Source of the DNA: Pseudogymnoascus verrucosus
Taxonomy: Eukaryota
Strand: one strand, 5' to 3'
DNA: 64,000 nucleotides
Assembly: GCA_001662655.1 (NCBI GenBank)
Contig: KV460214.1
Shown one piece after another: positions 1-64,000 of the stretch (within the stretch, counting starts at the first letter, position 1; each line of letters starts with the position of its first letter). Position numbers and translations under genes: made by a program. The notes beneath the pieces are model-generated. The model ran no database searches and was not told the origin of the DNA. It worked only from the letters and a program-made list of their open reading frames with translations.

Positions 1-479
1 CGGAATAGATACTTGGCGTAAATTAAGACTACATTCTCGATAGTACTCAGTGGTACTGTAACCTTGCATAAACAGAAGCATGTGCAGATCGACTGTCCTA
101 AATTTCGGTAGGACCTCAGTTAACAACGAGGATGGACTAGACTCTCGGCTAAATTATGGGTTCTCTTTTCAGAATCCGGGCCAACTTCGGAGGAAGCCAT
201 GAATGTGTTGAGGGTTTGCGCTACCGGCCATAGACAGTAGCGTTAGATGTTTGCCTCGTCTGTCGGCAAATGTCCATTTCATCTGCCACATTAGTAATAT
301 TCATAACATAATACTGTCTGGTTTATACCCCCATATCCGGTGACGTGGAACGGGGTAATCGGGGAGAAGTTACCCCACATTTGGTGAGGAGACGATCTTA
401 AAGAATCAGTCCCCACAATCCACAAAACAATCTCGCGGGGCATCCGACAACTCAACATGACCCATGCTCATCAATAGTT

Positions 480-2674
480 ATGGAGGGGGAAATTGTTAGC
501 CCTGTCGCTGGACCTGTCGGTAGGGATCAAGGACATGAGTTCCCTTCCGATGGTCATAGGCCCCCTGCTCGACAGCGAGCACGTACTCGCGGTGTTACCG
601 CGTGTTCTCTCTGTCGAAGCCGAAAGACGAAATGCGACAATCAAAGACCAACGTGTGGCTATTGCTCGAGAACTCAAGTCGAATGCGCTTATGAAGATGA
701 TGTGGAGCTGAACTCGTAAGTCTGTATGGTGAGCTGCCGCCAGCCTTTAACGCAGCCCCCTTATCAAACAATAATAATAATTACTAGTTGTCATATTATC
801 GAGTCAGAGTTGCTTAAGAAAATAGAGACTCTAACAGGCCTACTTCAATCTCAAGCTCTCCAATTAACTGGGCGAGATGAGAGTACATTTCCCCCTATCC
901 TCCCCGATACTGAATTCTCGGCCCTACCGGCCCAAAACCACATCGAGAATCATTATCACCACTACCATTACTACCAAGAAACCAGCAAGAACAGCAAGCC
1001 GAACGAAAGCCTCATAGAACCACAGAGCACTTGCACAGACCATGGCTCCCTATCTGTTGGCGTTGATTCCGTATTATCATGGAAGATATTCCCGCAAACC
1101 TACTCTTATCTGACTTTACCGCGCGATTCCGACGACAATTGTGTGCAGTCCATTCCTTTACCAAATGTCGAGTATTTTGAGCTTGCAAGATTGGAATCCA
1201 AGTACATTACCTATGTCCATACAAAGAATCCAATCGTGGATCCCCGCGACATTCACCATCAAATTTGCCACGTTGTCGAGAACGGGCTGAGCTGGAACAC
1301 GTCGACATGCCTTGTTGCTCTAGTCTGTGCTCTTGGTGCGACATCAGAGAGATATGTAGCACAACAGAAATCGTCCTCCAGCTTAAGTCCAAACGAGATG
1401 CAAATAGACCACGGACTCATGAAAGATCTCGAAATTGCGGATAGGTTTTGGAACATCGCAGTGAAGAGGATTGGCCTTGCGATGAGTGAGAATAGTCTAG
1501 AGGCTGTTCAATGTCTTTGCCTTGCTGGGTAAGTGAGAAACATCAGCATCTCATGATGAGGCACTATCTGAAGGAACAAGCAATCGATACTAATGTTTAT
1601 CTAGAATATGGTACATGTACAATTTTCAGCCTTTACAAGCATGGAAATATTTCAGGCTCGCTAGTAATGCCTGGTATGTGTCATTTATTACAAGGTTGGT
1701 CATTATAGTATACTTCTAATATAGTTACTAACTTGCTTTCTAGAATGCCTTCTCTAACCAATAGGCCTTACGATGTAGGTGGCTCCTTGACGCTTGAGCA
1801 GAGTCTCTACTTTACCTGCTACAAGTCAGAATGGTATTTATATCTTCATACTAGATCATGACCGAACCAAAAACTAACGTGGTGCAGCGAACTTGCCTTT
1901 GAACTACCACTCCCTACTTCCATCCTCCACGACATCGGCTATCCCCATGCTTTTCCCTCTCCTCCAAACGTTGATGATCAAGCAGTAGACAAGGATGACA
2001 GTGCCATACAAAGACGTAGCTGGTACTATTACCTTGCCGAAATCGCATCCCGTCACCTCCTCAACCGGATAATCCAAACGCACTCAAGTAGTAAACTCCA
2101 AACGCCGAAAGATATCAGGTGTATGCTGCAAAAAGTCCAAATATTCCAATCGCAGCTTGAGGACTGGTACATCTCTCTCCCGCCAAGTCTATCCTTTCCG
2201 CGCCCTCTGGGAGATATAACCCCTCTGGAAGAAGAACTTCCCCAACTGCTGCGGGGAAGATACCTCGCAATTCTTGAGCTATGCTTCCGTCCATTCATCC
2301 AGCTATGCGTCAGCGATCCACTAGAGATCGAGCCTGATCTGCTCGCCAAAGTAGCAGACGCCGCGTCTCAAGGCTTAAAGTACTGTGTGATTAGGCTTTG
2401 GGGACTCCGCACGCCAAATAGACATCATGGACTGTGGTTTATTCTGCGGCTCATCGTAACGACGTCGCTCATTCTGATTGCGGCAGATAAGGCACAGCGT
2501 AATCCGGCTTTGAATGGCGCGCAGAGATTACAGATGCCAGAGGGTTGGAAACAACAGATTTTGGCTACCCGTGAGCTTTTTTCGAGGTTTTGGAGTGATC
2601 GGAAGGGTGGGATATACCAGTGTTCCCAGATCTTGGATTGGGCGCTTGCGGATGGAGATGAGGAGATGTCATAG
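480..2674 (+). CDS. Zn(II)2Cys6 transcription factor (5 exons)
   Basis: CSLCRSRKTKCDNQRPTCGYC..C cluster in exon 1. Spliced by eye across four GT-AG introns (first 716-787). The downstream region reads EQSLYFTCYKSECE and RSWYYYLAEIASRHLLNRI, typical of fungal C6 factors. Confidence 0.9.
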
Positions 2675-2793
2675 AAATGCCTACATTTTATGATCCTATT
2701 TGCGCAATAATAGTTTAATTACAACGTCAATTAGGTATAATGGGTGTATAGTACAAATCTCCAGCTCATAAATATAATTATAAAGTATCTACA

Positions 2794-3934
2794 TTACTCC
2801 TCATGCAGGTACTTCATCCCATTCTGTCTCCTCACCTCATCCATGATCCTCATGACCCTGACAGTTTCCTCTAACGGCATTGTCTCATTCTCCGTCCTCC
2901 CGTCGCGAATATCCATCGCCACCGCATCAGCCTCATAGAAGAAACCCCACCCTACAAATGAAAAATCTTGTACTGTCTCCATACCATCCTTACGCCTTAT
3001 AACCAAACTCTCTGGCTTCGACGCCGCACCACCTACAATCTCAATACAGCCCTCGCTACCCTCAACCCTCCCAAACACCTTACCGCTCTTATAGCGGTAT
3101 GATGCCGAGCACACCGCCTGCCGGCCCGTTTTCTGCTGTATCAACAGCACCGTCGCCTCTTCGTCCACACCTTCCTTCAACACCATTGCAGAGCGGACGG
3201 CCGGCTCCTCCCCTTCATCCCCCTTCGCCCCACACAATGCCATTCTCGCCCAGGTTAACGCATAAATTCCAATATCAAGCAAACAACCTGCCCCCAATCT
3301 CAAATCCACAAGCCTCGACCCAGCTCTCTGCTTCTCTAGCGGCATATCAAGCCCAAAATCAACAAAGACGCGAGTTATATCACCAATCAATTTTTTCTCG
3401 TGTAGGGCGCGCTGCAGCTCCTTCGCAATAGGGAAAAAGCGTGTCCAGAGCGCCTCCATGAGGAAGACGCCTTTTGCGCGCGCCGCGGCTATGAGCTGCT
3501 CTGACTCGGAAGCGGTGATGGTCATAGGTTTTTCGCAAAGAACGTGTTTTCCGGCGAGGATGGCGTCGAGGGCGTTGGTGAAGTGCAGGCCGGTTGGGGT
3601 GGCGATGTAAACAATGTCGACAGCGGGGTCAGTATAGACTTGGGCGTAGGAATCGTAGATAGAGCAACCGTTGCTCGTGGACGTCGAGGGGATGTGTTTT
3701 TGGGCAAAGGCTGTGCCTTTTTGGTAGGAAGAGGAACCGATAGCCTGGACTTTGTGAATGAGATTGGGCTCATTACGGTGCGTAGAAGGATCGAGGACGA
3801 GGTCAGAGACGAACCAGGATGCTATAAGCCCGGTCCCTAGAGGTTTGGTTAGGAGACATTTAATAACTACAGGAATGGAACTTACCTATGATTCCCCAAC
3901 GTAGAGTGAAAACATCCTGCTTCTCGAGAGACAT
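2794..3934 (-). CDS. Gfo/Idh/MocA NAD(P) oxidoreductase (dihydrodiol/D-xylose dehydrogenase-like)
   Basis: Spliced N-terminus MSLEKQDVFTLRWGIIGTGLIA, then DIVYIATP, HVLCEKP, EALWTRFFP and GCLLDIGIY. One intron near 3840-3885. Confidence 0.9.
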
Positions 3935-4559
3935 TATAAACTGTAGACGATGATTTATGGCTATTTTTAAAAAAACGAATATGCAATCCTACAAACCTAC
4001 AAACTATTCTTATATGGGATTCTTATTTATTAATGAATACGTATTAGAAAATTAGATGATCTTTCTCAAGTTACATTTAGCTCGTGCAACTAGGGGGTAT
4101 TCGGACTGGGGTAGTCGGACTGGGGTGCCCCATAACAAATTCTTGGCATCGCGGATGTCCGCGATTGGGTTAATGAATTGTGATTTTCCATGTTCCCCTC
4201 ACTACCGAGTTCCCATTGCCATCGGCAAACAGCATGGGGGAATGCCACCCTACGACCCAGCGTCTCGTTCGAACGCGCTAAAAAGAATGTGATATTCCTC
4301 TGTTCTTGACCTGGTTCCCGACTTGCCACTGTAACTCATCGGGGAGCTAGCCGCCGCGCTGCTCTGTGGCTACCTATACCTCGCGGAGGAATTGTCCGCA
4401 TGTGAGGTCACAAGGCCCTGATTCGATATATTTAAGGGTGATTATGTTATAACCTATATCTATATTATAACTATTTCTTACCGTGATAATCTACATTTCC
4501 TTCTTCTTCTTACTATAATTCTACTTTAGAATCGACTGCCAAAATCACACCAAGCAGCT

Positions 4560-5687
4560 ATGACGCAAATACCACTTCTAAACACCTCGAAATCCCCCCA
4601 AATTCTTAAAGTTGGCCTCATCGGCCTCGGTGAAGTTGCGCAAGCAGTTCACCTTCCGACCCTGTCCCTCCTCTCCCACCTCTTTACCGTCGTTGCAATC
4701 TGCGACATCTCCCCCGCCTCGCTGGCCCACTGCTCCGCCAAATTCCACATTCCTCACTGCTACACCTCCGCTGAGGAACTTTGCTTTCGCCCGGACCTCG
4801 ACATTATCTTCGTCCTCTCCTCCGATGAATTCCACGCTTCCCACACCATCACAGCCCTACAGAATCACAAACATGTCTTCGTCGAAAAGCCCGTTTCCCT
4901 CTCTGTCGCCTCCGCAGAACGCATGCGCGCCGCTGAAATCGCGAGTTGTGGCCGTGTCTTTGTGGCATATATGCGCCGCTATGCTAGTGCGCTACAGACC
5001 CTCCTATCAGAACTAAAGACGGCGGGCGACATCAAGTTCGCGCGCGTTCGCGACATCATCGGACCAAATTCGTTTTTTGTAGAGCAGTCCGGCACGTTTC
5101 CAGAGAAATTTGAGGATTTCCCGGCTGGGGCTATAGATGAGAGGAAGGCGCTGCTTGATGCGTTGTTGAGGGAAGCATATGAGGGACATAAGGAGGTTAC
5201 ACCATTGATGACGCGGTTCTGTCGCTTCCTTGGTGGACTCGGCTCTCATGATTTGAGCGTTATGCGCGAGGTTCTTGGTATGCCGAAGGCGTGTACTGGG
5301 GTCTCGATGCACCCACCCTTCTTCACTGCGACCTTTGAGTACGAGACTTTTGCTGTGTGCTACGAGAGTGGCCTAGATGATGTTCCAAGATTTGATGCGC
5401 ACCTACAGATCTACGGACAGAAGAAGACATTGAAGTTGCAGTATGATACGCCATATGTGAAGGGACTACCGGTGAAGGTTTTAGTGGAAGAGATGACGGC
5501 AGAAAAGGGATACCAGCAGAGAGAGATCGTGCCGACATATGAGGATGCATATACAGCAGAATTAAAGCAGTTGCATGAGACTATTACGCAGGGAGGGGAG
5601 ATTAAGACGACAATTACGGATGCAATGAAGGATTTGGAAATCTTTCAGATGATATTAAAGAAAGCATTTCCTCTAGACTTATGTTAG
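4560..5687 (+). CDS. Gfo/Idh/MocA oxidoreductase (myo-inositol 2-dehydrogenase-like), intronless
   Basis: 375-aa ORF with VGLIGLGEVA Rossmann motif, HVFVEKP, YMRRY and GSHDLS. Confidence 0.88.
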   Translation: MTQIPLLNTSKSPQILKVGLIGLGEVAQAVHLPTLSLLSHLFTVVAICDISPASLAHCSAKFHIPHCYTSAEELCFRPDLDIIFVLSSDEFHASHTITALQNHKHVFVEKPVSLSVASAERMRAAEIASCGRVFVAYMRRYASALQTLLSELKTAGDIKFARVRDIIGPNSFFVEQSGTFPEKFEDFPAGAIDERKALLDALLREAYEGHKEVTPLMTRFCRFLGGLGSHDLSVMREVLGMPKACTGVSMHPPFFTATFEYETFAVCYESGLDDVPRFDAHLQIYGQKKTLKLQYDTPYVKGLPVKVLVEEMTAEKGYQQREIVPTYEDAYTAELKQLHETITQGGEIKTTITDAMKDLEIFQMILKKAFPLDLC

Positions 5688-6147
5688 CAGACTCTGCTCC
5701 TATACTTTCTTTCCTAATGTAGACAATTGTAATCGTTGTTGTTGTTGTCGCCCTCACATATCTCGTGATCGAGGTGAATCTGAAAGTTAGATGATGTTCG
5801 CGAGCGAACTATGGCAATTGACTTGCTACACTCGGGCTCATTTGTCGACTTTTAGGAGTCACTGTTATCTAAATCGCTATTATTTGATTTTATATCCTTG
5901 CACATAACTAAGACAGCGCTTTCTTAAATGCTAAGTGTAACTAGTATACTTATACTGCGCATTTGTTCCCTCACTAAGCACAGCATTTAGCAACGACTGA
6001 AAGGGAGGTGCGTATCGAGCCATGATGAGCATGATCAGCGCCTTACATATTGGCGTAGGGTCAACAATTACGCTTATCCCCCCTCATGCTCCCCCTCCTT
6101 ATGCCAACTTGCCTCACTAATTTAAAACCGTCCAAGCCGTGGCCCAC

Positions 6148-7050
6148 TCATCCATTCCATATGGAACCCGTATTTCTACTGCATCCCCCCCCTTACGAAC
6201 CCTATCCCGGCGCTCACCCACCTCGTCACGTCAACATCCACACAGCAGTCCGAGATTCGCTGCCTTGGTCGGTATCAGTAAGCACACACAGCCATCATCA
6301 CAGGCCACAGAGAGAATGGGAAACTCACAAGTCATCCCTGAGAAGCACAGCTACTCGCTCCATTCCCATCCTATTCATGTACCGCTCAAAGGTGACTACA
6401 GTCCCATCCTGTAAATCCGGCGCATACTCAAGGCACCAGAAGGATTTCACCACCCCTCTCAATTGCTCTCCTTCACCTGGCGTTGATGCTGCTAGTAGTT
6501 TCTCTACCGCCCCCATTAGGTCCCTCTTCACCTCTTCCCTCCTCGCGGAATCGGCGGTACAGAATCGCCGCACAACAATAATCACTTCATCCTTCGTAGC
6601 ACCGCCAAACTGCACAGTTTCATCATCGACAAGACTCAGATACCCGATCCCCGCCGGCGTCAGCGGCCGTAGATCAGTGGGCAACTCTGTGATTCCCTCT
6701 GGGACGACAGCGGAGCGGAAGGCTTTGTATTCCGGGGTGCTGCGGTGAGTTTGCGAGAGGGCCTTCTCAGACTTATACCTAGATTTCATTAGTTAATCTC
6801 TTATAGTGGAGGCAGATATATGTGGAGGAGAACGGGAGTACACTTCCAAGCCCCTCAAATACCGATCCGGAACCGCATTCTCGACATCACTTTTGAACCA
6901 CGCGTAGGCAAAGCATTCGGGCTCGTTTGCGATGGTTGTGTGTGCGACGGGGCCGAGAAGGGAGAGCATCTGCGGAATGATTTCTGGGGTTAGCTGATTT
7001 TGGCCTTGCTGATTTGGTGGAAAGGAGAGGACTGGGACTAGGGTGGTCAT
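6148..7050 (-). CDS. Tandem dimeric alpha/beta-barrel (ABM-like) protein, 3 exons
   Basis: ORFs 6793-7050 and 6325-6789 join through an intron. A second intron (GTGAGT...CTGATACCGACCAAG) gives the last exon LQRISDCCVDVDVTRWVSAGIGF...NG*. The two halves end in AGIGY and AGIGF. EPECFAYAW and EVY..E.AL..H match the ABM pattern. Confidence 0.65.
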
Positions 7051-7374
7051 TTACCCGATCACGTTTCTCGTAGGATGTGCACTTTGTCAGAGCAATAACG
7101 ACGTGCATTTTTTCGATAGTGAGTGATCGCGTAGACAATTCCAATGGCCATCTTGAAGTTCTAATACACATATGTGATGTGTTTACATGGATACTAGTAC
7201 TGAATCACTATGTGGGGTCGCTCGGAGATATGAGTCCGGTGAGCACGGCCACTGAATTGCGGGGTTTGGATGGAATCTTCATATTATAAGACCAACGACA
7301 GTCACTGCTTTCACATGACGTAAAAAGCAGAACACTCGGTTCTCGATTTGATTTTGAACATTCCAAAAGAAGAT

Positions 7375-8157
7375 ATGGCAGAATTATCCGAGGAGTTTGT
7401 CTCATCCCTCGCCCGCATCGGCACGGACATTCCTGACTTCAGGTGGTACCTATCAGCCATTGTGTTCCTCGGCGCTGCGAACTACCCAGAACACATCCCT
7501 TATCTATACCAGCAATTACTCAAACACCATATACATGAAGAAGAGCACTTTGAGGCCACAAAAGCACTACGAGAGTCATTTACAAAGGCCTCCGCCATCA
7601 TGGGCGCAGCAAGGGTAACTTCCTCCCCCTGGCCAAAGCTTACGGCGTTGCCTTGCTCACTCCTTCCCCCCATCACTCACAATCTAACTCCACATTTTCA
7701 ATAGACAGGCAATGCCATCCGCCTCCTCGGCACTGCTACTCTGCCCCACCTAAAGGATACCACCTTCCACCGCTCAGGTCTCACCGACGACAGCGTCACC
7801 GTACCCCGTGGCAAGGCTCTGCACACCAAGATCTACGGGCAGAACGTGCTCTTCGACGGCTCACGCACCGTCGACGCCTCGCTTGACTATGCTTACGTCG
7901 TTCGTGAGCTCTTCTACGGGAAGATCTTCTCGTTTGAAGGGATTCTGGGGTTCCGCGAGACGGAACAAGTGATTGTCGCAGCGCTAATAGGGGTTGATTG
8001 TATGAATCAGGTCAGTCATCATATGTTTGGGATGAGGGTAAATGGGGTTGGGAAGACGGAGGTGGAGGCGAATCGTCAGATTTGTTTAGCTATTGCGGCG
8101 GAGTTGGAGATTGGGTTTAAAGAGGGCGTTATTGAAGTTCCTGACGTGCCGGAGTAG
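7375..8157 (+). CDS. AhpD/carboxymuconolactone decarboxylase-like helical protein
   Basis: Two exons (intron about 7615-7704). LRESFTKASAIMGAAR, RGKALHTKIYG, YGKIFS, ETEQVIVAAL and HHMFGMRVNG match fungal AhpD/CMD (Pxp2-like) proteins. Confidence 0.7.
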
Positions 8158-8334
8158 AGCTTTGAATTGTAATGCCTTGTTTATTTTAGCAATTTAAAAT
8201 TAAATGCCTGCTTATAGTGATCAATGGTCCACGGAGAATCGAACGGCACACGTCGAATTTGGGGCGACCTGTACAGCTCTCTATCATGGTCGTCCCGGTT
8301 ATCGCTACTGGGGGTGATGTTTCTTCTGGAGTTG

Positions 8335-8570
8335 GCTAAAATGTTGCAAAGGTTCAATCGGAGCTTTCTTGGGGATTTTCAGCCTTTATTAAATATGGAA
8401 AGAACGGTAACCAAGCAAACTCAGCCGCAGCTTCCCCGTAGGTTTCGAATCCTATGTATGGAAAGAACGATTACTAAGCAAACGATCGCAACTTCCCTAG
8501 AACTTTCAAGCCATATATGGAAGGAGAGGTTACCAAGCAAGGCCCGAGTCGCAGCTTCCTTCGGGCATAA
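8335..8570. repeat. Degenerate tandem repeat of about 60 bp, 3 clear copies and 1 weak copy
   Basis: TATGGAA..A..G.T.AC.AAGCAA...CGCA.CTTCC starts at 8394, 8457 and 8516. Confidence 0.7.
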
Positions 8571-8794
8571 AAATTTGTTAAATTCGCAAACGTTCTTACA
8601 CTGGGAATAACCCGAGCTACTTCGAAACTATGTGTGCACCTAGATTTTTGTGCCCATCGTGGCCAGTTCGTATTCACGAGACATTTTCTGGGGTCACTAG
8701 TGGAAGTGGGCATGGTAGTTGAGTTTTAAAACCGAGGAAACTGAGTAAAACTTATAACTAGTCTTGAGACTTCTGTTGTTGAAGTATAATTTCT

Positions 8795-9943
8795 CTAAAA
8801 GAATGCTATGGCATTTGGCGGGGACGCTACTGCCCCTGAATAGTTTAATGGGGCGCTGGAGACAAAAAAAGAGTACCGGCCGGTTTTCTTGCACATCCTC
8901 GATAGACCCTCGAGGTCGAAGAGCTCGCCGATTGGTGTGCCCCATCCTGCTAATAATATTGGATGTAGATGCCACGCTGGATCAGCGTGTGCTAAGAGAA
9001 GAGCTATCAGTATCGCACGGCCGTGGCAGAACAGAAAATAATGAGAAACTTACGGCCACACTCAAAAGCAGGATTATCAGCAGCGACTGCAGCAAACTGG
9101 CTCTCCCATAGCCACTCTGTGGTTGTTTGAGATTGCATCATTCCCGGCCATTGGCGCTCCATCTTCATGGCTTCTCGCTCGCTTTGGTCCAGCGTAAGAT
9201 ACCCTTGGACAAATCCCGTGCGGAGAAACAGGATATCACCTATGTGGACTTCGGTCTTAGTCTCAGCTAAAATAGTCTTTACTACGTCCACAGAGATCTG
9301 ATGCGCTTTGGTCTTGTCATATTTGATGCCATTTCGATCGGCATAATCGGCATAGTCAACAAGGATGCCGCGACCGGCAATGCCTTTTTTTGCCCATGCA
9401 TCCAGCCCATTCACCGGGTTCGAGTAGTCGGAGCCAGAACCATGAATCTCGCCCTGCATTGCTCTATGAATGCAAGAGCATGGTCAATAAATTTGTCCAT
9501 AGCTTTGCGAAGAGCAGCGAGTTTACCCGTTATAGAATTGCCCCTCCTTCTGGAAAGCAAAATGCCTAAAACTATCCCATTGAGAGCTACTCTGTGTGTT
9601 AAACGATATCACGTCGTCATTTATGACCCTGGGGGCTTTGTTGATAATCTTCTTCTCAAAAGCGCTACGCCCAAGAAGGGGCGGGTTTATGAGATCCAGG
9701 GGGAGGCTACATCATGTATTAGACACTATGTTATATCATACAATGGCAGGCTTACTTCAGTCCGACACGCTGACCTGTCTTAACTTCACCCAGAATGGCT
9801 TTTTGCACAAGCTCGTCTGTGAGGTAATTGAGGGTTCCTAGCTGGTCGTCTTTGCCCCATCGTCCCCAGGCTGAACGCGGAGGATCTCCGGGCCGTAGAG
9901 GTAGGGATGATAGCGGGGGTAATGGTGAGGCTTCTGTTAACAT
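8795..9943 (-). CDS. Putative cyclase / kynurenine formamidase-family metallohydrolase (4 exons)
   Basis: SAWGRWGKDDQLGTLNYLT, FNTQSSSQWDSFRH, GIAGRGILVD, GDILFLRTG, AADNPAFE, LHPILLAGWGTPIGELFDLEGLS and ASPPNAIAFF*. Confidence 0.88.
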
Positions 9944-10426
9944 AGCTGGAGCAAGTTATCTTCCTAATTGACAAGATCTTTATTCTTTTCATGTAGATTT
10001 AGATCGTTGCTATAGTCTAAATACTCCTGGGATCCCAATAGTCAGCGCATCATACCCCGCAGCTGCATCTCCTTCGGTATAAATTTGTCCGGAAAGTGAA
10101 GCCCGAGACTATCGGATCTTTGTAATCTACTAGAGACCATTTGGACGCTAGCGGCTCGACCAGGGAACCAGGGAACGGGGGGCCCTCCACCAGTCGCGGA
10201 TGGCATCGAAACCAAGCAACGCCGCCAAGACGTTTCCATAATATCTATAAAATAATTTACATAGCTATAGGGGTAAGCCAAGATCCAAGGTCGGTGCTGT
10301 GCTTCCGGCGCAGGGACTGTGTGAACATTGTGGCTATTGAAACAGCGGACAGAGACTATTCTAGCAATTACGGAGCACTAAGAAGCTAGTCCCTGTCGAC
10401 GCCTTATCTCTATGACCCTAATTGTC

Positions 10427-10491
10427 AACCCCGGACTTTACAACCCCGGATTCTGAACCCCGGATTCTGTTACTTTGTCCTAAATCCGGGG
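10427..10491. promoter_or_regulatory. Clustered (AA)CCCCGGA motifs, 3 direct and 1 inverted, in the cyclase/MFS divergent promoter
   Basis: AACCCCGGA at 10427, AACCCCGGATTCTG at 10442 and 10456, AATCCGGGG at 10483. Each contains the CGG triplet used by Zn2Cys6 factors and also fits the CreA consensus SYGGRG. Confidence 0.55.
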
Positions 10492-10645
10492 AAAAGGGTA
10501 GTATAAGTCACGTATCTGATATCTCTCTCTGAATCAAGGACCTCCCGGCACGTACATATATATAGGATGCCGATATCTTACATTATACTCCCCCTTCCCC
10601 TTTCAAGAGCTTCAGTTCTACACCCACGCCGTACCTTTCAAAATC

Positions 10646-12374
10646 ATGGAGCTTGAAAAAGAACCAAGAGTAGATCAAGTAGAGGGACACTGTTCAGGCT
10701 CTAGAAGACCATCTCAAGACCAGATGACCTCGACCAGAGAACTTCTACCTCGACCTTCGGATGACCCTAGAGATCCGTTGAACTGGCCATTGTGGCTTAA
10801 GGTACGGCAACCATAGGCGCGTGAAACATTTCTAGCACTGACAAATAAAGATTTCAATCCTGATTCAAGTCAGCTCTCTAGCTGCTCTGGGAACCTTCAA
10901 CACTGCGGTTATAAACCCAGCTTATGGCCCACTTGCGGCAGAATTTAACATAACGACGGTGACCGCTTCTTATCAGACGTAAGTAGAGAAAATCTCCATG
11001 TCTCATGGATTCTTGTTGACTAATGTTACTTTAAAGGACTGTGGCCATTGGTATAAATGGAATCGGTCCCTTTATTTGGATCCCGTTCGCAAACGTATAT
11101 GGACGTCGCCCTATATACCTTCTTACAACCTTAATTGGATTTGCAACGGCCCTTGCATGCGGTTTCACGAATACTTTCAGCCAATTGATCATTGCCCGAG
11201 TCTTTAATGGCTTATTCCCCGTCGCCATGGCTCTAGGGCCAGCTACGGTGAACGACCTCTTCTTCTTCCATCAGAGAGGTCGAGCAATGGGAGTATTTAC
11301 TGTAGCACTGACGAGTGGTGCCCACTTTGCTTCATTAGTTGGTGGGCCAGTCGGGCAATTTTTGGGCTGGAGGTGGTGCTTCAAGCTCACGGCAATCATG
11401 AACGCTGTAATGCTTTTCATTATATTCTTCGCGCTCCCAGAAACTCTCTATGTCCGCCGCCATAACGAACTAACCTTGTCAGCGACACAGCGAGAAGTGA
11501 GGCTTGCTCCAACTACATACCTCAGTTCGTTGCGGCTGTGGTCGACCTATCCCGAGTTGAAGCTCAAACTCAAGCACTTCATCATTCCAAGCTTCAAAAT
11601 GACTAGATACCCTAGTGTTATATTCCCAGCACTTTATTACAGCGCACAGTATTCGTATGCTGCTATCCTTCCGGCAGTCACAGTCGCAACTATTTTTGAG
11701 GAGCGATATCATTGGGGTACACTACAGACAGGGCTATCGTATGGTGGGACTTTCACCATAGGCTCACTTGTGGGAGAGGTAAGCACGATTTGTTCTAAAC
11801 TAGATGTACTTTGCTAACTTTTATCCAGTTTGCGGGGGGGCTTGTTCTTGATAAAATGGTAGCTTCGGAGGCACGTCGACTGGGCCGCAACCCAGAGCCA
11901 GAAGTCCGTCTCAAAGCAATCTGGCCAGGAGCATTCCTTGTACCTACTGGTCTTCTCATCTACGGTTTCTCTATACAATACCCTACGCCATGGTTTCCGG
12001 CGCTGTTTGGCATGTTCATAGCCATCTTCGGTCTTCAAATCATCGCCACAGTCTGCTATACATATCCAGTAGACTGTTACCGACAGGAAGGGTCAGAGAT
12101 CTCGCAGTTAATAAATTTTATCCGACAACTGACGGGCATGACTGTGGCATTCTACGTAGTAAGATTGTGCAAATCAATTGGCTACCAGTATGGGTTCATT
12201 ATTTTCACGATTCTTTCTAGCGTTTTGGCTTTCCTGCCAATGTTGTGGTTGATGAGGTATGGTGAGGCGACAAGAAAGAGGATTGGTTCTCCTAAGAATG
12301 TAAATGTATTCGACAGTGTCGGAATGCTAGGAGAAGAGGAAACGGTGGAGGCAGACGGTATCGAAAAGAAGTAG
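10646..12374 (+). CDS. MFS transporter (DHA1-like), 4 exons
   Basis: PRPSDDPRDPLNWP, YGRRPIYL, DLFFFHQRGRAMG, WRWCF, LPETLY and PEVRL motifs, plus multiple hydrophobic segments. Confidence 0.9.
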
Positions 12375-13012
12375 GAGGTGTTAACAGGTTGACATTACAA
12401 ATTAGTTTCCTATGTAGACGAAATTCTCCCAACACAATTTCCCTCTTGGATTCTCAACAATGAGACTAAGCTTGAGAACTACGACGAGGGATATTAAAAA
12501 GGAAGAGAACGGATATTCATGTCCTATCTAATATACACTGATCTAAATAAAAATGATGTTACCAGAAGAATTTTCCTCCAATCATCTGTGGGACGTTCTG
12601 GTCATTAAATTTTATATTGACATTATTAAAACAAGATCGCCAATTTCTCGAAGTTTGGAGAGATTTCTAATGAGTGTAATGACTACGTCCGGAAATATGG
12701 CACACTGCCACCATTGTCCGTTGGCAAGGTCACCCCCGAAAATTTACTGGAAACTATAAATAGGAGTAGAGAGGAACCCTCAATGGGACATATAGCTCAG
12801 GAAGGTAGTACTATACACCTCGAGTGATTTATCTGACCTCCCCTATCTAATATATATCCATTTGCGGCCGCACATAACGATGCATTGGATTCATTTGATT
12901 GGTTATTGCAAATACATATAACAATTGTATATAGTACATCTAAGCAAATCCTAGATCTTAAATAACAATAAATTTTACCTATATAGACCTACAGGCTATC
13001 TAAAAATTGAAA

Positions 13013-15045
13013 TCATTCATATATATTCGGCAAAGTCATCAATTTCCAATAGTCTTCAAACCCCAGGGTCTGTGTATCCCCAATCGTTCCTTTCCGTGTC
13101 TCTCTCTTCGTATATCCATTTCCAAGGTATGCAAACCGATTTATGTTGCCATTTTCAGATGGTATTAATTTGAATCGGTAATCTTCCCAACGTGGTTGGC
13201 GAATGGCTTCAGTATAATGGAAGGTTGTGCCTCCATAGATTGCCACAACCTTCCCATCTGTTGTTCCTCGTTTATACCAGCTTCGACAATTTTCTACCCA
13301 GACTGTTCGCTGGAGGTAGGTTTGAAGATGTTCGTTGTAATCATTACATGCTTCTGTCATGACTTCCATTGAACGGACATTCTCAGTCTGAAGCTTGTTG
13401 ATGCAGTTGTAAATGTAGCTGCTGACTGCTTGCACGCCGAGAACAAGTGAGCCGTTTGAGATTGGGAAATTAGGCCCAATAAAACCTATATTTTGTAAGT
13501 TTATTTCTTGAAACTCGGTATAGAGCTACTTACAAAAATAATTGGGGAAGTTGGGAACAGTTATGCCGAAATATGCTTCCGGAGTATCGTTCCACTGCGC
13601 ACCGAGACTCGCTCCATCTTTCCCAATAATGGGAAATCTAGGCTGGAAAGACGTATCAAAACCAGTAGCACAAACTATTGCATCAAACTCTAATTCTTCT
13701 CCACTCTTGGTCAAAATTCCCTTTTTGGTTATTTTCGCAATATCATCCCATCTCGTTTCGACGTTTGGCTGGATCAACGTTTCCAGAAAGTTCGGGCCAG
13801 GGGTTTGTCTGCGACAACCAACAGGAAATTCAGGAATAAGCATTTCTGCAAGCTTCTTTCCCTTCTCACTGCTTCCAAGCCGCTCTGTCATAGTCTTCGT
13901 AAAAAGCTGTTGTGCCTTCTTTTGTGCCTCTGAAGCGCTGTGGGCTCTTTTAAAATTGTCTATCCTCCGATCCATTACATCACGGCGATGTTGAAGAAGG
14001 TATTCTGGGTCGTCTTTGAATTTTTGAAGCACGTGGGGGGCATAATTATGCTGATCATCAGTGTCTGGGTCATTTTCTGTCGGCTCATTGATCCCAGGCC
14101 CTGGTGAGATCCACGTCTTTGATCTCACAAAAGATGTTAGATGGCTCGCCACTGACTGATATTAGTATAACTGAAATTTCGAATTTAGTTGGGTGATTTT
14201 CAATGTACCTGGCGCGAGTTTTGGCACTATTTGAATTCCAGACGAGCCAATCCCAATTACAGCTACTTTCTTGTCTTGGAAGTCGTACGCTTCGTCCCAA
14301 CTTGCTGAATGAAGGAGCTTTCCCTTAAATAGCTCGATACCATCAATGTTAGGATACTTCCAGGCGCTTTGTGAGAGTTAGTTATGGCAAAGTCTCTCAT
14401 GTTTATGGACCGGCGTTAGCAACACTTACTTCAGAACGCCGCCCGCATTTATGAAAACATCACACTTGTCCTCAATAGTACGACTTCCGTTCTGGATTGT
14501 AATATTCCATTTCCCGTCTAATTCATTCCAAACTGCGGACTGGATCTCATGGTCGAAGTTCATATATCGGTCAGTGTTGTATTTCGTCGATGTCTTCTTC
14601 AAATAATCGTGAATTTGAACCGAAGTGGCGTAGTAGTTCGGCCATTCGGGGTTTTGCTCAAAGCTGTAAGCGTAATTGTGGGCTGGAATGTCGCATTGGC
14701 ATCCGGGATACCTTGAGGCTGTTACGACACGTATGTGCTTGTTTAGAGCGAGTCTTACCTGTTTTCCAGCCAAGTCCCTCCGAGATCTTTGTTTCTCTCA
14801 TAGATGACAAATTCCAAATTACTATCTTGCAATTGCTTCGATATCACAATCGCCATCATCAAACCACTGTACCCAGCACCCATACACACCACCCGCAAAG
14901 GTCTCCGCGTACGAATCGGCTCTTCTCTAATAACATAGCTCGCGTTGGTAGGTTTAAAACTTTCTGGGGTATCGGAGTAGGGCGGTGTATCGATGCCGAG
15001 ATGGTGAATATCTGGCTGGCGATCGACTTCGAGACTCGGCGCCAT
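13013..15045 (-). CDS. Baeyer-Villiger / flavin-containing monooxygenase (StcW-like)
   Basis: [29 protein letters not shown] fingerprint [23 protein letters not shown] and CRSWYK. About five introns. Confidence 0.92.
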
Positions 15046-15497
15046 AGCTGAAATTATCCAAATGCTAAAATATGAGTACGATGAATCTGTTCTGCTCGGA
15101 TGCACTGAAAGTGATGCTGTTTTAATAAGTATGCGCCACGTCCAATATATGTGCGCACGTGAACGGACTTTGAACAGCCGGAATATAATTAAGTAAGCAA
15201 GAAGAATGTAATTATATCCCTACGATAACCCTCCTCGCCGGGTAATTAGCTAGGCGCTCCAAATCCATAATGGCAGCTTGAGGTTCTACATTCCAAAGTC
15301 ATGTTAACAGCAATCGGACGTTGACATCCGAGCCTTCGACACTGGGTGTCATGCCTTCTTGTAATTACTAAGCAACCCGGAAACCAATTGCCGGTATATC
15401 TTGGCAGCATTTCGGATTAAGGACGTATATACCCGAGTATGTCCTGACTTTCCAGCTGCCCAAACTTCATAGGTTTATTTTTCGGACTTTAGGTGCC

Positions 15498-18068
15498 ATG
15501 GAGTTTCAAGGTGTTCCGGACGAACAGCCGCTTGCCATTGACCAGCCCATGTCTGACACAAGATCCATGGACGATGCACAGAACGGGACTCATCAACGGG
15601 CGCGAAGACAGAGGCCTATATGCCGTACTTGCGTACGATGTCGAGCCAAAAAGGTAAAATAACACTTACGCTTGTGCGAGTAGCTCTGTGTACTGCTAGC
15701 TAACAATCTTGTGAAGGTAAAATGCGATGGTCACCGCCCAAAATGTAGAACGTGTGTGGCCGGAAGCCACCCATGCACTTATCCCGAAGATGCAAGAAAA
15801 GCTGGAAGACTTAGCAAGGCTGAAGTAGAAGCATTGCAAAATGAAGTAATTGTTTACAGAAATTTATTGAAGTCTCACCCAAATGGACACCAACAACTAT
15901 CTGCATCCAAACACGTGCCGACCGAACGAACAACTCCGAACCATCGCCTTGAAGGTGAGCGTTCTCATCTAGAATCGGCCCCTCGCCAGGAGCCAATTCT
16001 CAATACAGCAAGATTGGCCTCCCCAAGGGACGAACCTTGCGTAGAGCCATCCCGGTCAATTCGTCCTGTCACTCTAAGTCCACAATTCGGTGGCCAGGAA
16101 GTATCGGAGGTCCCTGATGGGCCATCAACGGCTGAAACACAGATAGCATGTGCTATCGATGAGGATGGGAGCATTCAGGTTCACGGAGTCACCAGTCACC
16201 TTCATATATCGTCTACCCCAAGAAATAATCCTATGGCCGATTTTTCAACAGAACCTCAACAGCTGCTTCATACTCAGGTGATGAAAGACCAATTATTTGC
16301 TTTTGCAGCCCTTCAAAGGCAACACGAAAGTGTTATACTAGGCCAACTCAGGAGAGGCATTAACATTAAAATTGAGCTTGATGGCCTCCCAGTTGAGTTA
16401 GCAACACACCTCTTAGACCTACATTGGAACCGTCAGCACCTGGCCTACCTCTTGACTTATCGCCCAGCAATATTTGACAGTCTCACAAACAATGGACCGT
16501 ATGCTAACAAGCTTCTTCTCAACGCTATTTATTACTCGAGCTGTCTATATAGTGACCGCATCATTTTCCGCTCAGATCCAGATGATCCTGCGACGATGTA
16601 AGCCACGAAGAGTCTAAGCCTAGTTTATTTCTTCTTATTGATATATCCTAGGGGAGAACGCTTTTATAATCGATTTAAAGAATTACTCGTCCAGGAGCTC
16701 GACCGCCCTAGCCTTGCTACAATAGTAGCCTGTCTGATATGTGGCGCTACTCTGGTTTCGGATGGAAAACAAAGTGCAGGCTGGGTCCTTTGTGGAATTG
16801 CATATCGAATGATTGTTGACTTGGGTTGCCATCTCTCAACCTCCCCGCAAAAAGACCCTAAATTACTAGATTCTAGGTTGACAGCAACTGAGATTGAGAT
16901 TCGAACTCGCATTTACTGGGGGTCCTTCGTGACAGATAAATTTCAATCACTCTATTTCGGCCGGCAATCTGCGCTTCCGCCAACAGATGCTCGAGTTCCA
17001 CGTATATTTCTTGATGAATACGAAGAGTTGGAAAATTGGGTACCATATACGGACCCTTCTACTACTCCGCAGGATTCAACTACATCGACTTATCGACAAC
17101 AACCACAGTACGCTGTTAGCACATTTCAATTGCACATTACGCTTGCTGAAATTGCACACGCTATAGCGAGTACTTTCTACACAATTAATAGTATAAGAGC
17201 CGAAAGAGACCAACTTTTAAAGAGGAAACAGGAGATCCAGTTGGACCTAGACGACTGGATGGCCTCTGTTCCTCAACACCTTCAATTTGACGAAGAAAAT
17301 GATTCACCGCCACCGCCAAATCAAATCACACCATAGTAAGTGAGGTTCTAGCTATATTATCGCAGTATGCTAATTTGTTTTAGTACCACATACTATACTC
17401 TTACTATACTTCTCGAGAGACCTTTTTTTTCTACCGGCCACCTCTCCTCCTTGGCAGATGAAAGTTCTCAGTCCACAAATGAAGCTAAGTGCAATAACGC
17501 AGCAGTTCGGATTTGGCGCCTTGTCGACGTTTACAAACGTGCACATACTCTACGGCGTGCACCTTATCTCATCTCGTACGCCACCTATTCTGCAATCGTG
17601 GTATTGTTAAACCAGACGCAAAATGATGCTAGTGAATATGTCAACTGCATAAAGTTCTTCTGGTCTGCCCTGCAAGATCTACAGCGAGGTTGCAATTCAG
17701 GTCTCGGCAAGCCACTAAGAATATTGCAGACTTTAATGAATCGCCTTGGCCAAAGCATACCGACTGGAAATCCAGCTGAAACATATCCTACAACACAGCA
17801 TCATGGAGCAGCTACGCAGCCCCAAATCTCAACTAATACAAGTGCCGAGAAAGTAGTTACTCAGGGATGTGCAATTGCTAGCCAGAGCATCCACAGGGAT
17901 ACCCTAGACATCGATGGGATGCCTCAAGAAAATCTTAATAATGAAATCTGGCAAGATAATAGTTGGGTTGATACAATGACGTACGGACAAGGGTTGATGG
18001 ACGATTCCCTATTTGGCCTCTTCACCACAGACCAACAGTTTATGCCTGGCTTTGATCAGAACTTCTAG
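15498..18068 (+). CDS. Zn(II)2Cys6 transcription factor with fungal-specific TF domain (4 exons)
   Basis: CVRCRAKK|VKCDGHRPKCRTC..C cluster, then RMIVDLGCH and RTRIYWGSFVTDKFQSLYFGR. Confidence 0.9.
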
Positions 18069-18178
18069 AAGAGTTCAACACCTAATAATTGAGCTTCGAC
18101 AAAGAGGACATGCTTATTTAAAGATGGGGATACTCGTGATACGATAATCCCCGGGCTGTATTGATTCATAGCTATTTA

Positions 18179-18826
18179 CTAAACAGCCTTCTGCTCTACA
18201 ACTTTCCACACCCTCCTATAATGAGGCACAACCACATTTTCTCTGATTTTCTTCGACCAGATAGTTTCAACACTTGCCCTCCACTCCGGACCACCCAATC
18301 CATTCTTCTCATCATAAAAGTGCACAGCGAGAAATGGTGCGGCGCCAACTTGAGAACCATACGCCTTTGCTAGCTCATAACGCTCGCTTTTTATCCAGCC
18401 AGGAACCTTAGTGATCATTCCCTGGTGCTCTTCATCGTACCACTTTGAGTAATCTTCAGTGTCTCCTGGTGTGATGGCTACACAGACCATCACTGATCCA
18501 GGCGGAGCAACGCCGCCTTCAGATAGTTCATGGCCATCCCGCGATAGTTTGCTGATTCGTTTGTACACGAAACATTGGATGAGGCCGGCCTCGGCATGAG
18601 CTGGGCCTCGCTCGTAGGCGCCTTCTATCAAAAACTTTGAGATATGTTTCACGTGATATGCGAAGCTTGCGCTCGGCGCGCCCGTTTGAACTTTGTCGTC
18701 CGTGGATGCAATGGTTGTTATATGGGTGATATCAGAACCAGGAACGTAGATTTCTGGACCTACTTTTGCTCCATGCGTTGGATTGAAGAGTCGTAGGACG
18801 ATACCGGCTCCTTTCGTAGGTGGCAT
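18179..18826 (-). CDS. EthD-like dimeric alpha/beta-barrel protein
   Basis: C-terminal half carries WYDEEH..MITKVPGWIKSERYEL and FLAVHFYD. Start taken at MPPTKG. Confidence 0.6.
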   Translation of the reverse strand: MPPTKGAGIVLRLFNPTHGAKVGPEIYVPGSDITHITTIASTDDKVQTGAPSASFAYHVKHISKFLIEGAYERGPAHAEAGLIQCFVYKRISKLSRDGHELSEGGVAPPGSVMVCVAITPGDTEDYSKWYDEEHQGMITKVPGWIKSERYELAKAYGSQVGAAPFLAVHFYDEKNGLGGPEWRASVETIWSKKIRENVVVPHYRRVWKVVEQKAV

Positions 18827-19129
18827 GATGAGCGTCGAGGAATGGTACTGATGCTGTGTAGTCGAGTATTCAATTACGCATACGAGGGAGATAAGCACTT
18901 AATATAAATAAAGCTCGATGTATAAAATTCGTCCTATTTTCCTATACTCTATCAATAAGCTGCGGCTTTCATGTCTCCGGCCGAGCTTGTATCTGGACAT
19001 TGTTCACCGCGACTAATGCAGCTTAGCGTATTAGAGGCCAGGTGACTTGCACACAAACATGACTTTCATAGTACGGGCTGGAAGCAGCGGATCACCATTG
19101 CTGGCCAGTGGATTTACTACTAGATCTTT

Positions 19130-20675
19130 TCAGATCGCAACCCAACTGCGATTTGTGTGATTTTCACCACATTTCCCATCTAGAGTCTCTATACTTACTT
19201 GTGTCGTTTTAGTAATCCCATTCGAGCCGTCAACTAATCGGTCAGGTTGTGAGCGTGGAAATAATAAATGCATTGGCACAGCCTCAACATCAGAGACCAC
19301 AACCGGTTGCACACTGTCTGTATCCCATGTATCCTTGATGCGTATATGAGAACGACTGCCACCTTGCACATATCCACGTCTGTCACGATTCGGACCACTA
19401 GAGGCCCCGCCGGTCCCTCCGTATTGTGGTTTCGAGGAGTCGAGTTTGGAGCGGAGCCCCAGCTTTACCGCCATAATACGCAGCAGTGGTTGTAGAGCGG
19501 GAAAACACGACACCCAGAGTCCAACATGGCCCTCTAGATCTGTCCAGACAGCGACGGTAGGCAGCTGGTAAGTTCTATGGAAAATTAGCCACAGTCCAAG
19601 TTTCAAAACTGACTATTAAACCAACGGAAGACATACGTGTTTACGGAGAAGTCCACGTTAACAATAATAATGAGACGTATTATTCCCGTTACGGCGACAA
19701 AGATGCCTACGACGATTAGTTTCGGTTTTATCCTGGCAAAGAAATCGTCCTACCAACGCTTAGCACAATCATAACTCTAATTGATCTTTGCGAGAACATC
19801 ATCTTCTTGTACACGAGGACAATAGGAACTACCAGCAGCGCAACATCAACTGCAACGCCAATGGCGGCGTGGGTCCAGAACATGTAGGCTTCTTTGGACT
19901 TTGGCATGCATTGTCGATTTGGGGCTGCGCCGTCCCAGAGGTCTCTATAATGGGGGAGAAAAGGTATCAGTGATGGTAGCCGACTTTATGAGGATGTGAG
20001 TTGAGGATTTGGGGAAACCTTACGGGACATGCTTGCACTCGAAAAGCTCTACCATAAAGCACACGATGGATGTGCTGGCAACAATGAAGCCCAATCCCCA
20101 AACCAGGTAGAGGAACTTTTCTGAGGAGGGTCCATTAATTCAAGTGGTTATGCTTTCTGGAGAATTGCTTACTATTATTGTTCAACCGAGGGAGGAATGC
20201 GACAATTGAAAGCCTCACGAGGCCTGTGGCTGCGAAATACACCAGTTGCATCGTTGGAAGTATCTGAAAACCATGAGTATTTGATACTCCTGTTTCTTTC
20301 TGGTAGCGAACTGACAGAGAAGAATTTTGCTAAAATCTCAGGGTCCAAGCTATCTTGTGGTTGTCCAGCGCCGAGCCCTACCTCTATACTCATAATATCC
20401 GTTAGACGCTATCATACGACCGATTTTATGATGATGAGCATGCCTTTGATCTCAAGGGCCGACAATGCCAGCAGGACCACCTGGATACTATAAGCCTCTT
20501 TTCACGATCGAAGAGTCAACAACCATACAAATGCCATTGCCGCAAATAGATCATCCCACCCGAGAGTGTTAGTCATGATACCTCTAACATAGAGACGAAT
20601 GGAGATAAAAATGGTAGAGATAACAATGAGGCAGACATTGAGGCGAAACAAAATATCTCCACGTTTAGATGGCAT
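19130..20675 (-). CDS. PTH11-like integral membrane protein without CFEM domain (about 8 exons)
   Basis: Spliced by eye: IRLYVRGIMTNTLGWDDLF, LVRLSIVAFLPRL, ECKHVP-DLWD...C, DVALLVVPI, GIFVAVTGIIRL and WTDLEGHVGLWVSCFPAL. Confidence 0.82.
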
Positions 20676-21204
20676 GGCTGGATCTCTGATGCATGTGTTC
20701 TTCTTAGACGAAGAGAGCCAGTTCTATATAGTATACGGGTTGACTTTGGTAAGGCTTTCAGCTGTAAGGCAATTGAAAGTGCTCAAGCCCCGGAACAGAC
20801 ATGGCGGGTATGCCAACTTGACTGTTATGGTAGGTACCCTAGATGAAACCAGGTTCTTCGATAGAAGTTACAGCACAAAGTGGCGGCTTTCAGGGTAAAT
20901 CCTTGAAGGCGCTCGAGCGCGGCATCAGAGGCATGGGCGTGCCAAATTACACATGCAGTGCAGGGCATAGCATTGTTGTTAGGGATCAAGCCGGGAATAC
21001 GGTGTTCGAACACCCAAAACGGGCAATAATGTCCGGCATTCCTAATCTTCCCACTGTGCAAATGGTGCCGAGGAATATCACAAGTAAATACAGTATATAA
21101 AATATATAAAATATATAAAATCGATTGAATTGTCTACCTATAGTATACGAAAGTCTGTGCTTTAGCGCATGATGAGACCTTTTGTTTAAGCATTGGCGGC
21201 GGGA

Positions 21205-21756
21205 ACAACAGAACTGACATACACTAGGCCTATTTGTAGGCCTACTTGCTGGCCTGTGCACCGCTTTGACTGGTGTCAGACTCTACCTAGCAAGGCAAGG
21301 AAAGCTATTGGTTGCCTTGCTGGCTCCAACAGTTGGATTTACAACAGGGTCTAGTTAATTAGAAGCAAAATTGGACGCCTTTAGTGGTCGGTTAGCTCTT
21401 GAGTTTCATCCAGTAACGCAAGCAATGCCATCTCAAAATATCAGATCTCAACCAGTCGTCGGATTAAAGATTGAAAGTCGTTCTTCAAACCCAACCTAAG
21501 TTAGAGGATTCGAGACAGACAACACGATTCGGATTTATAGCCACGACATGTAGATCAAATCTGTACCCATCATTCCTACGAAGTCCAGGTTGCAATGTTC
21601 AATTCTCCAACCCTGTGCCGCGCGGCCCTAGTAGCCCCATAGTACGGCCCTATAGTACGGCCCGTATGGGTCTGTCTGTGCACAAACAGGTGTAAAACCC
21701 GCTTTATTGCTGCAATTAGTGCACAGGCCTGTCTGTAATAGCGCTTTGACTACTGG
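21205..21756. mobile_element. Two probable DNA-transposon terminal remnants
   Basis: CGCTTTGACT at 21262 and 21742. Each is preceded by GGCCT/GTGCAC-rich short repeats, with TAGTACGGCCC repeats before the second. No transposase seen. Confidence 0.35.
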
Positions 21757-22400
21757 CCGCTTGAGCTATATTGTTGGTTTCATCGTTATAGGCTCATATA
21801 TTGCTTTTGGATCAGACGGGACAAGGAGGCGGCTGTAGGATAAATTTCCTATTGGGCTGTCCATTACCAACAGGTAAACTTACCTATTCCGAGCCTTAAA
21901 TTTTACCTGGTAGGATAATGAATAATCCAACTCTAGTGGCTTTCGGATCAAAAGGCCATACACAGTCCAAACTGTCTCCCCAAACGATTGTAGCGATCTA
22001 CTATCTACTCTTTTAACAAAACGCCAATGCGAGTTGGATCTTCACATGTATGCCTTCTCAGCTGTGGGTCAGCCATAGCGTATGGGAGCTAATTGGCATG
22101 ACTCTAGCATGTCACCTAAGCTAGGTTGAAATCGTCGAATCCCACGCCCGTCCCCTGCGATTTCCAACAACAATTATTCCGATTAATATTGCCATACATT
22201 TCTAAATTTCCGGGTTGAATTATTGACAGGCCTATTGTAACATTTCTTCTTCGCTTCTAGTCCGCTTCTAGTTTGTAATTTCTTTAAACCCAGCAGCCAC
22301 GCGTATGTGGGAGAGATTTTGGTCCATAAGAATGTCTCATACTTCCATTTAACTCCTGTACATCTTTTGTTCTCAAAGTTTCACAGTACACAAAATCAAT

Positions 22401-24083
22401 ATGCACTCCTTTTCGAAGTTTGTTTCAGCCCTCGCCTTCGGGCTGCTGTTAAGCCAGGTTGCCGCCACTTGCACTCGGCCCTTGCAGCGAAAGGAGTGGT
22501 ACGTGACACCCGAGATGATAGGCGCGGGGGACGGTCCAGTCTTGGGAATATTCGCGTTCTGATCATTCCTTTCATATAGGAGAACCCTACGGGCCTCGGA
22601 GAAGCAAGCTTATATTAAAGCTGTGCGATGCATGCAGACCAAGCCAGGTCTTCTGGGAGACCTTTACCCCGGAGTTCGGTCTCGCTTTGATGATTTCCTG
22701 GGCTTGCACATCAACCAAACAGACTTTATCCATTTTGTGGTATGTCTATCACAATTATGTCTTTGTCCAATGAACGATAACTTACAATTATGGAATATAC
22801 AGGGATTCTTCCAACCGTAAGAGGTTCTTACTGTAACTCAAGGTGCACATCTAACACCAACCAGATGGCATCGTTTCTTTGTCGCAACTTATGAAGCAAG
22901 TCTACGCAGTGAATGTGGATACACTGGAGCTCAACCGTGCGTACCTACTATTTTCCACTCTTTTGACCACTCATGCTAATCCGAGCACAGATATTGGGGT
23001 TTGCCCTCCCCTTCTAGAAATGTTAGGTTAGACCTAATGGTTTTTAGATTGGTCTTTGGATTCCTGGTCCGAGGCAGCCTTTCTGGCGTCCCCGGTTTTT
23101 GATCCAGCAACAGGATTTGGAGGTTTGAAATTCACAAATTGCTACCTGATATATCGCTAATATATACTGTAGGAAATGGGCCATATATCAACTCCACCGA
23201 CGATGCCAGTGTTCGCCTCCACATCCCTGGGAAAACAGGAGGAGGTAAGTTAGATTCTACAGCATATAATCTTCCAATTATCCTAACGTTGTTCTGAATC
23301 TAGGGTGCGTCTTAAACGGACCTTTTCTGGATATGTCTGTGAACATGGGACCAGGTAACAGCTCCCTTAACCAGTCTATCAAGCTATAGCTTATATATTA
23401 CAGGTCTTAACAACGACTACAATCCTCACTGTCTCACCCGCGATTTTAGCCCTTGGCTGGCAACACAAAAGCTGCAGTTCATCAATTCCTTTACACCCTT
23501 TCTACAAACTACGTTCTCGAAATTCGATGTCGCCGTTCAGGGCTCTATCGATGTCGCAGGTTTAACTTATCATGGCGGCGGGCATCTCTCCGTTGGAGGT
23601 GATCTTGGAACCGTGAGTTTATCTTTCTTTATAACAGCTATGTAAAACGCGAGAGCTGACTTAATTTACAGATGGGAGATGTCTACGCAAGCCCTGGAGG
23701 TATGAACTCATCAATTCCTACTTATCTTTGAGACACTTACTAAAAGCTGCCCAAGATCCGCTCTTCTTTCTACATCATGCAAACATGGATCGCTTGTGGA
23801 ATCTCTGGCAGCGTGTCGGTGGGTAGACAACTAGTCTTATACTGCTGCTTTCTATTTACGCAAATTAACTAATGACACAGACTTTTCTCGCCGCAGCAAA
23901 GACATCGCAGGCCCGACTGTTCAATTCACAGCGCCATTTGACTTTTTTGAGCCTGCTACGTCCACGAACGTAACTCTGGACTATGCTATGGATTTCAAGC
24001 ATTTGGCTTCCAGCTCATCATCTGTCAAGATTAGCGAAGTTATGGATATCCAGGCTGGAAGGCTTTGCTATACTTATGTATGA
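22401..24083 (+). CDS. Secreted short tyrosinase/catechol oxidase-like type-3 copper protein (12 exons)
   Basis: Signal peptide [22 protein letters not shown], then RKEWRTL. CuA histidines in LHINQ, FIHF and PWHR; PYWDW; CuB in HGGGH and [18 protein letters not shown]; ends LCYTYV*. All 11 introns restore the frame. Confidence 0.9.
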
Positions 24084-24193
24084 GATAAATCTGTTTAGCA
24101 AACGCTGCTTGCTCCTGAGTAAGCAAGGAATACGAGTGAAATCGAAATAATTTAGTTATTCGAGCTTGTACTCAATCTTGGACTTGATACATA

Positions 24194-24410
24194 TAATAGA
24201 CGCCCCTCATCTATCTTGTTATAATAGGCACTGTTCTCGTATACTATCGTGATAGTTACTATTCCCTTCTTTTATGTTAATAAGCACTATTCTCGTATCC
24301 TATCATAACAGCCGCCATTCTCTTATTTACTAATAACAGAAACTCTCCATCTATCCTGGGGTAACAGACACTCTTCTCGTCCGTACTCCTAACAATTACT
24401 CTTTGTTTAC
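24194..24410. repeat. Degenerate 28-bp minisatellite, 7 full units and one partial
   Basis: TAAYAG-like unit starts at 24194, 24222, 24250, 24278, 24306, 24334, 24362 and 24390. Confidence 0.8.
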
Positions 24411-24811
24411 ATGAAGTAGCATAGATCTCGAGTATATTGTTAGCTAGTTCCGTGCCCGAGAGTATCTATACATACTCTGAACTATTGCCCTCACTCCGAT
24501 TGTTAAAATGGTGAATAACGGTCAAAATATAGAGACGGGATAAAAGACACATAACCCTTTATTACTAAAGTTGTTGGACATATGAATGCATCAGCTGTGA
24601 ATCTAATACGGGCCCGTTGATGGCAATGATGGTTTTATACTAAATTACTGTTGTCATGTACAGCCTCTTTCCGCCCTTCGCTTCGATTGCTATTCCGCCA
24701 CCACTACTCCAGTCCACCCACCCAATGACAAATGCGCCGTAAATACAAATACGCCTCTGAAAACAATACGCCCACAATTTCCATCGCTAATATCCATCAA
24801 GTACCCCTCAT

Positions 24812-26282
24812 CTACATGAGTCCGGTGAACACGGCTGCAACCCCACAGAGCCCAGCCGCCGTCAGCGAGACTCTCATACTCCTACCCGCGGCGCTCTCGT
24901 CACTACTCTTCCCCACGCCAGCCGTGGCAGCCACTGGGTTCGAAACAGCCGTCGCAATACCAGCTGCATCTTTCCCAGAACTCAGCTCCACGATATTGCT
25001 CTTAGTTGCATTGAATTTCGTCTGTGCCAATGAGATCTCATTGTTCCCCAAGTCATACACGACGTATGCGCTCCGGAGGAACGTGTCGCCCAAGACGGGT
25101 ACGGTGACTCCGGAGGGCGCAATGCCGAAGAGGCAAGCTGGCTCACCACCTGGGAATACCGCGGTTTGGTTGTTTGTTTCTGGGATGTCCAGGATGAGTT
25201 CGTCTAGAGGGACGGATATTATGGGGGAGGTGAATGTGAAGTCGAGAGTCTCGTTGATGGACCTCATCGAGCAGGGGACGAAGGCTGCGCCTTGTGTTGA
25301 GTCGTACTGTGCGCCGATGGCCTCGTAGACGGCGTTCGTCATGGCGTTTGGCAGGTAGGTGAGAGAGGAACCGCTGTCGAGGAGGACGGCTTGGGCTTGC
25401 TTCGCAATGAGTGTCTTGCCTCCAAATGAGAGGCTTGTCAGAGTAATAAGGAAGTCTGTGTAGCCAGCGCTTGTTTTCTGAACTGGGAGAGTCTCGAGGG
25501 TACCAGTGAAGCGCTCGGTATCGACACCACCAAATAAGATATTGCCAGAATGAGAATCGAGGTCGTTGAGCCAGAGACTGTAAGCATTTGATGGGATGGT
25601 GCCTTGGGCAGCTAGAGCTGCGGGAACGTTGTTATAAGCCTTCAGGCCAAGATTGGCAACCTGAACCTCGTTGGATACGTAGCCAAGGCCAAGAACAGCC
25701 TCAGCCGAAGTGCTCTGGTAGCCAACGCCGAACTGCAAGTCTTTTATTTCGGCATTGGCTATCATCATCATGTCCGATACATAGTCGCCTGCTGCTCCCG
25801 ATCCATCCATGTAAGTAATGTTGAAGTTGCTCTGGAGATATTTATATGTAGAAGACGAGTTTGCCGAATAGGTGCCTGATTCTTCACACTCGCCAGGAAC
25901 TGTCGAAGTGCCAGTGCATATCTTTGAACCTGCAGAATTTACCCATAGATCACTGCTCCCAGTGTCAATGTGGACCCGAAGATGTTGAGCAGGTGTCCCG
26001 AGCGTGATGTTGGCAAAATATAACGATTGCTAATATACCATTAGTCATTGTTTATTATTCACTGCGGCGAAATTTACATACCAGATTGTCTAGTGTTGCC
26101 TCCAACGTATCTCTTTTACGCATTCGAGTTCTATCCGCCTCTATCGGATCTACAGCGGGTTCCCTCTTGATAGGCAAGCCGACAGCTCTTGGCGGCCTAT
26201 CATTTTGATTGTGTAAGGCGGCAGCATCGATCAGCGGAGACAGGAATGCAGCCGTGAGCCCCAAAGCGAATGTGCACTTCAT
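24812..26282 (-). CDS. Secreted, probably GPI-anchored aspartic protease (yapsin/OpsB-like)
   Basis: Signal peptide, HIDTGSSDLW and LLDSGSSLTY catalytic motifs, LGDTFLRSAYVVYD and a hydrophobic C-terminal tail. One intron. Confidence 0.92.
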
Positions 26283-27919
26283 GATGCGGAAAGCAAATAA
26301 AGAATGACTGAAGCAACAAAGTCCAGGCTAGGAATGGAAGGCAGGCGGTATATGTATATTAGTGCTTCTGGTGGCGGGACGCTGGGTGCCAAAGGCTAGA
26401 TATGTGGGACTAGGCCTGGGCTCCCGAGCAAAGGGAATCCATTCATTGAAGTATAAACTTAGCAGATTTGCGCTAGCCGGTGCTAGAATGACTTGCGCAC
26501 TGCCAACGAGGCAGCGTGGCGGAGTTGGGTCAGATTTTAGCAAACCCGTTGAAAGGGTTTCCCAGACGGCAATGTGCCTTTGTTGATGGGCCCACGGGTC
26601 CAAGACAAAAATCCCCGGTCCCCAGAGTTTGTTTTAGGGATGCAGTTCCAATAATGGCGTGACTGGCGCTTAGTATCCGACTTTGAATGTGGTGTAGTGT
26701 TATGATAAGATGTGGCAAGGCAACAAATTCCACGAGAGCCAGAATGTTACAGACGACGGCGAAATGCTCCTTAGAACAGGGTATAAGAAGCAAAAGTGTA
26801 TATCGTATTGAAACAATTAAGAAGAAGGAGAATCATAGCACAGCTGCTTTACAGCAGTTACTGAGTTGGGAAAATAGGTATGGTGGCGACATGAGTCGGA
26901 CGTACCAAAAACTAGAACCCTTGGTTCCAGGATGTCTTAGATCGAATTAAGGAAAGAGGGAGGGAGTAATGGAAGAAACAAAAAGGAAAACTAGAACACA
27001 GATAAGATAATAATATCCGGATTCACAGAAACTAGAGGCCAGACGGTAAGCACGGTCTGTTTAGTCTCATTGTTTTCTGTGTGAAATGTGGTAGACAAGG
27101 ATTGCGGATCATGAGGTTGTAAGCTATGGCCTACGTATGTCGTCGCTGACGCGGCCACCCCCATAGTAACTTCCCCTCGGGTCCGCACATCGGATATCTG
27201 CATGGGGCTTCACTCACATTTCTCTTGTGATAGGCTCTTGATGTCTAGGGAGGACAGCGAGATACAGAGAAGAACCACCGTATCTCTGCGGCAGACAAGT
27301 TTTTGAAGTGCACAGGAATAAAAAATGTGTGGTAGAGTTGTTGAGCCTCTTACCAAGTAATTTAGCCCGCCCGCCGGGAAAATACAGCGCATACATATGG
27401 TTACATAACAATGAGCCAGGAAGCTCTGCAAGAAATTCCTTCCTACACTTAGCTCGGCCTGACATTATCAAGTGCGACTTTCCGATTTTGGGTGAGGGTT
27501 GTAATGAAACCTGACGCATTGCTGACGGAGGCATCTTTCGAAGCCAATGCCGCAAAGCACGACGTGGTAGAATATCGTCGGCCGCACTCGAGACCTTGCA
27601 CCGTGCAAATCGTCAAATGGTATATAGATAAAGTTAAACTCACAAGGTACAAGTAAAAGCTAGCTTCATCGATAAAAAGCTTTGCTTTGCTGGTGTTTCA
27701 TCGACATGTATCACGTGGTAGCGAAGCCACTTTAGCATTGATGGCACGCTAGCAGACGCGCTTCGCGTCAACCTCGAGATCCAGCCCAAGCCCAATAATT
27801 TCCGTAGCCTTGTGACACTGCTCTTGCGAAAGCTCAACCACAACCCTTAGAAAAGCATATTCTTACTACACAGTAACGACCAAGGAACTCAAGAATTGGG
27901 CCTGAAAATTTTCACAAGC

Positions 27920-29095
27920 ATGGCGCCAAAATCTGTCGAGGAGACGGGCGAATCGTCAACTGCGGCCACGAAGAAGGTGTTAAAGGCAAATGGAGCAGGG
28001 GTGACGAATTACGAACTGCCATGGTATGGGCGCAGCTTTGACCTGTACCGACATGAACTAATAGATATAGGGTTGAGAAATACCGACCAGTTTTCCTTGA
28101 CGATGTTGTTGGAAACGTCGAAACTATCGAGCGCCTCAAGATTATCGCAAAGGAGGGGAACATGCCCCACATGATCATATCCGGTATGCCTGGTATTGGA
28201 AAGACAACATCAGTACTCTGTTTAGCACGCCAATTATTGGGCGAATCCTACAAGGAAGCGGTATTAGAGCTTAACGCATCAGACGAGCGAGGTAAGAATA
28301 CACTTAAACGGGCTGCATCGGCAGCAAGCTGACACCGTTGCTCCAGGTATCGACGTCGTACGCAACCGTATCAAGGGCTTCGCCCAGAAGAAAGTGACGC
28401 TGCCCCAAGGGCGCCAAAAGCTTGTCATTCTCGACGAGGCCGACAGCATGACGTCTGGTGCCCAACAAGCCCTGCGTCGCACCATGGAGATCTACTCTTC
28501 GACCACCCGCTTCGCATTCGCGTGCAATCAGTCAAACAAGATCATCGAGCCCCTGCAGTCACGTTGTGCCATCTTGCGCTATGCAAGGCTAACGGATGCA
28601 CAAGTCGTGAAGCGCCTGCTCCAGATTATCGAGGCGGAGAAGGTGGAATACAGCGACGATGGATTGGCCGCGCTTGTATTCAGTGCAGAGGGTGACATGC
28701 GGCAGGCGATTAACAACTGCCAGTCAACCTGGGCAGGTTTTGGTTTCGTGAGCGGAGATAATGTCTTCAAGGTCGTCGACTCGCCGCACCCAATCAAAGT
28801 GCAGGCAATGCTCAAGTCATGCTACGAGGGGAAGGTAGACGCAGCGCTGGAATCGCTGAAGGAGCTGTGGGACTTGGGATACTCGAGTCATGACATTATC
28901 AGCACAATGTTCAGGGTGACGAAAACGATTCCGACGCTGAGTGAGCACTCGAAACTTGAGTTCATTAAGGAGATTGGCTTCACACATATGAAGATTTTAG
29001 AGGGCGTGCAGAGCTTGCTCCAGCTGAGCGCGTGTGTTGCAAGGCTGTCGAAGCTGAATATGGATCCGAAGCTGTTTGCGCCGAAAAAGGCATGA
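27920..29095 (+). CDS. RFC4: Replication factor C small subunit (Rfc4-type)
   Basis: [38 protein letters not shown] and LQSRC. Two introns. Confidence 0.95.
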
Positions 29096-29215
29096 AATAT
29101 AACGAACGAGAAGGCATAGCATTGGCGTTCATGGTCAAAAGGGGCCCAGGCATGGAGTAGGGTATTTGGTATAAATTAAAGTTTTGAGAGCTTCATGCTC
29201 TTTATGTTATACATG

Positions 29216-29706
29216 TCACTTTTCCGCGTTCTGTCGTGCTATTATGCGGGCCTTCTCAGCCCTAACGTCCTGCTCATATTTCTCCCAAGAGGCTTTGTCG
29301 AGTCCGATTCCCAACTTCTTCTGAACCCGAATCCTTGCCTCGTGCTCTCGGAGCCTTCGATCCGCCTCCAGCATGCCTCCCATTATCATCGCGGACATCT
29401 GTATAAACCTAGATCACATCCACCATCAGCAAATCGCCTTGAGAATCTCTCCGAACAGTCCGTCCGCGGAGAAGCTTACACCTTGAATTGAAAAGTGAGG
29501 CCGCGATATATCGGTGATATCTTATATCCTGTAGCAGCCAGTATGGCTGCCCCAATACCCCACTGCGTGTATTAGTTCCAGCACAGCATGCCATTGTATG
29601 AGACCCCACTGGATCGTACCTTGCTCGAACCGACGACAGCTCCCCGCGCAGCTTCCCAAGCGGCGCCAGTGGCCTCATCATCTCGCAAAGTGCCGTGAGT
29701 CTTCAT
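29216..29706 (-). CDS. Small membrane protein, Rcf3/HIG1-like (3 exons)
   Basis: Spliced: MKTHGTLRDDEATGAAWEAARGAVVG..SPIYRGLTFQFKVFIQMSAMIMGGMLEADRRL. Confidence 0.65.
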
Positions 29707-29977
29707 TATTAGACTATTCGAGCCTCACATCGGTGTCGCCTTTAATTTAGAGAGCATCCAAGGATATTCCCAAGTCATACGAAACAGCTGTTTCGGCGGG
29801 GTGCCCATAGCTGGTAGTATATTTCCACAGCTATGTTTGCTCTGTTTGCATCGCTCGGCGTAACAGTTTTTCCCGGATTTCTGGAATCCAGACCAATGGT
29901 GGCGGACTAGGCCAAAAATGCCTGGTGGGATGAGGCATTGAAAGTCAAACCAAATCAACTCGATTAATACACTCACA

Positions 29978-30717
29978 ATGGGCTCTGAAGCACAACGGGT
30001 TCGCGCCGCGGTCCTCGCGCGCGACACCAACGAGACGAAGATCCAGTTGGCCATCAACATCGATGGGGGTGCCTTCCCCGAGGGCATTGACGAGCGCCTC
30101 GTTGCGTCCCTGGAGGGCCATGCAAGTCAGGCTACGAAGAGCCAGACGATTAGCATAAACACCGGAATTGGATTCTTGGACCACATGTTGCATGCGCTGG
30201 CGAAGCATGCGGGGTGGAGTTTAGCAATCAGGTGTCAGGGTGATCTTCACAGTGAGTCTACAGTCGTACAAACATCGCGGAAGGAAGCTAACGGGATTTC
30301 ACAGTCGATGACCACCACAGCGCAGAAGACGTCTGCATTGCCCTTGGCTCTGCCTTTAAGGAAGCCCTCGGTGCGCCTATTGGCGTTGCCCGCTTCGGGT
30401 CCGCCTACTGCCCTCTTGACGAGGCCCTGTCCCGCGCTGTTGTCGACCTCTCGAACAGGCCCTATGCCATCATTGAGCTCGGTCTCAAGCGCGAGAAGAT
30501 CGGAGACCTGAGCTGCGAGATGATTCCTCACTGCATGGAGAGCTTCGCCCAGGCGGCGAGGGTCACCATCCATGTGGATTGTCTGCGGGGCTTCAATGAC
30601 CACCACAGAGCGGAGAGTGCGTTCAAGGCCCTGGCTGTGGCTTTACGGATGGCGACGACAAAGGTTGCAGGACGGGAAGGGGAAGTGCCGAGTACCAAGG
30701 GCACATTGAGCACTTAG
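29978..30717 (+). CDS. HIS3: Imidazoleglycerol-phosphate dehydratase
   Basis: [27 protein letters not shown] and [12 protein letters not shown]. One intron. Confidence 0.97.
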
Positions 30718-30971
30718 ACTATCTATGTAGTAGTAACAAATTAAAAGTTAACTCAAATAAATCTGCAGTCCGTACCTGAATAATCCTGAGAAATATATGC
30801 CAAGACCATTCCGCCCGATAGCGTGGCAATCCAGGGCGGAGCGGAGCGGAAACTTATCGCGCCCCGCCAATTTTCATGCAGCCCAAAATTATTTCGGTTT
30901 ATCGCCTGTCTTGGAGCTCCAAACATAAGATACCCCATTCTTCAAGCACCAATTGCAGGACAACCTTTGTA

Positions 30972-31628
30972 ATGGCGCCATCCAAGACCTCGACGGTGAA
31001 GAACAAGCACGCTTCGAAGCGCAGCGCCAACGGTTCCGGAATCTCGAACTCGAAGTACTCAACGAGGCCCCAGAATGACGGCGTGAGCAAGAAGAAGAAG
31101 GAAGCGCCGAAGACAGCAAAGGGAACAGGAAAGCCGCGATTCAAGAAGAGGCGGGTGTACACCGAGAAGGAGCTGAATATTCCGGCTCTGAATATGATTA
31201 CACCCGTGGGCGTTGAGAAGCCGAAGACGGGGAAGAAGGGAAAAGTTTTCATCGATGATAGGGTATGTCGATCCTGAGATTATTGCTACAGATGAGAGGT
31301 AGCAATTGGAATACAGGATATAGTTACTAATTCAAAATAGGAATCCATGCTTACGATTCTGGCGATGGTACATGCCGACAAGGATGGCCAAATTGAGTCG
31401 AAGATGATGAAGGCGCGCCAGATGGAGGAGATCCGCGAGGCCCGCAAGGCAGAGCAGGAGAAGAGGATAGAGATCCGAAAGGCGAAGTTGGACGAGACCA
31501 AAGATGGCATGCGCAAGAAGAGGAAGCGTGAGAAGGCGGGTGGTGACGCCATGGAGGGCGTAGAGACGAAGGAGAGGCTGGGCACGAAACCGCTGAAGGT
31601 TAAGAAGAAGAGCGTCAGCTTTGCGTAG
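30972..31628 (+). CDS. LOC1: 60S ribosomal subunit assembly/export protein Loc1-like
   Basis: Lys-rich protein with [44 protein letters not shown] and KKKSVSFA. One intron. Confidence 0.85.
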
Positions 31629-32188
31629 ACGGAAGCCGAGGCAGACGAAGCAAAGATGTAGGTTGGGATATAGCATTGTTGGGACACTGTGAAAATGGGT
31701 GGGGAGGCGTTATTGGCGGGGCTTATAGGCGTTGTCCTGGATCAGCTGAATTGCTGAAACCGATACCAAAGAATATGAAAATTGGCCTTATTATATTGGG
31801 TTCCACCTGTCATATGTTGATATCAGTGCCCAAGATCCGTCTATAGTACAAGTTCGGAGTCATGGTGTTGGTGGCCCTCTGGCGAAGATGGAACGTGATT
31901 GGCATCCAGCGCCAAAGAAAATTGGCCCTCATGATTGATTATTGAAAACTCCGTCTATATCTATCTAATGCACATCCAAGTTCCACATGCAAAGGTATAA
32001 AGCGCTCGGAGCAAAACAGTCAAATCAACTCTAACGCAGTCCATTCCACGCTATCGTTTTGGAAGTGGACCTCCTATCTATTATCCCTAAACAGTGAGTC
32101 CATGGTTACCATCCCTAAGTATAACACCCTCGTGCACAGAGTTTGAATGTAGAGCCGCCGTCCACTGTTCTTGAAGATTGAGCCTTGC

Positions 32189-33521
32189 CTATGCTCCCTG
32201 GACGTGGAGCTTTCGTCGCATAGGTGTAAATTGAGAGTGTCCATTGGCGGTCTCCACGCCGACGTTCACCTTGCGCGGGATCATCGAATTCATATCTACA
32301 TCAAGAGCCATGCTGTTCAGGAAATTGACTGCCGGTTTGGCGTGCCAGCGGTCTCCGTTGCTGAGGGTTTCAAACCAAGAAAGATGTCCCCCTAACGATG
32401 TGGTACACAGGACTGTATACGGGTTCTGCTTGAACTCTTCGTATGGGATGGCTTCGTCGATGGCGATTGGGTCATCTTGGGCGTTGATTGCAAGGAGAGG
32501 GATGCGAACTCCCAGAAGTGAGTCGACAGAGGAGGCATCTCTGTAGTAAGCCCCTTCCGTTGGGTATCCCCATGTCGGGCCTTGAACTTCTCTGTCGAAC
32601 TCGTGCAAATACGTGACGTTCCTAACACGGTCCATGTTGATATTAGTGTGCTTTTCGATTTGCTCCGCATGACGCTCTACTAGTTTCTTCATGTTGCCAG
32701 CCATCACTTTGGAGTAGACTTCTTTGCCCATCCAGGTTCGTTGCAGAGCCATACTCCCAAGTTCGAGATTCCATGGGTTTGAAATCACAACAGCTGCCTT
32801 CAATTGGCACGACTCTCCTTCTTCTCCAATGTACTACATTGCGTTAGTGAAATTCCGTGATCAGTTCGGAGGAGTATCTTACATTCGTAAGGATGTTGGC
32901 ACCGAGTGAAAACCCTATTCCGAAAAGAGGTCTATTCGGATATTTCAACCTGAGCCATTTCACCACCTGCCGCGTATCCCATGTTGCTCTCGCGTTGTAA
33001 AGGATGCTGCTCGATATCATATGCCCTGCACAACCTCTCGAGTTGATGCAGCATGCCTCCCACCCCTTGCTGTCCATCAAAGGTGCCAGCACGTGACGTA
33101 AATAGATTTCAAAGGACCCCCCTGAAAGGCCATGAAGAGCAACAATCATGGGACGACTGTCCAACGACCCAGCTTCGAGTTCTTGAAGCTCCTGTTTGTC
33201 ATAATATATGGTTCGGGGAGGTAGGCCTTCTTCTGCGCCTTCAAAAGGCGGAACAATAAAATCGACAGCAAAGTTTCCCTCGTATGCAGGGTCCTCAGCA
33301 TCGAAGATCTTCCGCTTATAATGAACGGCTGGTCCCTCTGGCTTGAGGACAGTCATGGCCGTCTGAAGGTGGCCATTGAATAGCCACGGGTTCAATCGGC
33401 ATGGCGGTGTCGATTTCTCAACTATCCGAAGCAAATCCGTTTCTTCTCCATCTTTTGTCTTAAACTGGAGAGGTTCAGGGGAGGTAACGAAGCCAACCTT
33501 GGCGTGCCCAAGCCACTCCAT
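32189..33521 (-). CDS. Alpha/beta hydrolase (Eht1/Eeb1/Mgl2-like acyltransferase-esterase)
   Basis: NGHLQT, LHGLSGGS, GFSLGANIL, DDPI and GGHLSWFE. One intron. Confidence 0.9.
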
Positions 33522-33889
33522 TTGCGGCAGTTTGCTGCTTATGCGTCTGACAGGTAGGGGTCTAGGCTGGGTATTATAGGTCTCAACGATTAGACAAAGA
33601 ATGAACTGGATAAATGAGTGATCCAAATACAAATAAATTAGAGAAGAAAGATAGAATACCACCCTAGAGATATTTTACCCGCCACTCTGGGGGGCGATCA
33701 ATCTCGGAATAGATTCTAGCCCCGTTTGTGGATCCTCAGGGGTGGCAATTGGTGTACCTCGGCACAAATAGGCGCGCTTCTCGCGCTTATGCGTGTCCAT
33801 AGCGTCCATCTTCAGCCGCGCGACCCAAAGAGGAACCTCTAAATTCGATGTGAGGCAGCAAGGCAGCATGCATTATCAACCCTGAGAAC

Positions 33890-36422
33890 ATGTCATATCA
33901 GGGCCCGCCAGGGTATGGGAACGGATACCCTCCCGTATATGGCCAGCATGGAAATTATAATGACCGGCCGCCGCAGGGCGCGTATCTTCCACACCCCGAA
34001 CAACAAACGGCACCATCACCTGGCGCATATACTCAAGGACGGATAAGCATGCAACAACTCCAGGCAATGCAGGCACAGAACGAAGCAGCATACTATCAAC
34101 AAAGTCAATATGGGCAAGCTCCTTATGTCCATAACCAGCAGCCCGTTTACTACCAACCTCCACCTCCTCCGCCTCAGCAGCCACAGTCCTACGCTCAGTA
34201 CATAGACCCACGGCAACCACAATATGCGCCTGTCCAGAGCTACCCATCTCAATATGATAGATCTTATGACGAACTTAGCCTTCCAACGCCCATGCCACAG
34301 GTTCAGGCACCACGACAACAACCACGACAACAACCGCGACCACAAGACAACGCGCGAATGGCCCATAATCCTATGCCGCCGGTGGTGAAGAAGCCCAAGC
34401 CGCCTCCTCTCCAGCCTATAGACCCGTATTCGCTATTACCTGCGCTAGCGGAGGAGTATTTTGCAGCTGCACATGATGTGGGACTTGCGACAGCTCAGCG
34501 CATGGATGCCAATGCCGTGATCAGCTACCAGAAGATGATTGCAACAGGATTAGGGTGCCTTGAAGTGGCTCTAAACAGTGGAAGGCTTGAGCCGAGGCTC
34601 GAGGCAAAGATACGTTTACGGTACGCAAGCGTATTGTTGGAGGATACGGACAACGTGATGGAGGCAGAAACCGCTCTGAGCAAAGGAATAACGCTTTGCG
34701 AGCAGGTATGTTACCCCTCGGTATCACTTTGACACGGCTAATGTGGGGTAGAACCGGTATTTTGACCTGAAGTATAACATGCAAGTACTACTGGCCAAAC
34801 TCATGTTCACCAAAAGCCCAAAGGCGGCGCTGAAAGCGTTGGATGGCTATATCAAGGATGTTGAAGCCTACCAACACCACTCCTGGATTTACGTCTTCCG
34901 TTTCTTAAAAGCTACTCTTGCTCTGCAGTCCGGTCGCAGCTCAGACGCAAACTCGGCGTTGCAAACACTTCGCAGCATATCCAGTATCGCCAACGACCGC
35001 GGCGACCACGCTATAGTGACCATTGCTTCCCTCGTGGATGCACTCGCCTCCCTTCATATGCCTTCTTCGGGGTCTATTGAAAGCATCGAGCGGGCGCTTG
35101 CGACCGTGAATATGTACCAGTTAGATCCTGAGTGCGCAATACCGCCATTACAAGCGCTTGGGCACATTGTAGATACTACTGCGAGCCTGACCAATTCTTC
35201 TTCAGACAAGACAATGCCTAAACTGAAGGCCATGCAGGATATGATAAACAATGCATTTGCGGACTCAGAAGAATGGAATAGGTCTACCGATGCGATGAAA
35301 TTACCTATAAATAGGGGTCGAGGTGATGCACATATCTCGAGTCAAGACACGTCGGGGGTCTTGAAACTGGGCCACGATGGGAGAGATATGCTACTCGTCA
35401 CTTTAATGGGCAAGTCGGACGTGTTCATCTTATGGTGAGTACCATCAGTACAAAATATTAACTCTACTTCCGCGACTAACTTTTGTAGCCATCTATTGAC
35501 GGGAATAATACGTCTTCACGTATCAGCTGTGGACGGCTCAGCTCTTAAATACCTTCGGCAAGGGTTGCAGAGGAGTCTCGACATGAAAACGATTAAGTAC
35601 TCCGGGTCATTACCAGGCGCTTTGGAGAAGATTCGCTGGCGCGGGATGATAACCTGCTACTTCTACATCTACATGGTGTTCTGCTCCATCTCCACCACAG
35701 ATTGGACGACCGCCAAAGCGAACCTGGACGCGTTCGAGGTTGCCATCAGCGATATGGGCGCTTCTGTGGGGCCGGTAATTGTGCAACTGTATATTTACTT
35801 GTCGGCCATGTATTTCCAGGGTACGGGCGACCTCGAACGGGCATTAGAGTTGTACAGGAGTGAAGAATTCACACTACCTAAGCTAGACGACATCGCACGC
35901 TCTCCAGAAGAACATGTTCGGCGAGAATTGTCTGTCCTTGCGGCAATGAACTCGCTGTGGATAATGCAGTGCGACCCGCAAGTTGATCTCGAGCAGAACG
36001 CGCGTCTGCTTGCAATGCTCGAGCCGTGGGGCGCAAACAATGCCAACAAAGAGGTAGAAGCTGTCTATAACCTTCTCCGGGCCTCGGTGGAAACCAGACC
36101 GGCGACCACACAGACACAGTCAAAAGCATACATACGAGCCGCCATGGAAGTGGCGAGGAACATGAAGAACGTGCACCTCATATGCGTCGTGCTTAATCTT
36201 ATGTGCGAGAAATACTTTGGCGGGATCGTGGGAGACCAGGCCGAAAAAAGTGCCGTAGCCGCATCGACGCAGGCGAAGAAGAGCGGGAATTTGCTGTGGA
36301 TGAGTACCGCGGAAGGCTTGCTGGCTCGCAGTTTTGAGATCCAGGGAAAGACGCGCGAGGCGCAGACGTCCATGGCTGAGGCGGTTCGGCTTGCTAATTT
36401 GGCTGTGCAATCGCCGCTTTGA
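33890..36422 (+). CDS. SCC4: Cohesin loader subunit Scc4/Mau2 (Ssl3-like)
   Basis: LAEEYF, YQKMIATGLGCL and EAKIRLRYASVLLEDTDNVMEAETALSKGI, followed by a helical-repeat body. Two introns. Confidence 0.82.
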
Positions 36423-36640
36423 TGGTATGCTGGGAACCTTGATTTAACGGCTACATATCGGAGTTTTGAGGGGCGGTGTGTATGTCCTACATGGCTGGGC
36501 TGGGTTGTATTTAAACGGAAATTTGGTCACGGGGAGGTAGGAGGCGTCCTCATAGGTATACCCAATTTACTCTTGTGACTCCTTGTCACTTACTATAATG
36601 CTATAAAGCTTTCTCACTCAGGGTCTACTACCAAGACTCA

Positions 36641-37919
36641 CTATCCCTTGACGAGGCGGACCAGCCGCTTCGGATCCGTAGGACTGACGTATCCAGCAGT
36701 CACCGTTTCCGCGGTGCCTTTAACGGCATAGCCTCCATCTGCATTCTCGATCCAGACATCCCACTTTGTAATCCCACTGTCCGCCGTAGCTTGTTTGCTA
36801 TCCGCCTCTATCGGTGTTTCGGTGGCATCGACTTCCGTAGAAGCCGCACTTGCCTGAGGTTGACGCCTGACACAGATCGTCATCTTCTCGTCCGCAAAAA
36901 GCGGCGTCAAATTCTTATAAGTGATACACTTAACCATCTGCGGGATCCCCGTCTCCAAGCCCCTCATCTGCGAACTGAGCACCTTCAGCATCAGGAGGAT
37001 GGAAAGCGGTCCATGGACGACAAGGTTCCGGAATCCCTCTACGGTGCGTGCGTACTCGCGGTCTAGATGGATGCGGTGCGCGTTGAAAGTTAATGCTGAG
37101 AAGCGGAACAGCAGGTTAGCGTCGGGGACTATGGATACACTGAAGTCGGGCTTGATTGTAGCTAAGGTAGAGTAGTCAGTGACGATATCGAGATAGCATC
37201 TAGGGTATAGAATGACTTTGCGCCTCACGTTTTATGATTCGAGTCGGCTTAGAAACGTCGTCGATCGCCTCCTCGGGTGTCTTTGCGGGCATGAAGACCA
37301 AATTCCTGCTCTCAATAATAGCCGCCTTGTCGACAGCCTCCGCCGCAGACAAGTTGAGTTTCCGATAGGCTCTTGTAGGACCTATAGCCCTCGTAATATC
37401 AACCCAGACCTTCTCATTCCCGACGCTGCCTTTAACCACGGCATCCGTTATCTGCTCGTTGCAGCGCAGCGCATCGTCTTGGCGGTGTTTGGAGGTGAGG
37501 TATCTGCGCCTAGCGTCGGTCCTGAATTCTATCGACCCCCCGGCCCACATGCGCCGTACCCACGGCTTGCCGGGGAAGTGCATGTCATCGGTGCCATCGG
37601 CGAGGAGGTTCGCCGTCGGCGGAGGGAAGAAGACGAGGTGATATCCAGCAGGTAGCTGCCAAGCACCTGTCGATGCTTTCGGAAGTGTCCGATTGACAGA
37701 ATCGGGGAGGAATTTGGCCAAGGTTATCTCGAGGAGTGCATATGGGCTTGACTTGTCATGCCTTAGTTTGTCGTAGATGGAGTTTGAAGCCCTAGATTTC
37801 AGACGCTGGCATACACCAGAGTGCCTTGCGTGCTCGCCGGAGTCGGAGATTGCATGGAGGGGTCGAATTGCGCGATGGTATGCTTTTATTACACCGGGCC
37901 TTTTGGGCCAAGACGCCAT
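36641..37919 (-). CDS. Double-hotdog hydroxyacyl-thioester dehydratase (Htd2-like)
   Basis: GYHLVFF, LLADGTD, RRMWAGG, LLFRFSALTFNAHRIHLD and VVHGPL. One intron. Confidence 0.85.
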
Positions 37920-38111
37920 AGTCTGTTGTTGCAGCCGTCAATGGCCCAAGATGATCACTTTTCGGTATCATTGTCTGAATGATAAGGTTTATATTGCTCG
38001 GGAACCTTGGGAGACACAGCTAATGGTCCGTGCATATACCGACGGAACCCGCCCGAAGCACAATGTAAATGAACAGTCAGCTCCATTGGAATCTACTTTT
38101 AGCCTATGTAA

Positions 38112-39219
38112 TCACGATCTTGCTCCCATTTTCGCAGATAACTGATCTGTCCAGCTTCCTAGCCATCTCCAGCTCTGTGCGGCCTTGTCGAGAAGTTCAA
38201 AGGCACCCTTGACAACTCCCTGAGGATCGTGGAGCTTGCTTCCCTCGAACTCCACGAAGAATATATACTGGAACGGGCGAATCTTGCTGGGCCGGCTATT
38301 AATACTAGTCAGGTTCAGCTGGTACTTTTTAAAGCTGTCCAATGCGTCCGCGAGTGCCCCCGGAGATTTGTGGTCCACCGTGAATGAAACCAAGCTCTTC
38401 TCATGAGCTCCAGCTTGGGTGAATAGACCCGCATCGTCCACTTTGTCGTTCTCTAAGCCCTTTCTCAGGACGAAGAATCGAGTAGTATTATCCACTGTAT
38501 CTTCTATGTTTCTCGCAAGCACATCTAGCTTGTGGGCAACTGATGCTGCTTCGCTTGCGATAGCGGCGCTCGTCCCAGTTGTATCTGCCTTTACCAGCTC
38601 TGCCGCCTTGCTCGTAGATGTAACATCGATCCTCTCGATGCCCTTGAGATATGCCCCTAGGAATAGTTCGCACTGCCCGAAGGCCTGTGGGTGGGAGTAT
38701 ATTCGTTGGATCTTGTCTAAGCTCGACAACGGCTTTGTCCGCGGCTTCAATGGCTTGGGCACAGCAGGCGTCGGGGTAGAGGATCCGTCTGTATCCTGTG
38801 GTAGAGAACTCGATTTGTGTCCCAAGAGGCAGTGATGGACATCTTGATATATCTCGCCGCAAACGGATATGTCGGGGTATGAGAGCTCTCTGTCCGCGAA
38901 GAGGTCGAGCGTGAAGACTACGGAGCCATTCGTGGAGTTTTCGAAGGGAACAACACCTCGTGAGGCTGTTCCAGATTGCACAGCTTCGAATATATCTATT
39001 TCGCCATGAGTAACAAGGAGCTATCTTCAAAGGCCTGGCTTAATACCTCTAATTGTCACCACGGGCACAAGTTCATAATCGGCTTCGGGGAAGCATCCCA
39101 GAGTAGCCTGGGGCACAAGGTGATTAGCTGAGTGTAATAAATTGAGCAGTTAAAATCAAACCTACCTGATGTGAATACGAGGACACCGGTCCAAGGAAGG
39201 CCACCTTTTCCTTCGTCAT
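38112..39219 (-). CDS. PHA2: Prephenate dehydratase
   Basis: FLGPVSSYSH, PFENSTNGSV, SHPQAFGQC, DNTTRF and ACT-domain SINSRP. Two introns. Confidence 0.93.
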
Positions 39220-39707
39220 CGTTCAGTGCGTCGTTTTGGCTGTGATGCCCATATGAAAACTACCCCACCGATAGCGCAATCGGCGACAATCGCGATAACG
39301 GCTGATTCACAGACAATATGGGGAAAATCGTCCAGCGCACAAAACGTTAGTATGAAACTACGGCCCGGTTCAAATGGCAGCTAGCAAGCGAATGGTGGAT
39401 GTTGACCTTAGTATTATTGAGAAAGTGCGCATATTACAGTTATTTTGGGGGAGAAACAAGGGTAATTTTCATTGGCAAACTTAAATGGTCATGGTAAACT
39501 TTTTTTATTGGCAAGCTATGTCGGAATGATTCCACTGTCGTAGCAGCAGAATCTAGGACATGCTATATAATACGGGCTAATGATTCACAAAACAAGACGC
39601 CTGCGATCAAAACAAATTCATGGAGCAAGCGATCTTCATCCCAGTCATCCCAAGCCGTCGTAAACTTGCCAGTACCACCTATAGAATCGAAGGGGGTCCT
39701 ATTAAGT

Positions 39708-39758
39708 CTGCCATACGTTAACTCTGCGCAACATCTGTCATACCACATGCAAGCTTAC
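39708..39758 (-). other. Predicted 3'UTR intron of eRF1
   Basis: AAG|GTAAGC donor at 39758, GTTAAC branch, CAG acceptor at 39708; 51 nt. Confidence 0.7.
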
Positions 39759-39963
39759 CTTTTTCAGCCTGTTTACTGTCATCTTAAGCCAACATCATGG
39801 AGTGTAGCGGACTGGGCCGGACCACCTGGGCAACCGGGCCGTGGCCAGGATAGATGGAAACTTGACCTGCCGTCTGCTTCGTAGCAGGAGCGCGCGGCGG
39901 CAGGGCAGGCGATGACGGGGTTTCTGGTTTAGAGTCCTCGCTCACTGCGAGGGCATCAAACTG

Positions 39964-41429
39964 TCAATCTAGGGAGGCGCGTTAGTGTAGTTCGTCGAGA
40001 CTCTGAAGCAGGGTACAAACCGTCATAATAATCATCATCATCCTCATCGACTTCAGCCAGCTGCTCGAAGTTGACCTTGTAACGAAGCAGACCGCCAATG
40101 CCACCGAATCCCTTGACGAACTGGTTTCCTTCGCTGGACCTATCGGAGACGAACTCAAGCGTGGTACCGAAGTCTCTGTACTTCTCAGCAATCCACTCAA
40201 GGAAGGATATCTGCTCAACAACTTCCATTTCTTGGCCAGTCTCCTTGTCCATGAATTGATCTCTGTCGGATGCTTCCTGTTTCTTCGTAGTGTGGAGAAT
40301 GACTTTGTTTCCGTTGGAGTCTTTAAGCTCCCAGCGGTTGATTTCCAAATTCTCAAAGACAATGAGGATCTCCACAGCACCCAGCTCCAACGCCTTGAGC
40401 GTATCTTCAACACCGTAGCAGACACGGCCAGTATCCTGGCTAATCTCCTCGAAGTATTTGCCGATAAGCTTCTTCTCCTGGATGAACTTGACGTTGCTCA
40501 GCGTCTCGGCAGAAAGCTCGATAGCCTGGTTGAAACCGTTTTCACCTCCGTAGGAGACATCGACAACCTTAATGACCTTGACCTGGAGTCTTCCATCGAA
40601 CAGATCGGACTGGTTCAGGTCGTTCTTGAAATCGGCAGAACCAGCCAAGATAATACCGGCAACGTTGACCTTGTCATTGGTAATGAAGTTCTGCACTGCC
40701 AATTCTGCGACCTTGCGGACATAATTGTGACGCTTTTCCTCACGAAGACGGGCGAAACGGAGAGCGGACTGACCACCACGGCCGTGCTTCTTGGGGAGAT
40801 CGACGGAGAACTTGTGAACAACGTCTCTGGTGTTGCCACTCAGGGTACCAAACAAGGCTCCGTTACCATCCATAATAATGAATCCAAACTTCTGGTCATC
40901 CTCGAGCAACTCCGCGAGGGCTTCCGTGTGGAACTTGTTGTCGCAAAGATACAGAGAGGTGTTGATAGGCCTGAAAGGCTCGAAATCAATATTGACCTTC
41001 CTTTCCTTTCCTTCAGAAGTCAAAATTTCACCACAGTACACGACCAGTCCATTCGGCGGGACTTTGTTGTATAGCTTCAGCCTCTGCTGAGTAGACGTAA
41101 TGGCGGACAGGACGGACTGTCTGTTGACACGCGACTTGATGTTGGAGGCAGTTCCCTGGGGAGTTATTAGCATACACTCAGCCATGATAGTGGCAAGGCA
41201 GAGCATACATATTCTTCAGCCAACATCTTTGCCGCACGCGAGACTTGATCCTTTGGAGCTGTTATATTGTCAGTGATGCGATCGGCTGAATGAGAAGATC
41301 CAACGTACGGATAATCAGCGAAATCATGGAAGTTCCATTTCCTCTGGCTGCTTCAAGACGCCTGATGAGCTTCTTGACCTTCCAAATCTCAATGTTCTTC
41401 TCGGCCTCGTTCGCCGCTGGGTCGGACAT
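39964..41429 (-). CDS. SUP45: Eukaryotic peptide chain release factor 1 (eRF1)
   Basis: TASNIKS, YLCDNKF and GRGGQS motifs. Three coding-region introns; the last (40020-39969) gives ...YYDD* with the stop at 39966-39964. Confidence 0.97.
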
Positions 41430-42465
41430 GATGTCGAAAAGGGTCCTTCAACCACCGGAAGTAAGAGAGCGAGAATTCGAGATTATGTGCGTCACAAATC
41501 TCTTGTGTATTCGCGATCGGATGCCGCGACTTTCTTGAGTTGTTTTGGTCGTGGATTGTGGCGTCGTCGGCCTCCAGGTGTAAATTATGTGGGACGCACC
41601 CAAGCGAGCGCGAAAGGTGGTTAAATGCTGCAAAAAAAGGGCTTCCGTATCACGTGAAGTTAGTTGGAGGGGTCAGGAACAACCCCGCAGCTGAAGTGGT
41701 CGTCTCACCTCTAGTACCTGGTTTATATAAGAACGGCAGATTCACTTTAGGTTGATTTATTTGTTTCTTGAGTCTCTCTTAATAGTCTTTCTGCTCGTCG
41801 TGAGGGGAGGAGAGTGGCTATATAAGGCTCTACAGGGATTTACAGGGAAACGCACAAAAATGTGCTCTTTGGTACTGATTCATGGTGTATATTGGCGTCA
41901 TTGCAGCTCATGGCGGGATTTGTAAATAGGACAACTTTTGCCAGCGCAGAGTCTACAAGCTAAGATGCTCACCGTCCCGAATTATTCTCTATACAGTAAT
42001 ACATGCAGCTTCAATTTCAAGTTTTGCCATTCAAACCCTCGGAGAATCTGTCCGAAATCGGAAAATATATCAACCGCTCGGCAATCTAGTGGTATCTAGT
42101 GAAATCCCATGACAGCACCGTTCGTGGGTTTTCCCGCTCCATGTCTGGCATCTCAGCCAATGATATTGATCCATTAGCAAAGCTGAGTGGGGCAACTCCC
42201 TTGCACTGATAAGGAGCAAGACCCTGTTTACTTTGCTAAGTACAAGGGCATTGTACTGTGAAGCTTCATATTGCATCTCGATAACGGAAAGAGCTGGGGA
42301 AGCTTATTAGCAACTCATATAACTGATATTGATATCCTTATCTTGGCTTCCGTGCCTACTCTACTCTCTCAGGCACTTGATGCCTCTGTTATAACTGATC
42401 TCTGATGCATCTATTCAACTAGATCGATCCTACATCTCTTGCCGCGGATACCAACGCCCGTCGCC

Positions 42466-44911
42466 ATGAGCCGTAACCCACCAAATCCAACGAACTGGGA
42501 CGACTACCAGTATGGCACGTCTTACAGATCTTCTGGTAGCTCGACTGGCAGAAGAAGCGTCCGCTTCGGTGCTGAGAGCGAGAGGGATGTGTCTCCCAGT
42601 GACACTGGTGATCGAACTGAGGTGGACTCTGGACTGCGAAGACGTCGGTAAGTTCCAATGAGGAGGATCGAGGAGTAGCCTCAAACCCCAAGGACTAGGC
42701 GTATTTAGGGACCTACTTATAAGGGTCCCTTAAACGTAGTCGAAGATATCCTGCAAGCTGTTCAGTTTGAAGCAGTACACAAGCCATGTCCTCGTGTGAC
42801 CTCCCCGTACAACAAGAGCATATATTAACGTTTGAACTACAGGTCGTCCATAAACATGCACTTGAATGCAATAGGCGAATTCGGAGGCGTCAACTCTATA
42901 AACAACTTCGCCAGGAGCTGGCAGCGAGCCGCGGCATTCCACGAAGCCGCACCACAACGGCCATCTTTCATCTTAGCTTCCGACTCCGAAGAGCAACGAT
43001 TCTCGCGGTCAGAAGTCGAACCTCGAAGCGATGCCCGTGCTTCCCTCCTTCAGCAGCATTTCTTGCACAGAGGTTCCGATGAAGCTATACAGGACGGCGA
43101 GAATGCTGAGAGCAGCGTCGTCTCGCCCCTGCTACAAGGACACGATGAAGCGCGCAAATCTCTGCGCGGCTCGGACTTTGGAAGCATAGGGGGCAGCCCA
43201 AGAGGAAGAGATTCTCTATTTCCGCTACCTGGAAGCTACGGGACCTCATACGGTACCATTCGCTCAATGGTGAATGAGCCCTCAATGGTGCATGCGGGCC
43301 GCCTATGGCGTCAGGAACAGGAGGCTGGCGATAAGTTGGCTGACGGAGAGAGGCCACCTCTTCTTGTCAAGGAAGTTGAGCAGGATGGCAAAATTGTTTT
43401 GGTTATTGACGGCCAGTCCACCTTGCCACAGACAGTCTTCAACTCAACGAACGTTCTCATTGGCATTGGTATCCTATCTTTACCGTTGGGAATGAAATAT
43501 GCTGGTTGGCTCTGCGGAACCATATTCCTAGCTGCGGCGGCGTTGGTTACTGCATATACAGCCAAACTTCTAGCGAAGTGCATGGATGTCGATGCAAGTC
43601 TGATCACGTTTGCTGATCTTGCATTCATTTCTGTATGTGTCCTGGATTTACCCCATCCTAAATCATCGCTAATACTCCCATAGTTTGGCCACAGAGCCCG
43701 AATCGCCACGGGGATTCTGTTCTCTGTTGAACTTCTAGCCGCCTGTGTGGCGTTAATCGTACTCTTTGCAGAGACCCTGGATCTTCTAATACCAGGAGTC
43801 GGTGTTGTGGAATGGAAGATCATATGTGGATTTTTGATGATACCCCTGAATTTTGTTCCTTTGCGTTTGCTCAGCTTTACCAGCATTTTGGGGATTTTTT
43901 CTTGCTTCTGCAGTAAGTTAGGCATTGGGGGTGTAGAGGGACAAAACATCCGTATTCTAAAACTAACGGTGTGATAGTTGTTCTCATTGTTTTCATTGAT
44001 GGATTCATTAAGCCGGAAACCCCTGGATCGCTTCGACAGCCTGCGGATACGTATATGTTCCCCAAAAATTGGTTAACTCTGCCAATCTCCTTGGGACTTC
44101 TCATCTGTATGACTATACCATTTGCTCCTTGATAGGCATTGACTGACCTTTCCAGCGCCCTTTGGAGGCCACGCAATCTTTCCCTCGTTCGTGGCAACCC
44201 ATTTACTTCATTTTGACAACAACTAATCAATCCTCAGGATCTACCGTGATATGAGGCATCCTCACCGATACGGCACAGCCCTCAAGATTACATTTTCATT
44301 CACCGTAAGTCCAAAAGAATACGTCAGATGGTCTTTGGGTGGGGAGCTGATTTAGCCTGTAGTATTTACTCGATGCCCTAACAGCAATTGCCGGCTACCT
44401 CATGTTCGGCGATGGTGTCCTCGACTCCGTAACTAACAACATAATCCGAACTAGCGGATACCCGCAGTCATTGACCGTACTTCTCTGCATCTTCATCGCC
44501 ATCATCCCGCTCACTAAACTACCTCTAAATGCCAGGCCCATAGTGGCCACCCTCGAGGCGCTCACCGGCCTCGACGCACGCACTGTCCCCGGCGATGATT
44601 CCCTAGTGGGGTGCTCCAAATTCGGCCGCGGCATCCAGAAGGTGGCGATACGAGTCGTTGTGATCATTTCTTTTGTCTTCTTAGCAGTCGTTTTCCCCGC
44701 ATTCGATAGCATCATGGCGTTTATGGGCTCCTGTTTGTGCTTTGCCATCTGCGTCATCCTGCCGCTGCTGTTCCATCTTAAAATCTTTGGGGATGAGATA
44801 CCGCGGGCAGAGAGGATCATGAATTGGGTCTTGATTGTTATCTCGACGATTCTTGCGGTTATTGGTACGATTTTTGCGTTCTTGCCCAAGTCTTGGATTG
44901 GAGCGGAGTGA
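42466..44911 (+). CDS. Vacuolar amino-acid transporter (Avt1-like, Aa_trans family)
   Basis: GGVNSINNFARSWQRAA, STLPQTVFNSTNVLIGIGILSLP, GGHAIFPSIYRDMRHP and TKLPLNARP. Several introns. Confidence 0.9.
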
Positions 44912-45292
44912 GCAAGTGTTTGTGCATTTTTGTTTTGTTGATATTTATTGTTTGATATATTTGTTTTGGTTAATTTGGTTGGCTATCTGCTGCATTTTCG
45001 AGGGGTTGTTAGAGCATTGTAAAATATATCACATCATTATAGTACACACATGGCATATGCCCTCAAATATATTTAGTCTTGTTTCTTCAAATCATGGGCA
45101 ATATTTGGTTTGATGAAGATGGTGGTGGCAATACGGCCCAAATCTAGAGCTTCGTCGACATTTTACAAAACATTTCAGATACGGTTTACAAAGCCCATTT
45201 GAGAAATCTGTTTCGTTTACACTAGCAGCAACCTCTCAGCACTTGATCAGCTGTGCGATAGTATCTAATCCCCCCTCTTCTGCCACCCATCA

Positions 45293-46171
45293 TCACTTCA
45301 AAATAATTGCAAAATTATTCCTCGTCCCTCCAGCCCTCACCTCCACCTTCTTGAACTGCTCCCGCTTAGCCTTCGGCGTCAGATCCACACCCCGCCACAG
45401 ATAATACACCAACTTATTCGACAGCTTCTTGTGCACCTTGGCATAGCCCAGGCTCGTCAATATAGCCTCCAGCTTCGGCTCATCCATGTATCGAGAATTC
45501 GACACACACGGTGCTGGTAAGACCAGAAATAGCGCAGGGAACACGGTCTGCAACTCTTCTTCGCTCTCCCCAAGTGGGCTGCGGAGGAATTGCAACGTCC
45601 GCTTCAGCATTTCGCCCCTGGAAACTGCGTCCGGCACATAGTTGAGCACCAAGCTCAGGCTGATGATTTCGAATTTCTCGTTCGATAGCTTAGGCAGCGG
45701 CCTTTCCATAAAGTCTTGCTGCGTAATGCCTTGTGCCTGGCTGTTCAAATCGATGCGCTCGGTATCGAAGAGTCCGCTCCTCGAGCAGGCATTGGTGGTA
45801 CTCAACGCGCCCACCTCAAGAAGTCGCAGTTTCTGCTCTCCGGTCCTCGCTTTAAGTGATGGTATTATCGGCTTCAACCAATCCATCAAAATCTTGCTGC
45901 TATCACCCCCGCGCTCATTTCCCTGGCCAATCAAGCTCGCCGTCTGGTACTTCTCAATCCCTCCCTGTTTCGCAATCTGTCTTTCTAGATCCGCGACTTT
46001 GATGGCATCGCCGGCTTTTTGGGCTATGGCCTTTTGCTTTTCGAGGGTGTGGTGGGCGCGGATGAGGGTTCGGGTGGCTTTGCTGGAGAGGGATGGGGGT
46101 GGTTTGACGGTGGGTGGTCGGCCGTGGGAGAGGCTTTTAGGTTTCCCACTCTTTTTCTTGGAGATTGCCAT
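45293..46171 (-). CDS. BMT2: 25S rRNA adenine-N1 methyltransferase Bmt2
   Basis: GGIEKYQTAS, RGGDSSK, LEVGALS, QQDFMERP, SLVLNYVP and RNNFAI. Confidence 0.9.
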   Translation of the reverse strand: MAISKKKSGKPKSLSHGRPPTVKPPPSLSSKATRTLIRAHHTLEKQKAIAQKAGDAIKVADLERQIAKQGGIEKYQTASLIGQGNERGGDSSKILMDWLKPIIPSLKARTGEQKLRLLEVGALSTTNACSRSGLFDTERIDLNSQAQGITQQDFMERPLPKLSNEKFEIISLSLVLNYVPDAVSRGEMLKRTLQFLRSPLGESEEELQTVFPALFLVLPAPCVSNSRYMDEPKLEAILTSLGYAKVHKKLSNKLVYYLWRGVDLTPKAKREQFKKVEVRAGGTRNNFAIILK

Positions 46172-46511
46172 GCACGCTTTGTTGTTGTCAAGTTTGAACT
46201 TGACTGACAGTTGCACAGGGTAATTTGAGCGTGTTAATAACTTTACTCGTCGACGATATCAATTCTCTTAATATCCAAACCCCACTGAACATCGCGAATT
46301 AAATAATGGGCGGTGAGTCTAGCAGAATGACCATATACAGTACTAGCTCCAATGCGATAAGAGTGCTGAAGTTTTCGCTTACAGGGTGCATGGGGTTGCT
46401 AGCGCGCACACAGAAATTCGGACTAAGCGCAAAATTCCCGGCGCAGCGCAGATATCTTCCGACCTTCAAGCTTCTCTCTCGACCACAACGAATCCGACAA
46501 ACTTCGACAAA

Positions 46512-47356
46512 ATGGCCCCTCCTAGCAAGACTGGTATGCGATGACACTTCCATCTACTTCTCCGCACAGGCGGCTATTGCACTCTGGCAATGCGATGAGC
46601 CCGACTCTTCTCGACGCCCGATAAGATGGAGCGAAACTTCTTTTTTCGAAATGGAAAAATAAACACGTTGTGTTGACTTTTTTCGGGCGTCGAAGAGGAG
46701 GGATGTCATACAATGCACACAAGCAGTAGCAGCTATTGCGAGTTCACAAGAGCGAATGCTGATGCGTTGTAATTAGGTGGTGCCTCCAAGGCCGGCAAGG
46801 GCAACAAGAAGGCCAATGAAGCCGCAAAGGCCGCTCTTAAGGGCGTAAGTATTCTCTCCTCTCTCCATCATCATCCTCACAACGCCCTCGGGACGTCACG
46901 GCTGACAATTTCAACAGGTTCACTCTCACAAGGCCCGCAAGGTCCGTCTCTCGACGACCTTCCACCGCCCGAAGACCCTGATCCTCTCGCGCTCGCCCAA
47001 GTACCCCCGCAAGAGCATTCCTCACCAGCCCCGCCTGGATGAGCACCAGGTCATCATCCACCCTCTCAACACCGAGAGCGCGATGAAGAAGATTGAGGAG
47101 AACAACACCCTCGTCTTCATTGTCAACATCAAGGCCAACAAGCGCCAGATCAAGGAGGCTCTTAAGAAGCTTTACGATATTGACACCGTCAAGATTAACA
47201 CCCTTGTCCGGTATGTACTCCCATTGATGCACCACAGCGAATAATAACAAAACTAACGTAATACCCAGCCCTGATGGATCCAAGAAGGCCTTCGCTCGCC
47301 TGACCCCAGATGTCGATGCTCTCGACATCGCCGCCACCAAGCTCGCCATCGTCTAA
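46512..47356 (+). CDS. RPL25: 60S ribosomal protein L25 (uL23), 4 exons
   Basis: [29 protein letters not shown] and KINTLVRPDGSKKA. First intron 46534-46776. Confidence 0.95.
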
Positions 47357-47948
47357 GTACGTAATGCCGGGTTCGGTTGTGGTTTTGCAAGGGATTGGAG
47401 GGATTATGATATTTGTTCGGGCATTATCAGGCTGAGGTCTTCTCGTGGCTACGGGGGACTCGATTTAAGCGGGTGTGCTATCGAAGGGCATTGTTACCCA
47501 GGCGTTTCTCCGTGGGGGGAATGAATGAACATCAAATTCAAACAACACTTGCAAACCTATATGTATTTTGTATCGTTTGGAAGTGAGGTGATTTGACGAC
47601 GTGATTTGTTGTTGTATTGAGACCTGTGAACTCTCGTAGACTATCGAATTATGCCCATCATAGTTCTGTTGATTTATTGTGTCTTGACTCGCAAACTCTT
47701 GTAGACTGATGCATTATGCTTGATACGCTTCAATCCTCCCCATTCGATCATCAATTCTATTCATCCCAGAGTGGAACATTCCCCATACTCTGCCATAAAA
47801 ATACACACCCCCATCCCATCCCAACCCTCCCATCCAGCCACATCTATATCAACACACCCTCCCTCCAGCCTCATAATAATACACCCTTTTCCCATCCCCC
47901 AATCTCCCAATCCCCTCATCCCTCTCCCCATCTCCCATCCCCAATAGT

Positions 47949-48393
47949 CTATCCCCTCATCCCCTCAAGCTGCTTAATAACCAAGAAATTCGCATCCAAA
48001 AAGCGATCCACACAGTTCCTCGCGCACGTCTCCTCGCTCTTATCCAGCTTCCCGCTCTTGATGCTGCCAGTCACGCACTTGGTCCAGCAGATGTCTGTGA
48101 GGTTGTGGACGGCTGTGGTTTCTTATTAGCTTTCTGTTTTGCTGTCTGTGGTTTGGGGCACGGCTGGTGGGCTCGCACTTGGGATGGAGGGAGGCAGGGA
48201 TGGAGAGGGGAGAAGGGATGTGATGGGATTGATGGGGGGAAGTGAGGCGGAGGGGCAATGGGGAAGGAGGGAAGGTGGGAGACATACACTGCTGCAACTT
48301 GCTCTTCTGCGTCTCATTCTGGATGAACTGCTGGAGCTCCTGCTTGTCGCGCTGGGTCAAGCTGTTGACGTCGAATTCTCCGTTGGCGTCCAT
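47949..48393 (-). CDS. TIM8: Mitochondrial small Tim chaperone Tim8
   Basis: [30 protein letters not shown]...[11 protein letters not shown] twin CX3C motif. One intron. Confidence 0.92.
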
Positions 48394-49022
48394 TGTGATT
48401 TGAGGGTTTTTGGTTTTTTTTTGGGTAGGTGGGTTGGTTTGGTTTGGTGGAGGTGTGGTAATTGGCAATTGTCTTGTGGATTGTGAGTTGTGTTTGGGTG
48501 GAGGTTCTGGGCGAGGCGCAAATTGTTGGTATGACGGTTCGGTGGTGGTAGAATTATTTGTGTCACGTGATAGTATTATTGGGTTGGCAGGGGGGTCGAG
48601 GAGAGCTGAATGGTAAAGCGTACAATTAAATATCACGAAGGTCATCATCACTGGGAAGGCGAAAAAGGTAGATCATATAATCCAATCCATTATTCAAATC
48701 AGTTGACTATCTATGGTCTCCAACTATAACCATCTCTTCGATTAAACTCTGGAACAAGACAAGCCTATATATGTAGACCTGGTTCGACAAGTGCAAGATA
48801 CATCAAACAACCAAGTTATAAGGGGGACACAATGCCCGTCCGCACCAAAGAAAAATTCGCATCGCGTAACATGTAATCCAAAGCTTGCTCGCATTCATGC
48901 CGTCGCAAAATCGTAATCGTAGTCATCATATGTTGCATAACTCCCAAAAAGCGACATTGCTCATGCTTTTTCTTATGCCTATGCTCATGCCAACCACAAA
49001 CACAAAACAGCGCAATATCAGA

Positions 49023-50946
49023 TCAGATGAAGCGCATACGCCTCGCCAACGCGAGCGAGAGCAGGACGAAGATGAACAGCCCAGCGAGGATGGTGAAGAA
49101 GGGAATCAGATTATCGCCATCCATGAACGGGACCTTGACGTTCATCCCGAAGAGACCGCACACCAAATTCAGCGGCACCAGAATCGACGCGAGCACTGTG
49201 ATCTTGCTGAGGACCTTGTTGGAGTTCGTCCCCTGGGTGATATTATCAATCGACAACTGCGCGAGGTAATTGCTGTGCGAGCGACTCAGCATCTTCTCAA
49301 AGTGCCCCAAGTTCGACATCATAGTCACGACGTGGTCCTGGATATCGCCGAGGTAGAGACCGATGTCCATGCGCGGGGTGACGTTGTAGTTCTCGTTGCA
49401 GCGCTTGGTGAAGCCGCGGAGGACATCGGCTTTGCCGCCGAGGAGCTTCATGAGGGCCATGACGGTCTTGCGGACGTTGCCGATGGTGCGGAGGAAGTCG
49501 TGCATGTCGTCGCTGCGGGCGACAAAGACTTGGTCTTCGATGTTGTCGGTTTCGGCTTCGATTTGGTTGATGAGGGGGGCGAAGGAGTCGACGATGTCGT
49601 CACTGGGTGGGTTAGTTGGTATTCGATGGTGTTTTAGGTGCTGTGAAAACTTACATGAGCGCGTAGCAAATCCAGTCGCTGCTGAGAGAAACATAGTCCT
49701 TCAGAGCTGTGATTCTCTTGCGAACAACTCCGACGTGTCGGTTGGGGGCGAAGCTGAAGCTAAGCGTACCCTCGCGGAAGACGATAACGTAGACATTGAA
49801 AGGTTCCAGCTCGGTGGTACCAAGGCCGTCGTCATTGGCAACAGTATTGAACGAGCGGAAGCATGCGAAGTAGTAAGCAGGGAACAGCTCAATCTTCTCG
49901 CGAGTCTCTTGTTTCTCGATATCCTCCATTGTCAGGGGATGGATCTGGAAGGCCTTGCAGATGGCTCGGATTTCTTCTTCGGTGGGGTTGCTCAGGTTCA
50001 ACCACCACACGCCGTCGTCCTCGTTCTCGGGGAGGTAGAAGAGGTTGCGAACATCTTCGCCTGGCATGATCAGGTCACCGAATTCGGCAGCGTGGATGGT
50101 AGACTCCCACGCAGACGAGAAGAAGCTGAAGCGGTTCCCATCATAGTGCTCAGTGGCCGGCTTGCCAACCTTCTCGTCGAGAATATCATCCAGTTCCTTC
50201 TTCTCCTCAGAGACGGAGACGGAGTCGACGATGGCGGACTTGGAGATGCTCGCGGAAGATCTGAGATCCTTGAAGGCAGTGCGCGGAGGAGGCTGGTTCT
50301 TTGGCGGAGTGTGATCACGCTCCTCTTCGGCAATGAAGTTCTCGAGAAAGTCAAAGTCGATGTAGAGCTTTCTCTTGTCGCGCGGGAAATTGGCCGTGGA
50401 CAGCGGGAAGCAGACATCCTCTGCAGCAGAGCTGTGGATGGAGTCAGCCACGCTGATACCATCCGTCTCATTCGTATATCGTCTGCTGCGTTGGCTGGGC
50501 GCCTTGCTAACGCGCGAAGCCGTGCGGTGGAGGGATCGGTCATCGACGCCGAGCTTCTTTTGAGCAGCCTCGACGGAGTGGTCGCGCTCTCGTCTGCGAG
50601 CAGCTGCGAAGGCCTTCACCGAGTTTGGCGGCGAAGGGGCTCTAGATTCAACTGTTGGCCTGCGGCTACGCTGGTAGGTTGGTGAGATTCCCTCTCCGTC
50701 GTCGATTGCAGTCTCATAGTCGCGGCGAGTATTGGTGCGAGCCAAGGCATCATCGACCCATGCTAGGTCTGTCCCGGATTCGTTCATCGCTTGGGCTCCG
50801 TACAAGGTGTCGATAGTGCCTCGTCTGGATCGAATTGGCCTCTGCACCGAGGCCATCTGGTGGCGATGGTCATCAAGCTCAGGCACAGGAGTGCTGTAGC
50901 GCGTATCGTCACGGTGCATCTCGTAGAGGTCCTCCTGGTCCGACAT
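49023..50946 (-). CDS. CorA-family Mg2+ transporter (Alr1-like)
   Basis: STIHAAEFGDL, IHPLTMEDI, REKIELF, YLGDIQDH and GLFGMNV with two C-terminal TM helices. One intron. Confidence 0.92.
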
Positions 50947-53057
50947 ATTGGCTGCTTTAGCTGTCTTAATTGTCCTAGTCTCCGGTATTTCTCGTTCTTC
51001 CGTCTCTTATCTTCGTATTCTCCCCTATATTCCCCTACTTTCTCTCTCCTTTCTCTCCTTTCCAAGGCGGGTCGCAGCGACCGCCCCTATTGCGTAGGTG
51101 ACAATGTGAGAGATGTCTCCCCGCACAGGTCGTCCCTGAGCGTCGAATTCGTTTAGGGCGCCAGCTTAATATCGTTCCCTACCCCTTGCGGTAGGACGCT
51201 CGAGTTGTCTATTCGTATGCAGAGTTGGTTGTTGGTGTTGTCTTCGCTCGGAAAATCCAATTACGGAGGCTTCTTGTCACCTCCGCAGTAGGCCCAGGAC
51301 TTTGGGCCGAGGAGCGGACGGATGAAGGAGAACTTGAGGAGTACGAGTCCCGCCAATTTGGTGGTTTTTGATATGGAAGGCTGCCGAGGCGCCGGTAGTC
51401 AACTAGAAAGTGCGTTGGAGAGAGCGACGGAACTCAAGCCACCCAGATCAGAATCCCTAGGAGATAGTATGGTGGCGTTGTTTGAAGTGTCGGTGTGGTG
51501 GTATGGTAGGTGGTGGCTATTGTCAAACGGACGGTGAAGTTATCGCTGTGTGCGAAGTGTGGAATGACGTATCAGATGCGGTGAAGCTGGATGTTTCTTT
51601 GCACGATAAGTAGTTATTTTAACAGCGGTTCAGAAGGACTCTGAGTTGCGGATATGTTGGGGTTTTTGAAGTTGTTGGCTGCGTAACAAAAGTTTTGCAG
51701 TGTGGTGGCTATTGTTGTGGTAGTAGGTCAGTGAAGAGGCGGGATGTGGATTGGTTTTGTTCTGGTGAAAGAACTTCGGCAAATGAAGGTCCGGACGGTA
51801 CACACACGGACACAGCCAAGGTTTTCTTTAAAAGGTGGGTTGTGGTTGGGCGAGGAGGGCTGATAGTGGGGGAACTACGACGGCGAAAGATTAGTAGTTC
51901 ATAGGTTCATAGTACTCCATAGTACGCTACAGTACGCTACAGTACTTGTATTGGACTTTTTGTTTAGTTCTTCAGGTCCATGATCAGCTATACCTGACTT
52001 TTTCTAGGTATAATGGGTAAAATGGGGGTTTAGTGTTGGTTTAGTTGGTTTAGTTGGTATGAGCTAGTGAAAATTGTATGCTACGGCCAGAGTCATCGCT
52101 CTAAGCCGCTCCTCTACATCACCCTACAGCGGGGTCGCCGACAGCACTCAGAGGCCTAGAAGACTAGACCATCAGGACCAACGTCAGCCTCTCTCTACGT
52201 GTATGTTATGCTATGTACGGCATTTATATCGGACGATGGCATGGAAAAGGTATAGCACACGATACTATAGGAGAGTGTGGCGTCTCCTACATCGGCAGTG
52301 ACAGTGCATCTACTAGTCTACAGTTAAAAGCCATCGCACTGTCTGTGTTGTGTACTGTAAAACACCATGTGCATGTGTAGAAACTACCCCTCTCCTCCCG
52401 CTTGAGGCATTTACCTCATGAGCCAGCCACCAGCCCAGCCCAGCGGTGGGCTGACAATCAAACAGCGGCCGCGGCCAGAACCACCCTCGCCGCCGTATCA
52501 TACTTACCTAACACATAAACATGGCAATATGGCAATATGGCAATCGAAGAAGCTGCCAATTCTTCCTTGCATTCCCCTGCAGCCAGTGAAACGTGCGTGT
52601 TGGGCCTGTAAGAAAGACACTTGGGCCTTGGCTGCCATACTATTGGTAGGACGGGCCGGGAACCTGCTGGTATCCTTCTGTAACTTTTGTAAACTCTACA
52701 ATAGCTACTTGACCATATCGACCTTTGAGGTCATATCATTCTGTAGGTCGCTCGCTATGGGCCATTACATAGGACATATGGACTGTTCTTACAGTATAAT
52801 TTGATAATATACTCTTTTACACAGAGCACTCTACTCACTCTAATATGAAATGTTGCCCCACACCCACTCCCTCTCAAACAGTTTCAGAAAGTCGCGCCTG
52901 CCACACTCGCGCCAAGACATGTCACGTGCAATCCGTGTGATCGTCCCCATCCAAAGGCCACCACATCAACTTGCCTCTCAGCCTCGTTTGTGGCCTTGTT
53001 GATGCAAGGTGCCAACTCTCATCTCGAACCAAGCTAGCACCAACCAAAACCCAAGCC

Positions 53058-53518
53058 ATGGCCGACCAGATCCTCGAGAAGGTTCGCGATCTTGCGGAGG
53101 GCCAGATTGTATGTTCCATCCCTATCCTCGTTAACTCCCGGCCGGCCGTCAATTACAGAATGAATGCATGCTAACACACGCCTCAGGACTTCGAGGGCCA
53201 AAGACTATCCGAGTTGCTTGCCACAATCGTGCTGGCTGTAGTGGGGGTACGCGTCTTCCGGATCGCTGGTGATGGGTTTGGCTAATTATATTCACGTAGG
53301 CTATCGCGTTTGTTATTGGATTCGTTCGCCAAGATATCACACTGGCGCTCTACGTTGGTCTCGCCGGCACCGCCCTCGCGTTCGTCCTCGTCGTCCCGCC
53401 GTGGCCCTTCTTCAACCGGAACCCCGTTCCGTGGCTACCAGTGGGAGGTGCAAGGGCAGCGGGCTCGCAGCAGGCGGCGGGAGGGATCGTGGTGGATGGG
53501 AAGCATGTCACGACTTGA
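53058..53518 (+). CDS. SPC1: Signal peptidase complex subunit Spc1/SPC12 (3 exons)
   Basis: GQIDFEGQRLSE, two TM segments and VVPPWPFFNRNPVPWL. Confidence 0.9.
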
Positions 53519-53809
53519 TGGTCTGGGGGAAGTGGGAGGGAGTCAACGGGGTTATAGGCAGGCAAAAACAACAAAATATTTCCACCGCAGCAGCTGCCTT
53601 CATTTTTTGATATGTTCTATGCCTAGTACTGATTAAACGCCATGTCATTAGAGTCATTGACGTCTATGATATCCCGTTAGATATCCACGCCGGCCGCGTG
53701 CGGGCATCATCAGTTTCGTGCCCCCAAGATTGTATACCACCATCCGTCGTCAGTGTCGAATATGCAGTCCCGGACTGATATATTGCTATCGTGCCACCAG
53801 ATGCAGGCT

Positions 53810-54351
<542 letters not shown>

Positions 54352-55099
54352 TGTAGCGTTGAGGTCGAGGTCAAGTTCGAGTTTAAGGCTTTATTTATAT
54401 GCTGGTATGATGCGACCTTGCGGTCAACTCGAACGAGGTGGTACGGTCGAGTAGATTCGAGTATATGTCAGCCTAGCGTATGAGAGGCGAGATCGTTAAG
54501 CTTCAAAGGGTTCAAAGACTCGAAATCTATAGAGTCTCGTTCAAACGATTATGAATGAATAGCCACTGGACCCTCGAATATCGTTCTCGAATACCGTGGT
54601 TCGTCCGGATAAGGCTGGAATCCCAGGACGATTAGACGCCGATGGAATATCCCGCGCCCTGTTTCCGTCTCCCAAACGAGTTTAGCGCAGCCTCTCCATT
54701 GTGGGCGACTGTCGGCGACCAGACGAGTATGAGTTACCTTGACGTCGACCACTTTGTTAGTCGTCGTTCACCTCTTGACACTCAACCTCCAACACATTCA
54801 CCACCATTACCTACCGCAGTCGAAGAAATGACCATCTCACTTTCACTTTTATTTCCTCACCTATACACAAACAAATCTTCGACCCAACAACGCCCGACCG
54901 TCCGCAACTCACGACCTTCGATACATAAACCGCCACCAACGAAGTGCCGCTAAGCCTCAGGAGCCTTGCCCCCAATACGTCTCTGTCAGTGACTGTCCGA
55001 CTGTCCTGCTAGGACCGTTCCTATCGTCTACATCGTCTATATCAAGTACTCTTCACCTCCTTCGACTGCGTCAGAGACCGCTTATTTATCAGGCCCAGC

Positions 55100-56584
55100 A
55101 TGTCGAGTTTGACCCCGCAGATGGCCCGTCGCCATCGCCACAACCAGAGTGCCGACGTCTCGTCATCTGGAGAGGCACCTCGCAATCCACAAAGCCCTCA
55201 CTTCTACAACAATCAAGTCCATGCAGACAACTCACGCTCTTCGACAAACTACGGACAACCAACTACCCCGCCCAGAACGCCGCAGAAGGCCCCAAACGGC
55301 AAGTCCGACAAGACTCCAGGGGCCAATATGGGTCCTGGCAGTGCGAAACCTAAATCTAGAGGCAATAACCGTGCAAAGAACACTGCAGTCACTCCCGCTG
55401 CCGCGAGGGCGAAGCCGATCCAACCTACTGGGCACCCGTCGTCAGTGTCTAAACCCATCTCAACACCGAATGCGGCGGCTTATGCGGGCCCAACCTTCCA
55501 CGCCTCCCCAGCACCATCAGCTTTGCCTATGCCTAGCTTCTTCTCCAAGTCGGTTCCTGAATCACCAAGCATCAAGATTTCCGATTCGAGGGCCGACGAG
55601 ACCAATTCCAGCTCCAGTGACTCATCACCCCCTCCTATTATCAAGGCTCGGATCGCTGCACAAGGTCAAAAGGAGTCTCCATTAGACTTCTTCTTCAACG
55701 CAGATAGGGAAGAGAAGGCTAGAGCTCGCAGTGCCAATTCAGCTGTGGGACCATTTCAGCCTCCAGCTGGTCCACCGCCAAATGACTATAGAACACCTGC
55801 CGCGAATAACCAAGGTCGCAACAACAACCCCAAATTTCAAGGTGGCTCCGCTAGTAGCATGTTTGCTATGGAATTAGATGGCACTCCTGGGAAGCCATAC
55901 GGCCCCGCCTTCTCCACGCCTTACAGCGAGCGAATCAACGCTGCGCGATCAACTCCATCTCTTGTTAATTCACCATCTGCAAGTACATCTGATCAGCAAA
56001 AGACCACGGACCGCTCAGAAGCTCTGAAATCATTTTTATTCTCCGGCCAAAAGCCGCCAGCATACGCGAATGGTCGTGTACCTGAACCCCCTTTTCCAGG
56101 GCAGCAATCGCCGACTCCCAACCGCACGGCCGTTCACCAAACTTCCCCATCTGGGCCCCGGAACAATTCATATTCTTCTCCCCAGCAGCATCGCCAGAAC
56201 GGGTTCCCTTATATCAACGATGGCTCCGCATACGGCAGCGCAACCAGGAATACCCCTCGCACTTCCGGGCTTCGTCAAGAAGTTACGCCCACTAAGACGC
56301 CTCCGGAGAGGATGGATAACTCGATCTTCCAGAACTCCCCGTCATATAATTTCAAAGAGAACTCCGCTCGCCGCCAAGTCGCAGGCAGCAACCTCGTCTT
56401 TAACAACCAGGCACCACCGCCTCCCAACGCGGCCGCGTCACCATCTGTATCTACACCATCATCGCACATCAATAACTCGGACATACGAACCATGGAGGAC
56501 AGCCTCCGCCGCATCCTCAAACTGGAACCCTCAGCTTCAGGCTCGGGGGTCCCGGTCGCATCTGCGTCAAGCCCGCATTATTAG
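55100..56584 (+). CDS. Disordered Pro/Ser-rich protein with PNRC/Edc1-type decapping-activator motif
   Basis: 494-aa ORF containing YAGPTFHASPAPSALPMPSF. Confidence 0.75.
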   Translation: MSSLTPQMARRHRHNQSADVSSSGEAPRNPQSPHFYNNQVHADNSRSSTNYGQPTTPPRTPQKAPNGKSDKTPGANMGPGSAKPKSRGNNRAKNTAVTPAAARAKPIQPTGHPSSVSKPISTPNAAAYAGPTFHASPAPSALPMPSFFSKSVPESPSIKISDSRADETNSSSSDSSPPPIIKARIAAQGQKESPLDFFFNADREEKARARSANSAVGPFQPPAGPPPNDYRTPAANNQGRNNNPKFQGGSASSMFAMELDGTPGKPYGPAFSTPYSERINAARSTPSLVNSPSASTSDQQKTTDRSEALKSFLFSGQKPPAYANGRVPEPPFPGQQSPTPNRTAVHQTSPSGPRNNSYSSPQQHRQNGFPYINDGSAYGSATRNTPRTSGLRQEVTPTKTPPERMDNSIFQNSPSYNFKENSARRQVAGSNLVFNNQAPPPPNAAASPSVSTPSSHINNSDIRTMEDSLRRILKLEPSASGSGVPVASASSPHY

Positions 56585-58014
56585 AACGTGTGTGTGCTGT
56601 GCAGTCGGCTCCTGTTTTCTGCGGGTGGGGGCCCAATAGGCAGGCGTTTTTTTATGGAATCAAACTTACTTACTTACTTTGCATGTCGAACCACGATCAT
56701 ATGATAGAGAAGGGGTGGGCGGATTGGGTGCGAGGTGGGGGGGGTGGGATTTCCATTTCACATCGGCGGGCGGCGGGCGTTTCTTCAGACCTCTTGTGTT
56801 TTATTTAACATCTGTGTCTTGTTAGCATCATGAGGGGACCTTCCGCTTTTCCTGTTTTCTGGGGCTGCTGCTGTTGTTGCTGCGCCCTCGACAGCCTGCT
56901 TGCGTTACTGTGGATATTACAGTTCATGATTTTCTTCGGGTTTTAGCTCGTTTTTCGAGCCAGCGATAGCGGCATGGGCAGGGCATATACAATATATATG
57001 TCTAGCGGCTGGTTTTTGCTTTTTCTTTTTTCAATCTTTAGCTTTGGGTTGGGATGTTCAGAGGGTGGGAGGCTCTTTTATGAGGTTCGGTGGGAGGGGA
57101 GGAGGTATTATTTGCGGTCATGGGGCGGGACGGAAGAGATACACAGCACATTCTGCGAGAGATGGTTTTCTTTAGTTGTTGCGAAGGGTTACACGTGGGG
57201 TGGGAGGTACAGGAAGGGCAGTGGGAAGGGAAGGAAAGGAAGGGGTAGAGGGTGGGGTGTGAGACTATACCAAGGTTTCGACAGCGAGATGGATAGGGGA
57301 GGAGGGAGAGAGAAAATCATTAAAAAAACAATTGGGGAGATAAAGAATCTGTGGCAGCCTGGTTACGGAGAAGGCGGCTTATTAATATCAATTACTTTAT
57401 CCTTCCATGCTTTGAGTTCTGTGTGCTGTGATGAAGGGGGTATCATTGCGATTGTGATGTTAGGTCATAGAATACATGGGTAAAGTTTCCCTCCTCATGC
57501 TCGCTTCGTAAATTTATCATGGAGAGTAACTAGATAGTGTTGTTAGAGCGTTTTGGGCTTGAACGAGGATTTGTCTTTGTTGGTAACTGGATACTGCTGT
57601 CAGAGTGATTTTGCTCTGAACGGGAATTAAACCATCACAGTAACTCAACACCAGCTCCACAGAGGATGAACTGTGGCAAGCATTTCTTCTCAATAGCAAC
57701 TCGCTAGTATTGTTGGAATCAGTAGGTTCTAGTGGTATGGTATTCCCCTTCAGTAACTGAATACTGTCAATGAAATCGACAGTTGCTAACATAATAAATT
57801 TATATCATAGCAATTTATAGCTATCTCAAAGAAATCCACATCATAGAGTGAATCAACTTGTTTGATTCAAGATAACGCTACAATTTTATGCCCGCTGCTC
57901 ACCACAGCCAACAAGCCCGGTATCTATGGCCCAAAACTCCACATCCCATCAAACTCCACCAATGCAATACCCAAAGACCATCCCAAATGCTAACACACGT
58001 ACAACACCCCCGCA

Positions 58015-58853
58015 TCACCTCCCCTCCGCCCCACCCAACGGCGGCGCCAGCACCGGCGCTCCCGGCGGCACCTCAATCACCCCCGCCGTCTCCTCCGCCT
58101 CATCCCTCCTCCCCTCAATCAACCTCCTCCACCACCCCGGCGGATCAAGCGGCTTATACCCTCCATGTAGCGGGGGATACACATCCGTAAAAAAGTACCA
58201 CACATGCCCCACCACCACACCCATAATCTCATCCTTCGGCACCGTTCCATGCAGCACGAAACTAAACCCCATCAACACCCACGGCAGATACGGCGCCGTG
58301 AACACCAGCAGTCCCAGGAACGAGAGCCGCGTATCCGGGTTCCGCCGCGACCAGATGTAGACGAGTGTGCTTGACAGCGGGTGCCCGAGGAAGGGGATGG
58401 CGACGAAGGGGGAGAGGGCGATGAGGCACACGCAGGAGTAGAGGAGGAGCCAGGAGAAGTGGGCGGGGGAGCGGCCGGAGGATTCTTCGAGGAGCCGGGA
58501 GTAGCGCTGCATGAAGAAGACGTGGAAGACGAGGTCGAGGGAGAGGGGGCCGAAGTAGAGGAAGTTGGTTAGGAGGCGCCAGAGCTATGGGAGGGGGGGT
58601 TAGTCTGGTGTGTTTGCTGAGGGGGTGGGCGGAGGGGGGGGAGGGAGCGTACTTGGTGCTTGTAGAAGACGGCGCGGTAGCTGTAGAAGAGCTTGAGTGG
58701 GTTGACGATGTCGCATTGGACGAGGACGCTCGTGAGGACTGTCGCGGTGGTCCAGAGGCGCGTGCAGACGGGCATTTCCCAGAACCATGCTTCGAGGGGG
58801 AACCCGGCCTGTCCGCCGAGTCCGCCATCCCCGCCACCCATCATTTGGTCCAT
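58015..58853 (-). CDS. DER1: Derlin (Der1-like ERAD protein)
   Basis: MPVCTR, QLWRLLTNFLYFG, RYSRLLEE, VYIWSRRNP, APYLPW and GHVWYFF. One intron. Confidence 0.9.
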
Positions 58854-59478
58854 GTTGGGCGGTGTTGACTGATAAGTGGCGCGATATCGGGGGTTACAGC
58901 TTCGGTTATTGATATTTTGTGGGTGCTGTTGATCAGCAGAGCATTTGGCGTAATGATCGCGGGGTGGTTTTAAGATATATCGTGTGTGTGTCCTTTGTTA
59001 GGTTGTGTTTGTTCGTGGAAAGTGGTGGTGGAGGCTCAATCTCATAGAGCTGTCCTTTATCTGGCGTCAACGAGATAGTGGCGTTTGGTCACTGTGGATG
59101 ATGGGGTACCGGGAAGCACAGCCACAGGGACGGACACACTGCATATTGATCCCTGTCATGTGGGGCGGGCGCCATGGACATTGGAAATCCACTTCACACG
59201 AAATCGCGTCAATCAACACAACGAAACCCAACTTTTGTCTCCAATTTCGCGATCCCACCACCACCACACTACGTGACACTGTTCCGAGGTATAACTTGAG
59301 TTCGCGCACACTTCATCTACGATAATCGCAATAAAAACACTCAAAACTCGCCTCATTGCCGCATTTACCAACGCGTTTTCTGCGCCCAACCTCCCCATTT
59401 TCCAAGAGCCTGCGAAGCTCACATCGCGATCCCTCAACAGCTCCTCTACGACCTCACAAACCGCAAACCACATCCACA

Positions 59479-59946
59479 ATGCCTCAAAAGGTCGCGCGGC
59501 GCGAGCCCCACCCCTCCAGCAGTGGGGGGATCCGCAAATCCTACAGCGGCAAAACCACCACCAAAACCACCGCCTCCAAGCGCCTCTCCTACAGCGCCGT
59601 CGAGCCCGGCGACCCCGTCCCGCATCGGAAAAAGCACCGCTACCGCCCCGGCACCGTCGCATTACAAGAAATCCGAAAATACCAACGCACGACCGACCTC
59701 CTGATGCTGAAGCTTCCCTTTTCGCGACTAGTGAGGGAGATCGCGATGACGCTCGTGCCGAGGAATCAGGAGCTGAGGTGGCAGAGTCAGGCGATTCAGG
59801 CGTTGCAGGAGGCGGCGGAGGCGTTTTTGGTGCATTTGTTTGAGGATACGAATTTGTGTGCTATTCATGCGAAGAGGGTGACTATTCAGCCGAAGGATTT
59901 GCAGTTGGCGAGGAGGGTGAGGGGGATGTGGGGGGGGTTGGGTTAG
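59479..59946 (+). CDS. CSE4: Centromeric histone H3 (CenH3/CENP-A), intronless
   Basis: H3 fold with divergent N-tail, FSRLVREI, extended loop 1 ([14 protein letters not shown]) and [18 protein letters not shown]. Confidence 0.92.
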
Positions 59947-60403
59947 GGTGAGGGGTGAAGAGAGGGAGGGTTCGATGTATATGTTTGGGTGGAGTTCTGT
60001 ATTATTGGGAGTTGGGACTATTGTATTTTGGCGCTGTTTGGACTGGGTTGCTTGAGGGATGGCTTATATGGGGCTGCTGGGTAATATGCCTGGGCTTGTC
60101 AAAATACAACAATGTTAATATCGCCCATCAGATGTTCAGAAGACACTTGAGTTGAGGTTGAAGCCTTAATACTTCGCTGTGACCACCAATAAGCTACACG
60201 ATCCATTGCACAACCCCCATTACCGCTGAGTGGCGTCCCAAAGCTTCCCGCGCTTATCCCTTCGCTCCCTTAAAATGCAGCACCGCCGACGAGGCGGCTA
60301 TGTCCAAAAAAATCCAACAGGCTTCTTAAATCGCCTTCCCCATCCATTCCCTTTGCAATACAATATACTCTTCCAATTACTCCGTCCCATCGAATCCCTG
60401 TCT

Positions 60404-63400
60404 TCAATCATCGCTAACCTCGAAATCGAACACACCGAGTTTAGCTGTAAGTTCCGAGAGCGACCTCTCTCGTTTATGCGACTTTGCCACAGGGCTACCA
60501 TCAGCCCTCGGGTTATCATCCATGGACCTTTTGTCAAAATATCCGTCTGTATGGCCGACTCTCTCGAACCTAGGTGTGGTGTTTCGCATAACGGCATCCA
60601 TAATAATCGAATCACTCCCAGCGGTCGTCGGCCGCATAAGCTTGCTCATTTCCGCATCATCTTCATACAAGCTCCTCGTTTCCAGACCCTGTGCAATATT
60701 TAAGTTCCTCTGCAATAGCTCCAGGAGACGGTCTTTCTGCTTCGCCCATCTCGAATTTAGGATTTGTATTGCCTGGTCAATATCCTGCGCCGTGGGTATG
60801 GGATTATCCTTCTCCTTCATATGGACTCCAAGTGTAGTCAGCGTTTTACGAACAGCGTGTTTCGCTCCACTTTCTCCTTTGGCGGCACTATGAGTATCGG
60901 AGATGATTTGTCTCATGCGTTTGACAGCTTCATTCTGGTCATCTTGCATGAGGGGCAAACTGAGGACCGTAAAATTCTTGGCAAGAGCATTGACAAGAAC
61001 CGTGAAACCCTGGAGATTGATATTGTTGTGCTCGCAATATATATGGGTGATCGTATCGTTGCCTTCGATGACCGAAGAAAGTGTGTTGGCGCCTTCGAGG
61101 CCGAGGTTTTGGTATTCCAGTTTGAGAACTTTGAGGGCGTTGTTCTTCTTCAACCCCGTCAGAGCATGGTTAAGCCCAATCCCAAAGCGCGCTATCTCAA
61201 GATGCGCATATTCTCCAGAGATATCCAGCTCCTCAAGTGTAGAATTTTCTTCGAATACACGTTGAAGAGCAATGCATGTATCCTCTCCAGCATCGTATGG
61301 AAGCGAGGCCTTGGAAATGTCCAAGCATTTTATCGTAGTATTTTCCCTCAATGCCTCCAGAAGTTGTCTGAAGTGAGCTTCCGATTGGTATTCCACCATT
61401 CGCATGGTGACATGGGATGGTGTTAGGCAATCTTTGATAGCTGAGGCAATATCACTGTTGCCTTTCTCAAGTCTATTTGCACTGATGTGCAGCTGCATGT
61501 CTCTTCCTTCTCCTGGCACATGGCACATAGTCCGCATGAGAACAGCCACTTGGGTGCCAGTGAGATTGCACTGATCCATTTGCAGCAAGTGAAGAGAGTC
61601 TGACATATCGCTATGGAGATAGGTTGATATCGCATCGAGGGTCTGGTCATTTATCTAGAATAGTTAGGAAGTGTGTTATCGGATAGTGGATTATACTGGC
61701 TACTTACTGGAACACCCGTCAAGACGAGCTCCTGAAGCTTCCAGGCCAACATAACCTCGGCAGCTATCAGGGGCTCGTCTCCAGACGTGCTGGTCACCCG
61801 TGATAGGTCCAGCTTTCTAATTTGGGAGAATCGACTCATAGTAATGGGGAAATCAGCCAGGTTCAAGCGCCCCGGGTTGTCAGCTATGTTGATACACTCC
61901 AATGTTGCGTTTTGCTTCTCTAAATTGTTCAAGAAAACTTGAAGGCCACGGTCAGTCAGTCCACATCGTGCGACCTCGAACGACCTGAAATGGCAGAGTC
62001 TCTCGTGCAATGCGGGAGCGATCTCTTCCAGATCGGTCTCACCAAGTTCAATGCCACTAAAGACTATCCAGTCCACATTTGTCAGTTGTGCTCGGCATAG
62101 GGGTAAAATCCCAGCTGCAATTTCACATCCAGGATCTTTAGGTGCTCCTTCATCTTCCTCGTATGTATCTCGTGGCCGTCTCCTCGGGAGAGTATCACCG
62201 AAGTTCATCCTCCGCGTTTTATATGTTTTCAAGGCCAAAGCCTGCACTTCCTGGTAAAGCAAGGACCTTCCATCAGGGACTATATCAAAGTACTTCTTGA
62301 TCGGAATCCCTGACCGAGACTTGAGAGCAATATGATCCTTCCCGTACTCGTCGACTGTTCCATGAAGACATTCTAGATCTATCCCAGCGAAGGACATTGA
62401 TCTGAACGACTCATTATACCGCAATGCTCGTAATATTGCCAGAAGCTCATGTGTGCTGTATCGTCTTGAATCAGACGGCGGCAAGAGGAGGAACTCTGGT
62501 GAGTCTTCGACCTCATAACCAATTGTATACCTAATATTGCTAGGATTGCAGCCATAAGCAAGACAGTATGCGATCAACGTTCTATCAAACGCTCCATTGT
62601 CCTCGGTGGGGCCAAAATCGACATTCGAATCATCGAGCACTTCTTTTGGCCCACTATACAGGAATGTATAGTCCAGCCACTGCGGTTTGAGGTAGAGTAT
62701 GGATCTGAAGATATCACGTCCAATATCCGGGCCCTGGGACGCTGCCAAGGAAATAGTAACCGCTTTCTCAAGTGGAATGCGGAACCCCAGCTCCAAGGTA
62801 TCATCGCTGTTGTTTATTTCCATAGTCACCAGTGAAACCAAACCGTAGCTGTTTTTATTTGCCTTGACGTTCATAGGACGTGATGGAGACTCGTGGAAAT
62901 CCGGCAGGGAAATCAAATGCAGCAGGTTGATACCTATAACAAGATAGCATGCAGTCGAGCTCAGCTTGGAAAAGTCCTCGGAGGATTTCCCAGGTGCTTT
63001 GTTAGCTGGCCGACGGACCACTCGGTATATCTTGAAGTAGTTCTCGTCATAGTCTTGCGACGCTTCAAGTAGGCGTCGGATGTAGCTTATCGTCCGCGAA
63101 GGGAATGGCTCGTCTGCCATCAGCTTCGATTTCAGAGCAGCGGCTCGGATAGAGGTGTGCCATAGGTCTGCTTCTCGGGGGTCTTGGAGCATAAGCTGGA
63201 TGGAGCCGACACTACTTGTTGCCTCGTCCAGGTATACGACTTCCGTTATGAAGTACGGCCTGCCGCCTTCAACCCTATATGCAGCCACAATCTGGTTCAG
63301 GAGAATCCCATTGTCTCCTTCGCTGCTTGACCTTGAGTTCAAGGACTGGATCTCATGTAACGATCCGATCGAAGCCGTCGACGAGTGCCTCGTCCCAGAG

Positions 63401-63966
63401 TACCGTCTGTTTGCCCTTGATATCGTTGGGAACGCCTCCAGCGCTCTGGAAAGACTCTTGAATCTTATCAAGTGAGTATCTGTTAGGGCAAGATATTCTT
63501 TCTTCTTCCGAAACAAACCAATGGTCGTCTGCACCTGCCCATGATACAGCAACTGCTGCCCGTCTTTGTGAAATGCAAAGCCCACCTCTTCAGATGAGAT
63601 ATCAATAGAAGACTTCTCCATAGCCTCACTACTCGCCACGGAGGACTCATCCACAGATAAAATCGATTTCCTTCCAAGAGACCCAAATGTCGAACCAGGT
63701 CTATACCTGTGCAGACGTTGCCGAGTTGAGGATGAAATCTGTGTTCCCCCACTCACCAAAGCCGGCGAACCATCTAGCTGTGAATCACGACCCATAGGAG
63801 AGCCCTGGCGTGGTGCAGGTGAATGGCTCGTGAACCTCTTGCGCTCCGCCGGTTTAGTGTCATCTTTTTGCTTCGTGATCAGCGGCGTAAGAGAGGACAG
63901 TTTCGCCCTTGAGAACCGATTTGAGGAAGTCTGTGTGCCATTGCTGCCCCCTGAACTGGATACCAT
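60404..63966 (-). CDS. Large PH-like plus RNI-type leucine-rich-repeat protein; may extend beyond the window
   Basis: ORFs of 771 aa and 400 aa joined by a GTAAGT...CTAAC..TAG intron near 61655-61707. GLFRKKKEYLALTDTHLIRF, ALRYNESF and LEELDISG/LKVLKLE repeats. Confidence 0.75.
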
Positions 63967-64000
63967 TGTTATATTAGGTTGGCATTAAGAGGTCTTATAA

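What the first reader, a model, noticed from the sequence alone, without database searches (positions are those of the whole stretch)
39708..39968. eRF1 3' end encodes a stop-readthrough plus 3'UTR-intron NMD feedback circuit
Seen (minus strand): after the last coding intron the stop is TGA-CAG-TTT (39966-39964), a leaky UGA-C context close to CARYYA. It is followed by 59 open codons ([16 protein letters not shown]...HSMMLA) to TAA at 39786-39784. A canonical intron (39758-39708) starts 25 nt after that TAA and about 205 nt after the first stop. Known: a junction more than about 50 nt downstream of a stop promotes NMD, and eRF1 autoregulation by readthrough and NMD has been reported in plants and Neurospora crassa. 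Inference: high eRF1 gives efficient termination and mRNA decay, while low eRF1 gives readthrough that clears the junction complex and stabilises the mRNA. The ORF track does not show this.
Basis: partly seen in the sequence, partly recalled or inferred. Interest (0 to 1): 0.8.

Follow-up and report, generated by a model that had tools for sequence, protein, structure and literature searches.

The report
Self-regulating leaky stop of fungal eRF1
The gene for the protein that ends translation (eRF1) in this fungus ends in a leaky-looking stop codon, an RNA hairpin, a 59-codon open tail and a spliced intron, the self-balancing layout already reported for Neurospora and plants, but the tail also keeps a conserved short peptide next to the second stop, so the read-through product may itself do something.

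Summary
All coordinates check out. The 3'UTR intron (39758-39708) is spliced out in contigs of 3 of 4 runs laid and unspliced in the DNA-like run. In 50 non-redundant related fungal eRF1 loci the frame after UGA stays open for at least 48 codons in 50 of 50 (shuffles: 11; other frames: 4 each). This is the readthrough/NMD layout of plant eRF1-1 and Neurospora erf1; this scan reported it twice before on other genomes, hairpin included. Readthrough, NMD sensitivity and feedback were not measured. Corrections: the context is CARYY, never full CARYYA (0 of 50), and a 6-bp hairpin 11 nt after UGA is probably part of the signal. Added here: the tail carries a peptide, RPSPL(R/H)S, under protein-level selection (pN/pS 0.18 against 0.96 in the flank), 5-6 residues before the second stop in 16 of 19 loci, whereas the plant tail is reported as unconserved. 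It could be an arrest peptide or degron. In 7 of 50 relatives (not this one) the tail ends in a PTS1-like tripeptide. I could not read the Neurospora paper, so these additions may be in print.

The parts
39964..41429 (-). eRF1 coding sequence, 4 exons, 436 aa, ending YYDD
   Evidence: one match in the genome
41259..41308 (-). coding intron 1 (50 nt)
   Evidence: sequence and restored eRF1 frame; not covered by the read laying
41156..41208 (-). coding intron 2 (53 nt)
   Evidence: sequence and restored frame; not covered by the read laying
39969..40020 (-). last coding intron (52 nt); acceptor 2 nt before the stop
   Evidence: X2 and X7 contigs fit this acceptor
39958..39966 (-). first stop TGA (39966-39964) with 3' context CAG TTT
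   Evidence: TGA in 66 of 66 loci, +4 C in 64 of 66
39936..39952 (-). 6-bp hairpin CCUCGC / GCGAGG with 5-nt loop, 11 nt after the stop; likely readthrough stimulator (inferred)
39787..39963 (-). readthrough frame, 59 codons, mostly a variable Pro/Ala/Ser-rich linker
   Evidence: no Pfam family
39799..39819 (-). conserved peptide RPSPLHS (consensus RPSPLRS), 5 residues before the second stop
39784..39786 (-). second stop TAA, 25 nt before the exon junction
39708..39758 (-). 3'UTR intron, 51 nt, branch TTAAC 39721-39717
   Evidence: joint in X1, X2, X7, absent in X22
39485..39707 (-). distal 3'UTR with AATAAA at 39509-39504; approximate 3' end 39489-39485
   Evidence: contig ends of two studies; weak hint

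Best explanation
An eRF1 autoregulatory RT-NMD 3'UTR of the kind reported for Neurospora erf1, in a probable leotiomycete. Shown: the intron is spliced 205 nt after the stop and 25 nt after the second stop, and the frame between the stops is kept open across related fungi. Inferred: (1) splicing leaves an exon junction complex about 20-24 nt upstream of the junction, a few bases after the second stop; (2) termination at UGA leaves it in place and licenses NMD; (3) UGA-C plus the hairpin at the ribosome's mRNA entrance make termination leaky, more so when eRF1 is scarce; (4) a ribosome that reads through stops at TAA on top of the complex, removes it and stabilises the mRNA. The result is negative feedback on eRF1 level. 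The extended protein is a minor product whose last 12 or so residues are under selection, so it is probably more than waste.
For: Splicing in 3 of 4 runs laid, not in the DNA-like one. Frame open for at least 48 codons in 50 of 50 loci against 4 of 50 in each other frame and 11 expected from shuffles. All 37 gap runs in the extension of 15 aligned loci are multiples of 3. TGA 66 of 66, +4 C 64 of 66; none of 15 more distant eRF1 loci has the hairpin and their frames close within 31 codons in the 14 with a stop in view. With hand-placed junctions the in-frame second stop lies within 50 nt of, or beyond, the junction in 41 of 41 loci against 1 and 2 of 41 in the other frames. Hairpin at the same offset in 47 of 50, five of its six pairs kept in 48 or more of 50 and the sixth in 47. 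NMD and EJC genes present, SepSecS not found. Plant mechanism: PMC5397192.
Against: No measurement of readthrough, decay or feedback in this organism. No run is on record as RNA and all are contigs. The context is not CARYYA (0 of 50). Automatic intron calls in relatives were hardly better than reverse-strand controls (41 against 33 of 50), the junctions were placed by hand with the stops in view, and none was placed in 9 of 50, among them genomic-looking L014, L032, L042 and L064. Hairpin covariation is thin: 4 of 6 pairs never vary, one has compensatory changes; the whole region folds no better than shuffles (z -0.18). Loci are related, so counts are not independent.
Confidence: 0.85

Rival explanations
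1. Readthrough is kept mainly to make a functional extended eRF1, or a tail that acts on the ribosome: RPSPLRS(x5-6)-stop works as a nascent-chain arrest peptide at the second stop (as in AMD1) or as a C-terminal degron or phospho-site. It may be added to the NMD loop rather than replace it.
For: In a tree-defined group of 17 loci (100/99) 16 have PSPL[RH] and the 17th PSPQR. pN/pS 0.18 in the motif, 0.96 in the 7 codons upstream, 0.07 in the CDS; Ser, Leu and Arg codon families switch. Strict motif in 19 of 50 in frame, 0 of 50 in either other frame, 0.04 expected. Distance to the second stop is 5-6 aa in 16 of 19 while distance from the first stop runs from 45 to 116 aa; 10 of 11 database proteins with the motif end 5-6 aa after it. 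AMD1 precedent: PMC13025110.
Against: The motif was defined after seeing the data and the dN/dS window is anchored on it. It is absent or altered in 24 of 50 loci even by the wide pattern. A weak 5-pair helix overlaps its 3' end. Six codons have little room for indels, so a fixed distance is partly expected. In plants the extended protein was inactive and its tail unconserved. No stalling or proteomic data.
Confidence: 0.3
2. The tail is reached by alternative splicing, not readthrough: a later acceptor of the last coding intron skips UGA and joins the frame.
For: In-frame acceptors exist in the window (39945, 39924, 39867, 39861). 11 database gene models from named fungi join eRF1 to the tail this way.
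Against: X2 and X7 contigs use 39969, the first AG after the branch site. 27 of 50 loci lack the last coding intron yet keep UGA-C and the open frame; 6 genomic loci of the 17-locus group lack it and keep the motif. Other database models join out of frame (P0047, P0067), as prediction artefacts would. Contigs drop rare isoforms, so a minor form is not excluded.
Confidence: 0.07
3. UGA is recoded at RNA or tRNA level: A-to-I stop-loss editing or selenocysteine.
For: A hairpin next to UGA occurs at some Sec codons (PMC3159437); stop-loss editing is reported in related fungi (earlier scan note e1-7123261; not read at source).
Against: SepSecS not found in the genome (the assembly may be incomplete). 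The X7 contig has 3 differences in 39759-39969, none in the stop. The stop is outside the hairpin loop. Stage-specific editing cannot be seen in these contigs.
Confidence: 0.04
4. The intron only serves splicing-linked expression or constitutive NMD, and the open frame is chance.
For: A 59-codon open frame has P about 0.23 at this composition.
Against: 50 of 50 against 11 expected; frame-keeping indels; coding-type substitution pattern in the motif.
Confidence: 0.03

Closest known systems
Neurospora crassa erf1 autoregulation by readthrough and 3'UTR-intron NMD (Kurilla et al., FEBS Lett 2020, doi 10.1002/1873-3468.13918; title seen only in reference lists; text not held)
   Same: Same gene, same announced mechanism; the window groups with Leotiomycetes and Sordariomycetes proteins.
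   Different: Cannot be stated: I saw neither the Neurospora sequence nor the paper, so whether hairpin and peptide are described there is open.
Plant eRF1-1 RT-NMD 3'UTR (PMC5397192; section 13 and passages read)
   Same: [quoted passage not shown]
   Different: Plants use CAAUCA, keep a second eRF1 gene type with a plain 3'UTR, and their tail is reported as unconserved and inactive. Here one eRF1 match, UGA-CAR or UGA-CGG plus hairpin, and a conserved tail peptide.
UGA-C readthrough with a 3' stem-loop, alphavirus/tobravirus type (PMC3159437; passages read)
   Same: UGA-C (CGG in 17 of 50 loci) and a stem after a short spacer (7-12 nt there, 11 nt here).
   Different: Viral stems are 10-12 or more bp with long loops and many compensatory changes; this one is 6 bp with a 5 or 8 nt loop and nearly invariant.
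AMD1 readthrough-stall C-tail (PMC13025110; abstract and passages read)
   Same: Conserved residues close to a second in-frame stop after readthrough.
   Different: No sequence likeness tested or seen; stalling is shown for AMD1 and only guessed here.
Cryptic PTS1 by readthrough in fungal enzymes (PMC4207609; search listing only)
   Same: 7 of 50 related loci end their tail in SRL, ARL or AHL.
   Different: The window's tail ends in MLA, not a PTS1; no paper on this for eRF1 came up.

Membership tests
eRF1 RT-NMD 3'UTR (plant eRF1-1 / Neurospora erf1) | Gene encodes eRF1 | tested here: met
   Pfam eRF1_1, _2, _3 over cut-off
eRF1 RT-NMD 3'UTR (plant eRF1-1 / Neurospora erf1) | [quoted passage not shown] | tested here: met
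   205 nt; joint in X1, X2, X7, not X22
eRF1 RT-NMD 3'UTR (plant eRF1-1 / Neurospora erf1) | [quoted passage not shown] | tested here: met
   25 nt before the junction; 41 of 41 relatives with hand-placed junctions
eRF1 RT-NMD 3'UTR (plant eRF1-1 / Neurospora erf1) | Stop codon in a readthrough context | tested here: inconclusive
   UGA with +4 C conserved, CARYY in 19 of 50, full CARYYA in 0 of 50; leakiness not measured
eRF1 RT-NMD 3'UTR (plant eRF1-1 / Neurospora erf1) | NMD and EJC machinery present | tested here: met
   UPF1, UPF2, UPF3, Mago, Btz matches over cut-off; Y14 and eIF4AIII not searched
eRF1 RT-NMD 3'UTR (plant eRF1-1 / Neurospora erf1) | mRNA is a UPF1 target and readthrough rescues it depending on eRF1 level | not testable with these tools
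   needs mutants or reporters
Plant two-gene arrangement (eRF1-1-like plus eRF1-2-like) | Second eRF1 gene with a canonical 3'UTR | tested here: not met
   one match in the genome (counts are lower bounds)
3' structure-stimulated UGA-C readthrough | Conserved stem after a 7-12 nt spacer | tested here: met
   same offset in 47 of 50; 99.6% of cells paired on 39 of 50 loci, slid controls 37-56%
3' structure-stimulated UGA-C readthrough | Compensatory changes support the stem | tested here: inconclusive
   one of six pairs, 5 cells; four pairs invariant; L047 and L049 have a different 5-bp stem
3' structure-stimulated UGA-C readthrough | Stem raises readthrough in a reporter | not testable with these tools
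   needs stem-breaking and restoring mutants
AMD1-type readthrough-stall | Conserved peptide next to the second stop | tested here: met
   5-6 aa in 16 of 19 loci and 10 of 11 proteins; pN/pS 0.18
AMD1-type readthrough-stall | Ribosome pause at the second stop | not testable with these tools
   no ribosome profiling available
Selenocysteine recoding | Sec synthesis machinery | tested here: not met
   SepSecS no match; tRNA-Sec and SECIS not searched separately; no Rfam match in 39300-40200
Cryptic PTS1 by readthrough | Extension ends in a PTS1 tripeptide | tested here: not met
   window ends MLA; pattern (recalled consensus) met in 7 of 50 relatives

The most novel reading that the evidence does not exclude
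In filamentous ascomycetes the eRF1 readthrough tail is a working part of the circuit: a conserved RPSPLRS peptide held 5-6 residues from the second stop stalls or slows the terminating ribosome exactly over the exon junction complex (an AMD1-like readthrough-stall, acting on eRF1's own release step), or marks the extended eRF1 for removal, while other lineages get rid of the extended factor by a readthrough-exposed peroxisomal signal.
Probability: 0.25. Interest if true: 0.75.

Novelty: new member of a known kind. Interest (0 to 1): 0.42.

Why it matters
The core circuit sets termination fidelity for the whole cell, but it is published for Neurospora and plants, so another orthologue adds little. 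The comparative detail is more useful. It points to two discrete, mutable elements (a 17-nt hairpin and a 7-codon peptide) and suggests that the fungal tail, unlike the plant one, is selected as protein. If the peptide stalls termination or removes the extended factor, this would be a release factor whose own readthrough product acts on release, and it answers what cells do with the extended eRF1. It also explains why many public gene models of these fungi wrongly or unknowingly run eRF1 into a 480-510 aa protein.

Tried and rejected
No RNA holder listed for the region; runs X1, X2, X7 are RNA by guess only. Automatic intron prediction in relatives by weight matrix or strict rule did not separate well from reverse-strand controls and is not used as evidence. 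Loose pattern for stop plus hairpin in the own genome: 168 matches against 144 for the control, uninformative. Rfam: no match at E up to 1. Folding of the whole stop-to-junction region: z -0.18; the consensus fold of 15 loci gave only the first hairpin and a weak 5-pair helix. Search with the 59-aa tail among longer proteins: 38 candidates, none significant, although tail-bearing models turned up through the eRF1 query, so that blank meant nothing. Exact look-up of an L052 fragment found nothing. MAFFT did not gap the 8-nt-loop hairpins, so pair counts with controls used 39 of 50 loci (9 with an 8-nt loop and 2 with another stem left out); all 50 were counted in manual register. Alternative acceptor 39961 (would give YYDV-stop) and intron retention (456 aa): possible on paper; no contig supports 39961, and one low-depth X1 contig runs through the intron (DNA or pre-mRNA). 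PMC9661723 has no mention of the fungal circuit; PMC8310308 was a false hit. Kurilla 2020 and Zhang and Sachs 2015 are not held.

Full report
Observation. The minus strand carries an eRF1 gene: ATG at 41429, introns 41308-41259, 41208-41156 and 40020-39969, 436 aa ending YYDD, with the three Pfam eRF1 domains over cut-off. The stop is TGA at 39966-39964 followed by CAG TTT, then 59 open codons, TAA at 39786-39784, and a 51-nt GT-AG intron at 39758-39708 with a TTAAC branch site. The donor is 205 nt from the first stop and 25 nt from the second. The genome search returned one eRF1 match. The C-terminal part groups with proteins named from Leotiomycetes and Sordariomycetes and is nearest in identity, among named fungal hits, to Drepanopeziza (89%), so a leotiomycete is likely; the class labels for these genera are recalled.

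Splicing. Of 24 runs listed, none is on record as RNA; I laid 4 of them. A joint that skips exactly 39708-39758 stands in X1 (217 nt, no difference to the window), X2 and X7. X22 runs through both introns. In X2 and X7 the 36 letters between 40058 and 39969 match the exon end, so the acceptor is 39969 and the stop is in frame as stated. The X2 contig ends at 39489 and the X7 contig about 16 letters beyond 39501, just past AATAAA at 39509; that is a weak hint that the 3' end lies after the intron, giving a spliced 3'UTR of about 424 nt. Against X22 the two introns differ at 10 of 103 positions, the tail at 3 of 177 and the distal UTR at 2 of 207. Three of the four tail differences listed change an amino acid in the linker; none hits a stop, the hairpin or the motif.

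Is the open frame chance? Alone it could be (P about 0.23). I treated 65 as filamentous-ascomycete type by eye and 15 as more distant. With the window, 66 of 66 end in TGA and 64 of 66 have C next (the L007 stop was corrected by hand). Two short loci were dropped and the rest collapsed to 50 at 80% identity. In genomic sequence the frame stays open for at least 48 codons in 50 of 50, against 4 of 50 in each other frame and 11 expected from base shuffles; the shuffle is the fairer control, since conserved bases force early stops in the other frames. All 37 gap runs up to the motif in a 15-locus alignment are multiples of three, against 2 of 29 after the second stop. The 15 distant loci lack the hairpin and close the frame within 31 codons in the 14 where a stop is in view. 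The loci are related, so these are not independent trials.

Junction geometry in relatives. Automatic intron calls were weak (candidates in 41 of 50 against 33 of 50 on the reverse strand). I placed junctions by hand in 41 of 50, knowing the stops. All are at least 161 nt from the first stop; in 23 they lie 3-35 nt after the second stop and in 18 inside the frame. The second stop is within 50 nt of or beyond the junction in 41 of 41, against 1 and 2 of 41 in the other frames. Intron-less contigs match the predicted spliced form for L052 against L053/L050, L054 against L060/L055 and L034 against L030. In 9 loci no junction was placed; some look like cDNA, but L014, L032, L042 and L064 look genomic and may lack the intron.

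Hairpin. Eleven bases after UGA begins CCUCGC-AGUGA-GCGAGG (39952-39936). The CUC arm sits at the same offset in 47 of 50 loci. In manual register the six pairs hold in 47, 48, 48, 48, 50 and 48 of 50. The loop is 5 nt in 39 loci and 8 nt in 9, which keeps the frame; L047 and L049 have another 5-bp stem. On the 39 five-nt-loop loci 99.6% of cells pair against 37-56% for slid partners, but four pairs never vary and only one shows compensatory change. Fixed third codon positions (CUC, GAG) point to RNA-level constraint. Stems 7-12 nt after UGA-C stimulate readthrough in viruses (PMC3159437, passages), so this is probably part of the signal; that is inference. Full CARYYA occurs in 0 of 50, CARYY in 19, CGG in 17. 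No Rfam match. Two earlier notes of this scan on other genomes already report the circuit with this hairpin; I had found it before the look-up.

Peptide. Near its end the tail reads RPSPLHS (consensus RPSPLRS). In the 17-locus group defined by the eRF1 tree (support 100/99) 16 have PSPL[RH] and L010 has PSPQR. pN/pS is 0.18 over the seven codons, 0.96 over the seven before and 0.07 in the CDS; third positions differ as often as in the CDS and Ser, Leu and Arg codon families switch. The strict motif is in frame in 19 of 50 loci and in 0 of 50 in either other frame, 0.04 expected; a wider pattern chosen afterwards reaches 26 of 50. It sits 5-6 residues before the second stop in 16 of 19 while its distance from the first stop runs from 45 to 116. 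Among 120 database proteins, 19 have a tail of more than 45 residues after the LRYK anchor and 11 of these carry the motif, from Drepanopeziza, Pyricularia, Trichoderma, Purpureocillium, Xylariaceae, Grosmannia and others; 10 of the 11 end 5-6 residues after it. These are gene models that splice round the UGA. Coding-type selection past a stop is the best evidence here that the tail is translated. Alternative splicing cannot be the general route, since 27 of 50 loci, and 6 genomic loci of the 17, have no last coding intron. Caveats: the window is anchored on the motif, a weak helix overlaps its end, and 24 of 50 loci lack it.

Mechanism. Shown: layout, splicing, conservation, and presence of UPF1, UPF2, UPF3, Mago and Btz. 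From the literature: an EJC is laid 20-24 nt upstream of a junction, introns more than 50 nt after a stop induce NMD, and readthrough to a safely placed next stop rescues plant eRF1-1 mRNA (PMC5397192, section 13 and passages); 3'UTR introns trigger EJC-dependent NMD in Neurospora (as cited in PMC7746235, passage). Inferred: here the EJC would sit 1-5 nt after the second stop, under a ribosome terminating there, so readthrough clears it; scarce eRF1 raises readthrough and stabilises its own mRNA. For the peptide, its tie to the second stop puts it in the exit tunnel at termination, as for the AMD1 tail that blocks eRF1-driven release (PMC13025110, abstract and passages); a C-terminal degron or a proline-directed kinase site (consensus recalled) fits too. 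I give a working tail about 0.3.

Comparison and novelty. The circuit is announced for Neurospora in the title of Kurilla et al. 2020, seen only in reference lists; that paper, its supplements and Zhang and Sachs 2015 were not available, and they may describe the hairpin or the peptide. The plant paper states that extended regions are not conserved, have no motifs and are inactive, which differs from what is seen here. Searches for the peptide string (0 papers), for eRF1 with stem-loop in Pezizomycotina, with PTS1 and with hairpin and ribosome profiling listed no paper on these features, judged from listings only; the scan's own index has no note with the peptide. In passing, 7 of 50 tails end in SRL, ARL or AHL against 0.11 expected; four are one clade, so about four lineages.

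Verdict. Real, well conserved and most likely the known eRF1 readthrough/NMD loop (0.85): a new member of a known kind. Interest 0.42, carried by the conserved tail peptide; 0.75 if it proves to stall termination or dispose of the extended factor.

Noticed in passing
L039, L041, L051, L054, L055, L056, L060 (end of the readthrough frame, 144-150 nt after UGA): Tails of 48-50 aa end in SRL, ARL or AHL, a PTS1-like tripeptide, in 7 of 50 loci against 0.11 expected; the Arg codon varies synonymously. Readthrough eRF1 might be sent to peroxisomes in these lineages.
   Followed up: partly
L047 and L049, about +15 to +29 after UGA: UGA-CUG context with a different 5-bp stem (GGCUC/GAGCC) in place of the standard hairpin, suggesting replacement of the structure.
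   Followed up: partly
L019, L022, L028, L030, L035, L039, L045, L050 and others, about +35 to +70 after UGA: By eye, a second hairpin bounded by CAGA and UCUG and a conserved CUGACG follow the first hairpin outside the window's group; not tested.
   Followed up: no
L018, L019, L022, L027, L029, L030, L038, L045, L050, L053 and others: The predicted 3' intron lies inside the readthrough frame (18 of 41), and in several the PSPLR-like motif lies after the junction, in frame only after splicing.
   Followed up: partly
P0010, P0014, P0050, P0051, P0061, P0063, P0077, P0080, P0089, P0114, P0115: Public gene models splice round the UGA and fuse eRF1 to the tail; probably prediction artefacts drawn by the tail's coding signal, possibly real minor isoforms in some species.
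   Followed up: partly
L008, L011, L013-L017, L020 and several named Sordariomycete proteins, mid-tail: A second conserved stretch, roughly (A/F)(Q/E)RRL(M)KGF, in the Sordariomycete-type tails; protein or RNA constraint not separated.
   Followed up: no
window 39783-39790; L002-L020 second stop: Most loci of the group have CTTGAGTT around a UGA second stop; the window uses a TAA one codon earlier, so the second stop has been replaced while staying next to the junction.
   Followed up: no
window 39707-39501: The distal 3'UTR differs from the X22 relative at only 2 of 207 positions, less than the introns (10 of 103) or the CDS (11 of 480); may hold further elements.
   Followed up: no
window 39961 and 39958-39956 (minus): A CAG 8 nt after the used acceptor would give YYDV and a stop in another frame, bypassing the leaky context; intron retention reaches the same stop. 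No contig supports the shifted acceptor.
   Followed up: partly
window 39220-38112, 37937-36641 (minus), 42829-44911 (plus): Neighbours look like prephenate dehydratase, a hydratase/dehydratase-type gene and an amino-acid transporter, judged from translations by recall; no link to the finding.
   Followed up: no
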